Part shown: positions 1-64,000 of the stretch, in pieces
How the letters are laid out: each line of letters starts with the position of its first letter
How positions within the stretch are numbered: the first letter of the stretch is position 1
NCBI GenBank assembly: GCA_965216325.1
Contig: OZ244160.1
Span: 864,001-928,000 of the forward strand
DNA: 64,000 nt
Source: Coraliomargarita sp.
GTDB taxonomy: Bacteria; Verrucomicrobiota; Verrucomicrobiia; Opitutales; Coraliomargaritaceae
Reading direction: 5' to 3'
Translations under genes and position numbers: made by a program
Notes under the pieces: generated by a model
Database searches by the model: none
Seen by the model: the letters and a program-made list of their open reading frames with translations, nothing else
Told to the model about the DNA's origin: nothing

Positions 1-213
1 GGCAATGTTGCCTGCAAACGGGACGATCAGGAGAAAGGGGAGGGCAAAGACGAGTCCGACACTCGCGAGGATACTGTTGGCTGCCTCGGCGTTATTCCAA
101 GCAATCAGTGCGTAAATAATGAGTAGCTTGAATAGGTTGTCGTTCATTGCGCCCCCGAATTGAGCGCAATTGTGCCACCAAAAGGTGCGCGGTAGTTGGG
201 TTGTGTGTGACAT
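1..213 (-). CDS. MFS transporter N-terminus, LplT/Aas-type (runs off the window start)
   Basis: Hand translation from ATG 213: MSHTTQLPRTFWWHNCAQFGGAMNDNLFKLLIIYALIAW...FALPFLLIVPFAGNIA. The QFxGAxNDNLFK and LPFLL motifs are typical of LplT-like MFS. Not in the ORF track. Confidence 0.75.
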   Translation of the reverse strand, partial: MSHTTQLPRTFWWHNCAQFGGAMNDNLFKLLIIYALIAWNNAEAANSILASVGLVFALPFLLIVPFAGNIA

Positions 214-243
214 GGTGCGTGAGTTCTGCTCTCAAAGTTGAGA

Positions 244-286
244 TGACAATATTATTGTCAAATTAATAATGGCAATAATGTTGTCA
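244..286. promoter_or_regulatory. Tandem palindromic operators, probable MarR binding sites
   Basis: TGACAAT-ATT-ATTGTCA (244-260, perfect) and TGGCAAT-AAT-GTTGTCA (270-286) lie between the divergent MFS and marR genes. Confidence 0.7.
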
Positions 287-316
287 TTTTAATGCCTTGT
301 CTTGATTATTCACTGC

Positions 317-757
317 ATGACGGATCCAAAATCCCACGAAGCCATGCATACTTTGGCAAATTCAGTTAGGCGACTCTATAACCGCCTACGGTTCACATCG
401 GATCAGCTCCATGCGGATTGTGGAGTCAGTGCCCCCAAGCGCACCTTGCTGATGGATTTGCACCGTTATGGTCCGCAAACGGTGCCAGCGTTGGCGGCGA
501 CCCGCTTCATCAGTCGTCAGATTACACAAACTCAGATCAATGAGCTGTTGAAGGCCGGTTATGTGCAAACTCGGGAGAATCCAGGGCACAAGCGCTCGAA
601 GCTGATTGAATTGACGGCTGCGGGGGCTGAATTTTTACAAGAGCTGAGTCGGCGCGAGCAGGCCTTTATGGCCGAGCAGGCGTGGCTACCGGATGCGGAG
701 CGGCTCGATGAATGTATTCAAGTGTTGGACGGGATCTACGAGCAGCTGGAAAAATGA
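317..757 (+). CDS. MarR family transcriptional regulator
   Basis: Winged-helix pattern with LLKAGYVQTRENPGHKRSKLIELTAAG. Confidence 0.9.
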   Translation: MTDPKSHEAMHTLANSVRRLYNRLRFTSDQLHADCGVSAPKRTLLMDLHRYGPQTVPALAATRFISRQITQTQINELLKAGYVQTRENPGHKRSKLIELTAAGAEFLQELSRREQAFMAEQAWLPDAERLDECIQVLDGIYEQLEK

Positions 758-920
758 GGCCTATTTGAGTGGTTGAGTAGGGGATCATCTAGCGCGTTAG
801 GTTGATCGCTCTACGGTTAGATCTTATGGCGATTTATGTCCCTATCATGTTGCCTTATAATGCTTTAGTGTGAGTAACGTTTCTTTGGCAAATGTGGGAA
901 AATAGGTTTATCTACCAGAC

Positions 921-1457
921 ATGAGGGGGATGGGGCGATCAGCGTTAGGTGAATCCGGTTTTGATCGGTTTCGTTTTGGTATGGCCAGCCCCTCCCAGGC
1001 ATCGGGGTGTTATGCTTTTGGTTTGGCAGAGGTGCTACCTCTGCTCATCCGTGTGTCCGACAAGAGTCATTTGAATGTTAATACCCTGTCGGACTGTCTG
1101 CTTGCTGAAATTATCAATGTTTGCGCGTGCACGCAGGTCGATTTGCGCCGGGAGGTGGAGCTCGAAGACTGTGTAGTCGTGTCCTTGAAAAAGAAGAGTC
1201 TGACGCTCTCGGGGATCAAGGCGTGTGGTCTGCGCGATCTGATCTTCTCGGCCTGTCTGTTCAGGACCTATGCGTATATGGGATCACCGGAGGAGTATAA
1301 TCTTGATGAGTTGATCTCTGAAAATTGGCTCATGCTCGCCGATGAATTGCCGCAATCTTTAAGCTATTCCGCCGCTGCAGATATCAATGAGCAGGTTCGT
1401 CTGCATCGTTCGCATCATGAGTTCGGTGAGGCGGACATTCATTTTCATGCAGCTTAG
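921..1457 (+). CDS. hypothetical protein (start uncertain, probably downstream of 921)
   Basis: Open frame followed by a terminator-like hairpin; no recognisable motif. Confidence 0.45.
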   Translation: MRGMGRSALGESGFDRFRFGMASPSQASGCYAFGLAEVLPLLIRVSDKSHLNVNTLSDCLLAEIINVCACTQVDLRREVELEDCVVVSLKKKSLTLSGIKACGLRDLIFSACLFRTYAYMGSPEEYNLDELISENWLMLADELPQSLSYSAAADINEQVRLHRSHHEFGEADIHFHAA

Positions 1458-1493
1458 TGGTTTGGGTGATTAGGGGATAATGAGATCAAGGGG

Positions 1494-1531
1494 GAAGCCC
1501 ATCTTCGCAGGGAGGTGGGCTTCTATTTTTT
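1494..1531 (+). terminator. intrinsic terminator
   Basis: GAAGCCCATCTT...GAGGTGGGCTTC followed by a T-run. Confidence 0.7.
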
Positions 1532-1799
1532 CTAGAAAATGTACGTAAGGCCTTGAGTGAACGAGCGTCGGAGAATTTTGCTCCCCAACGGATTAAACAT
1601 TGGAGATTTGCTGCGTTTCTATCGCCTGCGCATGAAGCGCGGAAAAATTAAAAAACTTTAGGCCTTGGTATTGCCAACATAGCGATGATTTAAATAGGCA
1701 AAGGAGTTAGTATATAAATCACCCAAGCAGCGCTTTTTCAGGGGGTAAGGAAACTGTCACAATGCCGTGACCTGATTGCTAAAAAATGTCTAAAAACTT

Positions 1800-2134
1800 A
1801 TTCCAATCCAATTGTGAATAACTTGTGGAGAAGTCGGGCTTGCAAAGCAGTTCTGAGTGTAGCTTTTTGGTTGTTCACAACCGAATTTCGTCTGTTTTAT
1901 ACAGATTCCATTGCACTAACTTTAACTCAAAACGCCTTATATCTTTCAACTTGATGGTTTCTTAACTCATTAACTATTAGTAGATAGCGAAGTTGTTCAC
2001 AATGTCTATACCCCTGGGATAGGGTGTTGGCTTCACTAATTTGTTCTTAACTAACCTTTTTTCTTTCCACTGCGTGCTCATCCTGTGTCGATTCTGTGAG
2101 ATACGCTGTGAATAAACCTTCTACTTCACACTCA
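1800..2134. promoter_or_regulatory. DnaA-box cluster, candidate oriC or dnaA autoregulatory region
   Basis: Box-like 9-mers TGTGAATAA (1813, 2107), TGTGGAGAA (1824), TTGTTCACA (1871, 1993) and AT-rich DNA directly upstream of dnaA. Confidence 0.65.
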
Positions 2135-3565
2135 ATGTCCGATTTATTGCCTGCTCTCTCGCTCTGGGAGAGTGTTGATCAAGAACTTAAAAACCTTTTC
2201 CCAGCCGACCAATATGAATTGTGGTTTGATGGCTTGGTTTGCGTGAAAGAAAGCGACAGCAAGATCGTGCTTGCTGCGAAGAGTGATTTTAACGCAATTT
2301 GGATCGAGAATAACTATCTCGACGTGATCGCTCAACAAGCGCGAGCATTTGCCGGTGCGCCGGTGAAGATTTCGATTACAGTTGTCGAGCCTGAAGCGGA
2401 AGAATCAACCGCAGAGTCTAGTTCAAATGCCTTCAATCGTATGGCAGAGCCGGCGCTCAAGTTGGAAGATCGTGTTGCCCAACAGGATGCTGAGAACCGC
2501 CGTATCGAGGAAGAGATCAAGGTTAAGGCACGTCGCACCTTGCTCAACCCGCGCAACACCTTCGAGAATTTCGTTGTCGGCTCGGGTAACCAGCTGGCAC
2601 ATGCCGCGAGTATCGCGGTAGCCAATGCTCCGGGCCGTGCGTATAACCCGCTTTTTGTCTATGGTGAGACCGGTCTGGGGAAGACTCACTTGATGCATGC
2701 CGTTGCGCACCAGATGCTTGTGAGTAATCCGAAGGCGCGTATTGCCTACGTCTCCACGGAAAAATTCACCAATGAGTTCATTAACGCGATCCGTGAGAAC
2801 AAGTTGGCGAAATTCCGCAAATACTACCGCACTGTGGATGCCCTGTTAGTTGACGACATTCACTTCCTGTCTGGCAAGGAGAGCACCCAGGAAGAATTCT
2901 TCCACACCTTTAACGATCTCTTTGAGTCCGGTCGCCAAATCTTCTTGGCAAGTGACCGTCCAGCCAACGAGATTGAGCGTCTGGAAGATCGCCTGATTTC
3001 CCGCTTCCAGTGGGGCATGGTGACTGACATTCAAGCGCCTGACTTCGAGACTCGTGTGGCGATCCTGCGTAAGAAGGCGGATGCGATGAACATCGTGCTC
3101 GAAGACGCGGTCATGGAGTTTTTGGCTGAGCGCGTTTCCCGCAATGTTCGTCGTATGGAAGGTGCGTTGACTCGTATCGCGAGCTTCAATTCCTTGACCG
3201 ACCGCACTCTGGATCTTGCAGCCGTTGAGCGTTTGCTCAGTGACTTACTCCAAGAAGAGGCCGCGACTAAGGTCACGATCGAGCAGATTCAGAAGCGTGT
3301 TTCGGACTACTACAAGATTCGCTTTAGCGAGCTGGTTGGACGTCGCCGCACCAGTGCGATTGTATTCCCGCGCCAAGTTGCCATGTATATCGCGCGTACC
3401 TTGACCAGCGACCCGTTGAAGAGCATCGGCGAAGCGTTCGGTGGTCGTGACCACGGCACTGTGATCCACGCCTGCAAGCAGGTCGAGAACATGATGGATC
3501 AAGACGGTAACGTGAAGCGTGTGGTGGACTACCTGATCAAGCAAGTTTCGCAAAAGCGGGGTTAA
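2135..3565 (+). CDS. dnaA: chromosomal replication initiator DnaA
   Basis: [46 protein letters not shown]. Confidence 0.98.
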
Positions 3566-3630
3566 GTTCTCCGTTTTCTCTACCTGCGCACTTGAATTCG
3601 TCGCCAGTTCGGACGACTGTAGCGTTTCGC

Positions 3631-4776
3631 ATGTCTGAAACGCAGTCTGAGATACGCAATTGGCACGATTGGACGCACCCTGACTTCTTTATGGAGGAAC
3701 GGCAGCGTGAAGCACGCTTCCTTCCTCTCTTTATGCGGCAGATCATGCCGGGGAGCATGCGTCGGACTCGATTGACGCTGATTGGTTGGATTCTGATCCT
3801 TGTTGCGATGGGAATCGGCTCGGCTGCGTATAATGCGTCGAGTAATATTCTGTTTATGACGCTCTCACTGGTTCTGAGTAGTCTGGTGCTCAGTGGAATG
3901 CTGTCTTTGATCAACTTTCGTAAGCTGGACTGGAAATTGAAACCACCTCGCCACCTTCGTGCAGGGGAGCCCAGCGTCTTAGAGGTCGAACTGCACAACC
4001 GTAAGGAGTTGCTTCCAGCCATTTGCATGCGTTTCAATGTTGCGGCGGATGACGCAGGAGAGGGCAGTCTATATCTTCACCCTGGCTTAGCGCCGGGTTC
4101 GAGGTGCACTTTGGAGTGGAATTTTGTTCCGCAGCGACGTGGCGTCTGTGAATTGTCGCTCTCTGGGGCGGAATCACAGTTCCCTTTTGGTTTTTTGAGC
4201 CGAACCGTAGGCGAGCGGCAATCCGAGTCGGTTTTGGTTTGGCCGGGGAGGGTCGAGTATTCTTTTGAACCAGCTGCGGGTGGAATGCGTTTTTTGAGTG
4301 GCGCAGGGCGTCGTAATCCCGGCGTTGGGAGTGATTTACTCAATCTCCGTCCATATCAGAAGGGAGATGCACCGCGCTTAGTTCACTGGAAGGCGTCGGC
4401 CCGTACAGGAAAGCTTATGGTCCGCCAATTGGCTCAAGAAAGTGAGGCTGGATTTACGCTTCTCGTAGATCCAACAATTGCGGTGCGCGGTGCGGAGCAA
4501 TTCGATCGTTTTTGTGCTTTGGTTAGTTCCTTGGCGGAAGACCTCTATCATGCTGGCCGTCTAGAGGGCGTATATATTGGTAATGAAACCATCCTCAAGG
4601 TGAGTGCGGTTCGTGATCTATACGAGGTGTTTGACCATATGGCATCTCTGGAGCATGGGGTTGGGAAGAGTCCGATGTTTTTGGGCAGTGCATCATCTGC
4701 AGTGCGCTTTAGAATGATTGGAGAGGAGGTCGCGCTTTATGTCGGCGATGAGCAGGCAGGCCAAACTTACGCTTGA
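3631..4776 (+). CDS. DUF58 domain protein with N-terminal TM hairpin
   Basis: LRPYQKGDAPRLVHWKASARTGKLMVR motif; SQFPFG. Confidence 0.9.
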   Translation: MSETQSEIRNWHDWTHPDFFMEERQREARFLPLFMRQIMPGSMRRTRLTLIGWILILVAMGIGSAAYNASSNILFMTLSLVLSSLVLSGMLSLINFRKLDWKLKPPRHLRAGEPSVLEVELHNRKELLPAICMRFNVAADDAGEGSLYLHPGLAPGSRCTLEWNFVPQRRGVCELSLSGAESQFPFGFLSRTVGERQSESVLVWPGRVEYSFEPAAGGMRFLSGAGRRNPGVGSDLLNLRPYQKGDAPRLVHWKASARTGKLMVRQLAQESEAGFTLLVDPTIAVRGAEQFDRFCALVSSLAEDLYHAGRLEGVYIGNETILKVSAVRDLYEVFDHMASLEHGVGKSPMFLGSASSAVRFRMIGEEVALYVGDEQAGQTYA

Positions 4777-6952
4777 GGAGTTACATGAGCTGAAGTGGTT
4801 CGTGGGCAATGTGCTGTCTTTGCTGGCACTTTGGGCACTGTCATTACTGGATTTCAGTGGTGGCCCCATGCTGCTATTTGGTGGCTGTTTGGTAGTTGCC
4901 GCGCTGTTAGTGCCGAAGTGGCTGTCTCTGATTCCGCCTTGGGTGAAGAAGTTCGTTGCACCACTGATTCTGCTTTTCGTGCTGATAGATTTTGCGCTCA
5001 ACCTACCGAACTTTTTACCGCCATTGGCTAGAATGGTTACTTTGCTGCTACTATACAGAAGTCTAACTACACGCCGGCGTCGAGAGGACCTACAGTTATT
5101 ACTACTTTCGCTCTTCTGTTTGGTGATTTCGGGCGCACTGACGATTTCGCTGCTCTTTGCGTTTCAGATTCTTGTATTTGCTCCGCTTGCTATGGCGCTC
5201 CTATTTGTCATCTGTCTTTTGGATCGTGGTCAAGAGAGCCGCACCTACATCATTGATTGGAAAAGTGTGGGATGGACACGCCTCATCCGCCGCGTCTGGC
5301 ATGCTTTGGACTTCCGTCTGCTGGTGCTGGGGAGCTCCCTTTTCTTGGGCATGGTTGCTGTATCCTCGCTGCTGTTTGTGATGTTGCCGCGCTTCAATTT
5401 TGAGCAGGCGATACCCTTTCTTCAAATTGAGGGACGTTCACGAGTTGGTTTCAGTGGACAGGTTCATTTAGGTGCAGTTACTGATATTCGTCAGGACAAT
5501 GGTGTCGCCTTGCGTGTGGATGTTCCTTCGCGAGATGCTGTGACGGGTTCACCCTATTGGCGCATGATGGTGCTGGATGCCTACTCAAATGGCCACTTTC
5601 GGATGTCTCCAACACTAGAGAACCTGCAAAGTGAATTCCGGACGAATCAGCAAATTCGTGAGATTTACGGTTGGGGCGCGTGGAGCCCTGAAATCCCGAA
5701 CGACAAGTGGACCTTTTATCTTGAGGGGGGAGTGAGTCAGTATCTACCTGTGCCAGGCTCTTTTACCCGCATGCGTTTTCAGTCGCCTCAGGATGTCGAG
5801 TGGCTGCCGGACTTGAAGCTCTATGCGACCAATACTGTCAAACAGAGCGTGTTTTTTTATCAATTGGAGAATCTGGTGATGCGGAATCAGTTTCCCGCTT
5901 CTGACTTGGAGATCGAAACGTTCAAGTCGATGAATGAGCCGGTGTTCACCGGTCAGCAGTTGTATCCTCAAACTTTGCTAACCCTGACGATGAATGAAGC
6001 GGAACGTGCTGTTTTAAGTCAAATCAACGAGGGCTTGAAGGCCAAGCTTTCAGATCTCAATGCAGTTTCGTTTAGTCAGGCTGCGACTGACTTTTTGCGA
6101 CTTGGTTACAGTTATTCGATGCAGTCGTCACTTCCTGAAACTAAAGTAGACCCTGTGATTACTTGGTTGAGCGAGGGAACACGTGGACACTGCGAGTATT
6201 TCGCGACTGCATTTATCTTGCTTGCCCGAGAGGCAGGGTTTCCGGCGCGTATGGTGGTGGGCTTTGCCGGAGGTTCGTGGAATTCCGTCGAAGAATACTT
6301 CGTTGTGCGTAACAACTCCGCGCACGCGTGGGCGGAGATCTATGACGCCCGCACCGAGCAATGGTTACGTGTGGACCCAACTCCAGGAGGTGCTCCAGTG
6401 GTGGGGGATCAATCTGTCTTTCGGCAAACCGAGCTGCTCGTCGAGACGGGGATGCTGGCTTGGGTGGATAGTCTGCGTATCCAGTGGTATCGACGTATCG
6501 TGGACTTTGATCAGGACGATCAGGTGCAGATCGCCATCTCGATCAAGGAGGTGGCCGAAGAGTTTTATAAGGCTGGATCCGAGAAGTTTAAATTTTGGCT
6601 CAGTATTCTGAAGGAAACGGTGACGGAGCCATTCAGCGCGAGGGCCATGCTTCGTGGCGGCGTGATCTTTGGAATGGTGCTTGGGCTCTATGCAATCTGG
6701 TGGTCGCGCTATGCTTGGCTGAATCTTTGGCATCAGCTGCGCCGCAAACCCAAAATGCTGTCCCCGGTGCGTCAGCAGGCTGGGCGCTATCTGGTTAAAA
6801 TCAGAGCACGCTCGGAGCGCAGTGATTTATCCGACGGCCTCGCTTCGATTCGCTACCGCTTGGAGGCGATACGCTTTGGGCCCGATGTGAACCAAAGTGC
6901 TGCCAAGGCCGCCTTTCGTGAGGCAAGACGTGTCTTGCGTAAGCGCGCTTAA
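4748..6952 (+). CDS. membrane transglutaminase-like protein (DUF3488/TgpA-like)
   Basis: Multi-TM N-terminus; [15 protein letters not shown] and WLRVDPTP give the Cys-His-Asp triad. Confidence 0.9.
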
Positions 6953-7404
6953 GGACGTTCGAGTCGGATCTGGTGCAGGTGCTGGTTGTCGGCCGAAACG
7001 ATGTTCAAGTGCAAGTGCCATGCATGAGGGGGAATGCTGTCTTCGATCCGTTCGGGCCATTCGACTGCGAAGCACCATGGCTCCTTGAGGAAGTCGTCAA
7101 TCATGAGCGCATCGAGATCCGATCCGGAGTTGAGCCGATATGCATCCAGATGCACCAACTGTCGGCTGCCTTCGTAGAGCGTATATAAATTAAAGGTGGG
7201 GCTGGTGACGGGTTCGGTAATGTCCCAGGCGCGGGCGAGTCCACGGATGAAGGTCGTCTTGCCGGCACCCAGATCACCGTGTAGCGCCAGCACATGATTT
7301 TTCGGCACCATGGCAGCCAGTTCAGCTGCCAATGCCTCCGTCGCCTCCGCGGTTTCTGTCAGCACGCCTGCCGACAGGCGCTCTAAGATGTCCGTGCTAC
7401 TCAT
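6949..7404 (-). CDS. tsaE: tRNA t6A biosynthesis ATPase TsaE
   Basis: [27 protein letters not shown]. Confidence 0.95.
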
Positions 7405-8371
7405 TGCTGCTTAAATGCTCAAAGCCTTGTTGCCATTCAAGCGCTGTTTTGGTCGTGGCATCAATCATGCGTCCCTGGCTGTCTGATTCTATAATCATGC
7501 CGATGCAGGTAAGTTCAAGCGCTGGGAAGTGTTGCTGCCAGGTAGCTTCAAATACAGCGGCCGCGTTTGCGTCGACACTGAGGAGTAGTTCGTAGTCCTC
7601 ACCGTCGCAAATGGCGTGTTGCTCGGGGGACTGTCCGCTTTGTGCGGACAGCGTGTGCGCATCCTCCGAAATCGGTAGCTGATGGACTTCGATCAGTGCT
7701 GAGCTGTCTTTCGGCAGCAGTGCAGGGAGGTCTTTACCGAGGCCGTCGGTTAGGTCCATCAGTGCGGTGCAGGCGGACTGCGCGGCGATCCACTGTCCTT
7801 CCGCTAGTCGTGGGGTGAAGGCATAGTGCTTTTGGAGAATGCTGCCGCCGAGCCTGCCGGTTACATAGAGCAGGTCGCCTACCTTGGCCGACTTTCTTAG
7901 CTTTGGATGCTCTGTTTGACCGACGAGTGTGAGCACGGACGAGAAGTTGCCATGGGGCAGTGAACTGATGTCGCCGCCGACTATCTGGAGCGAATAGTCG
8001 AGGCAGCTCTCGCGAATACCAGTAAAGAAGTCCTGTAACCATTCAATGGATACATCCGGGCTGCATAGTAGTGCGAGCACCGCATGACCGGGAGTGCCAC
8101 CCATCGCTGCGATGTCGCTGAGGTTGCGCTTGATTAATTTGGCCCCGGCATCTTTGGCACCGACCTTGGTATCGACGTGTTGCCCATAGGTGAGGCTGTC
8201 GACGGTAATGATCTGTCGGCTGGAGCCGGGTTCCACGACCGCGCAGTCGTCACCCATGCCGTGCGGGTAGGGGGGACTCACCTCGCCGAGCCATTCACGG
8301 ATTTGCTCAATCAGCTTGGTCTCTCCAAGCGAGGCAACTTGTGCCTTAGGCTGTTTGGTAAAGATAGACAC
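7397..8371 (-). CDS. thiL: thiamine-monophosphate kinase
   Basis: [30 protein letters not shown]. Confidence 0.93.
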
Positions 8372-8381
8372 GTCTAAGTTT

Positions 8382-8454
8382 GTAGGGGCGTTGTTTGATA
8401 CGCCCGCAGTGAATACGGCTCTCTTGGGGCGGGCTCCGCAAGCGAAGCCCCTAC
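8382..8454. repeat. REP doublet, GTAGGG family
   Basis: GTAGGGGCG..CGCCC ... GGGCTCCGCAAGCGAAGCCCCTAC; relatives at 13144, 15781, 22411, 24916, 51895. Confidence 0.85.
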
Positions 8455-8471
8455 GTTTGCCAGTTTAGCAA

Positions 8472-9260
8472 TCATTTCAATTCTAGTCCGACCGGGCAGT
8501 GGTCGGAGCCTTCGACTTGATCGAGGATGGTGGCCTCCTGGATCGAGGCTTTGAGTGAATCGGAAACGCAGAAGTAGTCGATGCGCCATCCGATGTTGCG
8601 TTTGCGGGCTGCGGCGCGATAGGACCACCAGCTGTAGCGTGCGGTGGTGTCGGGATAGAGGTGACGGAAGCTATCCACGAAGCCGGCCTCGACTATGGCG
8701 TCGAAGCGGCCGCGCTCTTCATCGGTGAAACCGGCATTCTTGCGATTGGTTTTCGGGTTCGCGAGATCAATTTCGGTGTGCGCGACATTCAGATCGCCAC
8801 AGAAAATCACGGGCTTGGTTGCTTCGAGTGCTTTGACATGGGCGAGGAAGTCGACGTCCCACTCCTGCGTGCGGTAGTCGAGACGACGGGGGCGCTTGTT
8901 TTCGTCGTGATTCTGTGAGTTTGGCGTATACACCGTCACCAGAAAATAGTCTTCAAACTCCGCAGTGATAACGCGGCCTTCTTGGTCGTGCTTTTCAATG
9001 CCGAGCCCGTAAGTGACCGACAATGGAGCGGTCTTACTCAGGATCGCAGTTCCGGAGTAGCCTTTCTTCTCCGCGCAGTTCCAATACAGGTGCGGGTAGC
9101 CGGCGAAGGCAAATTGCTCCACGAGATCGGCGGAGATTTTGGTTTCCTGTAAGCAGAGCACGTCGGGTTGCTCAGTTGCGAGGAAATCGTCGAAGCCCTT
9201 TTTCAAGACGGCACGTAGGCCATTAACGTTCCAGGAGAGTAGCTTGGCTGGAGAAGACAT
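8472..9260 (-). CDS. xth: exodeoxyribonuclease III
   Basis: SWNVNG, LQETK, GDLNVAH, GWRIDY, GSDHCP. Confidence 0.97.
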
Positions 9261-9350
9261 TGAGTTGTTTGTTGAGAGTTGTTGGTTGTTAGTTGTTGGT
9301 TGAGGGAAAGCTTCTAGTTCAGCTCAGAACGTTCAACCGACAACAAACAA

Positions 9351-10421
9351 CTACCTGTAGAAGCCGCCGCCGAGGAGCGTTTGCCCATCGTAGAGCGCGA
9401 GGATCTGGCCGGAGGCGAGGGCGCGTTGTGGTTCGTCGAACACGACCTTGGCGCTGTCAGGGCCAGTGGGCGTATACGTGATCGCTTGTGAGTCGTCGCG
9501 GTAGCGTGGCTTGGCGAGGATGCGACAGGGGGCGGTCACGGGCTTATTGACGAAGCTCAGGCCATAGACATCGACCTCACTGGTAAACAGTCCCGGCGAG
9601 TCGGGCTTGTCAAAGGCCACGATCAAGTCGTTGCGCTCCATATTGAAGCCGACCACCACGTAGAATTCGTTGTCCGTGTTGGACGGCACGCCGATGCCGC
9701 GGCGCTGGCCTATGGTGTAGCGGTGCAGACCGCGGTGTTGGCCGAGCACTTTGCCCTCGGGGTTCACGATATTGCCGGGCTTGTCCTCGATGTAGTGCTC
9801 GAGGAAGCGGTTAATATTCATGTCGCCGAGGAAGCAGATGCCTTGACTGTCCTTTTTGGTCGCATTCGGCAGTGCATGCTTGGTCGCCAGTTCGCGGACC
9901 TCGGGTTTCTTCAGCTCACCGACGGGGAAGAGCGCCCGCTGGATTTGCTCCTGGCGCAGCAGGGCGAGGAAATAGGTTTGGTCCTTATTACTGTCGGCAC
10001 CCTCGATTAGATCGTAGCTGCCGTCGTCGTTGCTGCGCTTGCGCACGTAGTGGCCGGTTGCGATGCCGTCGAAGCCGTTCTTCAGGGCGTAGTCCTGGAA
10101 GATGCCGAACTTCATTTCGCGGTTGCACATCATGTCCGGGTTGGGCGTGATGCCATTTTTGTAGCCCTCGACCAGATACTCGACCACGTGCTCACTGTAT
10201 TCGTTCACCAAATTGACGATCTCGTAATCGATGCCCAAGTGGGCGGCGACCGCGCGTGAGTCCTCGATATCCTGCTGTGCGGGGCAGTCGGCGAGGGGGG
10301 CTTCTTCGTTCATCCAGGTGCGGATGTAGGCACCGGACACGTCGTAGCCCTGCTCCTTGAGCAGTAGCGCGGCGACTGCGCTGTCCACGCCGCCGGATAG
10401 GCCCACGAGTATTTTCTTCAT
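9351..10421 (-). CDS. mnmA: tRNA 2-thiouridylase MnmA
   Basis: SGGVDS, TPNPD..CN, ATGHY, KDQTYFL, DSQGICF. Confidence 0.97.
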
Positions 10422-10480
10422 TGCGGAGTCAAAACAGCTTGTTTGCCGCTCGTCAATGGGGATGTGGCCGCGGGCGCGAG

Positions 10481-10553
10481 GGAGGGCGGACACTCTTGTC
10501 CGTCACAGTGGATCTGGCTTCTCATCATGGCAGGACAAGAGTGTCCCGCCTCC
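10481..10553. repeat. GGAG-headed REP-like inverted pair
   Basis: GGAGGGCGGACACTCTTGTCC ... GGACAAGAGTGTCCCGCCTCC. Confidence 0.75.
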
Positions 10554-10626
10554 TTTTTGCAAATGTATCGCGCATTGCTTGATTGTGGCTTGTCATGTGC
10601 TGGTTGGCGGTATCAATAACTTAGCT

Positions 10627-13062
10627 ATGTGCGCTGCCGCCCAACAGATTTCTCACGCGTTCTGGAAATCCCGTAATTCGGGGCTTGTGATCCTGTCGAA
10701 GGACTGGACCTCGAAGACTCAACTACCACCGCTACGCTTGGGGCCGGATAGCACCGAATTCGCAGTGCTCGAACGGGTCGAAGCCGAAGCTGCCGGTCGC
10801 TACACGCGATATTACCGCAAGAAGCAGAGTTGGATCTTCGTTATTCAGTCAAAGCGCTACACTCAGTTGCAGGATCCTAAGACGCGTGTCTTCGTCGCAG
10901 GCGAATTCAATGGCTGGGAGGACGCGATTGGTTCGGCTAAATGGGAGCTGAAGCCCGTCTCCGAGAAATCCGGCTGCAACTATGAGTTGAAAGTGCCGCT
11001 CAAGCGTATTCCGGAGGACAATCTCTCGCAGTTCAAATTTGTCACCGAAAATGGCGAATGGCTGGACGTGCCTGACAGTGCGCCGAATCTGATTCAGGCC
11101 GAGGGGATCAACAATTTTGAGCTCAATCCAGCGCAGTCGGGCAAACACATCTTCAGCTTCGAACTACCCGAGGACTACCAGCCGACGGGCACTGAAGCGA
11201 TTGTTTGGGAGGCGCCCGATGCGCGCGAAGTCCATGCGCTACCACACACGCAGTTTCTGACTTCGGCCTCGACGGATCTGGAGCTCGGAGCAATTGTCGC
11301 AGAGGACCACACGACCTTCCGCATCTTTGCCCCTCGTGCACAGGGAGTGAAGCTTTGCCTTAGCCACGAGGCCGACGAATCGGACGCGGTCTTCCACGAA
11401 CTAGAGAAGGTCGATGCCGTGACATGGGAGCTCATACTCGACCAGAATCTGGATGGCTGGTATTACACCTACCGCATCGAGGGCAAGTCGGTAGAAGGCA
11501 CCTCACACTTTGATGGCAGCTTCGCGGTGCTGGATCCCTATGCCAAGGCCTGCCTTGGTCACCGTGGTCCGGGCATCATTGTCGCACCGGAGCGCCTGCA
11601 GAAAGTTGCCAAGCAATACACCGCGCCGGCATGGCATGATCTGGTCATTATGGAAGGCCACGTGCGTGACTTTGCCGCGCATGCGCCGATCAAACTCAAG
11701 CCCGAAGAACGCAGCGGCTACACGGGCTTGCGCAAGTGGCTGAAGGCCGAAAGCTCCTACATTAAGGAAATGGGCGTCAACGCGGTCGAGCTACAGCCGA
11801 TTCAGGAATTCGATAACCGTAAGCCAGAGGACTACCACTGGGGCTATATGACGGTGAACTACTTCGCGCCGGAAAGCAGCTACGCACTCAAGCCGAAGAA
11901 GGCCTCGCAGATCGAAGAGTTTCGTGGGCTCGTGCAGGACTTCCACGATGAGGACATCGCGGTCATTCTCGATGTGGTCTACAATCACGTGGGCGAGCCG
12001 AATCACCTGTTGTTCGTCGACAAATTCTACTATTTTCACCTAGACGATGCCAATGACCTGATGAACTGGAGTGGCTGCGGTAACGACCTGCGCTGCGACA
12101 GTCCCATGGGCCGCCGCCTGATCATCGACAGCTTGAAGCATCTGGTGGAAACTTACGATGTCGATGGCTTCCGCTTCGACCTTGCCGAGCTGATCGGGAT
12201 CGAAGTGCTACGCGAGATCGAGACCGAGCTCAAGAAGATCAAGCCCTCGCTGATTCTCATTGCCGAGCCATGGAGCTTCCGTGGTCACATTCAGGACGAA
12301 CTGCGCGAGACCGGTTACGCGTCGTGGAACGATGGTTTCCGTGAATCGATCGCCAAGTTTGTGAAGGGCAATGGCAACCAAGAGATGATCCAATATTTCC
12401 TCTCCGGTTCACCGGGCACGAGCCGCTTTGCCGCACAGACGATTAACTACACCGAATCGCACGACGACCATTGCTGGCTCGACCGCATTACCGAGCGGGC
12501 AGGGCACGACGGCTCCGACCCGACATTGCTGGACCGCCGCCGCACACATTTGATGGCCTCCGTGCTGTTCAGCTCACTCGGTGTGCCAATGCTCTCTGCT
12601 GGACAAGACTTCTTGCGCTCCAAGCAAGGTGTCTCGAATACCTATCAGCGCGGCGATCTCAACGCACTCGATTACAATAAGCGCTACGTTTATTCCGGCA
12701 CACACAACTATTTCCGCGAGTGGATCCACTTCCGCCGCTCTAAGCTCGGCACGGCGCTGCGCTATGATGGTGGCCTGAAGGATGGCTACATGAAGTTCTT
12801 CTTCGCCGAGGGTTACAGCGCCACCGTCGCCGTTTATAATGCCGACGGTTCCGTTGATGCACCGAAGCTTGTCTTCGCTGTGAATCCGCATCTTGAATAC
12901 GCCAACATTGAGTGCAAGGGAGTCGATACTGCGAAACTTTTACAGATTGCCGACCAAGAACGCTTTAAAGTCGAAGGCTTGCAGCACGCCCGCATTCCCT
13001 TGGAAGAGAATGTTTTTAGCTTGCCGCCACTGACCTGCGGTCTGTGGGTGGTGCAGGACTAA
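10627..13062 (+). CDS. GH13 pullulanase/glycogen-debranching enzyme with N-terminal CBM48-like domains
   Basis: [37 protein letters not shown]. Confidence 0.9.
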
Positions 13063-13143
13063 CTATATGCTAGCGGGTTTCCTCTCCGCCGTAGCCATTA
13101 GAAAGCTCCTCCCAAGGAAGGGGAGGTCATCCGCCTGTAGATT

Positions 13144-13214
13144 GTAGGGCTCGTGCTTGCACGATGCCTCTGAGCCACGGACACTCGGCGGCGCTTTGCA
13201 AGCAAAGGCCCTAC
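13144..13214. repeat. REP doublet, GTAGGG family
   Basis: GTAGGGCTCGTGCTTGCACGATGCC (identical to 51895) ... GCAAGCAAAGGCCCTAC. Confidence 0.85.
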
Positions 13215-13293
13215 AGGTTTTGATGCAGTTCGACTTTACTCGACTGGATCGCTGGGAGTTAGCACAGCCCCGCTCGGCGCTGGTTGTGATTCA

Positions 13294-13785
13294 CTACCGT
13301 GATGTCAGTAGCCGCTCAGTCACGTAACGTGCAACCGCCTCGTAGTCACCCTTGTGCTGGGGGCCGACTGGCACGATTAAGGGCGTCTCCTGGTTCACGA
13401 TCTGAACTTCAAAATAGCGTGGGCTTACTGCTGGGCGGTTGGGGCCTGACGGACGATTCGTCGCTATCCTGAAAGCAAAGGACTGGATCTCAGCATAAGC
13501 GACTTCCTGCCGGATCTGTTTTGCGGGAAACTTTTTGAGAAATAGTGTCAGGCTCTCTTCGCCCAGAATAATCGGCACGCTAGAGCGAACACAGTCGATG
13601 ATTGCTGAGAAAAGGATGAGCAGTCCTGCCAGACCAAAGGGCAGCAACAAGTAAAGCGCAGCGTGTGCGGCTTTGCCCAAGAGTGGGAAAAAGCCAATCG
13701 CGCAAAAGAGCGCGCCCAAAGGCAGATAAATGAGATAAACCCATGGGGAGAAGCTTAGTTTTGGAGGCATGGGGGATGAGTTCAT
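13294..13785 (-). CDS. hypothetical membrane protein (2 TM plus soluble domain)
   Basis: Two hydrophobic segments; ATGA overlap with the upstream gene. Confidence 0.7.
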   Translation of the reverse strand: MNSSPMPPKLSFSPWVYLIYLPLGALFCAIGFFPLLGKAAHAALYLLLPFGLAGLLILFSAIIDCVRSSVPIILGEESLTLFLKKFPAKQIRQEVAYAEIQSFAFRIATNRPSGPNRPAVSPRYFEVQIVNQETPLIVPVGPQHKGDYEAVARYVTERLLTSR

Positions 13786-14291
13786 GAAGATTCGCGTTTC
13801 TGTATTCTGATTTCAGGATAGTGTTCACGTATCACTTCAATGATTTGGCTGACAGGGTTTCCATAGTTCGGTGTGATTGCGAATCTCTCCCGATCGATGG
13901 TGATCAGCGTATAGCTATTCGGCGAATCGTCATGATCTATTTCTTCGATTTCAAAGATTCGTTTTATGGGGATTCGATATGATTTGCATAGACGTTCTAC
14001 AGGGCTCACGCACTCAATCTCTCGTTCGGTGATTCGGTAGATGAAGTCTTTGTTCGCGAGGACACTAGGCAGACCGTAGAAAAAGAACAGACCTGCGGTT
14101 ACAGCGATGACGATACCATACCAGCCGAACATAAAAATGGGGTCTTCAACCGCACCGGGAAAAATGAAGTGTTGGAATGTCCAGAATCCTATAGCGACAA
14201 TCGGGGCTAAGATCATAGTGAGAAGGCCCTCTCTTCGGCTTCCTCGCGTGTGCTCAAAGAGCAACTTTGGTTCTGCGTCCATTCTCAGCAT
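13782..14291 (-). CDS. hypothetical membrane protein (2 TM plus possible PH-like domain)
   Basis: Two hydrophobic segments followed by a beta-rich domain. Confidence 0.7.
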   Translation of the reverse strand: MLRMDAEPKLLFEHTRGSRREGLLTMILAPIVAIGFWTFQHFIFPGAVEDPIFMFGWYGIVIAVTAGLFFFYGLPSVLANKDFIYRITEREIECVSPVERLCKSYRIPIKRIFEIEEIDHDDSPNSYTLITIDRERFAITPNYGNPVSQIIEVIREHYPEIRIQKRESS

Positions 14292-14306
14292 TCAGTTGCG
14301 TTTTTT

Positions 14307-14534
14307 TCAGCAATCCCCTCCGAAGTCGCCGCCGGATACAGTGCCGTCCACTCCACCTGAGCTGGATCGGTATTGTTCGAGTTGCTTCTTTTCGTTTTCG
14401 ATGAGCTCGTCGAAGTGCGCTTTCTGTTCATCCGAGAGCCGAATCCCGTCGGGGAGTTCTGCATTACAATGCTCGCAGCGAAGTGCTCTTCGGTTGAAGA
14501 CCGGCATGTCGCATTCTGGGCATCTGAAGTTCAT
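14307..14534 (-). CDS. small zinc-ribbon hypothetical protein
   Basis: CPEC...CEHC; Gly-rich tail GGDFGGDC. Confidence 0.65.
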   Translation of the reverse strand: MNFRCPECDMPVFNRRALRCEHCNAELPDGIRLSDEQKAHFDELIENEKKQLEQYRSSSGGVDGTVSGGDFGGDC

Positions 14535-14557
14535 TCTTTTTTGTGCGTGATTAGACT

Positions 14558-14818
14558 TCAATCTTCAGAATGTGAAGAGAAGTTATCGATCATGCTGAAG
14601 CTACCTTTGATTCTCCAGTAGAGGATGAATCCCGCCATTCCACCAAAGAAAGTCATGACTTTTGCTTCAGTGGTGAGGAGTTCTCCTTCTTCCGAACTCA
14701 GGAATTTGGCGCTTGGGACTTGAGTGAACCAAAACAGATCGAGCAGAGTAATTCCTGTTGCGACAAAGAAAAAGAGTCGGAACCACCATAAGCTGAAGAG
14801 TGCACGAATACTGTTCAT
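14558..14818 (-). CDS. small hypothetical membrane protein
   Basis: Two hydrophobic segments; tight packing in the array. Confidence 0.6.
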   Translation of the reverse strand: MNSIRALFSLWWFRLFFFVATGITLLDLFWFTQVPSAKFLSSEEGELLTTEAKVMTFFGGMAGFILYWRIKGSFSMIDNFSSHSED

Positions 14819-14839
14819 TTCTTTCTGTTATTTGAGCGA

Positions 14840-14971
14840 TTACATTGACCAGCCAATTGAGCAGATCATGAGGAAGAATATGATCAGTCCAGTGATTCCT
14901 AAAATTATGATGATTGCGGCCGCTTTGGCTAAAGTGCTTTTGGATTCTTCTAATTCGTCCTTTTTATTCAT
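14840..14971 (-). CDS. 43-aa single-TM small protein (not in the ORF track)
   Basis: MNKKDELEESKSTLAKAAAIIIILGITGLIIFFLMICSIGWSM; its start overlaps the upstream stop and it fills the gap in the array. Confidence 0.55.
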   Translation of the reverse strand: MNKKDELEESKSTLAKAAAIIIILGITGLIIFFLMICSIGWSM

Positions 14972-15275
14972 TATCTGGGTTTTGATTTAAAGACTCCAGA
15001 CTGTTCTCAAGTTCTGCTAAATGCGATGCTTCAAAGTTTTCGAAATTCTCTGCGAGATCGATGAGTGCCTTATTCACCATAGAGATTTTTTCTCTGGCTG
15101 CCTCTTCTCTTCCTTCTCTTAGGTCGGCATCAATTGAATTTGTAGCCCTGATCAGAGGGTGAATTATTCCAGCCTGAAAAAATTGAATGTCCGTAGCACT
15201 GAGGAAGCTATGAAGTCTATGACTCCCAATACTGAAGACTAGTGCTGTAAGCAGGATTGTGAGTATAGTCTTCAT
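14964..15275 (-). CDS. hypothetical exported helical protein
   Basis: Signal-like start MKTILTILLTALVFSIG; ATGA overlap with the upstream gene. Confidence 0.65.
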   Translation of the reverse strand: MKTILTILLTALVFSIGSHRLHSFLSATDIQFFQAGIIHPLIRATNSIDADLREGREEAAREKISMVNKALIDLAENFENFEASHLAELENSLESLNQNPDNE

Positions 15276-15628
15276 TCTTTCACCTTGACGGCTGCAGACT
15301 TTAGGCTCGAATGCTGTTTTATCGCGATAAGTGATATTATGAACAACAAGAAGCTGGCTAGTGCAGCTAGCTGTGTCTGTCTCCAATAAGCCTTTTTGAG
15401 GTCGTCCCCATACTCAACAATATCTATATAATTAATAGATATCCGATCTGGGAATTCTCCTAGTTCCTTGCGTGTGGGGTATCGGGCTTCTGCTTGGTCA
15501 GCTTGATCCAATGATATCACGGCCAAATCAATGTGTGCGTATGCTCTGACAGGTGCCACGACATGAATGGCTGTCATCAGACCCAACAACAGGGATGTGA
15601 AGAAAAGGGTAATGTAGACGATTTTCAT
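15272..15628 (-). CDS. hypothetical membrane protein
   Basis: N- and C-terminal hydrophobic segments. Confidence 0.65.
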   Translation of the reverse strand: MKIVYITLFFTSLLLGLMTAIHVVAPVRAYAHIDLAVISLDQADQAEARYPTRKELGEFPDRISINYIDIVEYGDDLKKAYWRQTQLAALASFLLFIISLIAIKQHSSLKSAAVKVKE

Positions 15629-15780
15629 TCTAGTTGACTGACGAGGAGTTCGTTTATCCCACTAAATTTTGAGATATGATAGCAGTCAAACGTAACTTTG
15701 CGTAGGTGCCTTTAGTGCATGCTAGGTGAGCATGGATCGAGTTGAGAATCTAGCTTGTGCTTAGTGACTTCTCTAACTGC

Positions 15781-15804
15781 GGGCGTCGCAAGCAACGCCC
15801 CTAC
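15781..15804 (-). repeat. single REP, GTAGGG family
   Basis: Reverse complement GTAGGGGCGTTGCTTGCGACGCCC. Confidence 0.8.
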
Positions 15805-15809
15805 AATGA

Positions 15810-16526
15810 TCAGTGCTTCTTATTCGGAGGGCGGACGTTGTTGCCGTGGATGATTACGGTCGGTGGGCGATAGTAATAGTTCCGGTAGTAGGGCACGGGG
15901 TCGGTGTAATAGCGTAAGCCGTAGGTTTGTTGCTGGCGGAGACGCTCGGCCTCCTTGCGGAGCTTCTCGGCTTCGAGGCGTGCGGCGGCCGCTTCTTTCT
16001 CGGCTTGGGCAACGCGGATTTCCAAAGCGGCGATTTTCTCCTGATCCTTGAGCTCTTGAATTTCTTTTTGGTAATCGGCGAGGGCAGCTTCGATTTGTTC
16101 GGTCACATCGACGCTGGGGTATTGGCGTTGAAAGTTACGCCAGTAATCGACGCGTTCTTTGGCGGGCTTCACCCCGAAGGCGGCGTTTTGCAATTTGTCT
16201 GCTTTGGCAGCTTCACCTTGCGCAGTGTAGGCGGCTTCGGCTTCGGCTTTTTGTTGTAGGTGCTTTTCGCGTTCGACGCGCAGGGTCTCCTGATGGGCGT
16301 CGAACTCTTCGTCTGTCATCAAGTCGATTTGGGTGACTTTACCGTCCTCGACGGTGATCTCTCCCTGAGGGTAGAGCAAAATGGTTTTGTCACGTAGAAT
16401 GAGGTCGCCGACGGGCTTACCCAGTGCCTCCAGCGCAGCCTCTTGTGCCATGCCGAGCTCGACCTTGGTCGCTGCGGCAAAGGCCAGTGAAACGCATAGA
16501 AAGAAGGTGGGGACAATGGCTTTCAT
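15810..16526 (-). CDS. secreted coiled-coil hypothetical protein
   Basis: Signal peptide; LGM..EALGKP (SmpA/OmlA-like start); coiled coil; Tyr/Pro-rich tail. Confidence 0.8.
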   Translation of the reverse strand: MKAIVPTFFLCVSLAFAAATKVELGMAQEAALEALGKPVGDLILRDKTILLYPQGEITVEDGKVTQIDLMTDEEFDAHQETLRVEREKHLQQKAEAEAAYTAQGEAAKADKLQNAAFGVKPAKERVDYWRNFQRQYPSVDVTEQIEAALADYQKEIQELKDQEKIAALEIRVAQAEKEAAAARLEAEKLRKEAERLRQQQTYGLRYYTDPVPYYRNYYYRPPTVIIHGNNVRPPNKKH

Positions 16527-16710
16527 CGTTTGAACCTAGCGGGAGCTGACTGAAAATGCAAACCTGAGAGAATTGCTAGTTTATGGATATGGCCCACGAA
16601 TGACACAAATGAACACTAATACTTACAGAAGGGTAGATTTGTGGCGATTCGTGTAGTTTGCTCCGCTATCTACGCCTTGCTTCGTGTGGGCAGAAAACCG
16701 ATAACTAGCT

Positions 16711-17640
16711 CTACGTTTCCTCTTTCGTCGGGCCTTGGAGGAAGAGCCAGACCGTGATCAGGCAGCCCCAGTAAGTGATGCCGCCGACGATTTCGTGCAT
16801 TAGCATATAGTGGTCCATCAGACTCGGGGCGAGCATCACGATGATTACGATGCGCAGGGTGTTGAAAATGAAACCAATCAGCACGCCTGTCAGAATGTTG
16901 AGCAGGGCGTCGAAGATGCTGAGTCGACGATATAGTGCCAGCAGGAAGGCGATCAGCAGACTGGTGAGAATGACACCGAAGCCATTGCACTCGGACGCGA
17001 CGTGGAAGGGGTATTGGTTTACCAGCAAAATCAGCTGCGGCACGCCCTCGTTGTTGATCATGCCGAGTTCGACGCTTTTGCCAAACCAAGACAGCACCCA
17101 TCCGCTCCATTGGCCGGCGGCATTGCGCAGGGGCCAGTCGAGGGGCTCCATCAAAATACTGAGGAACAGGAAGGCACAAAGCGTGCCGCTCACGGTAAAG
17201 ACGACACGCTTGGCCTGTTCGCCAAATAGGAACAGTGCGCCGGATGCGAGGCCGCAACAGTAGGCGGGAATACTGATCGTATTGAGCACTAAGAGGAGCG
17301 TTGGATTCTCGGCGGCTGCGGTCATCGCACTGACCTGACCGGCGATGAAGCTGAGTAAGAGTAGGCTGTAGGTAATCAGCAGGCTGCGTCGCGCCAGCGG
17401 GTTGAACTCGAGCGGATCACGGATGGTGATCCCGCCAAAGCGCACCAGAAAGACGGTTGCCATCGTGAGCACGATTAGTGCGTGGAAGATACGGCTTTGC
17501 TCCTGGGCGGTGTCCATAAACCACTGAGTGATTGGCCAGAAGGCAATGCCCATGCAGGCATATAGAAACACATGCACCCAGAAGTCGGTGGTGCGGCTTT
17601 TCTCCTTGAGGCTGGTGAGCAGTTGCTGGCGAAGTGGCAT
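16711..17640 (-). CDS. exosortase/archaeosortase family protein
   Basis: Multi-TM protein; VASECNG, NTLRI and MHE supply the Cys-Arg-His triad. Confidence 0.85.
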
Positions 17641-17733
17641 GAGCTAGATCGGTTGTTTGGCTAGCAGACAGGTGTGCTTAAGGAAAGTGCCGAGACTTCG
17701 TGGCAGAAACAATTTAAAAGGCTCTGTATGTAA

Positions 17734-17974
17734 GTAGTGGCAATGCTCCGTCATTGCCACTACAGAGTCCAAAGCGAATAACACTGAATGGCAACGACGG
17801 AGCGTTGCCCTCCATTTTTCGGGTGCCGGATACTGTATCTTCGACAAGCTTACGGCACTTAGCCTATCGACGGGCCGAGGCTGCCGTTCGCCAATCAATA
17901 TCGAATGCCGATCCATGATGGATTGATTTGAACGCCTCTTGGGCGAATGGTCGCCTCGGCGAAGCGACCCTACC
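17734..17974. repeat. composite cluster of REP-like palindromes
   Basis: GTAGTGGCAATG..CATTGCCACTAC (17734-17763); 26-mer at 17789-17814 identical to 23150-23175; 37-mer at 17839-17875; GGTCGCCTCGGCGAAGCGACCCTACC (17949-17974). Confidence 0.8.
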
Positions 17975-17986
17975 ATAGCTAGGTTC

Positions 17987-20900
17987 TTATTTCCTCCGGC
18001 GCTTTTCCCATGGCTTGCGGTCGTCGATCGGTGTGACGGGGACCGCTTCAATGCGGAGGCCGACTAGGGCCGGGTGCTTGCGCAGGGCTTTGTAGTTGGA
18101 GCCATTAATGGCGATCTTGAGCGCTTTGGATGAGTCGATGTCGACCACTTGGTTGTCGACCAGGAAGCTCACCGCGACCTCCGAGGTGTGTGCGTTTTCG
18201 ATGCTGCCGCTCTTGTTGACTTTGTATTCCTCGTCGATGGTGTCGCGCAAGAGCTCTAGGAATTTAGCCGACTGTGAGTTCGGATGCAGGATGAAGTTGA
18301 TGCGTTGAATGATGCGCGGGATCGATTTCTCCAGATCGTAAACTTCGTGCGCGGTCAGGCTCATCTCGCCCTCGCGGCGATTGGTTTGGCCATGGATGAG
18401 TGCGAGCTTGCCGTTCTCCAGTGCTGCGCCGCTCTTCTCGAATGGATCCGGGAACATGATGAGTTCGTAGTTCTGGGTCCGGGTGGCGAGATTGAAGACG
18501 GCCATCTGGCGGCTGTCTCTGCGGGTGTATTTGATCTGCAAATTACTGATAATACCACCGAGGCGATAGGTGGTGCGGTCGTCGAAGTTGGCCTTGCAGT
18601 CGTCCATGCTCTTGAAGCTATCGATCGCACTATCCAGGCCCGCGTAGGCATCCATCGGGTGACCTGAAATATAAAAGCCGAGAAGGTCCTTCTCATATTG
18701 AAGCTTTTCGGCCATCGGCATTTTTTCGATATTCGGAGCCGCCTTCTTCGCCTTGTTGTCTTCGTCAGCAACACCTGCGTCGCCACCAAGCAAGTCGAAG
18801 AGGTTTTCCTGGCCGACTTCTTTGTCTTTGCGCCGCTCGTTAGCTTCAGCCAACTCTGAATCGAGATCGTGTAACAAGTGAGCGCGGTCTTGGCCGAGTG
18901 AGTCGAAGCCACCGGTTTTGATAAGGGCTTCAATTACTCGACGGTTCACGGCCTTATCGGCATTGCGGACAATAAAGTCGGTAAAGTCTTCGTAGGGACC
19001 TTCTTTTTCACGCTCTTCGATGATGACTTCAGCGGCGCCTTCACCCACGCCCTTGATCGCGGCCATGCCGAAGCGAATACTGCCTTGCTCGCCATCGATG
19101 ATCGGCGTGAAGTTACCACCGGATGCATTCACATCGGGGCTGAGCACCGGCACGTTCATCGCGTTACACTCTTCAAGGAAATTGGAGAGCTTATCCGCAT
19201 TGCCTTGTTCGGAGGTGAGCACGGCGGCCATGAACTCGACCGGATAGTTGGCCTTGAGGAACGCGGTGCGATAACTGAGCATCGCATAGGCGGCCGAGTG
19301 CGACTTATTGAAACCGTATTGCGCGAACTTTTCCAGCAAGGCGAAGATCGACTCGGCGGTCTTGCGGTCGATGTTGTTGGTCTTCTTCGCGCCGTCGATG
19401 AACACCTGCTTCTGGGCGTCCATGACTTCTTTAATCTTCTTACCCATCGCGCGGCGCAAAATATCCGCACCACCGAGTGTGTAACCGGCGATGATCTGCG
19501 CCGACTGCATGACTTGCTCCTGATAGACCAGAACGCCGTAGGTTTCCTGCACGAGGTCTTTGAGCAGCGGGTGGGGGATCTGCACAGTCGATGGATCTTT
19601 CTTACCCTCGATGAACTGTGGAATGAACTGCATCGGGCCCGGACGGTAGAGCGCGATCAACGCGATGATCTCCTCGAAGGAACTCAAGCCGATTTGGCGG
19701 CAGAGCTGCTGCATGCCACCGGATTCCAGCTGGAACACGGCAACGGTGCGACCGCTGTTGAGCAGATCGAAAGTGGGCTGGTCTTTGAGCGACACTTTCT
19801 CGATGTCGAAGTTCGGCATGTTCCGCGTGCGTTGCACATTGGTCTGTGCATCGTCGATCACGGTCAAAGTTTTGAGGCCCAAGAAGTCCATCTTGAGCAG
19901 GCCGAGATCTTCGGATGGGCCCTTTGGATACTGCGTCGTGAGGTCGCCTTCTTGCAGAGTGACCGGAATCAGATTCGTGATGTCCTGGTCAGCAATAATC
20001 ACACCACAGGCGTGCTTACCGGTGTTGCGCACCATACCTTCGATCACACGGCCTTGTTCAATGATCGTTTGGGCGACGGGGTTGTGCTTGAGCTCTTGCT
20101 GTAGCTCGGGCGATTTTTTGACCGAGTCATCCAGCGAGATATTGAGTTCGTCGGGAATCATTTTCGCCAGCTTATTGGCCTCGGCGAATTCGATGTCGTT
20201 CACACGTGCCAAGTCGCGCACCACCATCTTCGCACCGAAGGTTCCGAAGGTGATGATGTTGGCCACGCGGTCTTCGCCGTATTTGTCGCGCACGTAGTTC
20301 ACCACCTTGTCGCGGCGACGCATGCAGAAGTCGACGTCGAAGTCGGGCGGGGAGACGCGTTCCAAGTTCAGCATACGCTCGAACAGCAAACCGAAGCTGA
20401 GTGGATCGATATCGGTGATCTTGAGCACATAGGCGACCAAGCAGCCCGCACCGGAACCACGCCCCGGACCTACTGGGATGCCTTGCTCGCGCGCCCAGTT
20501 AATGAAGTCCCAAACAATCAGGAAGTAGTCGACGAAGCCGGTGCCCGCGATAATCGCGAGTTCGTATTCGAGCTGCTCACAGTAGCGCTTGTCCTCGTCA
20601 GAGGCGCTGTCCCAGTCGGCACGGCAGGCGTCGTAGTCGGTGCCGTAGCGCTCGGTCAGGCCCTCTTTACACAGTTCGAAGAGATAGAGGCCGTTGGACT
20701 TGTGCTTGGCGCGCGTTTCATCGTCCAGGGTGATGGGCTTGTGGCCATCACGGACGAGAATCTCGTTCTTCTTTTCCTCATAGATGTCGAGCACGCGCTC
20801 AAAGTTGTCGTGGTCGCTGCCGCCGGTGCCGATTTCGATCGGCTTCTCGTAAACCGGGTAGTGGTCGACGCCGAAGGGCAGTTTGACCTCACACATCTCG

Positions 20901-21724
20901 GCAATCGCGGAGGTGTTGGTAATTGCCTCGGGACACTCCTTGAAGGCGAGATCCATTTCTTCGCGCGACTTTAGGTAGAACTGCTGCGCGTCGTAGCGCA
21001 TGCGCTTCTCGTCCTTCACCTTGGCGCCGGTCTGAATGCAGAGCATCGAATCGTGCGGTTGCCAGTCGGTGTCGTTGACATAGTGCACGTCGTTGGTGGC
21101 GACGACTTTGAGGTCGAACTCAGTCGCGATCTTGAGCAGATCTGGAATGATGCGCACTTGCTCCTCGATGCCGTGGTCCATCAATTCGATGATGAAGTAG
21201 TCCTTGCCGAAGATATCGATGAACTTGGCGGCCGCGTCGCGGGCCTTGTCAAATTCGCCTGCCAACAGGTATTGCGGAATCACCGCCGCCAGACAGCCCG
21301 AGAAGCCAATCAGGCCCTCGCTGTATTTGGCCAGCGTTTCGAGGTCGGTGCGCGGGTTGCGGTAGAAGCCTTGGGTGTGTGCGATCGAAACGATCTTACA
21401 CAGGTTCTGGTAGCCTTGGAAATTGCGCGCGAGCAGGCCCATGTGACGGGACTTCTGCTTAGCACGTAGCTCGTTGACTTCTGCAAGTTTCTCTTCGTAA
21501 ACGAGATAGATTTCACAGCCGAGCAGGGGCTTGATGCCGTGTTTTTCAGCTTGTTTGAAGAAGCTAGTGAGGCCGTAGAGGACACCGTGGTCGGTGATCG
21601 ACAGGGCCTTCATGCCCAACTCTGCGGCCCGCGAGCAAAGCCGATCTACGCGAGAACACCCATCCAGCAAGCTGTGGTCAGTATGAACGTGTAGGTGGAC
21701 AAATTCGCGGTCTTTCTCGGGCAT
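17987..21724 (-). CDS. dnaE: DNA polymerase III alpha subunit
   Basis: FVHLHVH PHP domain, [30 protein letters not shown]. Confidence 0.99.
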
Positions 21725-21801
21725 TGCCGATCAGATTGGAGGCGTGCTGATGCGATGCAAGGCCAAGCTCAGCCCCAGCTGTAATTCGTGCTGCAGGGTG
21801 C

Positions 21802-23106
21802 TTATTTACTGAACAAGTCGGCAAAGACGGCGGCTGCCTCGCGGAAGTTCAGGTGAATGTAGGAGGCATGTAGATTGGGGGCACGGTAGCCTTCCATGCG
21901 GCGCTTGCCGGAGGCGGCTTTTTCAACTTCCCAGAGGTTGGCGAGTTCCTCCTCGCGATCCCAACGGCTGTAGTGAAATTCATGGCCTCGAAAGGTGCCG
22001 AGTGAATGGTGCACGTGGGAGTAGCCGAAGTGCTGGAGCTGCTTGGTAAAGATGACTTTGCCGGGGATAATGCCACACATGGAGAAGGAGTCAGTCTCCG
22101 TTTGGATCGCCTCGCTGAGGAGCATGAGGCCGCCGCATTCGGCATAAATGGGGAGGCAGGCTTCGTGCTGTGAGCGGATGTCACGGAGCAGGCTGGTGTT
22201 GGTCGCCAGTTGTTGGGCGTAGACTTCGGGGAAGCCACCGCCGAGAATCAGACCGTGGATGTTGCCGGGGAGCTTTGAATCCTTTAGGGGGGAGAAGGGG
22301 ACGAGCTCGAAGCCGTTGGCCTCGAGCATCTCGAGTGAGTCGCGGTAGTAGAAATGAAAGGCTTCGTCGTGGGCGATGGCGAGGCGGCGTGGCTGTTCGG
22401 TCACCTGGGCGGGCGCGTCAAGTCGCGCCCCTACAATTGCTGGAACCCCAACCAGCTCGATGAGCCCATCTAGGTCGAGTTGTGCTTCTGCGATGGAGGC
22501 GAGGGCTTGGCGGCTAGGGAGTTCGAATTCAATGCCGGGGCGCAGGCCGAGGTGGCGTTCAGGCCAGTTGAGTTGTTCGTCGATATGGATGCCGCCAAAG
22601 ACTTTGATGCCCTCACTCTCGTAGGCAGTGCGCAGATACTGCTCATGGCCAGCCGAACGAAGCTTGTTGAAAATGACCCCTGCGACTCTTGCGGGTTGGG
22701 CCTCGGCGATGAATCCTTTGACGGCTGCATAGCTGGAACGGTTGGCACGACTCGCGTCGATGACGAGTACGATGGGCCAGTCCAGCATGCGGGCGAGCTC
22801 GACGGTGCTGCCTTGGTCGGAGTCGGGCTTCACGCCTTCGAACAGACCATCCATGCCTTCGAGTATCCCGATACCTGTGGATTGCTCAGCGAGTCGGACG
22901 ATCTCGTCCTGCGGCATCATAAACAGGTCGAGGTTGTAGGGCTCCTCGGTGCTGTAGGCCCGATGGAAGCCTGGGTCGATATAGTCGGGGCCCGTCTTGT
23001 AGGGCTGATGTGCAATGCCGCGCTCGCTCAGTCCTGCGAGTAGAATGCTGGTAACTGCAGTTTTACCCGAGCTGCCGTTGAAGGCTGAAATGACGAGGCC
23101 GCTCAT
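21802..23106 (-). CDS. cobB: cobyrinate a,c-diamide synthase (CobB/CbiA)
   Basis: [42 protein letters not shown]. Start reassigned to MSGLVIS at 23106. Confidence 0.9.
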
Positions 23107-23112
23107 TCTTGG

Positions 23113-23175
23113 TGGAGGGCAACGCTCCGTCGTTGCCATTCTATAGTGGTGGCAACGACGGAGCGTTGCCCTCCA
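23113..23175. repeat. GGAG-headed REP doublet, perfect 26-bp inverted repeat
   Basis: TGGAGGGCAACGCTCCGTCGTTGCCA-11 nt-TGGCAACGACGGAGCGTTGCCCTCCA. Confidence 0.9.
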
Positions 23176-23190
23176 GTTTTCATCTCTAAT

Positions 23191-23922
23191 TTAAGCATGC
23201 GCTCGTTTGGTAATAAAGTCCGCGAGATACTTGAGTCCGTTGGCGGTTTTGGATCCGTGCCAACAGACTTGCTCGCCGTCGATGAGTTGTGCCTCGTATC
23301 CGAATTGTTGATACTCTTTGAGGTGCTTCTCTTTGAACGGGTAGGGCTCGGTGCTGAGCAGTGCGAGGTCGGCTTTGCCCTCAAAGGATTCCGGCATGAG
23401 CGGGTAGCGCTCCTCGCTGAAGTCAGCAGCTAGGTTGAAGCCGCCGGCTGCTTTCAGCATGGCTGCAATGTAGGTTCCATTGTTCGCGACGCGTTGGCGC
23501 GGGTGGTGCCAGATGAAATACAGATAGCTGAATGGGTGGGCTACCGCACGTAGCTCTCCGAGCGCGGTATCAATCTCGGCTGCGATGCTTTCGGCCTTGT
23601 CGCTGGCCTTGAAGACTTCACCAAGATCGAGGACGAATTGCTTCGACTCTTCAATGGTAACGGGTGTGTGGACGACGGTCTCGCAGATGTCTTCGGCGAT
23701 GCTGCGTTGAGTGTGGTCGTTCTCCTCTAGATTGAACAGGATGTGGGTGGGCGCGAGCGATTCGATGGCATCCCAGTCCGGATCTTTGGTGCCGCCGACT
23801 GTGGGGATGGCGCCGGTGGGATTTGCACAGTAACGGGTGCGGCCGACGATGAAATCGCCTAGGTCGAGATCAAACAGCGTGAGCGTGGTGGAGGGACAGA
23901 GGGAAACAATTCGGTAAGACAT
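23191..23922 (-). CDS. BtuF-like helical-backbone metal/cobalamin-binding protein
   Basis: RIVSLCPS, VGRTRYC, VGGTKDP, STEPYPF, SWHG-like CWHGS. Confidence 0.85.
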   Translation of the reverse strand: MSYRIVSLCPSTTLTLFDLDLGDFIVGRTRYCANPTGAIPTVGGTKDPDWDAIESLAPTHILFNLEENDHTQRSIAEDICETVVHTPVTIEESKQFVLDLGEVFKASDKAESIAAEIDTALGELRAVAHPFSYLYFIWHHPRQRVANNGTYIAAMLKAAGGFNLAADFSEERYPLMPESFEGKADLALLSTEPYPFKEKHLKEYQQFGYEAQLIDGEQVCWHGSKTANGLKYLADFITKRAHA

Positions 23923-23930
23923 TTTTTGAA

Positions 23931-23963
23931 AAAGTAGAAGCGGAAGGACGCCGCTTCTACTTT
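23931..23963. repeat. GTAG...CTAC hairpin (REP-like, possibly a terminator)
   Basis: AAAGTAGAAGCGG-AAGGACG-CCGCTTCTACTTT. Confidence 0.65.
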
Positions 23964-23967
23964 AGGT

Positions 23968-24894
23968 TCATGGTTGGAGTGCCCATTCGATAATTCGATA
24001 GATCGGGGCGAACTGCAGAATCTCGTTGTGTTCGCCGCGAATTGCGACCCGGTAGCCGAAGTGCGGCGTGTCATAAGCGACGACGCCAAACTGTTCATCG
24101 ACACAGGACATCCATTCGGAGAAGGGAATGGCGGAGGAGAGTTCAATAAAGCCGATGCCGCCCGAGTCGGTCATGGAGCCGGCTTTGGCGAGGCTGGGTG
24201 TTTCATCCGCATTGATATCGACGGCACCAATGACGCCCCAGTCTTTATAGCCTCGTTCGATCTTGCTTAGCCAGTCGGCGTTGAGCTGGACGATGAAGTC
24301 GCTGCCTTTGCGCAGATCTTTGAGTTGGCCGACGATGGACACGGAAGTCTTCACGCCTTCGTTGGGGGCAGCGACCGTGACGATCTTATGCACGGAGTTC
24401 CAGCAGGTTTCGTCGAGCGACATGTAGGCGCGTGCCACCAGCCCGCCCATGCTGTGGCTGATGAGAACTACCTTTTCGCTGCCGCTGATATTTTTGACGA
24501 CAGTGATGATCTCGCGCAGTCGCTCGGCATAGGTGCTGAGGTTGCCTTGGAAGGCTTCTTTAACTGGTGTGTCGTGGTAGTAGGAAACGTTCCAGATCCA
24601 GTTGGTGGTCGTCGGAGGAATGCCGTTGTAATTGTTGAACAGCTCCCCGTCGTTGTTGAAGCGCATGCTGAAGTGCGTGCCACCGGAGATATTGGTGACC
24701 GTTTTATCCCAATCGCTGAAGCCTCCCGCGATGCCGTGCACAAAGACGATGGGATACTCAACTGTTTGCTCCTCCGCGAAAACCATCTGCCAGTAGTCCG
24801 TGGAACTAATGTCAGGATTGCGGGGGTCGGCACTCGCGGACGCACAGAGTGCCAGCGTGATGATGAGGCTAAGGATACGTGAGAAATGGTTCAT
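23968..24894 (-). CDS. secreted alpha/beta hydrolase (lipase/PGAP1-like)
   Basis: Signal peptide; PIVFVHG; SHSMGG nucleophile elbow. Confidence 0.85.
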   Translation of the reverse strand: MNHFSRILSLIITLALCASASADPRNPDISSTDYWQMVFAEEQTVEYPIVFVHGIAGGFSDWDKTVTNISGGTHFSMRFNNDGELFNNYNGIPPTTTNWIWNVSYYHDTPVKEAFQGNLSTYAERLREIITVVKNISGSEKVVLISHSMGGLVARAYMSLDETCWNSVHKIVTVAAPNEGVKTSVSIVGQLKDLRKGSDFIVQLNADWLSKIERGYKDWGVIGAVDINADETPSLAKAGSMTDSGGIGFIELSSAIPFSEWMSCVDEQFGVVAYDTPHFGYRVAIRGEHNEILQFAPIYRIIEWALQP

Positions 24895-24915
24895 GGAGAG
24901 CTACCTAAGAATTCC

Positions 24916-24990
24916 GTAGGGGCTCTGCTTGCGAAGCCCGCAGTCGGGAATGCGACTCTGATGGGCGGGCTCCGCAAGCAGAGCCCCTAC
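24916..24990. repeat. REP doublet, GTAGGG family
   Basis: GTAGGGGCTCTGCTTGCGAAGCCCG ... CGGGCTCCGCAAGCAGAGCCCCTAC. Confidence 0.9.
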
Positions 24991-25026
24991 GTTTAGGTCT
25001 AGAGTATGCCAATGAAGAAGCAAGTT

Positions 25027-25740
25027 CTAGCGTTTATTCAGCCAGTCCGCAGATTGAAAGCGTTCGCGCTCATGTTGGATGCGTGGGCCATCGAAGAGGG
25101 CGCGGAGGTCGTCGCTGTGACCAACCTGAATGTTCAATGCGTTTGCGAGTTGATCCGGAAGCTCTGTGCCGAAGCGGTTGAAATCAAAGGCGTCGGGCAG
25201 TGCGGCACGGTCAATTGAGCCCTGAATGAGCAGACCGGCACGGGTGCGTTTCATCGCGGCTCCGGCGATCTTCATACCGTCGATGTTGAGCACATCGTTG
25301 GCGACCGGTTGAACGAAGCATTGTTCGGGGCCTTCGATGGCCGGGGGGAGTTCACCGCATGCTTTGGGGCAGGGCGCCAGTTGGCTTTCAACCTGTTGCA
25401 GAGTGAGTGTTGTTTGGATTGCTGTGTGTAGCTTCAGGTAGAGATCAATCGCGGGTTCGGCTGCGATGGGCACTTCGGCGTTAATCACCAGCGTATAGGT
25501 CCAGTCGTTGCGGTGATCGACAATGCCGCCTCCGGTGAGGCGGCGGCAGAGCGTCAGATCCGCATCGACGGTGTTTCGAACTTCCTCGATGTGCTGCGTG
25601 TAGCCAAAGGTAATAGCTGGTTCACTCCAGCCGTAGTGGCGTAAGACGGCGATGCCTGAGGGAGTCGAATCGAGCAGACTTGCATCGATTGCCATGTTAG
25701 TGGCGGCGTCGCCGTAGGCATTGGGAAGCGTGAGGAGCAT
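25027..25740 (-). CDS. lipoate-protein ligase / octanoyltransferase family
   Basis: NMAID, RRLTGGG, KIAGAA. Confidence 0.9.
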   Translation of the reverse strand: MLLTLPNAYGDAATNMAIDASLLDSTPSGIAVLRHYGWSEPAITFGYTQHIEEVRNTVDADLTLCRRLTGGGIVDHRNDWTYTLVINAEVPIAAEPAIDLYLKLHTAIQTTLTLQQVESQLAPCPKACGELPPAIEGPEQCFVQPVANDVLNIDGMKIAGAAMKRTRAGLLIQGSIDRAALPDAFDFNRFGTELPDQLANALNIQVGHSDDLRALFDGPRIQHERERFQSADWLNKR

Positions 25741-25794
25741 GGGGACGTTGAAGTTTCGTGCGCAATTCTACTTCGCTTAATTTCGATTTCATCA

Positions 25795-25883
25795 GGTAGC
25801 GCAGCACCGTCCTCGGTGCGCACTAGGTTGTGCCAGTTGTATTTAGTGGCTTAAATGCGGTGCGAGGACGCACCTACGCTACC
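25795..25883. repeat. REP doublet, GGTAGCG family
   Basis: GGTAGCGCAGCACCGTCCTCGGTGC ... GGTGCGAGGACGCACCTACGCTACC. Confidence 0.7.
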
Positions 25884-25900
25884 AATATAACGAAGTCGAT

Positions 25901-26806
25901 TCATCCGCGCAGCGGTTCGATGTGGGTGAGTTCGTCGAGTTGTTGCTCGAAATTAATCGGCTGGGCCTTCAGCTTGCCGACGATGGGATCGAGGTTGAAG
26001 GTCAGGTTGCTTGGGCGGTTGGCGAAGTCCGGATCGTCACTCTTGCATACCGATTCGATACTGTCGAGTGGCAGGCCGAAATGCTGGAGGATGCGCTGGC
26101 CCATTTCGAAGCGGCTGACGGTTTCGCTGCCGGCCCAGTGAAAGATGCCGTGGAGGTCGCGACGCTCGCTGAGTTCCAACAGGACTTCGGCGACGTTGCC
26201 CACAGTGGTGGGTTGACGATATTCATCGCAGAAGAGTTTTAACTTCTCGCCGGCTTTGATGGCGGCGATCAATTTCTCATGCGGGCTACGCTGTCCGCTA
26301 GGGCTGCGGCCCATGAGGATCGGGATACGCAATACGACGGGATCTTCGGTGTTGTGTTCCAAGACTTCGCGCTCGGCCATGAGTTTGGTTTGGCCATAGA
26401 GATTGGTGGGGCAGGGCATGTCGGTGGAGCGATACGGCTCCTCGCTGTGTCCATCGAAGACCATGTCGGTTGAAACATGCAGAAAGCGTGCTCCCAGGTG
26501 TGTGGAAATTTGTGCTAAGTGGCGGGGCAGTGCGACGTTGATCTTCTCGGCGAGCTCCGGGTTGGCGTCGACTGTTGCTGGATTGGAGAGCGCGGCACAG
26601 TTGACGATGACGTCCGGCCAAATTTCGAGGCAGAGCGAGGTGATGCGGTCGAGTTCGGTGCCGTCGATCAGTTCGGTGCGTGCAACACCCTGCGCGACAA
26701 CGGGATTGGATTTTGACAGGGCGATGACCTCGTGGCCACGGCGCACAGCGGCTTCGGCGTAGGCATTGCCGAGAAAACCAGAGGCTCCAGTGAGTAGAAT
26801 TTTCAT
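25901..26806 (-). CDS. RmlD-like extended SDR (dTDP-4-dehydrorhamnose reductase family)
   Basis: TGASGFLG, STDMVFDG, YGQTK. Confidence 0.88.
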   Translation of the reverse strand: MKILLTGASGFLGNAYAEAAVRRGHEVIALSKSNPVVAQGVARTELIDGTELDRITSLCLEIWPDVIVNCAALSNPATVDANPELAEKINVALPRHLAQISTHLGARFLHVSTDMVFDGHSEEPYRSTDMPCPTNLYGQTKLMAEREVLEHNTEDPVVLRIPILMGRSPSGQRSPHEKLIAAIKAGEKLKLFCDEYRQPTTVGNVAEVLLELSERRDLHGIFHWAGSETVSRFEMGQRILQHFGLPLDSIESVCKSDDPDFANRPSNLTFNLDPIVGKLKAQPINFEQQLDELTHIEPLRG

Positions 26807-26983
26807 AAATTTGGGAAACAGAGTTTTGTTGCAATCGCCCCTGTGCGAGGCAAGTTCAAAGCCAATCATGGAAGCAGTCAGAAGTCAGAAGACAGACGAC
26901 CGGAGTGCAACTGATGCTGTGAACGGCCGACGCGTTGTCGGCTAATTGCTAATGATGCGCGCCTAGTATCTTTCATCCCATCA

Positions 26984-28090
26984 ATGAACTACGCTGAACT
27001 TGCGAACTCTGGAGTGCTGGAGCAACCAGTCTACGAACCCGGAAAGCCGATTGAATATGTGGCTCGGGAATACGGCCTCGATCCCGATGCAATTGCCAAA
27101 CTGGCATCGAACGAAAACCCGTTTGGGCCTTCACCGAAAGCCGTGGCAGCAGGCACAGAAGCCCTGAAGCATGCGCAACTGTATCCAGACGGAGGCTGCC
27201 ATGATTTGCGTCAGGCGATTGCGAAGGAGCGCGGTATCGCGGAAGATGCGATTCTGATCGGCAATGGGTCGAACGAGCTGATCGAGCTGCTGGGACATGC
27301 CTTTTTGCGTCCTGGCGTGGAAGTGGTGATGGGCTCGCAGGCCTTCATCGTCTACAAGTTGGTAACGAAGCTGTTCGGCGCGACACCGGTGGAGGTGCCG
27401 ATGCAAGAATTTGGCCACGATCTGAAGGCGATGGCTGCTGCCGTGACCGATCAGACGCGTTTGGTATTTGTCGCTAGCCCGAATAACCCAACGGGTATCG
27501 CGAATACTGAAGCGGATCTGCTGGAGCTGGCGAACTCATTACCGGAGCACGTCATTCTTTGCTTGGACGAAGCCTATGCGGAGTATGTGGAGCAGGCACC
27601 GGATTTGCGCGCTGCGATTGCGGCAGGTCGCAAGGTTATCTGCATGCGGACATTCTCAAAGATCTATGGCCTCGGTGGCCTTCGCGTAGGCTATGCCTAT
27701 GGCGACCCTGAGTTGATTGCGCTCCTACACCGTGTGCGCCAACCCTTTAACGTGAATGCGGTAGCTCAGGCGGCGGCGACGGCAGCGATTACTGATCATG
27801 AGTTCGTGGCGATGTGCCGCCGCGAGAATGAGGCCGGACGCAAGCAGCTCTGTGAAGGGCTCGCGGAACTGGGTATCGAAACCTATGGCGGCGAGGCGAA
27901 CTTCGTGCTGAGCCGTGTCGGCGATGGCGTTGGTATTTTCGAGGCGCTCCAGTCTCGTGGTGTGATTGTGCGTCCCTTGGCTCCGTATGGCATGGCCGAC
28001 TTCGTGCGCATTACGATTGGCACCGCTGAGGAAAATGCGCGTCTGCTGAGCTTGATGAGTGAGTTGGTAGTGGAAGGAGGCCGTGCTTAG
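26984..28090 (+). CDS. hisC: histidinol-phosphate aminotransferase
   Basis: KLASNENP, NNPTG, DEAY, RTFSKIYGLGGLRVGY. Confidence 0.95.
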   Translation: MNYAELANSGVLEQPVYEPGKPIEYVAREYGLDPDAIAKLASNENPFGPSPKAVAAGTEALKHAQLYPDGGCHDLRQAIAKERGIAEDAILIGNGSNELIELLGHAFLRPGVEVVMGSQAFIVYKLVTKLFGATPVEVPMQEFGHDLKAMAAAVTDQTRLVFVASPNNPTGIANTEADLLELANSLPEHVILCLDEAYAEYVEQAPDLRAAIAAGRKVICMRTFSKIYGLGGLRVGYAYGDPELIALLHRVRQPFNVNAVAQAAATAAITDHEFVAMCRRENEAGRKQLCEGLAELGIETYGGEANFVLSRVGDGVGIFEALQSRGVIVRPLAPYGMADFVRITIGTAEENARLLSLMSELVVEGGRA

Positions 28091-28097
28091 GCCAGTA

Positions 28098-29393
28098 ATG
28101 AATCCTGCTCTAATTACACTTCTAATCTCTCTCTTCTCAGTCATTGTGGTGCTCTTGCTCCACGCGTATCTGGTGATGGCTGAAATCAGTCTCGTCAAAA
28201 TCCGCTATGGCGAGGTGAGCGATGACGCCATTGATCAGCTGAAGACGCGCAAGGGCATTGCGCGTTTGATGGACGAGAGTGACATGACGGGGCGTCTCGT
28301 GCGCTTTAGTAAAACGCTGTGCACGGTTGGGGTTGGCTTGTTCTTGATTCCGCTGGTGTGGGATGCTTTTGCCTTGATCGGGCCGGAGCTCGCTCCTGAG
28401 CGGTGGTTGATTGTGGCGATTGCGTTTAGTTTTGCGGTGCTGGTACACTTCTTCTTTGCGGAAATTTTCCCGCGTGGCCTCGCGATGCGCGATCCGGTCT
28501 TGGGGATTCAGCGATCCTACCGAGTCTTGTGGGCTTTTCATATTTTGACCTATCCGGCGATGTGGTTTTTCCGCCGGGTCAAGGAGGCGCTCTATCGCCG
28601 CTTGGGCGTCGATGTCGACGATGAGCTCAATCCATTGGATGTGGATGTGCAGATTCGGGCAATGGGCGAGGAGACCTTTAACATGTCCCCAGTGGTCAAG
28701 AAGATCGTGGATCGCACGATACAGATGCAGGACTTGGTGGTCAGTGATGTGCTGCTACCACGCAATCAGGTGGTGTATTGCGATCTGGAAGCTGATTTTA
28801 AGGATAATCTGGAGCGTATGAAGACTGCAGGTCATACACGTTATCCGCTGTGTCGTGGTAGCTTGGATGACTGTGTTGGTATCCTGCATATTAAGGATAT
28901 TTTCCGCTTGAGGGAGAAGGTGGCTACGATCGACCCGAAGGATTTGAAGCGCACAATTGCGGTGTTCGAGATCGAAACGCCTCTCGAGGAAGTGCTGCAG
29001 CGCATGCTTCGCGCGAAGTTCCACATGGCCCTGGTGAAGGACGACTTTGGCGGAATCGTTGGTGTGGTGACACTCGAAAGCATTCTTGAGGAACTTGTCG
29101 GTGATATTCAGGACGAGTTTGATAGCGAAGAAGAGCAGGTGGTTGCCTTACGTGAACCGGATACTTTCCGGATTACTGGACTCACTCCGATCCACGATAT
29201 TGAAGAGAAGCTCGACATCGAAATCGATAACGACGAAGTCTCCACCATCGGTGGTCTGGTGACTGGTGAACTCGGACGTATCCCGCGCAAGGGAGAATCG
29301 CTGACTGCTTATGGTATGCGCATCACGGTCATCGAGGTGGATGAGCGCCGAGTCATCTCGGTTCGCGTTAAGAAGGAGACGGACGATCGCTAG
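28098..29393 (+). CDS. hemolysin/CNNM-CBS-CorC domain protein
   Basis: N-terminal TMs, HTRYP, LEELVGDIQDEFD. Confidence 0.92.
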   Translation: MNPALITLLISLFSVIVVLLLHAYLVMAEISLVKIRYGEVSDDAIDQLKTRKGIARLMDESDMTGRLVRFSKTLCTVGVGLFLIPLVWDAFALIGPELAPERWLIVAIAFSFAVLVHFFFAEIFPRGLAMRDPVLGIQRSYRVLWAFHILTYPAMWFFRRVKEALYRRLGVDVDDELNPLDVDVQIRAMGEETFNMSPVVKKIVDRTIQMQDLVVSDVLLPRNQVVYCDLEADFKDNLERMKTAGHTRYPLCRGSLDDCVGILHIKDIFRLREKVATIDPKDLKRTIAVFEIETPLEEVLQRMLRAKFHMALVKDDFGGIVGVVTLESILEELVGDIQDEFDSEEEQVVALREPDTFRITGLTPIHDIEEKLDIEIDNDEVSTIGGLVTGELGRIPRKGESLTAYGMRITVIEVDERRVISVRVKKETDDR

Positions 29394-30274
29394 TCCCAGC
29401 AGTGACTAGAGCCGACAGGCCTGAAGACGACGTTATAGCCGAGAGTCTTGCCAGTTCGGATGTCTACGATCTGACATTGGGCGTAGTTATCACCCTGATT
29501 ACGCTCAGCCTGCATCTTTAGATAATGATTGGCGACTAGCGCGGCTTCCTCTGCGTAGCTGATTCGTCCTTGCTGCTTCTTCCAGTGGAAAATCAATTTC
29601 TCTGGGCCAATCTCAATTTTGCAGTCTCCGTAATTCAGCAAGCACCAGCGCTCAAGTTCCTTAAGAAATTCTTCGTCGCTCATTGTATTCGTTCCTGCTG
29701 TCCTTGAAGAATGAATTGAATCAAGACCGGTCAGGATGTAGTTTGCTGCATGAGTGGATTCAAACCATGCGGCCAGATTTGTCTTTGAAACAGGGATCGA
29801 GAGCTGCTGGCCGCCAACTTTACCAATGATATTGGCAGGCGCTTCCAAGCCGCTAACCTGTATACTCTGCCCTTGGGTAAAGGTAATTTCTCCAAAAGTT
29901 TCGCCGTTATATACAATCTCCAACTCGATTTGTCCGGTTAGTTCCAGTTGTCGAGGCCAGAGCTCTTGTTTTTCTGTGAGCTCGGCAAATTGAATTTGGA
30001 CCGGATCGGGGATGATCGGCTCTGGCTCTGGCGCTGGTGCCATCACGATTGGCTCAGGCTCAGGCTCTGGAGCTACAACGATTGGTTCTGGAGTCGGTGC
30101 AGGCTCTTCAACGGGCGCCTGTTGGCTCTGGATGTAAAGATAGGCGCCTAGGCCGCCGACAAGCAGCAAAGTAATCAATACCGGCACCGCCGGCGATTGC
30201 TTCTTGGCTTTCGCGCTTGGTTTTTTTGTCGGAACTGCAGGTTCGGGTTGCTTGGGTTGCGTGTCTTCGGACAT
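29390..30274 (-). CDS. hypothetical single-TM protein with Pro/Glu linker
   Basis: Lys-rich N-terminus, one TM, PEPEP linker. Confidence 0.75.
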   Translation of the reverse strand: MSEDTQPKQPEPAVPTKKPSAKAKKQSPAVPVLITLLLVGGLGAYLYIQSQQAPVEEPAPTPEPIVVAPEPEPEPIVMAPAPEPEPIIPDPVQIQFAELTEKQELWPRQLELTGQIELEIVYNGETFGEITFTQGQSIQVSGLEAPANIIGKVGGQQLSIPVSKTNLAAWFESTHAANYILTGLDSIHSSRTAGTNTMSDEEFLKELERWCLLNYGDCKIEIGPEKLIFHWKKQQGRISYAEEAALVANHYLKMQAERNQGDNYAQCQIVDIRTGKTLGYNVVFRPVGSSHCWD

Positions 30275-30387
30275 GAGGAATATAGGATTGGTCCGAATGA
30301 ACTTGGTTCCACTTCAATTTAGGGCAAGCAAATCAAACGCCTGACTTTGTAAGAAAGGCGTTAATTTTATTCTGCTAATGGACTGGA

Positions 30388-30822
30388 TTAATCCAATGCT
30401 GCCAAATGTCTCAGGGCGGCGATATAGCCATCAAAGCCGAGTCCAGAGATGACTCCAATACAGGCTTCGGCAGTCATCGAATGTTGGCGAATGGGCTCGC
30501 GACTGTAGATGTTGCTAATGTGCACCTCAATGGTGGGCAGGTCGCTGCCAGCAATTGCATCTCGCAGGGCCAGACTCGTGTGGGTCAAGGCGCCCGGGTT
30601 GATGATCAGTCCAAAAACCTCTCCATCCGCATATTCGCCGATTTCGTCGATAATCAGCCCTTCGTGGTTAGACTGGTAAAAATCGACTGCCACGCCAAGC
30701 ACTTCAGCTTCCTCGGTCAGCAGGTTCTGGAGGTCGGTGAGCGTTTGATCGCCGTATATCGAAGGTTCGCGCTTACCGAGGCGGTCGAGATTCGGGCCGT
30801 TGAGGATGACGATGCGTTTCAT
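30388..30822 (-). CDS. aroQ: type II 3-dehydroquinate dehydratase
   Basis: NGPNL..LGKREP..YG, QSNHEG, EVHISN. Confidence 0.97.
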   Translation of the reverse strand: MKRIVILNGPNLDRLGKREPSIYGDQTLTDLQNLLTEEAEVLGVAVDFYQSNHEGLIIDEIGEYADGEVFGLIINPGALTHTSLALRDAIAGSDLPTIEVHISNIYSREPIRQHSMTAEACIGVISGLGFDGYIAALRHLAALD

Positions 30823-30875
30823 TTGAAAGAATTAAGGAGTAAGATTTTAATTTTAGGAATACTAAAATGCGGTGA

Positions 30876-31634
30876 TTAAATCAGGCAGGGTTGTTCGATG
30901 AAGGTCCACTCCAGCCCGAACTTTTCGGCCACCTCAGCCGCAAGTGCTTTGACGCCAAACACCTCGGTGGCGTAGTGGCCACAAGGGTAGAGGTTCAGTT
31001 CGAGCTCTTGGGCCATATTGAAATGGTGCTGGCGAAGTTCGCCGGTGATCAGGGTGTCGATGCCGTTGGCCTTGAGGTGAGGCACGGCGCTTTGACCGCT
31101 ACCGGTGAGGATTGCAATGCGCTTCGGCTGCTCGCTGCCGTATTCGATTGCTTGATAGGTGGCTGGAAATAGCTGCTGCAGCTTCTTGGCGAGTTCGGCG
31201 CGGCCTCCAGAGGGGCCTTCGGCGATGACTGCCATATTATTACCTTCGTAGCTGAGGAAGGTGTCGACTTTGTTCAGACCGAGTGCATCGGCCAGCAGGG
31301 CATTATTGCCGATCTCAGGGTGGCAGTCGAGCGGTAGGTGTGAGCCGTAGACTGCCAGATTGCCGTCGAGCGCAGTCTTGATTTTGGCATAATCGCTGCC
31401 GACTAGCGGGATGGGCTTGGTCCAAAACAGCCCGTGGTGGCAGATGATCAAATCGACGCCTGCGGCGACGGCCTGCTGGAAGGGGAGCGTGCCGGCGTCG
31501 ACTGCAGCGGCAATTTTACTGACTTCGCCGTTGTTCTCGACCTGTAGGCCGTTGTAGGCACCGTCGAAGTCTTTGACCTCCGACCGGCGAGTGCGTTCAT
31601 CACAGTAGGCGACAATGTCGGCAAGCTTGGGCAT
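30876..31634 (-). CDS. Nif3-like dinuclear metal centre protein
   Basis: NGLQV, HHGLFW, HLPLDCH, GHYATE. Confidence 0.93.
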   Translation of the reverse strand: MPKLADIVAYCDERTRRSEVKDFDGAYNGLQVENNGEVSKIAAAVDAGTLPFQQAVAAGVDLIICHHGLFWTKPIPLVGSDYAKIKTALDGNLAVYGSHLPLDCHPEIGNNALLADALGLNKVDTFLSYEGNNMAVIAEGPSGGRAELAKKLQQLFPATYQAIEYGSEQPKRIAILTGSGQSAVPHLKANGIDTLITGELRQHHFNMAQELELNLYPCGHYATEVFGVKALAAEVAEKFGLEWTFIEQPCLI

Positions 31635-31718
31635 GAGTGCACAGTGTAGGTGGAATCCGGCTCTGTGAAGCGAATATTTTTGTTGATTCTGGCGTAGGAC
31701 TGCAAACTTTCTGCCTCA

Positions 31719-32489
31719 ATGTCTGATTATGATACACGGTTCAGCGCGCTTGGGCGCTTATATGGCACGGAGGGCTTAAGTCGCCTGAAGGGCGCGCATG
31801 TTGCTGTCATTGGGTTGGGCGGCGTTGGCTCATGGGTGGTCGAGGCTTTGGCTCGCTCGGGAATCGGCAAACTGACGCTGATCGACATGGATGAGGTGTG
31901 CCTGAGCAATGTGAATCGCCAAATCCATGCGGTGAATGCCACCGTTGGGCGCTCAAAGGCAGAAGTGCTCGCCGAGCGTATCGCGACAATCGCACCCGAG
32001 TGTGAGGTGATTGTGGAAGTCTGCTTTTTCACCGAGTCGACTGCGGAGCGTTTGTTAACGCCTGACTATGATATGATTGTGGATGCGATTGATGCGACGA
32101 AGCACAAGTGCTTGTTGATCGCAGAGGCGCGTCGCCGCGGCCTGAATCTGATTACTTGTGGCGGGGCCGGGGGGCGCATTGATCCGATCCGGGTGCAGAT
32201 CGCAGACCTCTCACGCACGATTAATGATCCGCTGCTGCTCCAAGTGCGCAAGCGCTTGCGTCGAGAGTATGATTTTCCGCGCAAATCGCGCCAGAAGTTC
32301 AAAATCGATTGCGTGTATACGGATGAGTTTCCGGTCTTCCCGCAGGAGGATGGTAGCGTGGCCTGTGAGCGTGAGGCAGGGGCTGATTATCGACTGAATT
32401 GTGACCAAGGCTTTGGCTCAGCGACCTTCGTGACCGGGACCATGGGCTTCGTGCTGGCAGCCGAAGTCGTGAGGAGAATCGCCCATTAG
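31719..32489 (+). CDS. tcdA: tRNA threonylcarbamoyladenosine dehydratase
   Basis: GLGGVGSW..EALARSG, SNVNRQ, GFGSATFVTG. Confidence 0.92.
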   Translation: MSDYDTRFSALGRLYGTEGLSRLKGAHVAVIGLGGVGSWVVEALARSGIGKLTLIDMDEVCLSNVNRQIHAVNATVGRSKAEVLAERIATIAPECEVIVEVCFFTESTAERLLTPDYDMIVDAIDATKHKCLLIAEARRRGLNLITCGGAGGRIDPIRVQIADLSRTINDPLLLQVRKRLRREYDFPRKSRQKFKIDCVYTDEFPVFPQEDGSVACEREAGADYRLNCDQGFGSATFVTGTMGFVLAAEVVRRIAH

Positions 32490-32568
32490 GCGTTAAAAAG
32501 TGTTAAAGTAGAAAATTTTCTATACGTAGACTTGTGTTAGTAAGTGTAAGCACTAAACACTATATATC

Positions 32569-32880
32569 GTGGCCGAACTCCTAAATAATCCTACATCTGT
32601 CATCTGGTCCCACAGTAATCGACAATCCGACTTCTACGAACTGCCCACCGATGGTGTCGAGATGCATGAGGCATTGGAGTGGTTGCTTCAGCACTACAAG
32701 GGGGTCAAACTATGGATGGGGGTGGAGACTGAAGAAGGTGCGGAACTCTATTTGACTTGTAGTCCATCATCAAGAGAGCAGGTCGTGAACAAGCTGCAAG
32801 TGTTCGATGATGAGCAGTCCTTGTTTGAGGCTGTTGCCGATTCTCCTACGATTGCCAAGTCGACTGCAGTCGGCGAGTAA
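32569..32880 (+). CDS. small acidic hypothetical protein
   Basis: GTG-start ORF filling the gap, preceded by AT-rich promoter-like DNA. Confidence 0.6.
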   Translation: MAELLNNPTSVIWSHSNRQSDFYELPTDGVEMHEALEWLLQHYKGVKLWMGVETEEGAELYLTCSPSSREQVVNKLQVFDDEQSLFEAVADSPTIAKSTAVGE

Positions 32881-32892
32881 TCGCGGTTTGGG

Positions 32893-33243
32893 CTAATTCC
32901 GAATATTGCGGCGTATTTCAGCCAACAGCTCTTGGGGCATGTTGTTCTTACTGATACGGAAGTTGGCACTGCGGGATTTTACGTGATAGCCAAGGTGGTC
33001 GACCCGTAGTTTTTGCAGGTCACTCCAGCGAACGAAGCGTTCCGGCTTCATCGCGCGCTTAATGCTTATGCCGGAGTCGTTCCAACTGATTTTGGTGCGA
33101 CCGAAGTCTGTGAGCGTAATCGTGATCGCGCAGAGCGCAAAGAAGCCGATCCCGTAGGCCATCGTGTGATTACCAACCTTTAGGTTGATGATCAGCATCA
33201 ACCCACCTAAGGCAGCATAGATGAGTGCACGTGCAAGTTTCAC
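32893..33243 (-). CDS. hypothetical membrane protein (2 TM plus PH-like domain)
   Basis: TTGA overlap with the pilT stop; two hydrophobic segments. Confidence 0.65.
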   Translation of the reverse strand: MKLARALIYAALGGLMLIINLKVGNHTMAYGIGFFALCAITITLTDFGRTKISWNDSGISIKRAMKPERFVRWSDLQKLRVDHLGYHVKSRSANFRISKNNMPQELLAEIRRNIRN

Positions 33244-34307
33244 TTTCGAGTGTGTTCGCTGCTGCTAAACTGCGCTTTATCGATCGCCTTCATGTAGGCT
33301 TCTTCTTGAGTGATCAGACCTTGTTCAAGCAGCTTACGAAGCGAGGCGTCCATAGAAATCATGCCCGATTCGCGGTTTTGATCGATAATATTGCGGATAT
33401 TTGCAAGCGAATGGCTGCGGATACAGTTGGGCAGTGAGCTATGTTGTAGCAAAATCTCATGCACTGCGATACGACCGCCGCCAACTTTTTGGCAGAGTAA
33501 TTGTGAGACGATGCCACGCAGGGACTCGGCGAGCATGATGCGTATTTGATTTTGCTCATCTGCCGGAAACGCATCGATAATGCGGTCAACCGTCTTGGTC
33601 GCATTGTTCGTGTGCAGTGTTGCAAAGACGAGCATGCCCATAGACGCACAGTTGAGCGCGAGTCGGATGGTTTCCATGTCGCGCAATTCACCAATAAGAA
33701 TGACATCAGGGTCTGCACGCATGGCACTTCTTAGGCCCTGAGCGAAGGAGTGTGTGTGTTCGGTGACTTCGCGGTGGATGACCGTGCTGTTCTTATCTGA
33801 GTGGCTAAATTCGACTGGATCTTCGATCGTGATGATCTGCTTGCTCTGGTGCTGATTGATGTGGTCGAGTGTGGCTGCAAGTGTTGTGGATTTTCCACTG
33901 CCGGTAGGTCCGGTGACCAAGACCAAGCCATCCCGATAGTTTGCGATTTGCTTTAAGCAGTCAGGCAAGCCAAGTTCTTCAATGCTGGCGATACGTGAGG
34001 GAATTTGCCGGAGCACGGTTGCGATGCCCCAGCTGTTTCTAAACAGATTCATGCGGAAGCGTGCGATACCGGGGATCTCGTGGGCGAGGTCCGCATCGCC
34101 GGATTGCGTGAAGCGTTCCCAGCGCTTTGGGGGAGTCACTTCTTTGAGCATCGACTCGAGTTGCTGGGCATCGATTGCTTGTTCGCTTAATGGGTGGATG
34201 ACGCCATCGACGCGAATCTTAGCCGGAGCTCCAACGCTTAGGTGGAGGTCGGAGCCACCACGTTCCAGCATTTCAGTTAACAATTTGTCCAATCCTCTCA
34301 TGTTCAA
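33240..34307 (-). CDS. pilT: PilT/PilU family type IV pilus retraction ATPase
   Basis: SDLHL, GPTGSGKST, TIEDPVE, DPDVILIGELRD, TLHT. Confidence 0.92.
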   Translation of the reverse strand: MNMRGLDKLLTEMLERGGSDLHLSVGAPAKIRVDGVIHPLSEQAIDAQQLESMLKEVTPPKRWERFTQSGDADLAHEIPGIARFRMNLFRNSWGIATVLRQIPSRIASIEELGLPDCLKQIANYRDGLVLVTGPTGSGKSTTLAATLDHINQHQSKQIITIEDPVEFSHSDKNSTVIHREVTEHTHSFAQGLRSAMRADPDVILIGELRDMETIRLALNCASMGMLVFATLHTNNATKTVDRIIDAFPADEQNQIRIMLAESLRGIVSQLLCQKVGGGRIAVHEILLQHSSLPNCIRSHSLANIRNIIDQNRESGMISMDASLRKLLEQGLITQEEAYMKAIDKAQFSSSEHTRK

Positions 34308-34316
34308 TGCCTTTGT

Positions 34317-35696
34317 TTAAGATGTCTCAGTGTCGTGGGTGCTCATATTCTGCTCAGCCACTGCTTGACTGATGCGGCCTTGTTCGAGCAGGGACTTAAC
34401 AGAGTCGTTCATGGTTAACATTCCGAAGCGTGTGCCTGTCTGCATGGCGTTCTCTAAGCCTGTATCTTTTGCGTCACGGATGATATTGGCGACCGCTGTG
34501 GTGTTTACCATGAGTTCGCATGCAAGTGCCACGTCATCATCGACGGACGGCATTAGCCGTTGGCAGAGGATGCCCCTGAGGGAGCCGGCAGTCATGGCAC
34601 GAATTTGATTTTGCTGGCTGGGCGGGAAGACGTCGAGCAGGCGATTCAGCGTGGAGGCAGCATCACGTGTGTGCATTGTCGCAATCACCAAGTGGCCTGT
34701 TTCTGCTGCGGTAATTGCCATTTCGATTGTTTCAAGGTCACGCATCTCACCAATCACGATAATATCGGGGTCCTCTCTGAGCGCCGACTTTAGAGCGGTG
34801 TGGAAGGACTTCGTGTGTTTACCTACCTGTCTTTGGCTGACGATGCAGTTGCTCGAATTCTGCATTACCTCGATTGGATCCTCTACCGTGATGATGTGAT
34901 CCCGGCGGGTTTGGTTGAGTTCGTTGATCAAGCTCGCGAGCGTAGTTGTTTTTCCACTACCGGTTGGGCCAGTTACTAGAATAATGCCGTTGTGATAGCT
35001 GAGTAGCTTTCGGATATTGTCAGCATTTGGAAAGCCTAGTTCTTCAAGGCTTTGGATACGGTCGGGGATGATACGATATGCGGCGGATATACCGTTCTTG
35101 TGCTCCAATAGATTGGCGCGAAAGCGCATGGTGCAGTCAGAATGCTCACAGCCGATGCTGAATGCGTAGTCTAGATCCCAGTTTTTTTCGAATTTTACAC
35201 GCTGTTCGTCGCTGAGTAGGAGCAGATTGATTCTGCGGGCGAGTGCATCCGGAAGTGGTTGCTCGCTGAGGTAAACAATTTTTCGGTGGTGACGGATGCG
35301 TGGACGTGCGCCTCCGGTTAGATGCAGGTCGCTGGCACCAATTTGCTGGCACTTAATGAATAGTTGTTCGACGGAATTACGTAAGTCATTGTCATCGAGT
35401 TGATCCAGACTTGCGAAGTCCGGGAACTCATTCGATGACGCACCTTCGTTCTTGGACGGGTCGACGCCGGGGAGCGGCGGTAAGTCAAAGCCCTCTCTGG
35501 CATTGGTAATGGCAGCGTCGACGGCGCTATTCAGGAACTCCGCATCTTGAACCCATCCGGAGTTGGTGAGTAATTGCGCACAACTATGGGCATCCATCGT
35601 CGGGTCGAGGTTCGAGGCCATGCCGCTGATTTGAGCATCGTTCAGCAGCTGATTTTCGTAACAAAAGTGGAGTAGCCAGTGGGTTTCCGAGCGCAT
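34317..35696 (-). CDS. pilT: PilT/PilU family ATPase with ~100-aa N-terminal extension
   Basis: SDLHL, GPTGSGKTT, LREDPD..GEMRD, AETGHL. Confidence 0.9.
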   Translation of the reverse strand: MRSETHWLLHFCYENQLLNDAQISGMASNLDPTMDAHSCAQLLTNSGWVQDAEFLNSAVDAAITNAREGFDLPPLPGVDPSKNEGASSNEFPDFASLDQLDDNDLRNSVEQLFIKCQQIGASDLHLTGGARPRIRHHRKIVYLSEQPLPDALARRINLLLLSDEQRVKFEKNWDLDYAFSIGCEHSDCTMRFRANLLEHKNGISAAYRIIPDRIQSLEELGFPNADNIRKLLSYHNGIILVTGPTGSGKTTTLASLINELNQTRRDHIITVEDPIEVMQNSSNCIVSQRQVGKHTKSFHTALKSALREDPDIIVIGEMRDLETIEMAITAAETGHLVIATMHTRDAASTLNRLLDVFPPSQQNQIRAMTAGSLRGILCQRLMPSVDDDVALACELMVNTTAVANIIRDAKDTGLENAMQTGTRFGMLTMNDSVKSLLEQGRISQAVAEQNMSTHDTETS

Positions 35697-35768
35697 AAGT
35701 CGTAGACGGTTGTAGACTGATATATGGGAATTGTGGGGTGGGGGGGACTTGGCGAAGCATCTAGGCTG

Positions 35769-36041
35769 CTAGTTGTTTAGCGTGCCGATGGCTATAATGC
35801 TTTCAGAAACCATCCAAGCGATGGCAAGGAAGATGGCCAGTGCGAGCACCCATTTAAAATAGATGGCATATTCGCGTAGACGACGTCTTCGAGGCTGGGC
35901 TCGCCCACGGACTGAATGTTGCGATAGATAGCTGCCAAAATTGCCGTGGAATTGACCTTCACCGCCGCGTTCAGATGGCAACCGCAGGGCTGCGGCTCGT
36001 TGTGCGCGATCGTAGCGCCATCTGAAGTAAAATTTAAGCAT
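35769..36041 (-). CDS. small basic hypothetical protein with C-terminal TM
   Basis: ORF fills the gap; Arg-rich segment then hydrophobic helix. Confidence 0.55.
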   Translation of the reverse strand: MLKFYFRWRYDRAQRAAALRLPSERGGEGQFHGNFGSYLSQHSVRGRAQPRRRRLREYAIYFKWVLALAIFLAIAWMVSESIIAIGTLNN

Positions 36042-36146
36042 TCGGTGGAATCGAAGATCGAAATACGGTTGGACTAAAGGTTGTCATCGCGACTTTGGTT
36101 GACCAACATTCCCGAACTTTGATCCGAATCAATTTTAAATTACCCA

Positions 36147-36926
36147 ATGGCTCGAATTTCTACACAATCTATCGCACGGCTTAAGGGAAACCGCCCAATT
36201 GTTGCGGTGACTGCATACGATGCGGTGATGACTCACTTCGCTGATGCCGCGGAAGTCGACCTGATTTTGGTCGGCGATTCGGTTGGCACCACGCAACTGG
36301 GTTTCGATACCACGGTACCAGTCACTATGGAAATGATGCTGCATCACACTGCGGCGGTGACCCGTGCGCAACCGAATGCGCTCGTGGTTGCGGATATTCC
36401 ATTTGCCACTGCGCACGATGACTTTTCCACGCTCTTAAATGCTTGCCGTCGCTTGATGCAAGAAGCGGGCGCAGAGGCGATCAAGATTGAGGGCGGTATT
36501 GCGCTCGCGCCTACGATTGAGCGCCTGACATCGGCGGGGATCCCCGTGCTGGGGCATATCGGTTTGTTGCCTCAACAGTTCCATCAACTGGGAGGCTATC
36601 GCAAGTTTGGTCGCAGTGACGATGAGAAGAATATTTTGCTAAAAGATGCACTGGCGCTACAGGAGGCTGGCTGTTTCTCAATTATTTGCGAAATGATCGA
36701 GGGCACGGTTGCAGGTGCAATCGCTGCTGAATTGCAGGTCCCGTTGATCGGTATTGGCAGTGGTCCGCATTGCGATGGGCAGATTTTGGTTTCAAATGAT
36801 CTGCTTGGTTTGAACTCGGGCTACATTCCATCCTTTGCCAAGCAATATGCTCAGATTGGTGAGCAAGTGCAGCAGGCTTTTGCCGACTACGCGGCTGAAG
36901 TGCGTAGCGGAAACTTTCCCTCATGA
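36147..36926 (+). CDS. panB: 3-methyl-2-oxobutanoate hydroxymethyltransferase
   Basis: [29 protein letters not shown]. Confidence 0.97.
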
Positions 36927-37921
36927 ATATTTGTATTTTAGGAGCGGGTGCTTGGGGCACCGCGATGGCACTTCACTTGGATCGCTGCGGACATGCGGTG
37001 ACATTAGTCCCACGCCGGTTCGAGCACGCGCTTGAGATCGCCTCGGCCCGTGAGAACCGCGACTACCTGCAGGGCTTTAAGTTGCCGCATACGATTCAGA
37101 TCGGCTGCGAGTTGGCGCCCGTGCTGATGGAGGCAGAGGTGGTCTTCCTCGCATGCCCATCGAAAGGGCTGCGTGATTTATGCCTGAATGTGGCCGATTC
37201 TCTGGAGGGTGCTTGGCAGTTGCGACTCTTCGTTGTGATGTGCAAAGGTTTAGAGTTGGAGAGCTTCAAGACGCCCAGCGAAGTGGTGCAGGAGTTTTTC
37301 CCGGATGTCGCCTGTGGCGTGCTATCGGGCCCGACCTTTGCCGGCGAAGTTGCCGAAGGTAAGCCGACTGCGGTTTCCTTGGCGATCGAGTCCAAGCTGG
37401 ATGATCCTGAGCGCTATCAGGAAGCCTTCAGCAATGCGTCCTTACGCGCGTATTTGACCAGCGATGTGAAGGGCACCGAACTCGGTGGCACGCTGAAGAA
37501 TGTGTATGCGATTGCCTCAGGTCTTTGCGATGGCCTGCAGCAGGGAGACAATGCGAAGTCTGCGCTGCTTACCCGCAGCCTGAGCGAAATGGTTCAGTTG
37601 GGGGTTCTACTTGGCGGGCAACAGTCGACTTTCTTCGGCCTGAGCGGCTTTGGTGATCTCGTTGCGACTTGCTCGGGAGCTTGGAGCCGTAACCGCACTT
37701 TTGGCCAGCACATTGGCGAGGGCCAAACACCGGCCGAAATCATTGAACGTCAAAAGACCGTTGTGGAGGGGTACCGTGCCACGCTGTGCTTGAAGCAGCT
37801 CTGTGACCAGCAGCAGATTGACGCGCCGATTCTCTCGCAAATTCATGCGATCCTTTACGAAGATAAAGAGCCAATGGCCGCGCTTCAGGCGCTGATGAGT
37901 CGCGAACTTAAAGCCGAGTAA
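36923..37921 (+). CDS. gpsA: NAD(P)H-dependent glycerol-3-phosphate dehydrogenase
   Basis: [31 protein letters not shown]. Confidence 0.97.
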
Positions 37922-37964
37922 GTTCGCACTTCCAATTTTCTACCTACTTCTTAGTTAGCTGACC

Positions 37965-38516
37965 ATGCCCGAAAATAAATACTGCAAAGTTGACCAGTCA
38001 CCGATCCACCAACGAGGCCTGTTTGCCAAGCGCGACATTAAAGAGGGCACCGATATCATCGAATACGTTGGTGAGAAAATCTCAAAAGAGGAGTCTACCC
38101 GCCGTGCATTGGCTTGGGAAGAAGAGGCCCGTAAGTCGGGCGACGGTCTGGTCTATATTTTCGAACTCGACGACGAGTGGGACATCGATGGCCGCGAGTA
38201 TGAGGATAATATCGCCAAGTATATGAACCATTCCTGTGATGGGAATTGTGAGGCAGTCAATTATGAAGCCGAGGGCGAGATCTGGATCACCGCACGTCGT
38301 GACATCAAGAAGGGTGAAGAGCTGGTCTACGATTACGGATATGATATGGAGCATTTCCTCGATCACCCTTGTGGTTGTGGCTCGGATAACTGCATCGGCT
38401 ACATCGTGCGTGAAGACCAGCGTGCCAAAGTGAAGAAGCTGCTGAAGAACAAGAAGAAGTCCAAGGGTAAGACCGCAAAGGACAGTAAGTCGTCGAAGAA
38501 GAAAAAGAAGAAGTAG
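37965..38516 (+). CDS. SET-domain protein-lysine methyltransferase with post-SET and Lys-rich tail
   Basis: [25 protein letters not shown]. Confidence 0.93.
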
Positions 38517-38526
38517 GCTGTTTACC

Positions 38527-40170
38527 ATGACTGCTCCCACTAGACTTGATGTCGGCGAATCAGCGTTTCAGGAGCGTCCTGAGTTACAGAGTCATTTGGC
38601 GATCGAGAGCTTCGTTGCACTTGCACGTAAGCCGGGGCGTGTATTGGTGACGGATTGCACCCTACAGCGCCGAGAGATGAAGGCTGGCTTTTTGTTGGCA
38701 CTGGCGTGGATGCTGTCTCGCTTGATCTTGCAGAAGACCGAGAAGCAACGAGTGGGCATTGTGTTTCCTCCGGGGATCGGTGGTTACATTGCCAACCTCG
38801 CAGTCGTCCTCGCGGGCAAGGTGCCGGTTAATTTGAATTTTACGCTTGGCCGGGCCAGTGCGGAGGCGTGCTTGCGCAAGTCCGACATTGATTGCTTGCT
38901 GACCGCACAGGCGGTGAAAGCAAAGTTGCCGAATTTTCCATGGCCCGAGTCTGGCTTGATCGATGTTGTGCTTGAGTTGCAGGCCATTTCGAAGCCGAAG
39001 ACGATTGCGCTGCTTGTGGCAATCTACGCGCTGCCGGCTAAGTTGTTGGCCAAGTTACTCAAGGTTCCGAGCCAAGGTGATCGAACAGAAGCCGGTTTGC
39101 TCTTTACGAGTGGCAGCTCCGGCGAGCCCAAAGGGGTGGTGCTCACACACCGCAATATCTTGGGGAATTGCATGCAAATTGATGCCTCCGGCCTGTTGCC
39201 TGCCGATCAGAAGATCATCGCGAACCTCCCGATTTTCCATAGCTTCGGCTTCACGGTTACGCTCTGGTATCCACTGCTACGCGGCTGCGGAGTGGTCTCC
39301 CTTCCGTCGCCTTTGGAGGTTAAGAAGATCGCCGATACGATTGAAGCGGAAGGTGCCTCTGTCTTGGTAGGCACTCCAACCTTCTTTAAGCCCTATTTGA
39401 AGCGCATTGCGCCCGAGAAGTTGAAGAGCTTGCGCTATGTGATCGCTGGAGCAGAGAAGACCCCGGATGGCTTTGCAGATCATTGGGAGCAAACCTTTGG
39501 TAGCACTTATTTGGAGGGCTATGGACTCACTGAAACCTCCCCCGTGGTGAGTGTGAATCTTCCAACCGCACCTAAAGAAGGAGACTATCCCGGTGATCCC
39601 GATGTGGGGAATCGCCGTGGTTCAGTGGGACGTCTGATGCCTGGGCAGACGGCCCGTATTCTGAATCCGGATACACTCGAAGATTGGCCGATTGACGCAG
39701 TTGGGGTGTTGGCTGTCAAAGGGCCGAATGTTTTCGGCGGATATTTAGATGAACCCGAGCGCACGGCAGAGGTCATGGATGGTGAATGGTTCATTACCGG
39801 TGACTTGGCACGTATCGATGACGATGGCTTTATTTACATCGAGGGGCGCTTGTCACGTTTCTCCAAGATTGCTGGAGAGATGGTGCCGCACGGCACGGTT
39901 GAGGAGTGCTTGAATCGTGCTTTTAATCTACTGGATGCTGAAGTGCCGATGCTGGCTGTTGCCGGGCGTCCCGACGAGTCGAAGGGCGAGGCTCTGGTAT
40001 TGTTGACTGCGATTGATCTCGAATTGGATCAGGTGCGCGAGAAGCTGGCAGCCGAGGGCCTGAGCAATCTCTGGATTCCCAAAGAAATTAAACGCGTAGA
40101 AGCCATTCCGACGCTGGCGACTGGTAAGCTCGATCTAAGAGCGATTCAGGTTGCTGCGCTTGAGGGGTAA
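38527..40170 (+). CDS. AMP-binding acyl-ACP synthetase (Aas C-terminal-like)
   Basis: [38 protein letters not shown]. Confidence 0.9.
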
Positions 40171-40227
40171 ATTCGTAGATGACATGGGCGTTTATCAGGA
40201 GCACGGAAGTGCTATGATGATAAACTT

Positions 40228-41316
40228 ATGCAAAACCCCACATCATCTACACGGACAACTAAGAACGCACTGGGCACAGTAATCAAGCTTGGCATTGACG
40301 TGCATGCGAGCACCTACGTGGTGGTCATGAAGATCGATAGCAGCGCCCCTTCACGCGCGAAGCGCATGAAGCCTGATATCTTCCTTCGATGGATTAAGCA
40401 GCTGAGCACTCAGTGCGAGCAGTTGCAAAGTTGCTACGAGGCCGGTCCTTTTGGTTACAGCCTGCACCGCAAGCTCAAGGCGATGGGCGTGAACAACCAC
40501 GTAATCCGCCCGATCAACTGGGACACTCATGGTAAGAAGGTAAAGACCGACGCGCGTGATGCGTTGCAAATGGTCTTGAGTCTGGACGGCTATCTGCGGG
40601 GCAATGACCGCAGCTTCAGTGTCGTGCGTGTGCCCAGCGAGCAAGAAGAGCGTCACCGCAGCCTAACCCGGCAGCGTGAAAGCTTCGTCAAAGAACGTGG
40701 CCGTGCGGCCAAGCGTGGTAAGAGTCTGGGACTGTATTACGATCAACCCTTACCCAGCGGCTGGTGGAAGCCGCGCAAATGGATGCAGCTACTCGAACAG
40801 CTCGACGATTTTTTGATCAGCCTGCTGGAGCCACTGCGGTTAAACTGCCTGCACTTTAGCGAGCTAATCAGCAACATCGAAGAACGTATCGAAGCGCTCG
40901 AGCCGGAACGGGTGCTGCCTAAAGGCATGGGGGTGGTCCTCTATGAACAGATCGAACGTGAGGTCTGCAACTGGAAGCGATTCAACAACCGCAAGGCGGT
41001 CAGTTCCTTTACCGGACTGTGCCCAAGCGAAGACACTAGTGCAAATCGGCGTTTCCAGGGCTCGATCAACAAACACGGCAGTCCCCGCCTGCGGCATATG
41101 CTACAAGAGTGCGCCTGGTTATTGATCCGGTGGAATCCCGGCTACAGTGGGGTGCGTAAATGGCAGGCCAAGCTCAGCGACGAGACCACCAGTAAGGCGA
41201 CCCGCAAGAAAATTGCCGTGGCCATCGCCCGGCAGTTCGCCGTGGACTGGTGGCGCATACGCACTGGCCAATGCAGTCTCGAAGACTTCGGACTGATAAG
41301 CAGACAAAACCCATAA
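40228..41316 (+). CDS. IS110 family DEDD recombinase/transposase
   Basis: LGIDVH, YEAG and KTDARDA (DEDD); GLCPSEDTSA (catalytic Ser region); AVAIARQ. Confidence 0.95.
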   Translation: MQNPTSSTRTTKNALGTVIKLGIDVHASTYVVVMKIDSSAPSRAKRMKPDIFLRWIKQLSTQCEQLQSCYEAGPFGYSLHRKLKAMGVNNHVIRPINWDTHGKKVKTDARDALQMVLSLDGYLRGNDRSFSVVRVPSEQEERHRSLTRQRESFVKERGRAAKRGKSLGLYYDQPLPSGWWKPRKWMQLLEQLDDFLISLLEPLRLNCLHFSELISNIEERIEALEPERVLPKGMGVVLYEQIEREVCNWKRFNNRKAVSSFTGLCPSEDTSANRRFQGSINKHGSPRLRHMLQECAWLLIRWNPGYSGVRKWQAKLSDETTSKATRKKIAVAIARQFAVDWWRIRTGQCSLEDFGLISRQNP

Positions 41317-41374
41317 GTCCGAACCAACGCTAAAGGCCTTCACCCTCTGATTTTAACGTTCTTTTGCAGTTTTC

Positions 41375-41540
41375 CTTTGTGCGGAGTGAGTCTGACCAAG
41401 CCCCTGTTGCCAACACAACGATTTTGTAGAATAGGCCACTTCGCCACCAAGCTTTTGAATGACCCAATGGATAGGTCATAGTGTGCTCTTCTGAGAAACA
41501 CTCAGAAACACGGATAGCAGGTTATCCCGGATCATCGAAA
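41375..41540 (+). ncRNA. putative bridge RNA (target-binding and donor-binding loops); transcript ends unknown
   Basis: Two stem/internal-loop/hairpin units (41381-41444, 41459-41535) whose loop strands match the target and the circle junction. Confidence 0.8.
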
Positions 41541-41759
41541 CTCCGAGGCCATGCGCGGTGGACGCTCAAAGACGATTGCAATCAAAACAAACCACTTATC
41601 TTATGTAAAAACACTCACACGCTTCTACACTCTTGACAGAAACGAACATAGCAGGGGCTTTGCTCGCCGTTTAGACAAGCTCAAGGCCCTGAGACTGTCG
41701 AGGGGCGGAGCCCTTCAATAGCATGTGCGCATCAGGTGCGGGTGGCGCAAGCACCACCC

Positions 41760-42398
41760 CTATGCCTTCACCTTAAACAAGGTGCCGCCTAGGCTACGGG
41801 GCTTCTGCTCGGAGGTGGCGGTGCCTTCGTCGCTGATCAGTTGGCCGTCTTCAAAGTAGCCGGGCTCTTTTCGCCAGTGCTTTTCGAGTTCGTCGTAGAG
41901 GTCGAGTAGCTCGTCGAGTTCGGTCACGCGGAATTCGATAGTTTTGGCATGTGTGGCGATCGGGTATTCTTTCATCACGACGTCGCCGGTGATGGTTTCG
42001 GTGATGCCGCGGGCTTTGTCGGCCATGGCTTGCACGCCGGGGACGTTCGCTGCACTGCCCGTTGGGATACCCGTCGTCGCTGTTGTAACGTTGCTCACTG
42101 CAGCGGCGTATTCGCCAGGCATCAGAGGGCGGGAGTAGTAGATGCGCAGTAGCGCATTGGCGTCAGTCATGACATTCACTTCAACGACTCGAAAGCCAGT
42201 GGTAATGTATTCCTGCTTAGAGATGGAGCGGAGCATGTTTTCACGTGCGAAGTAAGCTCGGGTTTCGCCCGGAAATTCGATGCCGAAGAGCTGCTTGTTA
42301 CGAATTGCGTTGGTGTCGACAGTGACTGCGCCTGCAGTGCTGAGGGCAGACAGTCCAAGTAGGAACAAGGGGGTAAATAGTTTGGTTTTAAGAAACAT
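41760..42398 (-). CDS. secreted hypothetical protein
   Basis: Signal peptide MFLKTKLFTPLFLLGLSALSTAGA. Confidence 0.8.
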   Translation of the reverse strand: MFLKTKLFTPLFLLGLSALSTAGAVTVDTNAIRNKQLFGIEFPGETRAYFARENMLRSISKQEYITTGFRVVEVNVMTDANALLRIYYSRPLMPGEYAAAVSNVTTATTGIPTGSAANVPGVQAMADKARGITETITGDVVMKEYPIATHAKTIEFRVTELDELLDLYDELEKHWRKEPGYFEDGQLISDEGTATSEQKPRSLGGTLFKVKA

Positions 42399-42503
42399 TA
42401 TGATTAAGTGTGCTGCGTATGAAACGTGCGGAAAGCAAATATGTTGCACACTTAGTAATTTGATTTTGTGTAACTATTCAAGCCTGTCGCCTATATACCT
42501 CTC

Positions 42504-44156
42504 ATGTTATCTTGCAAAGACCTTACGGTAGAACTCGCGCCCAGTGGCATTCGTATTTTGGACCGCGCATCGGCGCACTTCAAACCGAGGGGGCTCAATG
42601 CAGTGATTGGTCCATCCGGTTGCGGCAAAACGACTTTGGTGAAGGCTATGCTGGGGATTTTGCCGAGTGTCGGGGAGGTCAATTATGCCGGCGAATCGAT
42701 TCAGGGAAGTGAAGATTTACAGGGGAAGTTGGCTTTTGCGCCCCAGTTTAGTATCAGCCACGAACATTTGAGCGTCGAAGAGGCGATCCGTTATGCAATG
42801 GATTTGTGTGTGGCCGATCATTCGGTGAAGGCGGATCGTTTGGAGGAGATTCTCCGGCGGATCGGTTTGAGTGAGCACCGTTCCAAGCGGGTCGGGGGCT
42901 TGAGCGGAGGGCAGTTACGACGCCTGGGCCTGGGCTTGGAATTGGTGGGCGACCCTCAATGCATGGTCTGCGATGAAGTGACCAGTGGTTTGGATCCACG
43001 CTCGGAAGATCAGATTTTGACCGTGTTACAGAAGCTGCGTGATGAGCGTGAGAAGACCTTTATCTGTATCATCCACAACTTGGCCAAGTTGGACTTTTTT
43101 GACTGGATTACGGTGGTGTTCCATGGCGCGGTCGTCTTTCAGGGCTCCTTGGATGAGTTAACGGCTTATTTTGATATTCCGGATGCTTTGCACCTCTATG
43201 ATCGGCTGAACGAGCGCGATATCGAGCATTGGCGTCAGCGCTGGAGCCAGCAGCCGCATGCTACAGTTGTGTTTGAGCATGAACCTGTGCCGGCGACGCC
43301 GCGTCCCAGTGCAACGGAGCAAATGATGACCTTGTTGAAGCGTCGCAGTGTCTTGTTTGCACGTGATAAAGGTTACTGGCTGTTGACTTTGGGAATCACG
43401 ATCGGCTTTCCGCTACTGGTTTGGATTTTTGCGATTGATGGCCTGCCGCAGTTGCGCGGGGTGGCGATGGATGCCACCGCAGGCTTCCGAGAGCAATTTG
43501 AGGCCGATCTACGTTTTCAAGTCGATGCCTTGGAAACGGCGTCTTTAGTGACGGGCCTAATTCTTTTCCAAGTCATTTTGCTCACCCTGATGGGGTCGAA
43601 TAATGGTGCGCGTGAAATTGCCGGAGAGCGTGAGCTCTACGAAAAAGAGCGCTTTGCGGGCCTTCGGCCGGGCGCATATGCAGTCAGTAAGTTGATTTTT
43701 GCGTCGTCGATAGCACTGCTGCAGGGGCTGTATATGGCCTTTTTTGTGAAAACGATGTGTGCCTTTCCCGGGCCAGTGCTGCCACAGTTTGGGATATTGA
43801 TGCTTTGCTGCGTATCCATGACAGCGGTATGTTTGGGCTTCTCGGCCACCTTGGGATCGGCTGATAAGGCGTCCTTGGTATCGGTTTACATGGTTGGATT
43901 TCAGCTGCCGCTCTCGGGCATCGTTCTCGCTTTGCCAGACTTCTTAGTCTGGGGCTGTCGTCCATTTATCAACGCCTATTGGGCCTGGGCGGGCTACTTT
44001 GGTTCGATGATCGATACGCGTTTTTTCGACGCCTACCGGATGCATAATTCGGATATGATGCCGAGCCCCTTGCTCGGGAGTTTAGTGCTCTTGGCTCAAT
44101 TCGCTGTCGGATCCGCTCTAGTCTTTTGGGGTTGCCAGAAAAAACGTTGGAATTAA
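42504..44156 (+). CDS. fused ABC ATPase-permease (ABCG/ABC-2 topology, NBD first)
   Basis: [23 protein letters not shown], about six C-terminal TMs, EIAGER..YEKER. Confidence 0.92.
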
Positions 44157-44198
44157 CGCTCAGCGAAACTTTTGTCTATCTTTCGCGTTACTAAAAAT

Positions 44199-44591
44199 AT
44201 GCTTTTATCCCGAACGAAACAAAGGGGCAGCGCACTGCCCATCGTTATCGGAGTGGTTGTCCTAGTCATGGCAATCGGTCTGTTTGTGAGTCTCCAGTCG
44301 AATGGTGCCAGCGATCTGGAGCCATTTCCGGCGAAGAGCTATCTGGAAAGCCCCGGGGACTTCCTTGGCAATACCTACGTATTGAATGCTCAAATTGATT
44401 TCCAACTTCGTTGGGAAAAGGGAGTCGGTCGTGTGCTTGCGGTTAAGGTGGCGGGCGATGACCGCACACGTATCCCTGTCTTCGTGCCGGACACAATTGG
44501 TGCGAATGTGCACAAGGGCCAACGTTATGAACTTGAAGTGTTAATTGAAGAGGGAGGGCTGATCTATGTGGAAGCGTTGCGTAAATATTAG
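44199..44591 (+). CDS. membrane-anchored small beta protein (OB-fold-like) with pilin-like leader
   Basis: [23 protein letters not shown] followed by a short beta-rich domain. Confidence 0.75.
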
Positions 44592-46524
44592 TCTGGCGCT
44601 TTCTGTTGGTGCGGCGTCGTATACTACGGCTCAAGGAGTATCTTCTTACCAGCCACCTGTTACGCAGCCGGCAGCTCAGCCAGCAACGACTCAGGCGGGT
44701 GTAATTGCTCCGACGAACGGCTCTTTGGAAAGTAACACCTTTCTCACCATGGCGGATCGTGTTTTCAATCCGGACAGCGATTCGATGGACTTTGAAAACG
44801 GTAGCTTCGTCTGGAAGGGGCGCAGCTTTAGCTTAGTCAATCAGCGTGCGTTTCGTGCGCGTCTGGAGCGTTTCTTGCTCTCTGAGCCAAATGAGGATGA
44901 TGAAAGTTATGCATTGATCATGCAGGACATTCTGGACCGCTTGTCGGTTTCCGAAGTTGGCAGTGATGATGACATTCTGGAGACATGGGAGTTACTGTTC
45001 CGTGCATCCGAGTTTGTTTCAGACGGAGGGAATAGCACTATTGTGGCGAATCAGGTGTTTAATGCATGGCGTATACGCAAGGAAAGCCGTGGGGTGGCAT
45101 TGTCTCAGCGTGAGCTGGAGCAGATTCGCAAATATCAGCAAGAGGTGGTCGCAAACCGTTCGTTGATGATTCAGAAACTTCAGGAACAGCAGGCTCAAGA
45201 GTCTGTTCGTATGTCTGAGAGCAAAGGTAAGGGGAAGAAAAGTAAGAGCTCGAAGGGAGACTCACAACTTGCGAGTGAGGCGGCGTTCCGCGCCTTGGAT
45301 CTTGTCGAGACCGAGGCCAAGTTGCTCGCTTTAGAGGGGCAAGCCGCGACGACTGCGATGGTTGCGAAGTTACAGTTCCAAAGTCAGATCGTGAGCTTTT
45401 TGCAACAGCGCCGCTTCCAACATGCGCTGGTTCTGTGTGGGTTTTATCAGTTGATCTTTAAGGGCTCCCAGCAGCAGCTCGAAGTGGGGAAGGACCAACT
45501 CCAGTCATTCTTTCCCAATAGTGACCTGAGCTTCACTGTGGATACGATCGCCTTTGTTTCGAATGAAGCGATCAACGACATTCGTAAGGGGGTCGATTCA
45601 GTTAACACTGCCTATGCTGAAGATCGCCAGCTAATTGCGCTCGAGCGTTTGCAGGAAACCTTCTTTCTCGGAGAGTATGTGCCGGAGCTGAATTTGATTC
45701 CGAAGGAACAGCGTCGTCACCTGCTGGACCTGTATCGCTCTATGATGGAAGCCAACGAATTGGCGGAAGCTAAAGATTACAACGGCGTTGCTGAGATGGC
45801 TGAAGAAATACATGCCCTTGCTAAGGACTTCCCGAAGAACCGTGTGTTGTCGAGTATCGAGACTGCCAAAAGTATGAGTGACATGGCTGTCTTTGCGGCT
45901 TCGCAGTATCGCAATCTCGGCGACATCGACAAGGCGCGCAACGAGTTGCAAACAGCAATTGAGATCTGGCCATCGAACCCGGCAATTCGTGATTTTCAGC
46001 AAGAAACCACACGTATGGCGACTGCTGGTTCTCAGGGAGTAATCGCATTCGACGACTTGTATAAACGAAAGGACTATCGTGGCATCTATGAGAATCGTAT
46101 GGAACTCGGGTTCGCACTTGCTGAAGACCCGCAGCGTCGCCCGCTGCTAATGGAAGTGATTGATCAGGTCAGCCGGGTCGAGCTTCTCGTGGCGCAAAGT
46201 GCGGAGCTGGATACGCAGGGCGAGCCCTATGCGGCGTGGGAGCTTTTGGCGGAGGCGGCTAAGATCAGTGCCGATGATGCTGCCTTGAACAAGGCGCGTG
46301 CTGAGCTTGCGCCGCGTGTTGCGGACTTTGTGCAGTATCTGAACCGCGCGGAGCGTCAGGCGGAGGATGGCCATCCCGCCGGATCTCTAGCAGCGTATTT
46401 GAAGGCTCAGGATATCTATCCGGCAAGTCGACTGTGCCGCGAAGGTATTGAGACTCAGGCAAACCGTATTATGGCCTTGGTTCAGGAAAATCAAGCGAGC
46501 TCAAACTCTAGCGAGCAACCGTAG
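44566..46524 (+). CDS. large secreted alpha-helical/TPR-like protein
   Basis: Signal peptide, coiled coil, TPR-like turns ([16 protein letters not shown]). Confidence 0.8.
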
Positions 46525-46605
46525 CAGTTTGATTCCGTAGGCTATCCTACAAGAGTAAGCGTCTCGTTTGTATCCCTATTTTAAATACGCAGGCAATATC
46601 CTGTG

Positions 46606-47496
46606 CTATGCGCCCAGCAAGGCATTCACACGTGCTTTGGTGGGCAAGGCGCTGCGGGCACCTTGGGCTAAGCAGGTGAGGGCACCAGTCGCGCAGGCAC
46701 GGCGGAAGTTGTTGTGCAGATTGAAGCCTTGTGCGAGTCCAAGCGCAAAGGCGCCGTGAAAGGCATCGCCGGCTCCAGTAGTATCGACCGCATCGATGTC
46801 AAAGGCGCTTATGTGGTGTTGCCCGTGGTCGTCCTGCCAATAGACGCCTTCGGCTCCCCAGGTGGCGGCAATCACCGGTGCAGCACCATCGAGTGCTGCG
46901 AGTGCCATGCGTGGGTCGTCCTCGTGGCTCATCTGTTTGGCGAACTTCTCAGATGCGATGAGATAGTCGACTTTGTTGAATAAGAGCTGGGTGCCGTCGT
47001 TGATGGAGCCGGCATCGAGCACGGACGGAATGCCGAGTTCTCGAGCTTCTTCTACCAGCTTGAGTGAGAGTAGTGGTTGATGGCCGTCGATCAGTAGCAC
47101 TTTGGCTGGATGCGTGTGCAGTGAGATTGCATCCTCCGGACTGATCGCTTTGGGCGAGCGGTAATCGATAATTGAGCGCGCACCATCTGGTTTGATCGTG
47201 ACCGCTGCGACGGGAGTGGGGGCCTCGCCCAGATTCAGCCCTTCGGTGTCGACGCCTTCTACCTGTAGTTCATCCAGATGAGCTTGGCCAAAAGCATCCT
47301 GCCCAAGGTAGCCGACAAAACGCGCACTGCCTTCGAGGCGAGCGATCGTGACTGCGGCGTTGGCTGCCGGACCACCGCCGCAGGTATGCATTGCGGTGGC
47401 TCGCAGTTTCTCATCCGCCCTCGGATGGTGTGAGGCTGCAAAATTGATGTCCACGCACGCGTAGCCGACGCAGAGGACATCGATGGGCTCGGACAT
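46606..47496 (-). CDS. PfkB family carbohydrate kinase
   Basis: [22 protein letters not shown]. Confidence 0.93.
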
Positions 47497-47497
47497 C

Positions 47498-49288
47498 TTA
47501 GTAGACGTCGCGCAGGTAGCGCTTGTCAGATTTGAGTTGCTTCACGTAGGCCGCTGCGTCGTCTTCGCTCAGGCCGCCTTCCTTAGCGATCACATCGTGG
47601 AGCGCCTTGTCGACGTCGGCTGCCATACGGCTGGCATCGCCACAGACGTAGAAGGATGCGCCGTCTTGGAGCCACTGATAGAGTTCCTTGCTGTTCTCGA
47701 GCATGCGATCCTGCACATAGATCTTGTGTGCTTGGTCGCGGGAGAAGGCGACGTCGAGCTTGTTGAGCACGCCGTCCGCCAGGTAGCTTTGGAATTCGGT
47801 CTGATACAGGAAGTCGGTCAGGTAGTGCTGATCGCCAAAGATCAGCCAGTTCTTGCCGGCTGCTTCGGTTGCTGCGCGCTCTTCGATGAAGGCGCGGAAC
47901 GGAGCGATACCGGTGCCGGGGCCGACCATGATGACTGGTGCATTCGGATCAGCGGGGAGCTTGAAGTTTTTGTTTGGCGTGACGAAGACGTCGGCTTTTT
48001 GGCCTTCTTCAATGCGATCCGCTAGGTAGGTCGAGCAGACGCCCTTGCGCTCGCGGCCGTTGGAGTCGTAACGAACGACACCGACTGTGAGGTGGACTTC
48101 GTCTTCGTGTGCCTTCGGGCTGGAAGCGATCGAGTAAAGGCGTGGCGGAAGCTTGCGCATGATGCTCGCGAGACCTTGTGCATCGAGCTCCTTGGCAGGG
48201 AAGTCGACGAGCACATCGACGATTTCACGGCCCCAGCTGTAGTCGTTGAGCTTTTCCTTGTCGTTGATCAGTGCTTCAAGTTCGGTGCTTTTGGCGAACT
48301 CGTTGTAGCGATTGAGCACTGGCTTGGAGATGGCGGTAATATCCAGCTGGCTAGTGAGTGCGTCGCGAAGTGTGAACTCGCCGTCCTTAAGTGTGACCTT
48401 GGCGGCACCGTCGAGCTTGGTTGCTTCAAGGATCGCGTCGATCACGTCGTCGGCGTTGTGCGGCACGACTGCAAGGGCATCGCCAGTCTCGTAGGTGAGC
48501 CCGGAACCTTCGAGGTCGAATTCAAGGTGGATGGTTTCCTTGGCGGAACCTTTGCCATTGAGAAGCACGCGTTCCTTCAATTCAGCGGGGAATGGGTTCT
48601 TGCGAGAGTATTTCACTGCAGGAGCAGCTGCGGCTGCGACGCCTGCTGCAGCAACCGGTGCGGCAGTGGTGATCGCTTCCTTGGCGAGTGCATCGAGTGC
48701 GGCATTGACCCATGCGGCGTAATCGTCGTCGTAGTCGACATCGCAGTCCTTACGATCCGCAATGCGCTTACCGCCGAGTGCTTCGAGGCGCGCGTCGAAA
48801 TCTTTGCCCATTTTGCAGAAGTGCTCGTAGCTGGTGTCACCGAGACCGAGCACGGAGAAACGCACGCCGTCAAATTTCGGCGCGCTGTCGCCCATGAAGT
48901 TTTCGTAGAAATCAACGGAGTTTTCCGGTGGATCGCCTTCGCCCCAAGTGCTGACGATCACGAGCAGGTTTTCAACCTTCTTGAGTTTGGCCGGGTTGAT
49001 GTCGCCCATGCTGACTGCCTTGGCCTTGAAGCCTTTGGCATTGGCAGCCTTTGCGGTTTGGTCGGCGAGACCCTCGGCATTGCCGGACTCGGAGCCGAAG
49101 AGCACGGTCAGCTCAGGTTTCGCTGCCGGAGTTGCAGGGGCTGCCGCTGCGGCGCCACCTTGACCGGCGCGCAGGCCACTGATGAATCCTTCGAGCCAGA
49201 GCACTTGGTCGGGCTGCAAAGTCGGCAGCACGGCATTGAGTGCTTGCTGCTGTTCGGGGGTTAGTGGCGATGTTGCTGGAATAGTCAT
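47498..49288 (-). CDS. cysJ: sulfite reductase flavoprotein subunit
   Basis: [42 protein letters not shown]. Confidence 0.95.
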
Positions 49289-49492
49289 AGCAATAAGAGG
49301 ATCTGGTAAAGTTGTTGAAATGAATCAATTGTTGGCCGAAATGCTAGCATGAATTGCCGCTTTTGGTCTTTTCTTGGGTTTTTGAGTGACAAACCTAAGA
49401 AAAGAGTCAATTTAATCCGAAAATAATTTGCGCCCCCGTGCTTGAGCGGGCAGTTTGCGCAGCTTTATCGAACGCATTTATTACCGAGTATT

Positions 49493-51259
49493 ATGATCTC
49501 CGACAGTCAGGCACCGCAGAAATTGCATAAGAACGAAGGCATCAAGACCAACAGTAACTACCTACGAGGCACGCTACTGGAAAGTCTCGCAGATGTCTCC
49601 ACGGGTGCAATCGCATCCGACGACCAGCAGCTTTCCAAGTTCCACGGTTTGTATCAGCAGGACGATCGCGATGTGCGCAACGACCGCCGCAAGCACAAGC
49701 TGGACAAGGCCTATTCCTTTTTGGCACGTATCTGCCTTCCCGGCGGTGTGACCACTCCAGAACAATGGTTGGTCGTCGATGAATTGGCCAGCTTCTGTGC
49801 CTTCAACACTATCAAGTTGACCACCCGTCAGGCCTATCAGCTACACGGTATCTTGAAGGGCAACCTAAAGGAAGTGATCAGCCGCTGTAATGAAACTGCG
49901 ATGACGACGCTCGCGGCTTGTGGTGATGTGAACCGCAACGTGATGTGCATTCCAAATCCGGATGAGAGCGACGTGCACGCCGAAGTGCAGCGTATTACTG
50001 AAGAAATCGACGCGCACCTGAAGCCACAGACGCCTGCGTTCAGCGAAATGTGGTTGGACGGCAAGCCGATCAAGCTTGGTCTCGAAGCTGAAGAGGGACG
50101 CTCGCAAGATTGTGGTGGCGATGAAGTGGAGCCGCTTTACGGTAAGACCTACCTGCCGCGTAAGTTCAAGATTGCGGTTGCGATCCCGCCGAACAACGAC
50201 GTCGATATTTTCGCCAACTGCCTTGGCTTTATAGCGATCATCGAAGACGGCAAGCTCGCTGGCTTCAACGTGACTGTTGGTGGTGGCATGGGCATGACCC
50301 ACGGCAACGAGGCGACCTTCCCGCGCCTCGCGGACGTGCTTTGCTTCTGTAAGCCAGAGCAAGCAGTGGCGGTTGCGGAGAAGATCGTAACCATCCAGCG
50401 CGACCACGGTAACCGTGTGGAGCGTGCCAATGCGCGCTTCAAGTATACCGTCGAACGCCTTGGAGTGGACTGGATCCGTAAGGAGCTTGAAAACCGTCTT
50501 GGTTACGAACTCGAAGATGCACGTGATTACAAGTTTACTGACAATGGCGACCGCTTCGGCTGGCGCGCAGGCGCAAACGGTAAGTGGCACCTTGGTCTGT
50601 TCATCGAAGGTGGTCGTGTCGTGGACACCGAAGGCAAGCCATTGAAGACTGGCATGCGTGAGATCGCTAAGGTCCACAAGGGGGACTTCCGTCTCACGGG
50701 TAACCAGAACCTGATCATTGGTAACGTTGCTGCTGAAGACAAAGATCAGATCGATGCTCTGGTTGAGCAATATGGTCTCGATGGCTACAAGACTGCGACA
50801 GGTTTACGCAAGGGACAGATCGCTTGTGTGGCGCTGCCAACCTGTGGTCTCGCACTTGCTGAGTCTGAGCGCTATCTGCCAACACTGGTGGATGCACTTG
50901 AAGATACGATCGAGAAGGCGGGCCTGCGTGACGATTCCATCGTTATTCGCTCGACCGGTTGCCCGAATGGCTGTGGCCGTCCATACCTTGGCGAGATCGG
51001 TCTCGTTGGTAAGGTTCCAGGCAAATACAATTTATATCTCGGCGCTGGTTTTGAAGGTCAGCGTTTGAACAAGCTTTATCGCACATCCGTCACGCATGAC
51101 GAGATCGTTGAGGCGCTCAAGCCAATCATCCTAGACTACGCTAAGGAGCGTGCAGAGGGCGAACGCTTCGGTGACTTCACTATCCGTAAGGGCTATGTGA
51201 AGGCGACATCGGCTGGGAACCAGTTCCACGCCGACATTGCGGACGAGGCGAAGAAGTAG
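49493..51259 (+). CDS. cysI: sulfite reductase hemoprotein subunit
   Basis: YLPRKFK, CVALPTC, TGCPNGC. Confidence 0.96.
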   Translation: MISDSQAPQKLHKNEGIKTNSNYLRGTLLESLADVSTGAIASDDQQLSKFHGLYQQDDRDVRNDRRKHKLDKAYSFLARICLPGGVTTPEQWLVVDELASFCAFNTIKLTTRQAYQLHGILKGNLKEVISRCNETAMTTLAACGDVNRNVMCIPNPDESDVHAEVQRITEEIDAHLKPQTPAFSEMWLDGKPIKLGLEAEEGRSQDCGGDEVEPLYGKTYLPRKFKIAVAIPPNNDVDIFANCLGFIAIIEDGKLAGFNVTVGGGMGMTHGNEATFPRLADVLCFCKPEQAVAVAEKIVTIQRDHGNRVERANARFKYTVERLGVDWIRKELENRLGYELEDARDYKFTDNGDRFGWRAGANGKWHLGLFIEGGRVVDTEGKPLKTGMREIAKVHKGDFRLTGNQNLIIGNVAAEDKDQIDALVEQYGLDGYKTATGLRKGQIACVALPTCGLALAESERYLPTLVDALEDTIEKAGLRDDSIVIRSTGCPNGCGRPYLGEIGLVGKVPGKYNLYLGAGFEGQRLNKLYRTSVTHDEIVEALKPIILDYAKERAEGERFGDFTIRKGYVKATSAGNQFHADIADEAKK

Positions 51260-51281
51260 TTCTTAGGCTAGAATCTTTTTC

Positions 51282-51318
51282 AACAGGCAGACTGCTCGAT
51301 GCGGTCTGCCTGTTTTTT
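51282..51318 (+). terminator. intrinsic terminator of cysI
   Basis: AACAGGCAGACTGC-TCGAT-GCGGTCTGCCTGTTTTTT. Confidence 0.85.
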
Positions 51319-51322
51319 ATAA

Positions 51323-51386
51323 GTAGCACAGGCATCTTGCCTGTGTCGCAGTGAATCGGGTGAAACAGGCGAGACGCCTGTTCTAC
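51323..51386. repeat. REP doublet, GTAGCACAGGC family
   Basis: GTAGCACAGGCATCTTGCCTGTG ... ACAGGCGAGACGCCTGTTCTAC. Confidence 0.8.
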
Positions 51387-51420
51387 ACTTTCCTTGCCAA
51401 GCGTCTATTAGATAAGCAGC

Positions 51421-51846
51421 GTGCTTCGGGTGGAAATAATCGAAGCACAGTTACCATTACTCAGGCATGTCGTGGACTTCGGCTTGGTGGTATTGATCTG
51501 GCTGGTGCAGCTGATTATTTACCCAAGCTTTCGCTATGTGGATCGCACGCAACTGGAGCTCTGGCATAAGCGCTATGTTGCTCGGATTACCGCTGTGGTT
51601 GGCCCTTTGATGATCGCGCAAGTTCTGGTGCTTTCCCTGCAAGTGACTCTTGAGATGAATTGGCTCCATGCGCTCTCGCTCGTGCTTGTTGGATTCTGCT
51701 GGCTCAGTTCCTTTGGGCTGTCGATTCCCTGCCACCGCAAGATCGAACACGGGCAGGGGACTGCTGATGTTTTGGAATGTCTTGTGCGCACTAACTGGCC
51801 ACGCACTGTTTTGTGGACTGCGGTGTTTGTGCTCGGATTGCTTTGA
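51421..51846 (+). CDS. hypothetical 4-TM membrane protein
   Basis: WLVQLIIYP, WH..Y, NWPRT; four hydrophobic segments. Confidence 0.75.
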   Translation: MLRVEIIEAQLPLLRHVVDFGLVVLIWLVQLIIYPSFRYVDRTQLELWHKRYVARITAVVGPLMIAQVLVLSLQVTLEMNWLHALSLVLVGFCWLSSFGLSIPCHRKIEHGQGTADVLECLVRTNWPRTVLWTAVFVLGLL

Positions 51847-51894
51847 CTATGAAAAACGCGAAAGTTTGAGATCGGGACGAAGTTGTCGTCTTTC

Positions 51895-51968
51895 GTAGGG
51901 CTCGTGCTTGCACGATGCCGTCCCGGAAAGGCTTCGGTTCTAAGGCATTCTGCAAGCAGAAGCCTTAC
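51895..51968. repeat. REP doublet, GTAGGG family
   Basis: First 25 nt identical to 13144-13168. Confidence 0.85.
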
Positions 51969-52015
51969 AGCTATTATCCCACACACAGAATTAGGTTATA
52001 CCTGCTTAGGGTGTA

Positions 52016-52054
52016 TAAAACAAACAAGCCCGCTCCAATTTGGAACGGGCTTGT
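52016..52054 (-). terminator. intrinsic terminator of typA
   Basis: ACAAGCCCG...CGGGCTTGT with a T-rich tail on the minus strand. Confidence 0.75.
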
Positions 52055-52076
52055 GGATTAAATCACTAGCGAGGCC

Positions 52077-53906
<1,830 letters not shown>

Positions 53907-54121
53907 GGTATCTAATGCTTAATCGTAATCTTACTCCTGATCTTAATCGCAAACGCCGTGGGGGAGTAGGATTAAGATTACGAGTCGGATTACGATGTGC
54001 TCTTTGAAGAGGGAAGTTGCTGATAAATAATGAACCCCGTCGTCTGTCTTACGGCGGGGTGGTTGAAATCAGCGCGCGATCACGTCGATACGCGGCGGGG
54101 AAGTCAATGGTAATGATACCC

Positions 54122-54526
54122 TTAAATTATCGCGTCGTCTCCGACGTAATCTAGCACTTCGGGGATGCCGACGAATTGTGCGGCAGCTTCTGCGGTCGAG
54201 AAAATGCCGACGTTTTCGGCGTGTTCGACGCGCTGCTGGAATAGGTGGCTCAGTGCGACGACGATGGGGTCATCTGCGATGATGGCCCATTTTGCCTCTC
54301 CAAACAGGTTGGAATCATTCATCAGGCTAGCGAAGGCGTAGAGCTCTACTTTGGTCATGCGCGAGACCGAGCCTCGATAGTCGGCAATGCCTGCGTAGGT
54401 CGGATCGTAGAGCGGATCAGCAAAGAGTTGGTCGGTTTTCTTGGCCAGTTCTTCCACGGTAATCGAGCCGGTGACCGTTTCGACGATCAGTTTGTGCTCA
54501 GGGAGAATTCTGTAGAGATAGTCCAT
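54122..54526 (-). CDS. hypothetical protein (STAS/SpoIIAA-like fold possible)
   Basis: Alternating beta/alpha pattern ending in IFSTAEAAAQFV. Confidence 0.7.
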   Translation of the reverse strand: MDYLYRILPEHKLIVETVTGSITVEELAKKTDQLFADPLYDPTYAGIADYRGSVSRMTKVELYAFASLMNDSNLFGEAKWAIIADDPIVVALSHLFQQRVEHAENVGIFSTAEAAAQFVGIPEVLDYVGDDAII

Positions 54527-54610
54527 TGGGATTCGGATTTCGGGACTGTGTTAAGATGTAAACCGTTTGTAATTTCTATTCTTAGCATAGGTGAAATGAA
54601 TATCAAGTCG

Positions 54611-55969
54611 CTAGATTTGATAAAGCACACCTGGCGTCGGATTTAGAATCTGGCTGTCGGGGAGGCGCTTCTCGAGATCGGCTTCAAACCACTCTCGCGC
54701 TTCGGCTTCGCCATGGGTTAGTATGATCGATCGGGCTTGAGATTGTTCCGCGAAATCGGCGAGCTCGTCGCGGTTGGCGTGACCACTGAGGTCGAATTGA
54801 TCGATCGATGCACGCTTTGGGGCGCGATAGTCGAGGGCATCAAAGAAATAGCTGTCGTCATCCGGCTTGCCGAGGAGTGCGCCGCCGGGGGTGTCCGGAT
54901 CGCAGTAGCCGACAAAGCAGATACCGTTGTTCTCATGAGGCAGCAAGGATGCGGCGATTTTATACGAAGGCGTGTGCTCAACCATCATGCCGCTGCTAAC
55001 CAGATAGATGCCTTTCTGCGGTAGGTCGCGGCCCGGGCGCAGGTTGATATCGAGCGGCTTCACCTTCATCTGTTCGAGCATGCGGATGTCGAAGTCGATG
55101 AGATTGGTTTTGTTGCGGATCTTTTCAAAGTAGTTACACAAATCCATACCCAGGCCGGCAGCAAAGAGCTTGCTTTTGGGCAGGCGCCCGAAGTTGCGCG
55201 CTTCGAACAGGATTTTGAAGAGTTCCTGCATGCGCCCCAGTGCGAAGACCGGGATGAGGGCGCTGCCACCACGCTCCAGAATGGTGGCCACTTGCTCAAT
55301 GAGCCGATCCACTTCGCCTGCACGTGTTTTATGTGGGCAGCGGGCGGTGGCGCCACGAGTGGTTTCTAGGATTAGGGTGTCGATTTTGCCGGTCGGCAAG
55401 TGTGCGCCGGGGAGGGTGCGCTGATCGTCAAATAGCACATCGCCGGAGAACACGATCCGGCGCCCTTGGTGAATGAATTCCACGGCGGCCGCTCCGGCCA
55501 CATGGCCAGCGGGATGTAAGATCACTTCAATAAAGTCGTCCTCCTTTTGGTAGACTTCGCCGCGCTCGAAGCGCTGGCCGACGAGTTGCTTATTGAGTTG
55601 TGCGATATCTCGATGCAGGAAGAGTGGCAAATCGAGCCGGCCATGCTCTTCGCGCTGGCGCTTCATCACGTTCACGGAGTTGCGCAGCATCCGTGGTGCG
55701 AGTGTCAGGTTTGGGATACTGGTGATCACCGTGGCCTGCGGGTGTTGTCCTGCGATGATGGGGAGCGATCCCAAGTGATCGAGGTGGCAGTGGGTGAGCA
55801 CAATTAGATCGAGGTCGATGCCATCAATCTCATCGTAGTCCGGCATCGATTCTTTGCCCATCTTCTTTGGGTGCAGACCAGCATCGACCAGTATATTAAA
55901 ACTGCCAATTTGGATAAAGTGTGAGTTTGCGCCAATGCCGCCCTCACTGTTGAGATCGATGAGTTTCAT
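54611..55969 (-). CDS. MBL-fold beta-CASP nuclease (RNA processing)
   Basis: THCHLDH, AGHVAG, FSGD, FALGRMQE, LSGHA, HGE. Confidence 0.92.
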   Translation of the reverse strand: MKLIDLNSEGGIGANSHFIQIGSFNILVDAGLHPKKMGKESMPDYDEIDGIDLDLIVLTHCHLDHLGSLPIIAGQHPQATVITSIPNLTLAPRMLRNSVNVMKRQREEHGRLDLPLFLHRDIAQLNKQLVGQRFERGEVYQKEDDFIEVILHPAGHVAGAAAVEFIHQGRRIVFSGDVLFDDQRTLPGAHLPTGKIDTLILETTRGATARCPHKTRAGEVDRLIEQVATILERGGSALIPVFALGRMQELFKILFEARNFGRLPKSKLFAAGLGMDLCNYFEKIRNKTNLIDFDIRMLEQMKVKPLDINLRPGRDLPQKGIYLVSSGMMVEHTPSYKIAASLLPHENNGICFVGYCDPDTPGGALLGKPDDDSYFFDALDYRAPKRASIDQFDLSGHANRDELADFAEQSQARSIILTHGEAEAREWFEADLEKRLPDSQILNPTPGVLYQI

Positions 55970-55987
55970 TTGTTTGAAAGGAGACAG

Positions 55988-56162
55988 AACCGTTAATTTA
56001 CGTTAATTTACGTTGATGCTTCAATAGCGTAACTTGAATGATTGCAAAACCACGCAATGAGCCTGTGAGCTGAGCGTGTCGCAAGAAAAGTGAGACGAAA
56101 CTGTCGTGCTGTTTGTCCAGTGCAGTGCTTGAATTAACGCAAATTAACGTTAATTGACGGTT
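55988..56162. repeat. 175-bp element with 30-bp terminal inverted repeats
   Basis: AACCGTTAATTTACGTTAATTTACGTTGAT versus the reverse complement of 56133-56162: 26/30 identical. Confidence 0.75.
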
Positions 56163-56560
56163 CAAGTCTGCGCATCCCCGGTTGGGATCTTCATTTCGAT
56201 GGTCGGAATGCGGACATGAATGGTTTGACCTGCACTATCGACGCCATGAAAGGAGCCCTCGGCCACGGCACTGCAACCCACCGCGTGGTGACTGTTGTAA
56301 CTGAAGCTTTCTCCAGGAGCTAGGCTCGGAGTTTTTCCGACGATGCCGTCGCCTTCGATCACATTGAGTTCTCCGTTCGCATCGCGAATCACCCAGCGCC
56401 GTCCGTTCAGCGTGACCGTTGAGTCGGATAGGTTGGCAATGGTAATAAAATAAATGAACGCGTGGGGGGTGTCTGAGGTGACTGCTTCGGAGTCAAAAAA
56501 ATAAACGAGACGATCTAGCGTCGCGCGCAAGCCTGGGACTTCTTTGCTTTTAGGGAGCAC
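56162..56560 (-). CDS. apaG: ApaG domain protein
   Basis: YFITIAN, RRWVI, GDGIVG..P.L.PGESFSY. Confidence 0.85.
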   Translation of the reverse strand: MLPKSKEVPGLRATLDRLVYFFDSEAVTSDTPHAFIYFITIANLSDSTVTLNGRRWVIRDANGELNVIEGDGIVGKTPSLAPGESFSYNSHHAVGCSAVAEGSFHGVDSAGQTIHVRIPTIEMKIPTGDAQT

Positions 56561-56817
56561 TCAATAACTATGAGTGTTCAGTTTAGGCTTTTGAGCAACC
56601 AGAATTTAGGGCGGCAAGTGCCTTTTTATGGCAACGACTGTGCCTTAGATTTTAAGGCGTTTGATTTAGTGTGTCTAAGTTACTGTGGATAAGGGGGTTT
56701 CTTTACTTCTGGGGTGCGTTTTGAACGTAGCTTTGTTGTTTTGTAAATCTTTGTGAATCAGTAGTTTTAGTGCTTTATCTGGTTGACTGCGGTAGGCCTT
56801 TGCTGGATATTAGGCAC

Positions 56818-57285
56818 ATGATCGAATCGGGTGATCAGTATATTACTAGTAATATCAGGAGTGCTGCTGATCAGGGGAACCGTGAGGACGGTTTCACTAT
56901 GGTGGAACTCATGATTGGGCTCTCTATCTTCCTTATTGTAGTTGCAAGCTGTTTTGCCTGCCTGCGGGTCGGAAATAGTATGGTGGACAATGCACGGCAT
57001 TTTACTCGTGCTTCACAGATCATGCAGACGGAAATTGAGCGGATTCGTTCAATGGCATGGGGCACGTTAACGGCGCTGCCGACTGCGGAAACCGAGCTGA
57101 CCCTTTCCTCGCAGTTTGATCACCCTGTTTATAAACAGTATACTCTAACGCGCTCGATTACAGGCACTGGGGATATGCGCACGATTACCGTGCAAGTCAC
57201 ATGGGAGGACATGACTGGCCGGAGCCATACCCGTCGCTACATCACCATGTATACGAAGGGAGGTTTGTATGATTACATTCAGTAA
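56818..57285 (+). CDS. prepilin-type N-methylation protein (PilV/GspI-like), cassette 1 gene A
   Basis: G|FTMVELMIGL class III signal. Confidence 0.88.
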   Translation: MIESGDQYITSNIRSAADQGNREDGFTMVELMIGLSIFLIVVASCFACLRVGNSMVDNARHFTRASQIMQTEIERIRSMAWGTLTALPTAETELTLSSQFDHPVYKQYTLTRSITGTGDMRTITVQVTWEDMTGRSHTRRYITMYTKGGLYDYIQ

Positions 57286-57304
57286 GGTCGACAAGGGAAC
57301 TGCG

Positions 57305-57853
57305 ATGTCCCGCCAGCGAACTCGTGGTTTTTCAATGGTCGAGCTCATGTTTGCAATGGGGATCCTGGTGATCGCGCTTGCTGCGATTTTACCGACCTTC
57401 ATGAGCCTGACGAAGTATCTGGTTAGTTTGGGTAATTATTCGGAAATGAGTTATGATGGACGAATGGCCGTAGAGTTGATTGCTCGGGACATCAGAGGTG
57501 CGGAGTCGCTTGAAGTTGCGGATGCAAATAGTTTGACACTGCAGCTCCCTTCAGACGCTGGAAGCGTAACGGTGACCTATGACTATCGCTATGATGGCGG
57601 AGAGGATGATTGGATTTTGTTTCGTGAGGTCACTGATTCTTCCGGAGTGACGACTTCAGACATCTTACTGACAGACCTCGCCGAGTTCGCATTTGTCTAT
57701 TATAATCGCTTGGGCAACGAGAGCACTGCGGCGTCGCGACTCACTGAAACGAAGAGCATTAATCTGGATGCCTTGATGTCACGTAAGGTCTTACAGCTAA
57801 AGAATACCGATAATATTATTTCCGCTAAATTTATGATGCGTAACGCGAACTAA
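57305..57853 (+). CDS. prepilin-type N-methylation protein (PilW/GspJ-like), cassette 1 gene B
   Basis: RG|FSMVELMFAM; C-terminal MMRN. Confidence 0.88.
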   Translation: MSRQRTRGFSMVELMFAMGILVIALAAILPTFMSLTKYLVSLGNYSEMSYDGRMAVELIARDIRGAESLEVADANSLTLQLPSDAGSVTVTYDYRYDGGEDDWILFREVTDSSGVTTSDILLTDLAEFAFVYYNRLGNESTAASRLTETKSINLDALMSRKVLQLKNTDNIISAKFMMRNAN

Positions 57854-57893
57854 GTGCGTTGGCATGGATGATTCCCAAACGGAGGATAGAAAA

Positions 57894-59261
57894 ATGAAGA
57901 CTCAGACGATAACGAACCACTCACGCAAGCGAGGCTCTGCGTTGATCTCGGCCATTATCTTTAGTGCGATTGCGTCGATTCTATTGGTCTCGTATGTGTC
58001 CTTGGCCAACATGGAACATCGAAATTCGATGCGCTCATATTTGTATTCGTCCAGTCTGAATTTGGCGGAAGCGGGGATCGAGTATGGGGTCAATGCATTG
58101 GTGGATGGTAATGCTGCAAACCATACTGAATGGGTGGATTCCGCAACCAATCTATTCACGGACGGGCGATTTGGAGGAAATGTGAAAGTGGTGATTTTGG
58201 ACGCATCTTCGAGTAGTCCTACAATCTATGCAGAGGGGCGCATGACAGGACATCCTGCCGGGGATGTGATTAAGCAGTTACGTGCTGAACTGAGTAGTGG
58301 CTTTCAGCCTTTTGAGCATGGTTTTGCCACTCGAAATGGGATCTCGTTTAGTGGCAGTAATGTGTTTTTAGATAGCTATAATTCGAAGTATGGGGCCTAT
58401 GGTGCCTCATTGCTTGGAAGCTCGGCTCCCAGTGGTTATGGTTATCTTGGTCGTAATATCAATGATGATATATCGGTCGCCACTGAAGGCTTACTGGCTC
58501 AGCAGAATGGCACAGTTTATGGACTAGTGGAAGTGGCGGATCCTTCTGGGCTGTCGTTGAATAATGGGGAGGTCAAAGAGTATGGAGGAAGTCATGATCC
58601 CAGCCGGATCGAATATGATTTTTATGCAGACTTTCCGGTACAGTCTCCGCCGACTACGGGGGTGACAAAAATTTCCAACATTAGCAACACTACGACTCTA
58701 ACGACTGGCACCTATGAGGTTAGTGCCATTAGCTTGTCTGGTAATGGTAAGAATCTGAGTATTTCAGGTGATGTGACGCTCATCGTCACTGGAGATGTTT
58801 CATTCACCGGTAAAAGCTATCTGAGTGTGCCAAATGGTTCTCAGTTGACCATGTATGCGGACGGAGACGTGTCTATTGGGGGCAATGGTCTCATTAACGG
58901 TAGTGGCGTGCCGGAAGATGTCTTTATTTATGGCACTCAGGATGCGGTTAAAGATGCTTCTGGAAGTGAATCGGCAGGCCAAACGATTAAAATCGCAGGT
59001 AATGGTGTGTTGTCTGCTGCGGTGTATGCGCCGGGGGCCGATTTAGAGCTTAAAGGTGGTGGTAGCAGCGGTGATGTGTTTGGGGCTGCGGTCGGCTACA
59101 CTGCAGTGGTTACCGGTGGTAGCTCTTTTCATTTTGATGAGGCTTTGCGTGATATTGTCGAAGGTGGAGGCTCTTACACAATTGAAAGTTGGTTGGAGAT
59201 GACGAGTGTGTCTGTCGCTTCAACTCCAATTGATATGTCTGCTTATTCGGATACTGAGTGA
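57894..59261 (+). CDS. PilX/GspK-like large minor pilin with beta-rich C-terminal domain, cassette 1 gene C
   Basis: RG|SALISAII (no Glu at +5), LNLAEAG, VYAP, FHFDEAL. Confidence 0.85.
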   Translation: MKTQTITNHSRKRGSALISAIIFSAIASILLVSYVSLANMEHRNSMRSYLYSSSLNLAEAGIEYGVNALVDGNAANHTEWVDSATNLFTDGRFGGNVKVVILDASSSSPTIYAEGRMTGHPAGDVIKQLRAELSSGFQPFEHGFATRNGISFSGSNVFLDSYNSKYGAYGASLLGSSAPSGYGYLGRNINDDISVATEGLLAQQNGTVYGLVEVADPSGLSLNNGEVKEYGGSHDPSRIEYDFYADFPVQSPPTTGVTKISNISNTTTLTTGTYEVSAISLSGNGKNLSISGDVTLIVTGDVSFTGKSYLSVPNGSQLTMYADGDVSIGGNGLINGSGVPEDVFIYGTQDAVKDASGSESAGQTIKIAGNGVLSAAVYAPGADLELKGGGSSGDVFGAAVGYTAVVTGGSSFHFDEALRDIVEGGGSYTIESWLEMTSVSVASTPIDMSAYSDTE

Positions 59262-60422
59262 GAAGACCCTTTGTTGGGTGTCGGACGAACGAGTTTGCGA
59301 GGCCTGGGCACGCGACCCTTACATGCAATATTTTTGCGGTGAACGTTACTTCCAGTGGAAGCTTCGCTGTGAGCCGACCGAGTTGGTACACTTCCGTCAC
59401 CGCATCGGCCAGGAGGGCGTGGGAAAGATCCTAAAGATGACGGTGGGGTTGCACGCCGAGAAGGTGGAGCAAGAGGATGAACTTGTGGCGGACACGACTG
59501 TACAGGAAGCTAATGTGAAGTTCCCGACCGACACACGTTTACATGTGGAGTGCATTGAAAAGCTCTGGCGTCTGGGAGAGTCCGAGTCGGTTTCGTGGCG
59601 CCGCAGTTACGTGCGCACAGTGCCCGTCCTGTTGGCCCGGTTGCGCACCCGCAGCAACCGCCTGGTCAAAGAGCGGAAGAAGTGTCGCCGTAAGATCAAA
59701 ACGATCGCAGAGCGCTTATTACGTGACTTCAAACGCAATGTAGGCACGTCCGGGGAACTGCTATACGCCGAAAGTCTTGAGTTGATCGAGTGGGTGCTTG
59801 GGCAGAAGCGACACAGCAAGAATAAGGTCTACTCGCTGCACGATCCGGATGTGCTGTGCATCGCCAAAGGCAAGGCGCATAAGAAGTATGAGTTCGGCAG
59901 GGAGGCCTCGGTGACGATGCTTCGCGACAGTGGCGTGATCGTCTCAGCAGTGAGTTTTAAGGAGAACCTTTACGACGGAGACACTTTGGAACCGGCGCTG
60001 GAGCAAGCCTTGGAGATGGCCGGAAAAACCTTCAGCAGTGTGCTCGTTGACAAGGGCTACCGTAGGCGCAAGAACGTGAGTGGAACCGAGGTGGTCATTC
60101 CGGGAAAGATTAGCAAAAAGCTCAGCTACTACCAGCGGAGTAAGCAACGAAAACGAAATGGCCGGCGAGCGGCCATCGAACCGGTGATCGGCCACCTCAA
60201 GAACGACTACCGAATGGCAAGATGCTTCCTCAAGGGAGCTGAAGGAGCCGGGCTGAATCTCGGGCTGGCCGCTGCTGCTTGGAACCTCAAGAAGTGGATC
60301 AACGAGCTTCTTTTTGCCTTCGTTATATGCTTCGGTCGCAACTTACAGCCACGCGAATTCTATCATCAACCTGGAATTGGATCGGCTCAAAGGGGCGCAT
60401 AGGGCTTTTTAAGGCACGACTA
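59262..60422 (+). mobile_element. 5'-truncated IS5-family element (transposase pseudogene)
   Basis: SDE..W..PYMQYFCGE, DTTVQE, KGKAHKKYEFG, DKGY, RRAAIEPVIGHLK; no N-terminus or left end; right end ...TTTTAAGGCACGACTA. Confidence 0.85.
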
Positions 60423-61215
60423 TTCTACGGATGATGATCCCTCGGCGGATCAACAGACGGGAACAGGAGGTAGTGAGTCTGACATTGTTGGCGGTTCGTT
60501 TGAGGGCGAAGACTATGCGGCGCTCTACAAGCAATTTGATGGAGATGATCTAGCTTTTCGCCTCCGTTTGGGCGCCGACAGTAATCCAACTGGGTTTAAT
60601 TCTGCTGCGATCATTGCGCTCGATCTGGGGAACGATGGCATTCTGGATTTCTATATTGGTGTTCAGGTCAATGGTGTGAATGGAAACATTAACCATGATG
60701 TTGGTATCTATCAATTTACAGGCTTAGCGACCAACCCGAGTAATACACAGAGCGCATTGGCGTCACCTTCAGATCCTTTAGTTTCGTATGAGGGGCGCTA
60801 TGATTGGTCTCCGGTGTCGAGCATTGATCCTGATGCTCCTGCAGATCTAGATGGTCTTGGCGATGACGACTATTTCCTCTCATTTTCGGTCGATTTCATG
60901 GACTTGGTAACTGCTATCGACGGGACGGGTTGGACCGATTCAGAGGGCAATGGTCTCAGTGCATCCACACCGCTGTCCTTTGTGGCGATTACATCGCAGA
61001 ATCTGAACCAGATTAATAACGATTTCAACGGGATTGAGGGCACGGATACCAATTCGACGACACCTTGGACAGATCTCGGCGGGACTTCGGAGGAGTATAG
61101 TCCTGAGTCGGAAGAGCCATTGGGAGCAGTGCCTGAGCCACCTAGCTACGGTATTATACTTGGAGTGCTTTGTTTGCTCTTTGCGGTTTTTAGCCGACGT
61201 ATCTTAGGCCGATAG
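60421..61215 (+). pseudogene. PEP-CTERM surface protein, 5'-truncated by IS5
   Basis: Frame stays open back to the IS end (YSTDDDPSADQQTG...) with no start codon or signal peptide; C-terminus VPEPPSYGIILGVLCLLFAVFSRR. Confidence 0.8.
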
Positions 61216-61553
61216 GGCCCGTGTGTATTACATGCTTCCTTAGACTTCTAGTTGTTCGCGCTTAGCTACTTGCAGGTCTAGTGCGTTACTTTCATTGCTG
61301 GGCGTTTGTATTGGCTTAGGTTGTGGCGTTAAGCAGTGACTGGCTGTAGTAAGACTTGTAAGCTATATAGCGTAGATGGGCTATGTGTATTAGTTTTTTA
61401 ATAAATCTGCGGTCGAAATGGATGGAAAATAGGTCGAATTACGCATGTAGATTTCCTGTGTAGACCTTAAAATAGGGTAAAAAAATTTAAAATAGGGTGT
61501 TTACCTAAATATCTGGTTGTATTGCTACGTTATTTTACGCAAATAAGGCATAC

Positions 61554-61982
61554 ATGGATAAATCCAGCAAAGGTAAGCAGGGCTACTCTTTGGTAGAAGT
61601 AATGGTTTCGATGGTCGTGATCAGCTTCTTTGCCGCGGGTGTATATGGCTGTCTGATACTATCGACTAAGATTTATTCGAGTGGGCGCGATGTCGATGAG
61701 GCAAACCTGATCCTACAGTATGAGATCGAGAATATTCGTGGGCAGCGCTGGGATGAGATCGTTAAGCTGGAGAGTAGCAGGAACGTGGAAAGTGTTTCAC
61801 TGGAACCGTATGGCGATGCTTATACACTGAGCCGTGAGATCGATAGTTCGACTGATGGGATGACCAAGGTGACGTTTACCGTTAGTTGGCAGGACCGCAA
61901 CGGTGCGGTTCGTGAATTGAGCAGTGGAGATGTCGCTTACACAGAGAATGGTCTGAGTGATAGCCACTACCGGGAGTATTAA
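61554..61982 (+). CDS. prepilin-type N-methylation protein, cassette 2 gene A
   Basis: QG|YSLVEVMVSM; paralogous to 56818-57285. Confidence 0.88.
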   Translation: MDKSSKGKQGYSLVEVMVSMVVISFFAAGVYGCLILSTKIYSSGRDVDEANLILQYEIENIRGQRWDEIVKLESSRNVESVSLEPYGDAYTLSREIDSSTDGMTKVTFTVSWQDRNGAVRELSSGDVAYTENGLSDSHYREY

Positions 61983-61984
61983 CC

Positions 61985-62623
61985 ATGCCGCAGAAGACTC
62001 AATATCAGTTGAACGAAGAGCGCCGCCGTGGGTTTACCTTGGCGGAGTTAGTCTTTGCGGCTGCTATCTCGCTGTTTGTCTTGATGGTCGCGCTCGGCCT
62101 GTTGATCACCATGCTGAAGTCCGAGGCGAAAAATTATAATAACATTTCTATGGATCAGGAGGCTAAGGAGTTTTTGACTCACCTGACTCGAGATGTTCAA
62201 GCTGCCAGTGAAGTTCTGACTGCTAGCAGTCAAGCGATTGATTTGGAGTTACGTCGTTACTCGTCGAACGAAAGCGCAGATATTGAGTATGTCGGCTACT
62301 ATTTAAAGCAGATCGAGGGATCGGATGATTACTATATCGTCCGTGAACTAACGGATTCGAGCGGTGATGTTAGCCAGAAAGAATTTTTCAAACTCGCTGG
62401 CAACAATGGCACCATCGGAATGGTCAGCATGAAGGCGCAGATTAAAGACGATGCGGTCGTCTACAGTGCGGAATTTTATGATACCCTGCGTGAGGCAACC
62501 GACGATGCCGAAGAGGTGCGCTTTATCAGCTGGGAATTCCCACTTTACTACGAGGCAAGCAATATGACTTTCAGCCGCAAGGTGACGTCTCCGCTGATTA
62601 TGCTGCGAAATAAAAGCAGCTAA
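61985..62623 (+). CDS. prepilin-type N-methylation protein, cassette 2 gene B
   Basis: RG|FTLAELVFA; C-terminal MLRN. Confidence 0.88.
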   Translation: MPQKTQYQLNEERRRGFTLAELVFAAAISLFVLMVALGLLITMLKSEAKNYNNISMDQEAKEFLTHLTRDVQAASEVLTASSQAIDLELRRYSSNESADIEYVGYYLKQIEGSDDYYIVRELTDSSGDVSQKEFFKLAGNNGTIGMVSMKAQIKDDAVVYSAEFYDTLREATDDAEEVRFISWEFPLYYEASNMTFSRKVTSPLIMLRNKSS

Positions 62624-62684
62624 GCCCTTTCCACGAACACTTTAAATACCCTTAGCCCAACAAAACCCAACCCAAATGCGACCT

Positions 62685-64000
62685 ATGAAAAACCCAAAAC
62701 AAGGCTCTGCGCTCATCTCGGCAGTTATTGTCATTATCATCATCGGTGTGATTATCGGCAGTTACCTGAGTTTGACGGTTTCCGAACGTAAAGCTGTGGA
62801 GCGTAGTGTGCTCTTCGATCTTGCGATGGATATCACGGAGACTGCGGCTGAAGACGCGGTTCACACGCTGAACGAGAACACGAGCGAATATTGGCGCAAG
62901 TGGTCGGATCGCACAGTGGATGGTCAAGCTGCCAAGTATAAGGCAGTTTCTGGAATTGAGATGGGCAATGGTCGTGAAGGCTCGTATAAGGCTGTCATCC
63001 TTGGAGCTGGCACGGACAATCCGCGTCTGATAATTGAGGGCACGGTGAATAGTCCGTTGCTTGGTGATGTAAAACGCCAACTTGCGGTCAAACTGAAGAC
63101 CCGCGGCATTTTCGGAAATGGCTTAACCTCACCGGATGCGGGTGATGGCAATGCCAAGATTACGTTTACCGACGATGATATTTTGATTACCGGCTATGAT
63201 TCATCGCAGGGCGCTTATACACCAACAGGCAATCGCTCTGACAGTGTTCTGGTTGCTGCAGAAACCGAAGTGAACTACGCGCTAAATATCGAAGGGGCAG
63301 AAATCTTTGGTAGCGTTGCGACTGCTGGAGGCGTTCTCGGAGAGAGTGGTGCAACCGTTATTGGACAGGATAGTTCGCGTGCGTTTGGGGTCGATACGGA
63401 GCGTGTTTATGACAACTACTATGCGAATGCGCCTGAAGTGAATGCTCCAGCGATTGAAGGTGCACTTACTGATTTGCCGAATCCTGTAGATGGCGAGATC
63501 ACAATCGGTGAAAATTCCGAAAGCTACGAAGTGAAGAATCTCGATGTGGACAAGGACGAAGAACTCGTCGTCGTTGGACCGTCGGTTATTGTGGTCACCA
63601 AGGATGCTGAAATCGAGGGTGACATCGTGTTCGAGTCGGATGGCAGCCTCAAGCTCTACGTTAAGGATGACCTTACTATTTCGGGGGATGTTTATATGGC
63701 TGATGTCGATGCCGGTGATTTCATTATTTATGGCACTGCTGAGAATCCGGGAGGCAATGGAGATAATCTTTCAGAAATTAAGTTAAATCATCTCGGTGAG
63801 CTGAAGACTGGTATTTTGGCTCCAAATTCGTTGGTCATTTTCGAGAAAGGAGAACGCTCCGGAGGCGCTGGTGACGGTGGCTCTGGCGGCAGTGGTGGTT
63901 CTGGTGGTTCCGGTGGCTCTGGCAAGTCTGGAGGCTCTGGCGGTTCCGGTAAGTCCGGTGGCAGCGGTGATTCCGGTTCCGGTGGCTCTGGCAAGTCTGG
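62685..64000 (+). CDS. PilX-like large minor pilin, cassette 2 gene C (runs off the window; not in the ORF track)
   Basis: Hand translation MKNPKQG|SALISAVIVIIII...LIIEGTV..GDVKRQL...ILAPNS followed by GGS repeats. Confidence 0.85.
   Translation, partial: MKNPKQGSALISAVIVIIIIGVIIGSYLSLTVSERKAVERSVLFDLAMDITETAAEDAVHTLNENTSEYWRKWSDRTVDGQAAKYKAVSGIEMGNGREGSYKAVILGAGTDNPRLIIEGTVNSPLLGDVKRQLAVKLKTRGIFGNGLTSPDAGDGNAKITFTDDDILITGYDSSQGAYTPTGNRSDSVLVAAETEVNYALNIEGAEIFGSVATAGGVLGESGATVIGQDSSRAFGVDTERVYDNYYANAPEVNAPAIEGALTDLPNPVDGEITIGENSESYEVKNLDVDKDEELVVVGPSVIVVTKDAEIEGDIVFESDGSLKLYVKDDLTISGDVYMADVDAGDFIIYGTAENPGGNGDNLSEIKLNHLGELKTGILAPNSLVIFEKGERSGGAGDGGSGGSGGSGGSGGSGKSGGSGGSGKSGGSGDSGSGGSGKS

Follow-up and report, generated by a model that had tools for sequence, protein, structure and literature searches.

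A probable RNA-guided IS110-family insertion sequence of IS1111-type architecture in REP heads of Coraliomargarita sp.

The insertion sequence and its ends

The window, i.e., the whole stretch of 64,000 nt that was analysed (Coraliomargarita sp., GenBank assembly GCA_965216325.1, contig OZ244160.1, positions 864,001 to 928,000 of the forward strand), contains an insertion sequence located within a REP. Its left end is short (51 nt, 40177-40227), while the non-coding right end behind the transposase gene is long (336 nt, 41317-41652). The following features were recognized:

40177-41652, + strand: insertion sequence of 1476 bp, with AG counted with the left end according to the IS1111 convention (equally 40179-41654, if AG is counted with the right end)
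40172-40178, + strand: left half of the target, TTCGTAG, where GTAG (40175-40178) is the REP head and AG (40177-40178) is the core dinucleotide common to target and element
40177-40183, + strand: left terminal extension AGATGAC, 7 nt
40179-40183, + strand: ATGAC of the left junction
40184-40193, + strand: left subterminal inverted repeat ATGGGCGTTT, with an imperfect continuation to about 40201
40228-41316, + strand: transposase gene, 362 aa, DEDD/IS110 family
41317-41652, + strand: non-coding right end, 336 nt up to AGC and 338 nt up to AG
41640-41649, + strand: right subterminal inverted repeat AAACGAACAT
41650-41654, + strand: right extension AGC (3 nt, 41650-41652) and core AG (41653-41654)
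41655-41664, + strand: GGGCTTTGCT, start of the right flank
41655-41713, + strand: body of the REP used as target, a long form among the GGGCTTTGC...GCGAAGCCC palindromes

All junction elements named in a preliminary description of this DNA (TTCGT-AG, ATGAC, ATGGGCGTTT, AAACGAACAT, AGC, AG and GGGCTTTGCT) were found at these positions, and its proposal of inverted repeats with the IS1111 spacing was borne out as well: 8 of the 10 positions of ATGGGCGTTT match the reverse complement of 41640-41649, with a gapped imperfect continuation beyond, and the extensions AGATGAC (7 nt) and AGC (3 nt) correspond to the 7 bp on the left and 3 bp on the right that extend beyond the repeats in the IS1111 family (PMC11187229). 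The subterminal repeats of this family are described as usually 11–13 bp long and perfect or near-perfect in the same source, and as 7–17 bp long in another (PMC11208160). An inverted repeat with 8/10 matches is, by itself, not beyond chance. A generic inverted-repeat scan of the 1.5-kb element listed 28 pairs of at least 10 nt, from which the terminal pair, having no 6-nt exact seed, was absent. The repeat can be accepted as real because of its context, namely the exact ends common to nine copies, the same offsets in relatives and the empty alleles.

The relatives in other genomes showed the same arrangement, with AG/ATGAC-ATGGG... on the left and ...CCCAT-AGC-AG/ on the right, and with ATGGGG and CCCCAT at identical offsets. 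The left tip AG/ATGAC was present in 14 of the 21 elements scanned (the window copy and L036-L055) and also in L058-L061, while L062 had AGATGCC. All relatives found for the element belonged to Verrucomicrobiota/Opitutales. The AG was present at both junctions in all nine genomic copies and only once in the empty allele, its two letters being assignable to either side, which argues for the IS110 type of insertion without target duplication and with one dinucleotide common to element and target. On these sequence features, the element is assigned to the IS110 family with an IS1111-type architecture.

The transposase

The 362-aa product matched PF02371 (Transposase_20) with 52.9 bits (cut-off 21.3) and PF01548 (DEDD_Tnp_IS110) with 29.2 bits, barely above the cut-off of 29.0. 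The NCBIfam equivalog for the IS110 family RNA-guided transposase, NF033542, was aligned over residues 21-344 with 137.8 bits, below its cut-off of 140, and with this near miss the protein appears to be a divergent member of the IS110 family. A phmmer search against PDB chains gave no matches at E ≤ 0.01; the plasmid matches were at most 32% identical and carried only the names IS110 family, ISEc45, ISSso6 and ISRel9. Residues D24, E71, D108, D111 and S271 were invariant in six aligned sequences with 36–72% identity and have, by analogy, putative catalytic roles. In the motif GLCPSEDTSA, the pattern GL-P----S was kept in 6/6 sequences, with the next residue varying between A, D, N and G. The IS1111-family transposases are characterized, in PMC11187229, by a length of 330–350 aa and the motif GL-P----S(t)G; with 362 aa, the protein described here is outside of this range.

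Genomic copies and empty alleles

Nine copies of the element were found in the genome; over 1478 nt, eight of them were identical, while the ninth differed by one substitution (41509 C>A). Comparison of all copies, as had been suggested in the preliminary description, showed the same ends in each of the nine: the junction was exact in every copy, the orientation relative to the REP was identical, and the left flanks were unrelated to each other. The insertions were preceded by GTAG in eight copies and by GAAG in one, and followed by GGGCTT in 9/9, confirming the proposal that the element is inserted precisely at the GTAG with which a REP begins.

Two metagenome runs yielded contigs with the locus lacking the element and reading ...TTCGTAGGGGCTTTGC..., with TTCGTAG followed directly by GGGCTTTGC in both. 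In the 437-nt contig (X6), position 40176 was joined to 41653, thus skipping exactly 1476 nt, with AG fitting either side, while in the 32,111-nt contig (X7) position 40178 was joined to 41665 with GGGCTTTGC in between, this allele representing the same site in a REP with a 1-nt deletion. The empty site predicted in the preliminary description, for which a different sequence in relatives would have been damaging, is therefore the one that these contigs contain; as was also predicted, the restored site is one mismatch away from the REP at 24916, which reads GTAGGGGCTCTGCT. In G002, the closest congeneric genome (77% identity in the flanking gene, gene order kept), a 60-bp spacer without either REP or insertion sequence was present at this place, and this genome is, for this reason, uninformative on the empty site. 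Metagenome contigs were also scanned for exact matches to a 20-mer of the left flank and to a 22-mer of the right end, with zero matches each.

The eight copies identical over 1478 nt, all with an intact 362-aa frame, indicate a recent spread. It is very unlikely, in view of these copies, that the element is immobile and that its nine copies resulted from recombination or duplication of REP-plus-IS blocks, with the empty alleles predating one old insertion. Such an origin would also have to account for nine unrelated left flanks with an exact junction each time and for the absence of the element at this locus in strains approximately 99% identical in the flanks; what can be said for it is that the substitution in the variant copy falls within a predicted RNA helix and that no circle junction was present in four metagenome runs, all consisting of assembled contigs in which rare forms cannot appear.

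The target REP and its host system

Other genomic copies of the targeted REP (L010-L018) were 80–89% identical to it, and a census of the genome gave 34 free and 8 occupied GTAGGGGCTT sites. All nine insertions were located at GGGCTT, in one REP subfamily, while only 34 of the 319 unoccupied GTAGGGG heads in the genome continue with CTT; therefore, the three bases distinguished by the guide alone (see below) are apparently read. A pyrimidine at position -5, present in 9/9 left flanks, was considered as a sign of guide selection and rejected, since the free REP heads have it too (29/34).

The repeat is a GTAG-headed palindrome with many intergenic copies. A 191-aa ORF matching NF047646 with 89.5 bits (cut-off 80) is flanked on both sides by doublets of the same REP and is the putative gene of a REP-associated tyrosine transposase, so that the repeat and this gene together have the properties of a REP/RAYT system.

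RNA fold of the non-coding right end

The specificity of insertion was already recognized in the preliminary description, but the RNA guide module in the 3′ non-coding region, which would account for it, was overlooked; a conserved fold and candidate guides were found there. The RNAalifold consensus of 12 sequences had 29 pairs, of which 19 change on both sides, and 89.6% of the cells were paired in comparison to 34.8–53.7% with the structure slid along the alignment. None of 500 shuffles reached any of five fold measures. By these measures, the right non-coding end has a conserved, covarying RNA fold. The modules were extracted by the anchor GGATAG[CG]AG, whose invariance in these alignments is by construction; L053 and L054 (no RNA anchor motif), L055 (no start anchor) and the near-duplicates L038, L044, L045, L049, L051 and L052 were left out. 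Thermodynamic stability was no better than that of shuffles, either for the whole non-coding end (z = +0.79) or for the 185-nt RNA module (z = -0.90), and a scan of 40100-41800 against Rfam 15 (E ≤ 10) returned only a chance snoRNA match (17.6 bits against a gathering score of 52). The fold includes the following parts:

41381-41444, + strand: predicted target-binding domain of a seekRNA/bridge RNA (RNAalifold, pair counts)
41398-41405, + strand: top-strand guide AAGCCCCU, reverse complement of AG+GGGCTT, covarying with the right flank in relatives
41422-41429, + strand: bottom-strand guide UUUUGUAG, with the sequence of the left target (Y)YYGT followed by AG, covarying with the left flank in relatives
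41445-41560, + strand: second RNA domain in the form of a multi-loop, candidate for donor binding (RNAalifold, pair counts, single-sequence MFE)
41475-41479, + strand: GUCAU, complement of the left-end ATGAC, a weaker candidate donor guide
41514-41520, + strand: AUAGCAG, equal to right extension plus core, a candidate donor guide in the most conserved stretch of the non-coding end

The target-binding domain, also returned by the single-sequence MFE, is predicted to have two basal stems (41381-41384/41441-41444 and 41390-41394/41432-41436), followed by an internal loop and a distal hairpin (41406-41410/41415-41419). In the second domain, an outer stem (41445-41450/41555-41560) and a helix at 41482-41489/41504-41512 are predicted.

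Guides and their covariation with the targets

Both target guides are placed in one internal loop and overlap on AG. The top-strand guide was complementary at 8/8 positions to core and right flank in 12 of the 19 elements with a readable right flank, and these perfect matches span four target classes (AGGGGCTT/AAGCCCCT, AGGGGTCA/TGACCCCT, AGGAGTCA/TGACTCCT and AGCGGTGT/ACACCGCT). The bottom-strand guide followed the left flank through GTAG, GAAG, AAAG, TTAG, CTGAAG and CGTAG. Relatives inserted at GAAG/GGGTCA, GAGTCA or CGGTGT sites, unlike the REP used here, have the 8-nt loop altered to match; thus, for GAAG/GGGTCA the guides read TGACCCCU/UUGAAG and the site GAAGGGGTCA. In the remaining 7/19 elements the top-strand guide was imperfect: in L043 and L047 it matched at 6+1 of 8 positions, in L049 there was a 1-nt insertion, and L042, L050, L051 and L052, with indels in either the guide or the flank, had 3/8 matches in register. 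Some of these seven are likely decayed copies, which is our assumption. Among the nine genomic copies, the one that follows GAAG has a mismatch to the bottom-strand guide.

An alternative would be that the transposase protein itself recognizes the REP, by its hairpin shape or GTAG head, without any RNA guide, the non-coding stretch at the right end holding just end-binding sites and regulatory signals. REPs are indeed structured and their targeting was described long before RNA was implicated (PMC1525189), and the conserved subterminal repeats and extensions are candidates for protein binding; nevertheless, we give this alternative almost no credence, since transposases with 45–65% identity use the GAAG/GGGTCA, GAGTCA and CGGTGT sites with the 8-nt loop changing accordingly, since only the GGGCTT subfamily is used among all the GTAGGGG heads of this genome, and since the helices around the guides covary while the guides themselves change only with the target. 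The RNA loop is, hence, likely the target loop of a seekRNA/bridge RNA of the IS1111 type, with its transcription and binding by the transposase being presumed. Among 24 sequencing runs listed, none was recorded as RNA of this organism. In IS1111-family seekRNAs, including that of the REP-targeting ISPa11, it was shown that the top-strand match is 5′ of the bottom-strand match, that the two overlap in the target, and that the RNA is located downstream of tnp (PMC11187229); both the guide order and the location in our element agree with this.

Assignment of the donor guide to AUAGCAG is weak. The 15–16 nt around this motif were 100% conserved even in the distant relatives L040, L042, L043 and L055, as seen without the anchor, and L046 had AUAGGAG in the RNA together with ATAGGAG at its right end, while the right tips of L038, L039 and L040 were one base off AUAGCAG. 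The other candidate, GUCAU, pairs in this copy with AUGAC (41459-41463) in a hairpin, and relatives have AUGUCAU.

Proposed mechanism and comparison with known systems

IS110/IS1111 elements that target REPs were already known in 2006, while knowledge of their RNA guides dates from 2024. The element described here is most probably, with a probability of about 0.87, an IS110-family insertion sequence of IS1111 type that is active, or was so until recently, and is RNA-guided to the REP head. This reading starts from what was observed above, namely the element ends and genomic copies, the precise empty site, the conservation of the fold and the guide-target covariation. The DEDD transposase would excise the element as a circle, a presumed intermediate, which would then enter GT-AG-GGGCTT, the head sequence of a single REP subfamily, at its AG and without duplicating the target. 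The target would be chosen by an RNA (seekRNA or bridge RNA) that we infer to originate from the 338 nt of the non-coding right end and to be bound by the transposase: in its internal loop, AAGCCCCU would pair with the top strand of the target (AG+GGGCTT), and UUUUGUAG would pair with the left target and AG on the bottom strand, the guides overlapping on the AG core, where strand exchange would occur. The donor junction is probably read by the multi-loop domain, whose AUAGCAG corresponds to the right tip of the element followed by the core.

The closest parallels are found among the IS1111 elements described in PMC11187229. ISPa11 of Pseudomonas aeruginosa likewise has a fixed position in a REP, subterminal inverted repeats and a non-coding region 3′ of tnp, and its seekRNA, with the top-strand match 5′ of the bottom-strand match, co-purifies with the transposase; the present element, compared with ISPa11 by description, differs in the host phylum (Verrucomicrobiota), the REP sequence and the transposase length (362 against 330–350 aa). 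ISEc11, ISKpn4 and ISPst6 also have a 7-nt left and a 3-nt right extension and insert without target duplication; their seekRNAs from the 3′ non-coding region were shown experimentally, and the joined ends of ISEc11 form a junction promoter (PMC11187229). They target, however, a linear site or attC instead of a REP, while the RNA and promoter of our element are predicted. With ISPpu9 and ISPpu10, IS110 elements of Pseudomonas putida that form circles, the element has in common the presence of multiple copies in REPs (PMC12288879). According to the same source, the two ends of ISPpu10 have a core dinucleotide in common and its junction promoter is strong, its core being CT in contrast to the AG found here; it was among six elements inspected by hand by Durrant et al. 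The IS621 bridge RNA, which pairs through its loops with the two target strands and the two donor strands around a common core dinucleotide, also functions with a DEDD transposase (PMC11208160), and the likeness to our element includes the shared core dinucleotide and the kind of transposase, the guide pairing here being predicted. In contrast, the bridge RNA of IS621 is located in the left end, its two internal loops being simple ones, while here the RNA module is in the right end with reversed guide order, and the candidate for its donor part has the form of a multi-loop, which Durrant et al. also noted for many IS1111 orthologues (PMC11208160). ISPpu9 differs by its A/B boxes and a separately mobile ssr9 module; a DNA search of the present genome for a solo copy of the non-coding end found none.

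There is little new in kind in this element, and its value is that of a clean natural example outside Proteobacteria, combining nine near-identical copies, empty alleles from wild strains, a REP/RAYT host system, and relatives in which the guides vary in concert with the targets. Sets of this kind are useful for defining the guide rules of RNA-guided recombinases (length, wobble, tolerance to core mismatches) and aid the correct annotation of IS ends. The case also presents a mobile element colonising another selfish repeat family.

Left end and possible promoters

The features of the left end, together with an outward-facing hexamer at the right end, were the following:

40190-40225, + strand: left-end hairpin GTTTATCA/TGATAAAC around AGCAC-GGAA-GTGCT, just 5′ of the start codon
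40210-40218, + strand: TGCTATGAT, an extended -10 according to the preliminary description, overlapping the 3′ arm of the hairpin
40232-40250, + strand: inverted copy of the left end in codons 2-8, AAAACCCCACATCATCTAC, 19 nt, 79% complementary
41633-41638, + strand: outward-facing TTGACA, possible -35 of a circle-junction promoter

The circle junction, expected to read ...AACATAGC-AG-ATGACATGG..., was built in silico and contained TTGACA, a 17-nt spacer and TGACAT, exactly the geometry noted in the preliminary description, where the -10 was already called weak and the promoter was put forward as an inference. Expression of the transposase might depend on such a promoter, existing only in the circle and joining TTGACA of the right end with TGACAT of the left end; this reading is tentative and, in our estimate, falls short of even odds. 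Consistent with it, scanning the integrated element for sigma-70 promoters gave 0 sites (0.9 expected), and ISEc11, IS621 and ISPpu10 provide precedents of junction promoters whose -35 is supplied by the right end and whose -10 is supplied by the left end (PMC11187229 and PMC12288879). Of 16 right ends, 12 had TTGAC at this offset, a conservation that is inseparable from its belonging to the subterminal repeat; both hexamers lie in a subterminal repeat or extension that would be conserved anyway. Furthermore, TGACAT agrees with TATAAT at only 3/6 positions, without the A at position 2, and fails the scan rule, with the proviso that the consensus in the host phylum may differ, and the REP-targeting ISPpu9 forms no junction promoter according to PMC12288879.

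The inverted copy at 40232-40250 can pair with 40175-40193, thus enclosing the start codon. This outer helix was kept, almost invariant, in 9/9 aligned relatives, from which L043 was left out since the pattern had matched a second left-end fragment. An RNA role for the helix was considered and found unsupported by covariation, with 1/9 pairs changing on both sides. The inverted copy of the left tip in codons 2-8 may fold over the start codon, in which case only transcripts starting inside the left end, e.g., from a circle-junction promoter, would be translated. A broader suggestion, unlikely in our judgement, is that the verrucomicrobial elements form a distinct deep-branching IS1111-like subgroup, naturally retargeted onto REP and equipped with this start-codon fold-back; it derives from the 362-aa protein length, the scores at or below curated cut-offs and the lack of a match to solved structures. 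Within such a subgroup, a 3-base change in one 8-nt guide and a 1-base change in the other may have led from GAAG/GGGTCA to the REP.

The left-end hairpin itself is predicted to be stable: the fold of 40177-40236 had -18.0 kcal/mol (z = -5.2), and 0 of 200 shuffles were as stable. The extended -10 of the preliminary description, TGCTATGAT, is indeed present in this copy but is not conserved, and it overlaps the 3′ arm of the conserved hairpin; at its position, L036 has CGCTACAGT and the Synoicihabitans copies have GTCGCAAGA. The relatives have a similar left-end hairpin with different helix sequences.

Ends, copies and target of the insertion sequence

The 1476-bp element (40177-41652) proved to be real and its preliminary description correct, both in the letters quoted for 40171-41712, which matched exactly, and in their interpretation: it is an IS1111-type, predicted RNA-guided insertion sequence targeting a REP of its verrucomicrobial host. 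Elements of this kind are already known, and this is one more, located between a convergent gene pair.

Genes of the element and its neighbours
end at 40170: AMP-binding enzyme gene, upstream neighbour
40228-41316, plus strand: transposase ORF, 362 aa, with both IS110-family Pfam domains
41760-42449, minus strand: unassigned 229-aa ORF, downstream neighbour

The transposase matched PF02371 with 52.9 bits and PF01548 with 29.2 bits (cut-off 29.0), while its score with NCBIfam NF033542 ("IS110 family RNA-guided transposase") was 137.8 bits, slightly below the cut-off of 140. It is somewhat long compared to the 330–350 aa mentioned for the IS1111 family in PMC11187229, and the assignment to the IS1111 subgroup rests on the architecture of the element. 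The genome (one contig, 3.06 Mb) contained nine copies, eight identical across 1478 nt and the ninth differing at one position (corresponding to 41509 C>A). All nine had the same left (...AG/ATGAC-ATGGGCGTTT...) and right (...AAACGAACAT-AGC-AG/GGGCTT...) junctions, a slash marking the border. Since AG was present at both, the element is 1476 bp long and owns one AG. With this AG counted to the left end, the terminal extensions were 7 nt (AGATGAC) on the left and 3 nt (AGC) on the right, which is the spacing given for the IS1111 family by Siddiquee et al. (PMC11187229) and bears out the IS1111-style ends proposed initially. The 8/10 inverted repeat was unremarkable by itself: a generic scan of the element listed 28 further inverted pairs, each 10 nt or longer, but not the subterminal one. 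Its position was conserved in the relatives, with ATGGGG... on the left and ...CCCCAT on the right.

The left flanks of the nine copies were unrelated to one another, ending in GTAG in eight and GAAG in one. Precise insertion into the GTAG head of a REP, as originally claimed, was thus seen after GTAG in 8/9 copies and before GGGCTT in 9/9. The GAAG-flanked copy (minus strand, around 2,071,713 of the contig) was the one with the substitution, located in a helix predicted for the second RNA domain. In another minus-strand copy (around 1,553,951), the 14-nt left flank accttgcgttgtag recurred at two unoccupied REP heads, at distances between a few hundred and 1500 nt, suggesting a local repeated block containing the REP.

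The target is a genuine REP. There were 19 exact occurrences of GTAGGGGCTTTGCT and 81 when up to one mismatch was allowed, with the nine GCAGGGGCTTTGCT right junctions counted among the 81. The REP body, GGGCTTTGC-TT-GCGAAGCCC, is palindromic and also comes in longer variants, one of which is the copy in the window. Free GTAGGGG heads numbered 319 (subfamilies CGCG 40, CGTT 25, CTTT 21, CTTC 11 and others), of which 34 continued with CTT. All nine insertions were at GGGCTT, indicating that the element is selective among REPs, the CTT class being the only GTAGGGG subfamily used; eight out of eight GTAG insertions in a class of ~13% would be very unlikely if any GTAGGGG head sufficed. The genome also had 16 matches to the Y1 transposase family (PF01797). 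Outside the window (1679850-1680750 of the contig), a 191-aa ORF matched NF047646 ("REP-associated tyrosine transposase"; 89.5 bits, cut-off 80) and had doublets of the same GTAG-headed REP on both sides. The arrangement looks like that of a REPIN/RAYT system; relatives of the IS carried by this genome all belong to the Verrucomicrobiota.

Empty alleles

The expected empty site, ...TTCGTAGGGGCTTTGC..., had been set beforehand in the preliminary description. Gene order was kept in the closest genome within the genus, but this genome was uninformative, since its 60-bp spacer had neither REP nor IS. Two exact-pattern scans of metagenome contigs, with a left-flank 20-mer and a right-end 22-mer, gave no match. 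Contigs of four public runs were further aligned to 39700-42100; being contigs, they do not make rare forms, such as circles, visible. In a seawater metagenome (X6), a 437-nt contig joined 40176 to 41653, skipping 1476 nt, with two letters (AG) assignable to either side. In an algae metagenome (X7), a 32,111-nt contig joined 40178 to 41665 with GGGCTTTGC between, corresponding to the same empty site apart from a T missing from the REP. The flanks of both contigs were near-identical to the window (1 and 9 other letters, respectively). The predicted empty site was therefore found twice, once with a 1-nt REP deletion, and the main claim passed the test proposed together with it. In X3, a further sample carrying the same organism label, the element formed a separate 1484-nt contig with a depth of 447.7 against ~55 for the flanks, which fits eight to nine copies.

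Predicted guide RNA

While its insertion claims held, the initial account missed a guide-RNA mechanism, which is predicted from the right non-coding end.

Predicted RNA features of the right non-coding end (338 nt, downstream of the transposase gene)
41398-41405: first guide AAGCCCCT, reverse complement of AG+GGGCTT
41422-41429: second guide TTTTGTAG, equal to left target plus AG, seventeen bases beyond the first
41445-41560: second RNA domain, multi-loop fold
41475-41479: GUCAU, complement of the left tip ATGAC, pairing with an upstream AUGAC in this copy
41514-41520: AUAGCAG, identical to right extension plus core (AG), in the most conserved stretch of the domain

A small hairpin lies between the two guides and a basal stem outside them. 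One scan of species genomes yielded twenty related transposase loci (all Verrucomicrobiota, mostly Opitutales), and a set of 401 genomes of the phylum a further five; the family was present in 8 of the 401, including the window's own genome. Their common tips were AG/ATGACATGGG on the left and ...CCCATAGCAG/ on the right. The consensus fold of 12 aligned RNA regions had 29 pairs, 19 of them changing on both sides, and 89.6% of cells were paired compared to 34.8–53.7% with partners slid by 1–3 columns; none of 500 shuffles reached any of five measures. Minimum-energy folding of the 185 nt from the window also recovered the first domain.

The predicted target guides change along with the targets across the relatives. 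The right flank could be read in 19 elements; in 12 of these, covering four target classes, the first guide was fully complementary (8/8) to core plus right flank.

Target classes with a perfect first guide (core plus right flank; first guide; elements)
AGGGGCTT; AAGCCCCT; this element and L036
AGGGGTCA; TGACCCCT; many elements
AGGAGTCA; TGACTCCT; L041
AGCGGTGT; ACACCGCT; L046

The match was imperfect in the other seven: 6+1 of 8 in L043 and L047, an extra base in L049, and 3/8 in register, with indels, in L042, L050, L051 and L052. The second guide tracked the left flank (GTAG, GAAG or TTGAAG, TAAAG, CAAAG, TTAG, CTGAAG, CGTAG). The predicted guides have the same position, order and insertion-point overlap as in IS1111-family seekRNAs, including the REP-targeting ISPa11, for which guides downstream of the transposase gene, with the top-strand match first and overlapping on the insertion point, are described as experimentally shown (PMC11187229). 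According to Durrant et al. (PMC11208160), 93% of IS1111 elements have a predicted right-end bridge RNA, and donor-binding bases are often within a multi-loop.

In the second RNA domain, AUAGCAG is a plausible candidate donor guide. In the distant relatives L040, L042, L043 and L055, 15–16 nt around AUAGCAG were 100% identical, the only DNA similarity given by BLAST; this motif also served as the anchor for cutting out the RNA modules. L046 had AUAGGAG in the RNA region and ATAGGAG at the right tip. Counting against a donor guide, the right tips of L038, L039 and L040 were one base off their AUAGCAG. The distal non-coding end of L039 (Synoicihabitans) had a threefold tandem repeat of ACCACCTTCAACTCAATCCACT, present as one unit in sister copies.

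Promoters and left end

In a predicted circle, TTGACA (41633-41638) would be 17 nt from TGACAT, as proposed, and TTGAC was at the same offset in 12/16 right ends. For ISEc11, IS621 and ISPpu10, promoters with such a layout have been reported at the junction (PMC11187229, PMC12288879), but none for ISPpu9 (PMC12288879). TGACAT is a poor -10 (3/6 matches, no A at position 2), and both hexamers are within sequence conserved for other reasons. A search for sigma-70-like sites in the integrated element gave none. The extended -10 suggested previously at 40210-40218 was not conserved in the relatives and shares bases with the 3' arm of a hairpin in the left end:

40190-40225: hairpin, conserved in relatives with different helix sequences

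This hairpin was far more stable than shuffles (-18.0 kcal/mol, z = -5.2). Furthermore, the left tip together with the target GT (40175-40193) had an inverted counterpart in transposase codons 2–8 (40232-40250; 19 nt, 79% complementary), with which it could form a long fold around the start codon. This pairing was possible in 9/9 aligned relatives, and the peptide P-T-S-S was conserved even at synonymous sites. Any role for it as RNA, such as keeping read-through transcripts from being translated, is a guess, as only one of nine pairs changed on both sides. Finally, in a Puniceicoccaceae contig (L043), the full copy was preceded, ~270 nt upstream, by an additional left-end fragment from a related element (~1225-1325), perhaps the result of nested or tandem insertion.

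Follow-up and report, generated by a model that had tools for sequence, protein, structure and literature searches.

A predicted bridge (seek) RNA in an IS110-family element of Coraliomargarita, with a target-binding loop that matches GTAG-tagged REPs

The closest described systems are found among the RNA-guided elements of the IS110 family. For IS1111-type elements, Siddiquee et al. (2024; PMC11187229) give a rule for the seekRNA, in which the match to the top strand lies 5′ of the match to the bottom strand, the reverse of the IS110-type order; a short RNA holding only the target matches is reported there to be sufficient. The same paper describes a promoter that arises only upon circularisation, an RNA co-transcribed with the transposase mRNA, and transposases of 330–350 aa with the motif GL-P----S/T-G. 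For the bridge RNA of IS621, Durrant et al. (2024; PMC11208160) give 8–9 nt of pairing between the 5′ side and the bottom strand and 4–7 nt between the 3′ side and the top strand. ISPpu9 and ISPpu10 of Pseudomonas putida KT2440 are, according to Pares-Guillen et al. (2025; PMC12288879), multi-copy IS110-family elements located in REPs; ISPpu10 has a hybrid promoter at the circle junction, and Ssr9, a small RNA located 3′ of the ISPpu9 transposase gene, is presented as a separate mobile module not needed for transposition. GTAG-tagged REPs and RAYT transposases have themselves been described, a verrucomicrobium included, and REPs are often accompanied by RAYT-type Y1 transposases (PMC3733652).

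We analysed a stretch of 64 000 nucleotides of the genome of Coraliomargarita sp. (hereafter the window), in which the initial annotation had seen the target-binding loop of an IS110 bridge RNA. All of its coordinates for the loop module proved exact when the sequence was read again. With a probability of about 0.87, judged from sequence comparisons, positions 41381–41444 are the target-binding loop within the bridge (seek) RNA of an IS110-family element with an IS1111-type layout (Table 1). The broader claim, that of an RNA-guided recombinase whose specificity can be read from sequence, is supported by the copies of the element, by covariation of the loop with flanking DNA and by the conserved fold.

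Table 1. Features of the element and of the interrupted REP; positions are those of the window
Feature	Position	Strand	Description
Left target half	40175–40178	+	GTAG tag of REP; AG 40177–40178, left-junction copy of the core dinucleotide
Left end	40179–40227	+	49 nt; starts ATGACATGGG, kept in homologues; one arm of imperfect subterminal inverted repeat
Transposase/recombinase gene	40228–41316	+	362 aa; DEDD RuvC-like and Transposase_20 domains
Right end			Non-coding, 338 nt, 3′ of transposase gene
Bridge/seek RNA (predicted)	41376–41573	+	∼190 nt; target loop, enclosing stem, donor loop, third hairpin; 143.8 bits (covariance model R1)
Target-binding loop module (predicted)	41381–41444	+	Stem of GCGGAGTGAGTCT (41381–41393) with AGGCCACTTCGC (41433–41444); cap hairpin GTTG-CCAACA-CAAC (41406–41419); helices 1–3, 84–97% of cells paired
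5′ guide (predicted)	41398–41405	+	AAGCCCCT, AAGCCC-CT; complementary to plus-strand AG-GGGCTT (core and right flank, REP 5′ arm)
3′ guide (predicted)	41422–41429	+	TTTTGTAG, UUUUGU-AG; equal to left flank and core; pairs with minus strand
Enclosing stem	41445–41560	+	CACC 41445–41448 with GGUG 41557–41560; encloses donor loop and third hairpin
Putative donor-binding loop	41469–41527	+	Closing stem GGAUA 41469–41473 with UAUCC 41523–41527; cap hairpin 41482–41512
Donor-loop strands	41474–41481; 41513–41521		5′ strand GGUCAUAG; 3′ strand GAUAGCAGG
Third hairpin	41528–41545	+	CGGA with UCCG; helix 7, 7/7 pairs compensatory, 76% of cells paired
Outward TTGACA	41633–41638	+	Candidate −35 half of a promoter formed only at the circle junction; 15 nt from right terminus
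Right terminus	41647–41654	+	CATAGC and core copy AG (CATAGCAG)
Rest of interrupted REP, long variant	41655–41713	+	GGGCTTTGCTCGCC...GGCGGAGCCC

The element is a 1476-bp insertion sequence at 40179–41654 on the plus strand, its length counted with one copy of the core. The single-contig genome of 3.06 Mb holds nine copies, eight of them identical and one with a single SNP (C to A, at the position equivalent to 41509), and in the DNA runs the depth of the element was ∼7 times that of its flanks. All nine copies stand at the same position and in the same orientation of a REP, with AG at both junctions; the other genomic copies thus sit at the same type of target, as the guide reading requires. 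At the window copy the flanks read ...TTCGTAG on the left and GGGCTTTGC... on the right. The right flank is GGGCTT in every copy, continuing (T/C)GC, while the left flank ends with GTAG in eight copies and with GAAG in one. Terminal inverted repeats are absent and insertion is site-specific and orientation-specific, as is typical for the IS110 family. With respect to replication, six copies are co-directional with the leading strand and three are opposite, which is no clear bias.

The transposase matched PF01548 (DEDD_Tnp_IS110) with 29.2 bits at a cut-off of 29 and PF02371 with 52.9 bits (Pfam); its score against the NCBIfam model NF033542, ‘IS110 family RNA-guided transposase’, was 137.8 bits, just below the cut-off of 140. 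Residues D24, E71, D108, D111 and S271 were invariant across seven aligned homologues, two Synoicihabitans copies with stop codons in frame having been omitted from the alignment. The serine motif reads GLCPSEDTSA (S-A), and the relatives have S-A, S-D, S-N or S-G. Its domains and its serine place the element in the IS110 family, broadly understood. As judged by profile and sequence searches, the transposase is divergent and only remotely like the proteins of IS621 and ISCro4: the family profile gave an E-value of 7e-5 for ISCro4 and of 0.025 for IS621 (8wt6) among solved structures, phmmer of the transposase against PDB chains gave no match, and no solved structure of an IS1111-type bridge RNA system was found in the PDB-chain searches. 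The best plasmid-borne relatives were at most 31.8% identical and were annotated as ‘IS110 family transposase’ or had no annotation.

Two unoccupied paralogues share ∼76 nt of left flank with one of the occupied sites; they read cgttGTAGGGGCTTTGCTTGC, with a single AG, and this confirms the junctions of the element. From its ends (40179 and 41654) and flanks, the empty site is reconstructed as TTCGT-AG-GGGCTT on the plus strand, that is, AAGCCC-CT-ACGAA on the minus strand, and the minus-strand reading given in the initial annotation was reproduced. The flanks of all nine copies together define an uninterrupted site xxx(C/T)GT-AG-GGGCTT...AAGCCC, with which a REP hairpin tagged by GTAG begins. 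The orthologous site in a genome of the same genus keeps the two flanking genes; its intergenic sequence is different and has neither REP nor element, so that no direct empty site could be obtained there. Over 39700–42100, neither reads joining an empty site or a circle junction nor informative read ends were found in the two DNA runs of the same organism, a marine metagenome and its sister metatranscriptome.

The consensus of the target REP family is GTAGGGGCTT(T/C)GCTTGCG(A/G)AGCCCGC, and the core is the AG of its GTAG tag. It is a short palindromic extragenic repeat, present in many copies and with GTAG at one end, which is how a GTAG-tagged REP is defined. The genome has 34 unoccupied GTAGGGGCTT sites, compared with 8.5 expected from composition, in addition to the nine occupied ones; most of the unoccupied sites continue as (T/C)GCTTGCG(A/G)AGCCCGC or as a longer variant. 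A REP family named after GTAGGGG had been proposed as the target; a REP hairpin is indeed the target, but the enriched unit is GTAGGGGCTT, while GTAGGGG alone is not enriched (319 found, ∼573 expected from composition). Within the window, a full unoccupied target lies at 8460 on the minus strand. Two REP heads, at 8380 and 13142, had been cited as perfect matches to the second guide: TTGTAG is present at both, but their right halves (GGGGCG... and GGGCTCG...) mismatch the 5′ guide, and with their different stems they are not full targets. The genome also has 16 Y1_Tnp matches, one of them located between two target REPs.

How the loop reads these sites can be followed base by base. The 5′ guide has a perfect 8-nt match at all nine copies. 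The base preceding GTAG is C in six copies and T in three, and the RNA has U there; across the nine left flanks this U of the 3′ guide tolerates G or A opposite. The single U–G wobble described earlier for the window copy is real: U41424 of the RNA stands opposite the G that pairs with C40174. In the sense of the transposase gene, the strand pairing with the top strand comes first and is followed by the strand identical to the top strand. The left and right labels had been assigned on the minus strand, which is equivalent to the IS621 convention; the order in the direction of the transposase is that of IS1111-type seekRNA. On the sequence, then, each of the two loop strands fits a different strand of the target and their matches share the core, the property by which a bridge or seek RNA is recognized. 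Occurrences of AAGCCCCT in the window number four, with 1.8 expected, and three of the four are the guide, the element's own right junction and a REP; the real test of the guides against chance is covariation with the flanks, not such counts.

A protein-based scan of species genomes gave 20 loci, and 20 others came from metagenomes scanned with the conserved motif of the second loop. The protein-scan loci come from Verrucomicrobiota or unclassified MAGs, except L021, which is titled Candidatus Sulfotelmatobacter; the best relatives by protein are from Thalassobacterium (72%) and Candidatus Synoicihabitans (55–65%). We aligned the right-end RNA over the relatives, placed the termini by conserved motifs and compared the loop strands of each locus with its own flanks. 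One locus, L029, has a variant anchor, GGATAAAAG; no right terminus was found for it and the RNA model did not match it, and it was left out of the interpretation.

In 30 of 39 loci, the 5′ guide fits the right flank (core and 8 nt) at no fewer than 8 of 10 positions. Nine loci stay below this level, namely L017, L018, L024, L025, L026, L027, L029, L039 and L045; some of them are decayed copies or have an offset of 1 nt, and stop codons interrupt the transposase frames of L020 and L026. As many of the 39 loci are near-duplicates, one representative was used per distinct guide (n = 7). The classes, each given as guide and right flank, are those of the window (AAGCCCCT, GGGCTT), L014 (TGACCCCT, GGGTCA), L016 (TGACTCCT, GAGTCA), L021 (CGACACCGCT, CGGTGTCG), L045 (CCGCACT, TGCGG), L046 (CGGCCCT, GGCCG) and L022 (TAGCCCCATT, TGGGACTA). 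In these seven, guides and flanks agree at 39 of 42 non-core positions, and among 5040 permutations the true pairing alone does so well; for the 3′ guide, with six representatives, 22 of 30 positions match, a total reached by one of 720 permutations; both permutation figures are somewhat flattering, since the representatives were hand-picked, well-matching members of large classes. Among the 22 loci with a left flank, the two core-adjacent positions agree with the 3′ guide in 17, and the guide follows the left flank over GTAG, GAAG, AAAG and GGAG classes.

The most telling cases for covariation, as far as sequences go, are near-isogenic pairs with different guides and flanks. L011 and L046 have near-identical backbones with guides AAGCCCCT and CGGCCCT, and their right flanks are GGGCTT and GGCCGCC, respectively. 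Likewise, L034 and L037 (TGACCCCT, GGGTCA) differ from L016, L035 and L047 (TGACTCCT, GAGTCA) by one C-to-U change in the guide and one G-to-A change in the flank. The covariation check that had been proposed along with the loop thus came out in its favour: over at least seven guide classes, the 5′ strand tracks the right flank and the 3′ strand tracks the left flank.

A covariance model built from 14 sequences, with a structure supplied by us, extended this check to genomes outside model building. It matched 9 of 151 genomes sampled from the order (our own genome included), or 8 of 90 genera. Of the eight new hold-out loci, seven had a recognisable right terminus, L070 being the one that did not. 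Four matched their flank over at least 7 contiguous nt, namely L066, L069 (new guides), L068, L067 (duplicates L015); L071 and L072 have a flank match with one extra base, and the guide of L064 had no match to its own flank. The guide of L066 is GCGCCCT and its flank GGGCGCA. In L069 the guide ACCTCCT faces the right flank GAGGTAG, and the left flank TTTGTAG fits the 3′ guide UUUUUGUAG; the left flank of L071, CCAAAAAG, also fits its 3′ guide, and in L068 no match of the 3′ guide to the left flank was seen. Further guide classes were thus found by the RNA model alone. The window's own genome contains a tenth, divergent RNA (L010; 92.3 bits), located 3′ of a gene for a 384-aa transposase. The 5′ guide of this RNA, CUCCCCUCCU, when reverse-complemented gives exactly the AG+GAGGGGAG found at the right flank of L010, where the palindrome is a different one.

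The stem, internal loop and cap hairpin described for the loop module are reproduced by both the minimum free energy and the centroid structure of RNAfold (41375–41450). The folding energy of this segment, −20.4 kcal/mol, compares with −15.0 ± 2.7 in shuffles (z −1.98; 6 of 200 shuffles were as good). It is only in this module that stability stands out, and modestly so; the whole RNA (41376–41573; z −0.67) and the whole right end (z +0.86) fold no better than shuffles. The fold is conserved in homologues, with compensatory changes, and this too came out in favour of the annotation. From a plain MAFFT alignment, RNAalifold predicted 24 pairs, 18 of them compensatory, in four elements: the first loop's inner stem and cap hairpin, the cap hairpin of the second loop and a long-range stem around the second loop. 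The last of these is the enclosing stem (helix 4), in which 96.2% of cells are paired and four of five pairs are compensatory, and which was found independently by RNAalifold. In the model-guided alignment of 39 sequences, 27 of them distinct, 88.2% of cells pair, compared with 77.0% in shuffles (0 of 500 as high) and 30–51% when the partners are slid, and 31 of 42 pairs change on both sides; this alignment was fitted to the structure, so its pairing figures lean towards it. The structure is weak at the last pair of the outer stem, which is unpaired in 18 of 27 cells, and at the last pair of the closing stem of the second loop (17 of 27). Conserved G–U pairs establish the plus strand as the RNA strand. 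No family of Rfam 15 was found for the RNA in a search over 39800–42000 with E up to 1. The single Rfam match, snoRNA-like and at 41807–41858 (minus strand), was set aside as due to chance.

The second loop invites a similar reading. Its AUAGCAG (41514–41520) equals the right-end terminus with the core, 7 nt in all, and GUCAU of its 5′ strand is the complement of ATGAC, the five bases with which the element begins. From these matches, the second loop is probably a donor loop that corresponds to the joined ends. One could propose instead that the first loop alone guides, as a seekRNA of ∼70–100 nt, that the protein reads the ends via subterminal inverted repeats and that the second loop serves as a scaffold for protein binding, which would resemble the right terminus merely through common descent or through the inverted repeats. 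We consider this rather unlikely, though several observations speak for it. A short RNA with the target matches was reported sufficient for IS1111-type elements (PMC11187229). An imperfect subterminal inverted repeat can be seen, starting at position 6 (ATGggCGTTT vs ATGttCGTTT in the window copy); ungapped, it matches at 14 of 28 positions there, a level equalled by 6 of 2000 shuffles, and at 18–19 of 28 in L012, L020 and L038, and it was not among the 25 longest repeat pairs listed. The 5′ strand of the donor loop reads GUCAU-AG and lacks complementarity through the core, for which CU would be needed; a sub-branch (L017, L018, L030 and L010) has CU after the 5′ strand, but fewer matches further in. 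Finally, L013, L014 and L015 have a changed right terminus and an unchanged RNA loop. What tells against guidance by the first loop alone is that the 3′ strand of the second loop equals terminus and core over 7 nt in nearly all loci, that the second loop shares the architecture of the target loop and is enclosed by a covarying stem, and that L021 and L072 combine the loop GGAUAGGAG with the right end CATAGGAG, C having changed to G in both loop and terminus; as second loop and termini are almost invariant elsewhere, the donor covariation comes down to these one or two events.

Two further explanations would dispense with guidance more or less altogether, and both appear highly improbable to us. 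The protein could recognize the REP hairpin by itself, with AAGCCCCT and TTTTGTAG being captured REP fragments or chance matches. Indeed, the 3′ arm of the REP itself reads AAGCCC, and a REP fragment taken up by the element would look no different; yet in homologues both strings change to fit quite different, non-REP flanks while the stems are kept, the second element of the genome shows the same guide–flank match, and the strings occupy fixed positions of a covarying structure. Alternatively, the structured right end could be mainly a cis-regulatory 3′ UTR or a terminator of the transposase mRNA, the guide-like matches being secondary. The right end follows directly after the stop codon and has no promoter of its own that we could find (a promoter scan of 40100–41760 gave no sigma-70-like site), which would suit such a role; but no terminator-like site was found in 41317–41654, and a UTR role leaves loop sequences that covary with flanks unexplained.

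If a bridge RNA with two loops is assumed, the following course of events can be proposed. The element would excise as a circle, whereupon the outward TTGACA of the right end would precede the left end, standing 17 nt before TGACAT; in 35 of 39 homologous loci, TTGAC lies within the final 30 nt of the right end. Transposase mRNA and the RNA downstream of it would presumably be transcribed together, and such a junction promoter with co-transcription would fit the published IS1111 and ISPpu10 data. The sister metatranscriptome of the marine metagenome gave no RNA cover on 39700–42100, and no RNA run was among the datasets listed as containing the element. By homology with related systems, the ∼190-nt RNA, or a shorter processed form with the first loop only, would bind the recombinase. 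The 5′ strand of the first loop, AAGCCC-CU, would then pair with AG-GGGCTT of the plus strand (the core and first arm of the REP hairpin), and the 3′ strand, UUUUGU-AG, with the minus strand of the left flank and core; the complementarities of this loop to the target are shown at the level of sequence and covariation. Strand exchange would be placed at the AG of the GTAG tag. The second loop probably holds the circle junction as donor, with AUAGC-AG corresponding to the right terminus and core and GUCAU facing ATGAC, a step that is shown in part. Recombination would insert the element in one orientation, leaving AG at each junction.

GTAG is the tetranucleotide cleaved by REP-associated tyrosine transposases. 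One could speculate, with considerable doubt, that IS621 and the present element, which belong to unrelated branches and use the same AG of GTAG, depend on REP biology rather than merely converging on a ‘safe harbour’, with hairpin extrusion or RAYT nicking opening the site for RNA invasion. Also, the family-wide AG in place of CU in the 5′ strand of the donor loop might, along with a hairpin of the left end in which the flanking GTAG takes part, act as a built-in switch separating excision from insertion.

Published work already covers the class of mechanism, the targeting of REPs, the tolerance of wobble pairs and natural reprogramming, and the known principle is unchanged by the present element. 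What is new is the host phylum, the divergent transposase, a serine motif (S-A) and a length outside the IS1111 range, and a series of guide/target pairs from nature. For a predicted RNA-guided recombinase, specificity could be read here from raw sequence in a phylum for which our literature search for IS110 bridge RNA found no paper. The small, divergent subfamily offers at least 10 natural guide/target pairs, with near-isogenic ‘reprogrammed’ pairs among them, and two elements with non-overlapping targets in one genome; it may serve as raw material for the study of IS1111-type bridge RNA and for new recombinase tools.

In comparison with the IS1111 group (ISEc11, ISKpn4 and ISPa11), as described by Siddiquee et al. 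(2024; PMC11187229) and Durrant et al. (2024; PMC11208160), the element has the same short left end and long right end (49 and 338 nt), with the RNA downstream of a DEDD transposase gene. The top-strand-pairing segment likewise lies 5′, and the insertion point is where both matches overlap. The subterminal inverted repeats of the group, 7–17 bp long by its definition, may have a counterpart in the imperfect repeat seen here. Shared as well are the absence of an internal promoter, orientation-specific insertion and natural reprogramming among relatives, and ISPa11 is also located in REPs. Unlike members of the group, the element encodes a transposase of 362 aa (384 aa in the sibling element) rather than 330–350 aa, has S-A where the group motif has S/T-G, and resides in a host of the phylum Verrucomicrobiota. 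Judged by its sequence, it works like an IS1111-type element in layout, as that layout has been described, while transposase length and motif, which differ from those quoted for the group, leave strict membership in doubt. The RNA also differs from Ssr9 of ISPpu9, in that it is part of nine of nine copies and carries a target match.

With IS621 of E. coli, a member of the IS110 group, the element shares, by its predicted structure, a two-loop RNA whose strands pair with opposite DNA strands and overlap in a 2-nt core; the core CT of IS621 is AG on the other strand, and natural sites tolerate G–T/U wobble. The two proteins are only remotely alike. The RNA of IS621 lies upstream, in the left end, so that the element is reversed relative to the geometry of RNA and target. 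The order and lengths of the two matches fit, on sequence, both the IS1111 seekRNA rule and the loop geometry of IS621. The published IS621 target, ATCAGGC-CT-AC, is GT-AG-GCCTGAT on the other strand, by our reading the same position of a GTAG-tagged REP as here, and in both elements the 5′ guide repeats the second arm of the REP itself.

Comparing homologous loci from other sources, we saw that the 5′ guide, the loop strand that pairs with the core AG and the right flank, changes together with the insertion site. Loci L011 and L046, which come from different sources, have near-identical backbones, and their 5′ guides and right flanks differ correspondingly. The same was observed for L034 and L037 against L016, L035 and L047; here too the backbones are near-identical, with guide and right flank altered in step. 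The differences in both sets are natural reprogramming events. The hold-out locus L064 (G133:C3:793407-796602), found with R1, the covariance model of the bridge RNA, carries an RNA (157 bits) with the common guide CUGACCCCU; its right flank, CATACGGATT, showed no match at all to this guide. Rearrangement or recombination may have affected this copy.

The source genome, G000, also holds a second IS110-family element, L010 (see table). Its right flank, AG followed by GAGGGGAG, is an exact match to its own 5′ guide, CUCCCCUCCU. When the target is reconstructed, it reads CCCCTCCTcgtcaAGGAGGGGagtttt and resembles a terminator hairpin.

Coordinates of features in the window and in the source genome G000
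Feature	Location	Strand	Remarks
Predicted left-junction hairpin	window 40175-40193 with 40232-40250		strong; fold of 40165-40265
Convergent ORF, 229 aa	window 41760-42449	minus	directly right of the interrupted REP
Three paralogous REP-bearing units (L006)	G000:C1:1552474-1555409		spacing about 580 and 880 bp
Y1 (IS200/RAYT-like) transposase match	G000:C1:1680124-1680354		within region 1679978-1680650
Second IS110-family element (L010)	L010:463-1997; G000:C1, about 2769470-2771004	+	single copy in genome
Transposase gene of L010 element, 384 aa	L010:517-1671		
RNA of L010 element	L010:1691-1872		92.3 bits to R1

Of the nine genomic copies of the window's element, only L009 (G000:C1:2070226-2071716, minus strand) has a changed sequence: a C to A substitution corresponding to window position 41509 disrupts a G-C pair in the hairpin that caps the second, putative donor-binding loop. 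No other copy occupies an imperfect target; at L009 the left flank is GAAG instead of GTAG. At L006 about 76 nt of left flank are common to the three REP-bearing units, one holding the element and two being empty, a pattern that points to local tandem duplication around a REP.

Further GTAG-tagged palindromes were seen at window positions 8380, 13142, 24910 and 24996; their stems differ (GTAGGGGCGTTG..., GTAGGGCTCGTGC..., GTAGGGGCTCTGC...), therefore the genome contains several REP sub-families, only one of which is fully matched by the guide. Two GTAGGGGCTT REPs, at 1679978 and 1680606 of G000:C1, bracket one of the genome's 16 Y1_Tnp matches, a candidate REPtron for the REP family targeted by the element.

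The 229-aa ORF had no match in Pfam; a relative from the same genus, which has neither the REP nor the element, retains the end of this gene in conserved form. On the scale of the whole chromosome, the sign of GC skew flips at around 1.1 and 1.9 Mb, which would give two replichores of roughly 0.8 and 2.3 Mb, and the entire + strand is G-rich (G 28.0% versus C 25.3%). This pattern points to either a large-scale rearrangement or an atypical arrangement of origin and terminus.

The left-junction hairpin (dG -30.4, z -4.16; none of 200 shuffles as good) pairs the flank GTAG plus ATGA...GGG with codons 2-8 of the transposase gene, encloses the start codon, and is present in 10 homologues. The predicted fold would probably block translation of transcripts entering from outside, in which case only transcripts from the circle-junction promoter would yield transposase.

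Follow-up and report, generated by a model that had tools for sequence, protein, structure and literature searches.

The 338-nt non-coding region downstream of the transposase gene of an insertion sequence in Coraliomargarita sp. probably encodes an RNA of the bridge RNA or seekRNA kind, with one module for the target DNA and a second one for the ends of the element itself. The unit at 41459-41535, which an initial annotation of the 64-kb window (the whole stretch of DNA analysed) had taken for a donor-binding loop, quite likely lies inside the second, donor-binding module of this RNA, which would derive from the 3′ non-coding region of an IS110-family element.

Bridge recombinases are under development as programmable genome-editing tools and, to our knowledge, almost everything known about their mechanism comes from IS621 and its close IS110-group relatives. 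In IS1111-type elements, according to the available text of a study of their seekRNAs, the target matches alone have been experimentally tested so far (PMC11187229). For the genome analysed here the finding is an ordinary one: an active insertion sequence in nine copies that lands in REP-like repeats. The part that deserves the attention of specialists is the comparative evidence for RNA-guided donor reading and for handshake bases in IS1111-type elements.

The insertion sequence and its landing site

The genome consists of one contig of 3.06 Mb and contains nine copies of the element, all 100% identical over 40179-41654; in run X1, the depth of the element-bearing contig was about 9 times that of its flanks, which confirms the copy number. 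We delimited the element (40179..41654, + strand, 1476 bp including one copy of the core) by comparing flanks and empty sites. The flanks of the nine copies diverge to the left of AG|ATGAC and to the right of ATAGCAG|GGGC; the left flank is YGTAG in eight of the nine and CGAAG in one, and the right flank is GGGCTT in all nine. Four unoccupied repeats read CGTAGGGGC, from which it follows that AG is a duplicated 2-nt core and that the element spans 40179-41654. These are the ends that the initial annotation had assumed; the nine copies share this interval, with AG at 40177-78 and 41653-54. The left AG (40177..40178, +) is the target's own core, retained at the left junction, as judged from the nine copies against the four empty sites; the right AG follows the right end ATAGC, the two together occupying 41648..41654 (+). 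A right end at 41651, obtained by aligning two TAG strings, was rejected, since the empty sites CGTAGGGGC carry no intervening CAG. The AG core at both junctions, the absence of terminal inverted repeats and the site-specific insertion are features of the IS110 family.

The target of the element is a REP-like palindrome. Its right half beside the copy in the window (41655..41713, +) has thirteen short matches elsewhere in the genome, and the pattern GTAGGGGCNNTNC occurs at 54 genome sites, compared with 5 for a control pattern, many of them as inverted pairs 45-105 bp apart. This REP-like repeat family is the landing site of the element. In the window, the element begins 8 bp past the stop codon of an AMP-binding (acyl-CoA synthetase-like) gene at 38527-40170 on the same strand, and read-through from this gene could supply both the RNA and the transposase, as shown for IS621 in the available text of PMC13626964.

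The transposase/recombinase gene (40228..41316, +) encodes a protein of 362 aa that matches Pfam Transposase_20 (PF02371; 52.9 bits, cutoff 21.3) and DEDD_Tnp_IS110 (PF01548; 29.2 bits, cutoff 29), so that it combines the DEDD RuvC-like N-terminal domain and the Transposase_20 C-terminal domain typical of the IS110 family. The NCBIfam model NF033542, "IS110 family RNA-guided transposase", scored 137.8 bits, just below its cutoff of 140. Residues 263-272 read GLCPSEDTSA, to be compared with the IS1111 motif GL-P----S(T)G; the final residue is A, not G, and G263, L264, P266 and S271 are invariant in six relatives. A search by sequence of solved structures with the transposase gave no match at E values up to 0.01. 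The non-coding DNA is unevenly distributed, with 338 nt downstream of the gene (41317-41654) and 49 nt upstream (40179-40227), as in the IS1111-type layout described in the available text of Siddiquee et al. (PMC11187229) and Durrant et al. (PMC11208160). The element is accordingly a member of the IS110 family with an IS1111-type layout.

Both ends of such elements were compared for subterminal repeats. The left end ATGACAT (40179..40185, +) constitutes the right donor half, and its first 5 nt form a terminal extension outside the subterminal repeat. The repeats are weak in the window copy, whose subterminal arms align imperfectly (147 of 2000 shuffles reach the same score), but clear in relatives. 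Among 52 distinct end pairs, the window pair included, the longest exact shared run measures 5-11 nt in 51 and at least 7 nt in 26, compared with mostly 4-5 nt in shuffled arms; in most pairs, the run is a repeat of the ATGGG type that lies 5 nt in from the left end and 3 nt in from the right.

The ends also hold a possible junction promoter, with TTGACA (41633..41638, +; 16 nt to the end of the core) as a putative -35 element and TGACAT (40180..40185, +) as a putative -10 element. Joining 41654 to 40179 would place a 17-nt spacer between them, and TTGAC is retained in the right ends of relatives. This arrangement suggests a promoter of the type known for joined ends in the family. In the linear element, a scan for sigma-70-like promoters found no complete site, against 0.9 expected in shuffles. 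The contigs of four sequencing runs contained no joint between 41654 and 40179; rare circles would escape notice in contigs. A clade of relatives with ATAAC left ends would gain a better -10 element, TAACAT, at the joined ends.

A conserved RNA region and its probable target-binding module

In order to compare the non-coding region across the family, we used 20 relatives from genomes (Opitutales and Puniceicoccaceae of the Verrucomicrobiota, and one Acidobacteriota bin) and further relatives from metagenomes, of which 80 were kept out of 510 confirmed. The RNA region was aligned with MAFFT, which is not structure-aware, as 72 distinct sequences, and it is conserved across these relatives at 42-73% protein identity. 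RNAalifold predicted 20 pairs from the 72 sequences, 16 of them with double-sided changes, as for a conserved structure; the pairs cover the apical hairpin of the first module and both the 7-pair closing stem and the upper hairpin of the second. A column-by-column scan for pairs in the MAFFT alignment was discarded as too noisy, given an alignment that ignores structure.

The first module, which would bind the target (41382..41444, +), comprises two guides and an apical hairpin. It is closed by an outer stem (41382-89/41437-44, +) and an inner stem (41390-93/41433-36, +), and the apical hairpin (41406-09/41416-19, +) covaries in RNAalifold. The 5′ guide AAGCCCCT (41398-41405, +) is the reverse complement of the core and right flank (41653-60), and the 3′ guide TTTTGTAG (41422-29, +) has the same sequence as the left flank and core of three of the copies (L006-L008), so that the two matches address both strands and share the core. 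Along the RNA, the match to the top strand comes 5′ of the match to the bottom strand, as described for IS1111-type seekRNAs in the available text of PMC11187229 and opposite to the arrangement in IS621. Both guides vary with the flanks in relatives, for example in L057, L064, L081 and the pair L088/L121; this covariation with the target was judged by eye and is uncounted.

The two bases that follow the core in the 3′ strand of this module (41430-41431) tend to be the same as the two that open the left end, again by eye and uncounted. Such matches are TT in L089, AA in L098 and AT in many loci, including the Synoicihabitans copies; L034 and L025 are further examples. By eye only, these bases tend toward a second handshake-like relation.

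The probable donor-binding module and its candidate guides

In the form shared by the family, the second module (41444..41561, +) appears as a three-way junction. Its closing stem CCACC/GGTGG (41444-48/41557-61, +) is made of pairs with 1 to 33 double-sided changes each. The pairs of the upper hairpin (41481..41511, +) covary as well: at alignment columns 161/186, 40 sequences have GC and 31 have AU, and at columns 160/187, 58 have UA and 14 have CG. The third helix is a 3′ hairpin, CCCGGA / TCCG-A-GG (41526..41548, +; stem 41526-31/41542-48). When the 42 nt after the guide strand were folded for each distinct sequence, a hairpin was found at the same place with quite different stem sequences, with exceptions, uncounted, that include L102 and L109. 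The conserved closing stem, the upper hairpin and the 3′ hairpin of variable stem sequence together indicate a three-way junction, and Durrant et al. note three-way junctions for many IS1111 orthologues (PMC11208160, available text).

This fold retains only some of the helices that had been drawn for the unit. The strings TTCTGAG/CTCAGAA (41489-95/41501-07) and GTGT/ACAC (41481-84/41508-11) are present, and the hairpin that they form is the covarying upper hairpin. The proposed outermost stem, ATGACCC/GGATCAT, has to be given up, as it competes with the 3′ hairpin, which covaries across the family. The proposed inner stem GGATA/TATCC is not conserved; over 80 loci, all five pairs can form in only 5, four of five in 22 and at most three in 53, and the stem may be real in the clade of the window element only. 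Placing the unit at 41459-41535 was right in so far as this interval falls within the donor-binding module, but the bounds are too narrow, with the closing stem outside them. For 41444-41561, the calculated energy is -21.7 kcal/mol for the family fold and -28.8 kcal/mol for the family fold with an added local hairpin, compared with -17.8 kcal/mol for the fold first drawn, -21.07 kcal/mol for that fold with the closing stem added, and -35.5 kcal/mol for the minimum free energy.

The claim that the unit is the donor-binding part of a bridge RNA or seekRNA is supported, and its 3′ strand reads the right end and core in a match that is conserved and covaries in relatives. The further claim that both loops share one geometry also holds. 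In both modules, the 5′ strand is complementary to the transposase-sense strand to the right of the core, and the 3′ strand is identical to the transposase-sense strand to the left of the core and through it. This strand order is the one reported for IS1111-type seekRNAs in the available text of PMC11187229.

The strings on which the donor reading was based were found where they had been located: ATAGCAG at 41514-20 and 41648-54, GTCAT at 41475-79 and ATGAC at 40179-83. The candidate right-end guide ATAGCAG (41514..41520, +) equals the right end and core (41648-54) and, as RNA, would base-pair with the minus strand at that site. When the integrated right junction is taken for comparison, the identity extends to 8 nt, ATAGCAGG (41514-21 = 41648-55), and this 8-mer occurs just twice in the window. 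We estimated the role of chance from 20000 shuffles of the 324-nt non-coding region, in which the 7-mer appeared in 1.8% and the 8-mer in 0.36%, so the right-end match is more than chance. ATAGCAG itself has four copies in the window, three of them within the element. The third of these, at 40337-40343 inside the transposase gene, was considered and is probably due to chance, being absent in the seven relatives checked, where the motif occurs only in the RNA and, at most, at the end of the element as well.

In relatives, the strand between the upper and 3′ hairpins reads CGGATAGCAGG nearly throughout, and the right end reads CCCATAGCAG. Among 80 parsed loci (L063 was dropped because of a parsing error), 70 had both features, and in 68 of these the RNA 7-mer equals the element's own right end, as ATAGCAG in 64 and ATAGGAG in 4. 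ATAGGAG is the sole matched variant, and all four loci that carry it in the RNA have it at the right end. Three of them (L034, L096 and L098) form one clade; the fourth, L088, stands apart on the tree, and its sister L121 has C at both places, which indicates two separate compensatory C-to-G changes. The two discordant loci are L027 and L028, and L026, whose right end was missed by the pattern, disagrees as well; the reading frames of L026 and L027 are broken and that of L028 is not. Six of the seven guide positions are invariant, and these positions therefore carry identity and no covariation. With 68 concordant loci and two compensatory changes, the comparison gives good support to a guide that reads the left donor half, which is the element's right end, through the core.

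The base that follows this guide, G41521 (+), matches the first base of the right flank of the target (41655) and not the left end of the element. The equivalent base and the flank are concordant in 66 of 70 loci. Four of the concordant loci, at three places in the tree, have a base other than G (C/C in L064, C/C in L034 and L096, and T/T in L035); the disagreements are L082, L089, L099 and L123. In IS621, according to the available text of PMC11208158 and PMC13626964, once the strands have been exchanged, bases beside the core-pairing guides form pairs with the opposite DNA partner, and they determine which way the reaction runs. By analogy, this handshake logic seems to hold at 41521 too.

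Some copies showed unusual features. A Candidatus Synoicihabitans bin contains many copies with broken reading frames (L026, L027, L032 and L033), and in L027 a short stretch between the RNA and the right end is triplicated in tandem. The right junction of L047 is irregular, with the right end and flank twice in tandem, and those of L082 and L099 read ATAGCAGCAGG, as though one CAG were repeated. These three junctions may be products of off-register recombination.

A different explanation of the shared ATAGCAG is that the protein recognises it as a motif in both the RNA and the DNA end, or that the RNA copy is an internal alternative right end, with RNA-DNA pairing playing no part. The near invariance of both motifs across the family speaks for it; in addition, ISPpu9 makes several circles by way of repeated end boxes (PMC12288879, available text) and a short seekRNA is sufficient for ISEc11 (PMC11187229, available text). 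We nevertheless consider this explanation improbable. Two separate C-to-G changes occurred at both places with no obvious need for a change in the protein, the next base tracks the target flank, which is not expected of an invariable protein site, and the motif is placed as a guide would be, unpaired and flanked by two covarying helices. Moreover, none of the 23 genome matches to the element region in total is a truncated copy ending at 41520, as an alternative right end would lead one to expect. Pairing of the RNA with the right end is thus retained as the preferred explanation.

The folding energy of the RNA region is unremarkable. The z-score of the whole region was +0.86 and that of 41455-41540 was -1.64, with 14 of 200 shuffles folding equally well, and no Rfam family was matched in 39800-42000, the one sub-threshold match, to a snoRNA, lying outside the element. 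These values would suit a transposase gene that simply ends in a structured 3′ untranslated region or a terminator, the matches to the DNA being coincidental. Such a coincidence is very improbable in view of the chance level of the 8-nt identity given above, the conservation and covariation of the right-end match over 70 loci, and a first module that matches both strands of the target and changes along with it; nor did we find a terminator-like site in 41317-41654.

The left end is a more difficult case. The candidate guide GTCAT (41475..41479, +) lies in the 5′ strand of the junction, and in a wider register, 41473-79, six of seven bases are complementary to 40179-85. In the initial annotation, GTCAT had been put forward as the left donor match. 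It does pair at five of five positions with ATGAC in the window element, but by eye the count ranges from two to five of five in relatives; there is one clear compensatory position. Within the RNA itself, AUGACC at 41459-64 is a second sequence to which GTCAT is complementary. In shuffles, GTCAT turned up anywhere in the region in 27% and within the 32-nt strand in 2.8%, and with the former figure the 5-nt match alone is not beyond chance.

It is possible, though somewhat doubtful, that GTCAT guides no DNA at all and forms the 3′ half of a local hairpin with AUGACC, its left-end match being a by-product and the protein reading the left end through the subterminal repeat. In the minimum-energy fold, GUCAU indeed pairs with AUGACC (41459-64 with 41474-79), and the fold that includes this hairpin is more stable than the fold first drawn (-28.8 versus -17.8 kcal/mol). 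By eye, related lineages retain an altered upstream partner, namely GTGAC or ATGGC with GTCAT, GTGA with TCAC in L054 and GACA with TGTC in L028. Also by eye, no more than two or three of five positions remain complementary to the left end in entire clades, among them the L030 group, L051 and L056, and the chance level of the 5-mer points the same way.

Against a hairpin as the only role of the strand stands the complementarity counted in register. Over 29 distinct RNA/left-end combinations, 138 of 203 positions (68%) are Watson-Crick pairs, compared with 10-36% in shifted registers; the register was fixed by the window element and the rows are related, so that 68% is not a probability. The compensatory position is C-G with ATGAC ends and U-A with ATAAC ends, following the change of the left end. 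Out of seven positions, the window element matches at 6 (5 contiguous), the Synoicihabitans type at all 7, the large ATAAC-end clade at 4 to 6, the L030 group at 4, and L051 and L056 at 3. The ATAAC-end clade keeps its matches while lacking the upstream partner segment. Between guide and hairpin, the readings of the GUCAU strand are about even, and a guide to the left end is partly supported by these comparisons. The RNA carries a sense copy of the left end (ATGAC, within 41459-64) that is able to pair with the candidate left-end guide, and this copy may mask the guide until the protein opens it.

A proposed mechanism and comparison with known systems

We propose that the element uses the mechanism of IS621 with the order of the guide strands mirrored. 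Transcription in the direction of the transposase gene, by way of read-through or from a promoter created by joining of the ends, would yield the RNA, which would be bound by the DEDD recombinase. As the comparison of relatives suggests, the first module would pair with both strands of the REP-like target around the AG core, and the unpaired 3′ strand AUAGCAG of the second module would pair with the minus strand of the right end and core, the next base matching the target flank in the fashion of a handshake guide. The 5′ strand GUCAU may pair with the plus strand of the left end (40179-83), a step for which the support is partial. Between them, the two modules would keep donor and target in place while strands are exchanged at the AG/CT core. 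In ISEc11, according to the available text of PMC11187229, a short seekRNA of 82 nt with target matches only is sufficient for movement; elements of the IS1111 type may therefore be able to do without a donor module, which would then be helpful rather than essential.

A wider reading has chances that we put slightly short of even: under it, IS1111-type elements would have, in the long form of their seekRNA, a genuinely bispecific bridge RNA, in which a three-way-junction donor module reads the right end through the core along with one handshake base, and donor guidance and handshake logic would be ancestral to the IS110 and IS1111 layouts despite the mirrored order. The clade supplies natural covariation, both between the RNA and the right end and between the neighbouring base and the target flank, so that donor reading by the RNA could be put to a direct test with an enzyme of only 362 aa and an RNA about 180 nt long.

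The element shares with IS621 (Durrant et al. 2024, PMC11208160; Hiraizumi et al. 2024, PMC11208158; available text of both) what appears to be a single RNA with a target part and a donor part. There as here, each part has two guide strands for opposite DNA strands that share a 2-nt core (CT, or AG when read on the other strand), a base beside a core-pairing guide matches the other DNA partner in the way of a handshake guide (PMC11208158), and the recombinase is a DEDD enzyme with a Transposase_20 domain. The differences lie in the position of the RNA, downstream of the gene here and upstream in IS621; in the mirrored strand order, the 5′ strand here being complementary to the transposase-sense strand; and in the donor nucleotides, which here would stand in a three-way junction and not in a simple internal loop. 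The present element is known from sequence comparison, and its protein has no solved relative by sequence.

The ISPpu9 and ISPpu10 elements of Pseudomonas putida, as described in the available text of PMC12288879, insert into REP sequences at an invariant AG found at both ends, and their circles arise by recombination at AG. ISPpu9 differs in belonging to the IS110 group and in having an upstream bridge RNA, extra end boxes and an associated small-RNA gene, none of which was seen here.

There is also a resemblance to the IS1111-type seekRNAs of ISEc11, ISPa11 and ISKpn4 (Siddiquee et al. 2024, PMC11187229, available text). There too, the non-coding region follows the gene, and the match to the top strand precedes, and at the insertion point overlaps, that to the bottom strand. 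The ends of those elements have subterminal repeats with short terminal extensions, which are weak in the window copy and clear in its relatives, and a junction promoter is expected; ISPa11 likewise targets REP sequences. The transposase differs from those of IS1111 elements, quoted at 330-350 aa, in its length of 362 aa, and its best tblastn identity to plasmid-borne relatives is below 32%. By these comparisons, we are dealing with a known kind of system in a new, divergent clade that extends through the Verrucomicrobiota and soil and aquatic metagenomes. In the seekRNAs of that study, as far as its available text goes, only target matches are given and the role of the long form (145-170 nt) is left open, whereas in the present family the second half of what would be the long form matches the element's own ends, with covariation. 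Predicted donor guides of IS1111 elements are drawn, according to its legend, in Extended Data Fig. 10c of PMC11208160. To such RNA-guided donor recognition in IS1111-type elements, hitherto only predicted, the present family adds comparative support.
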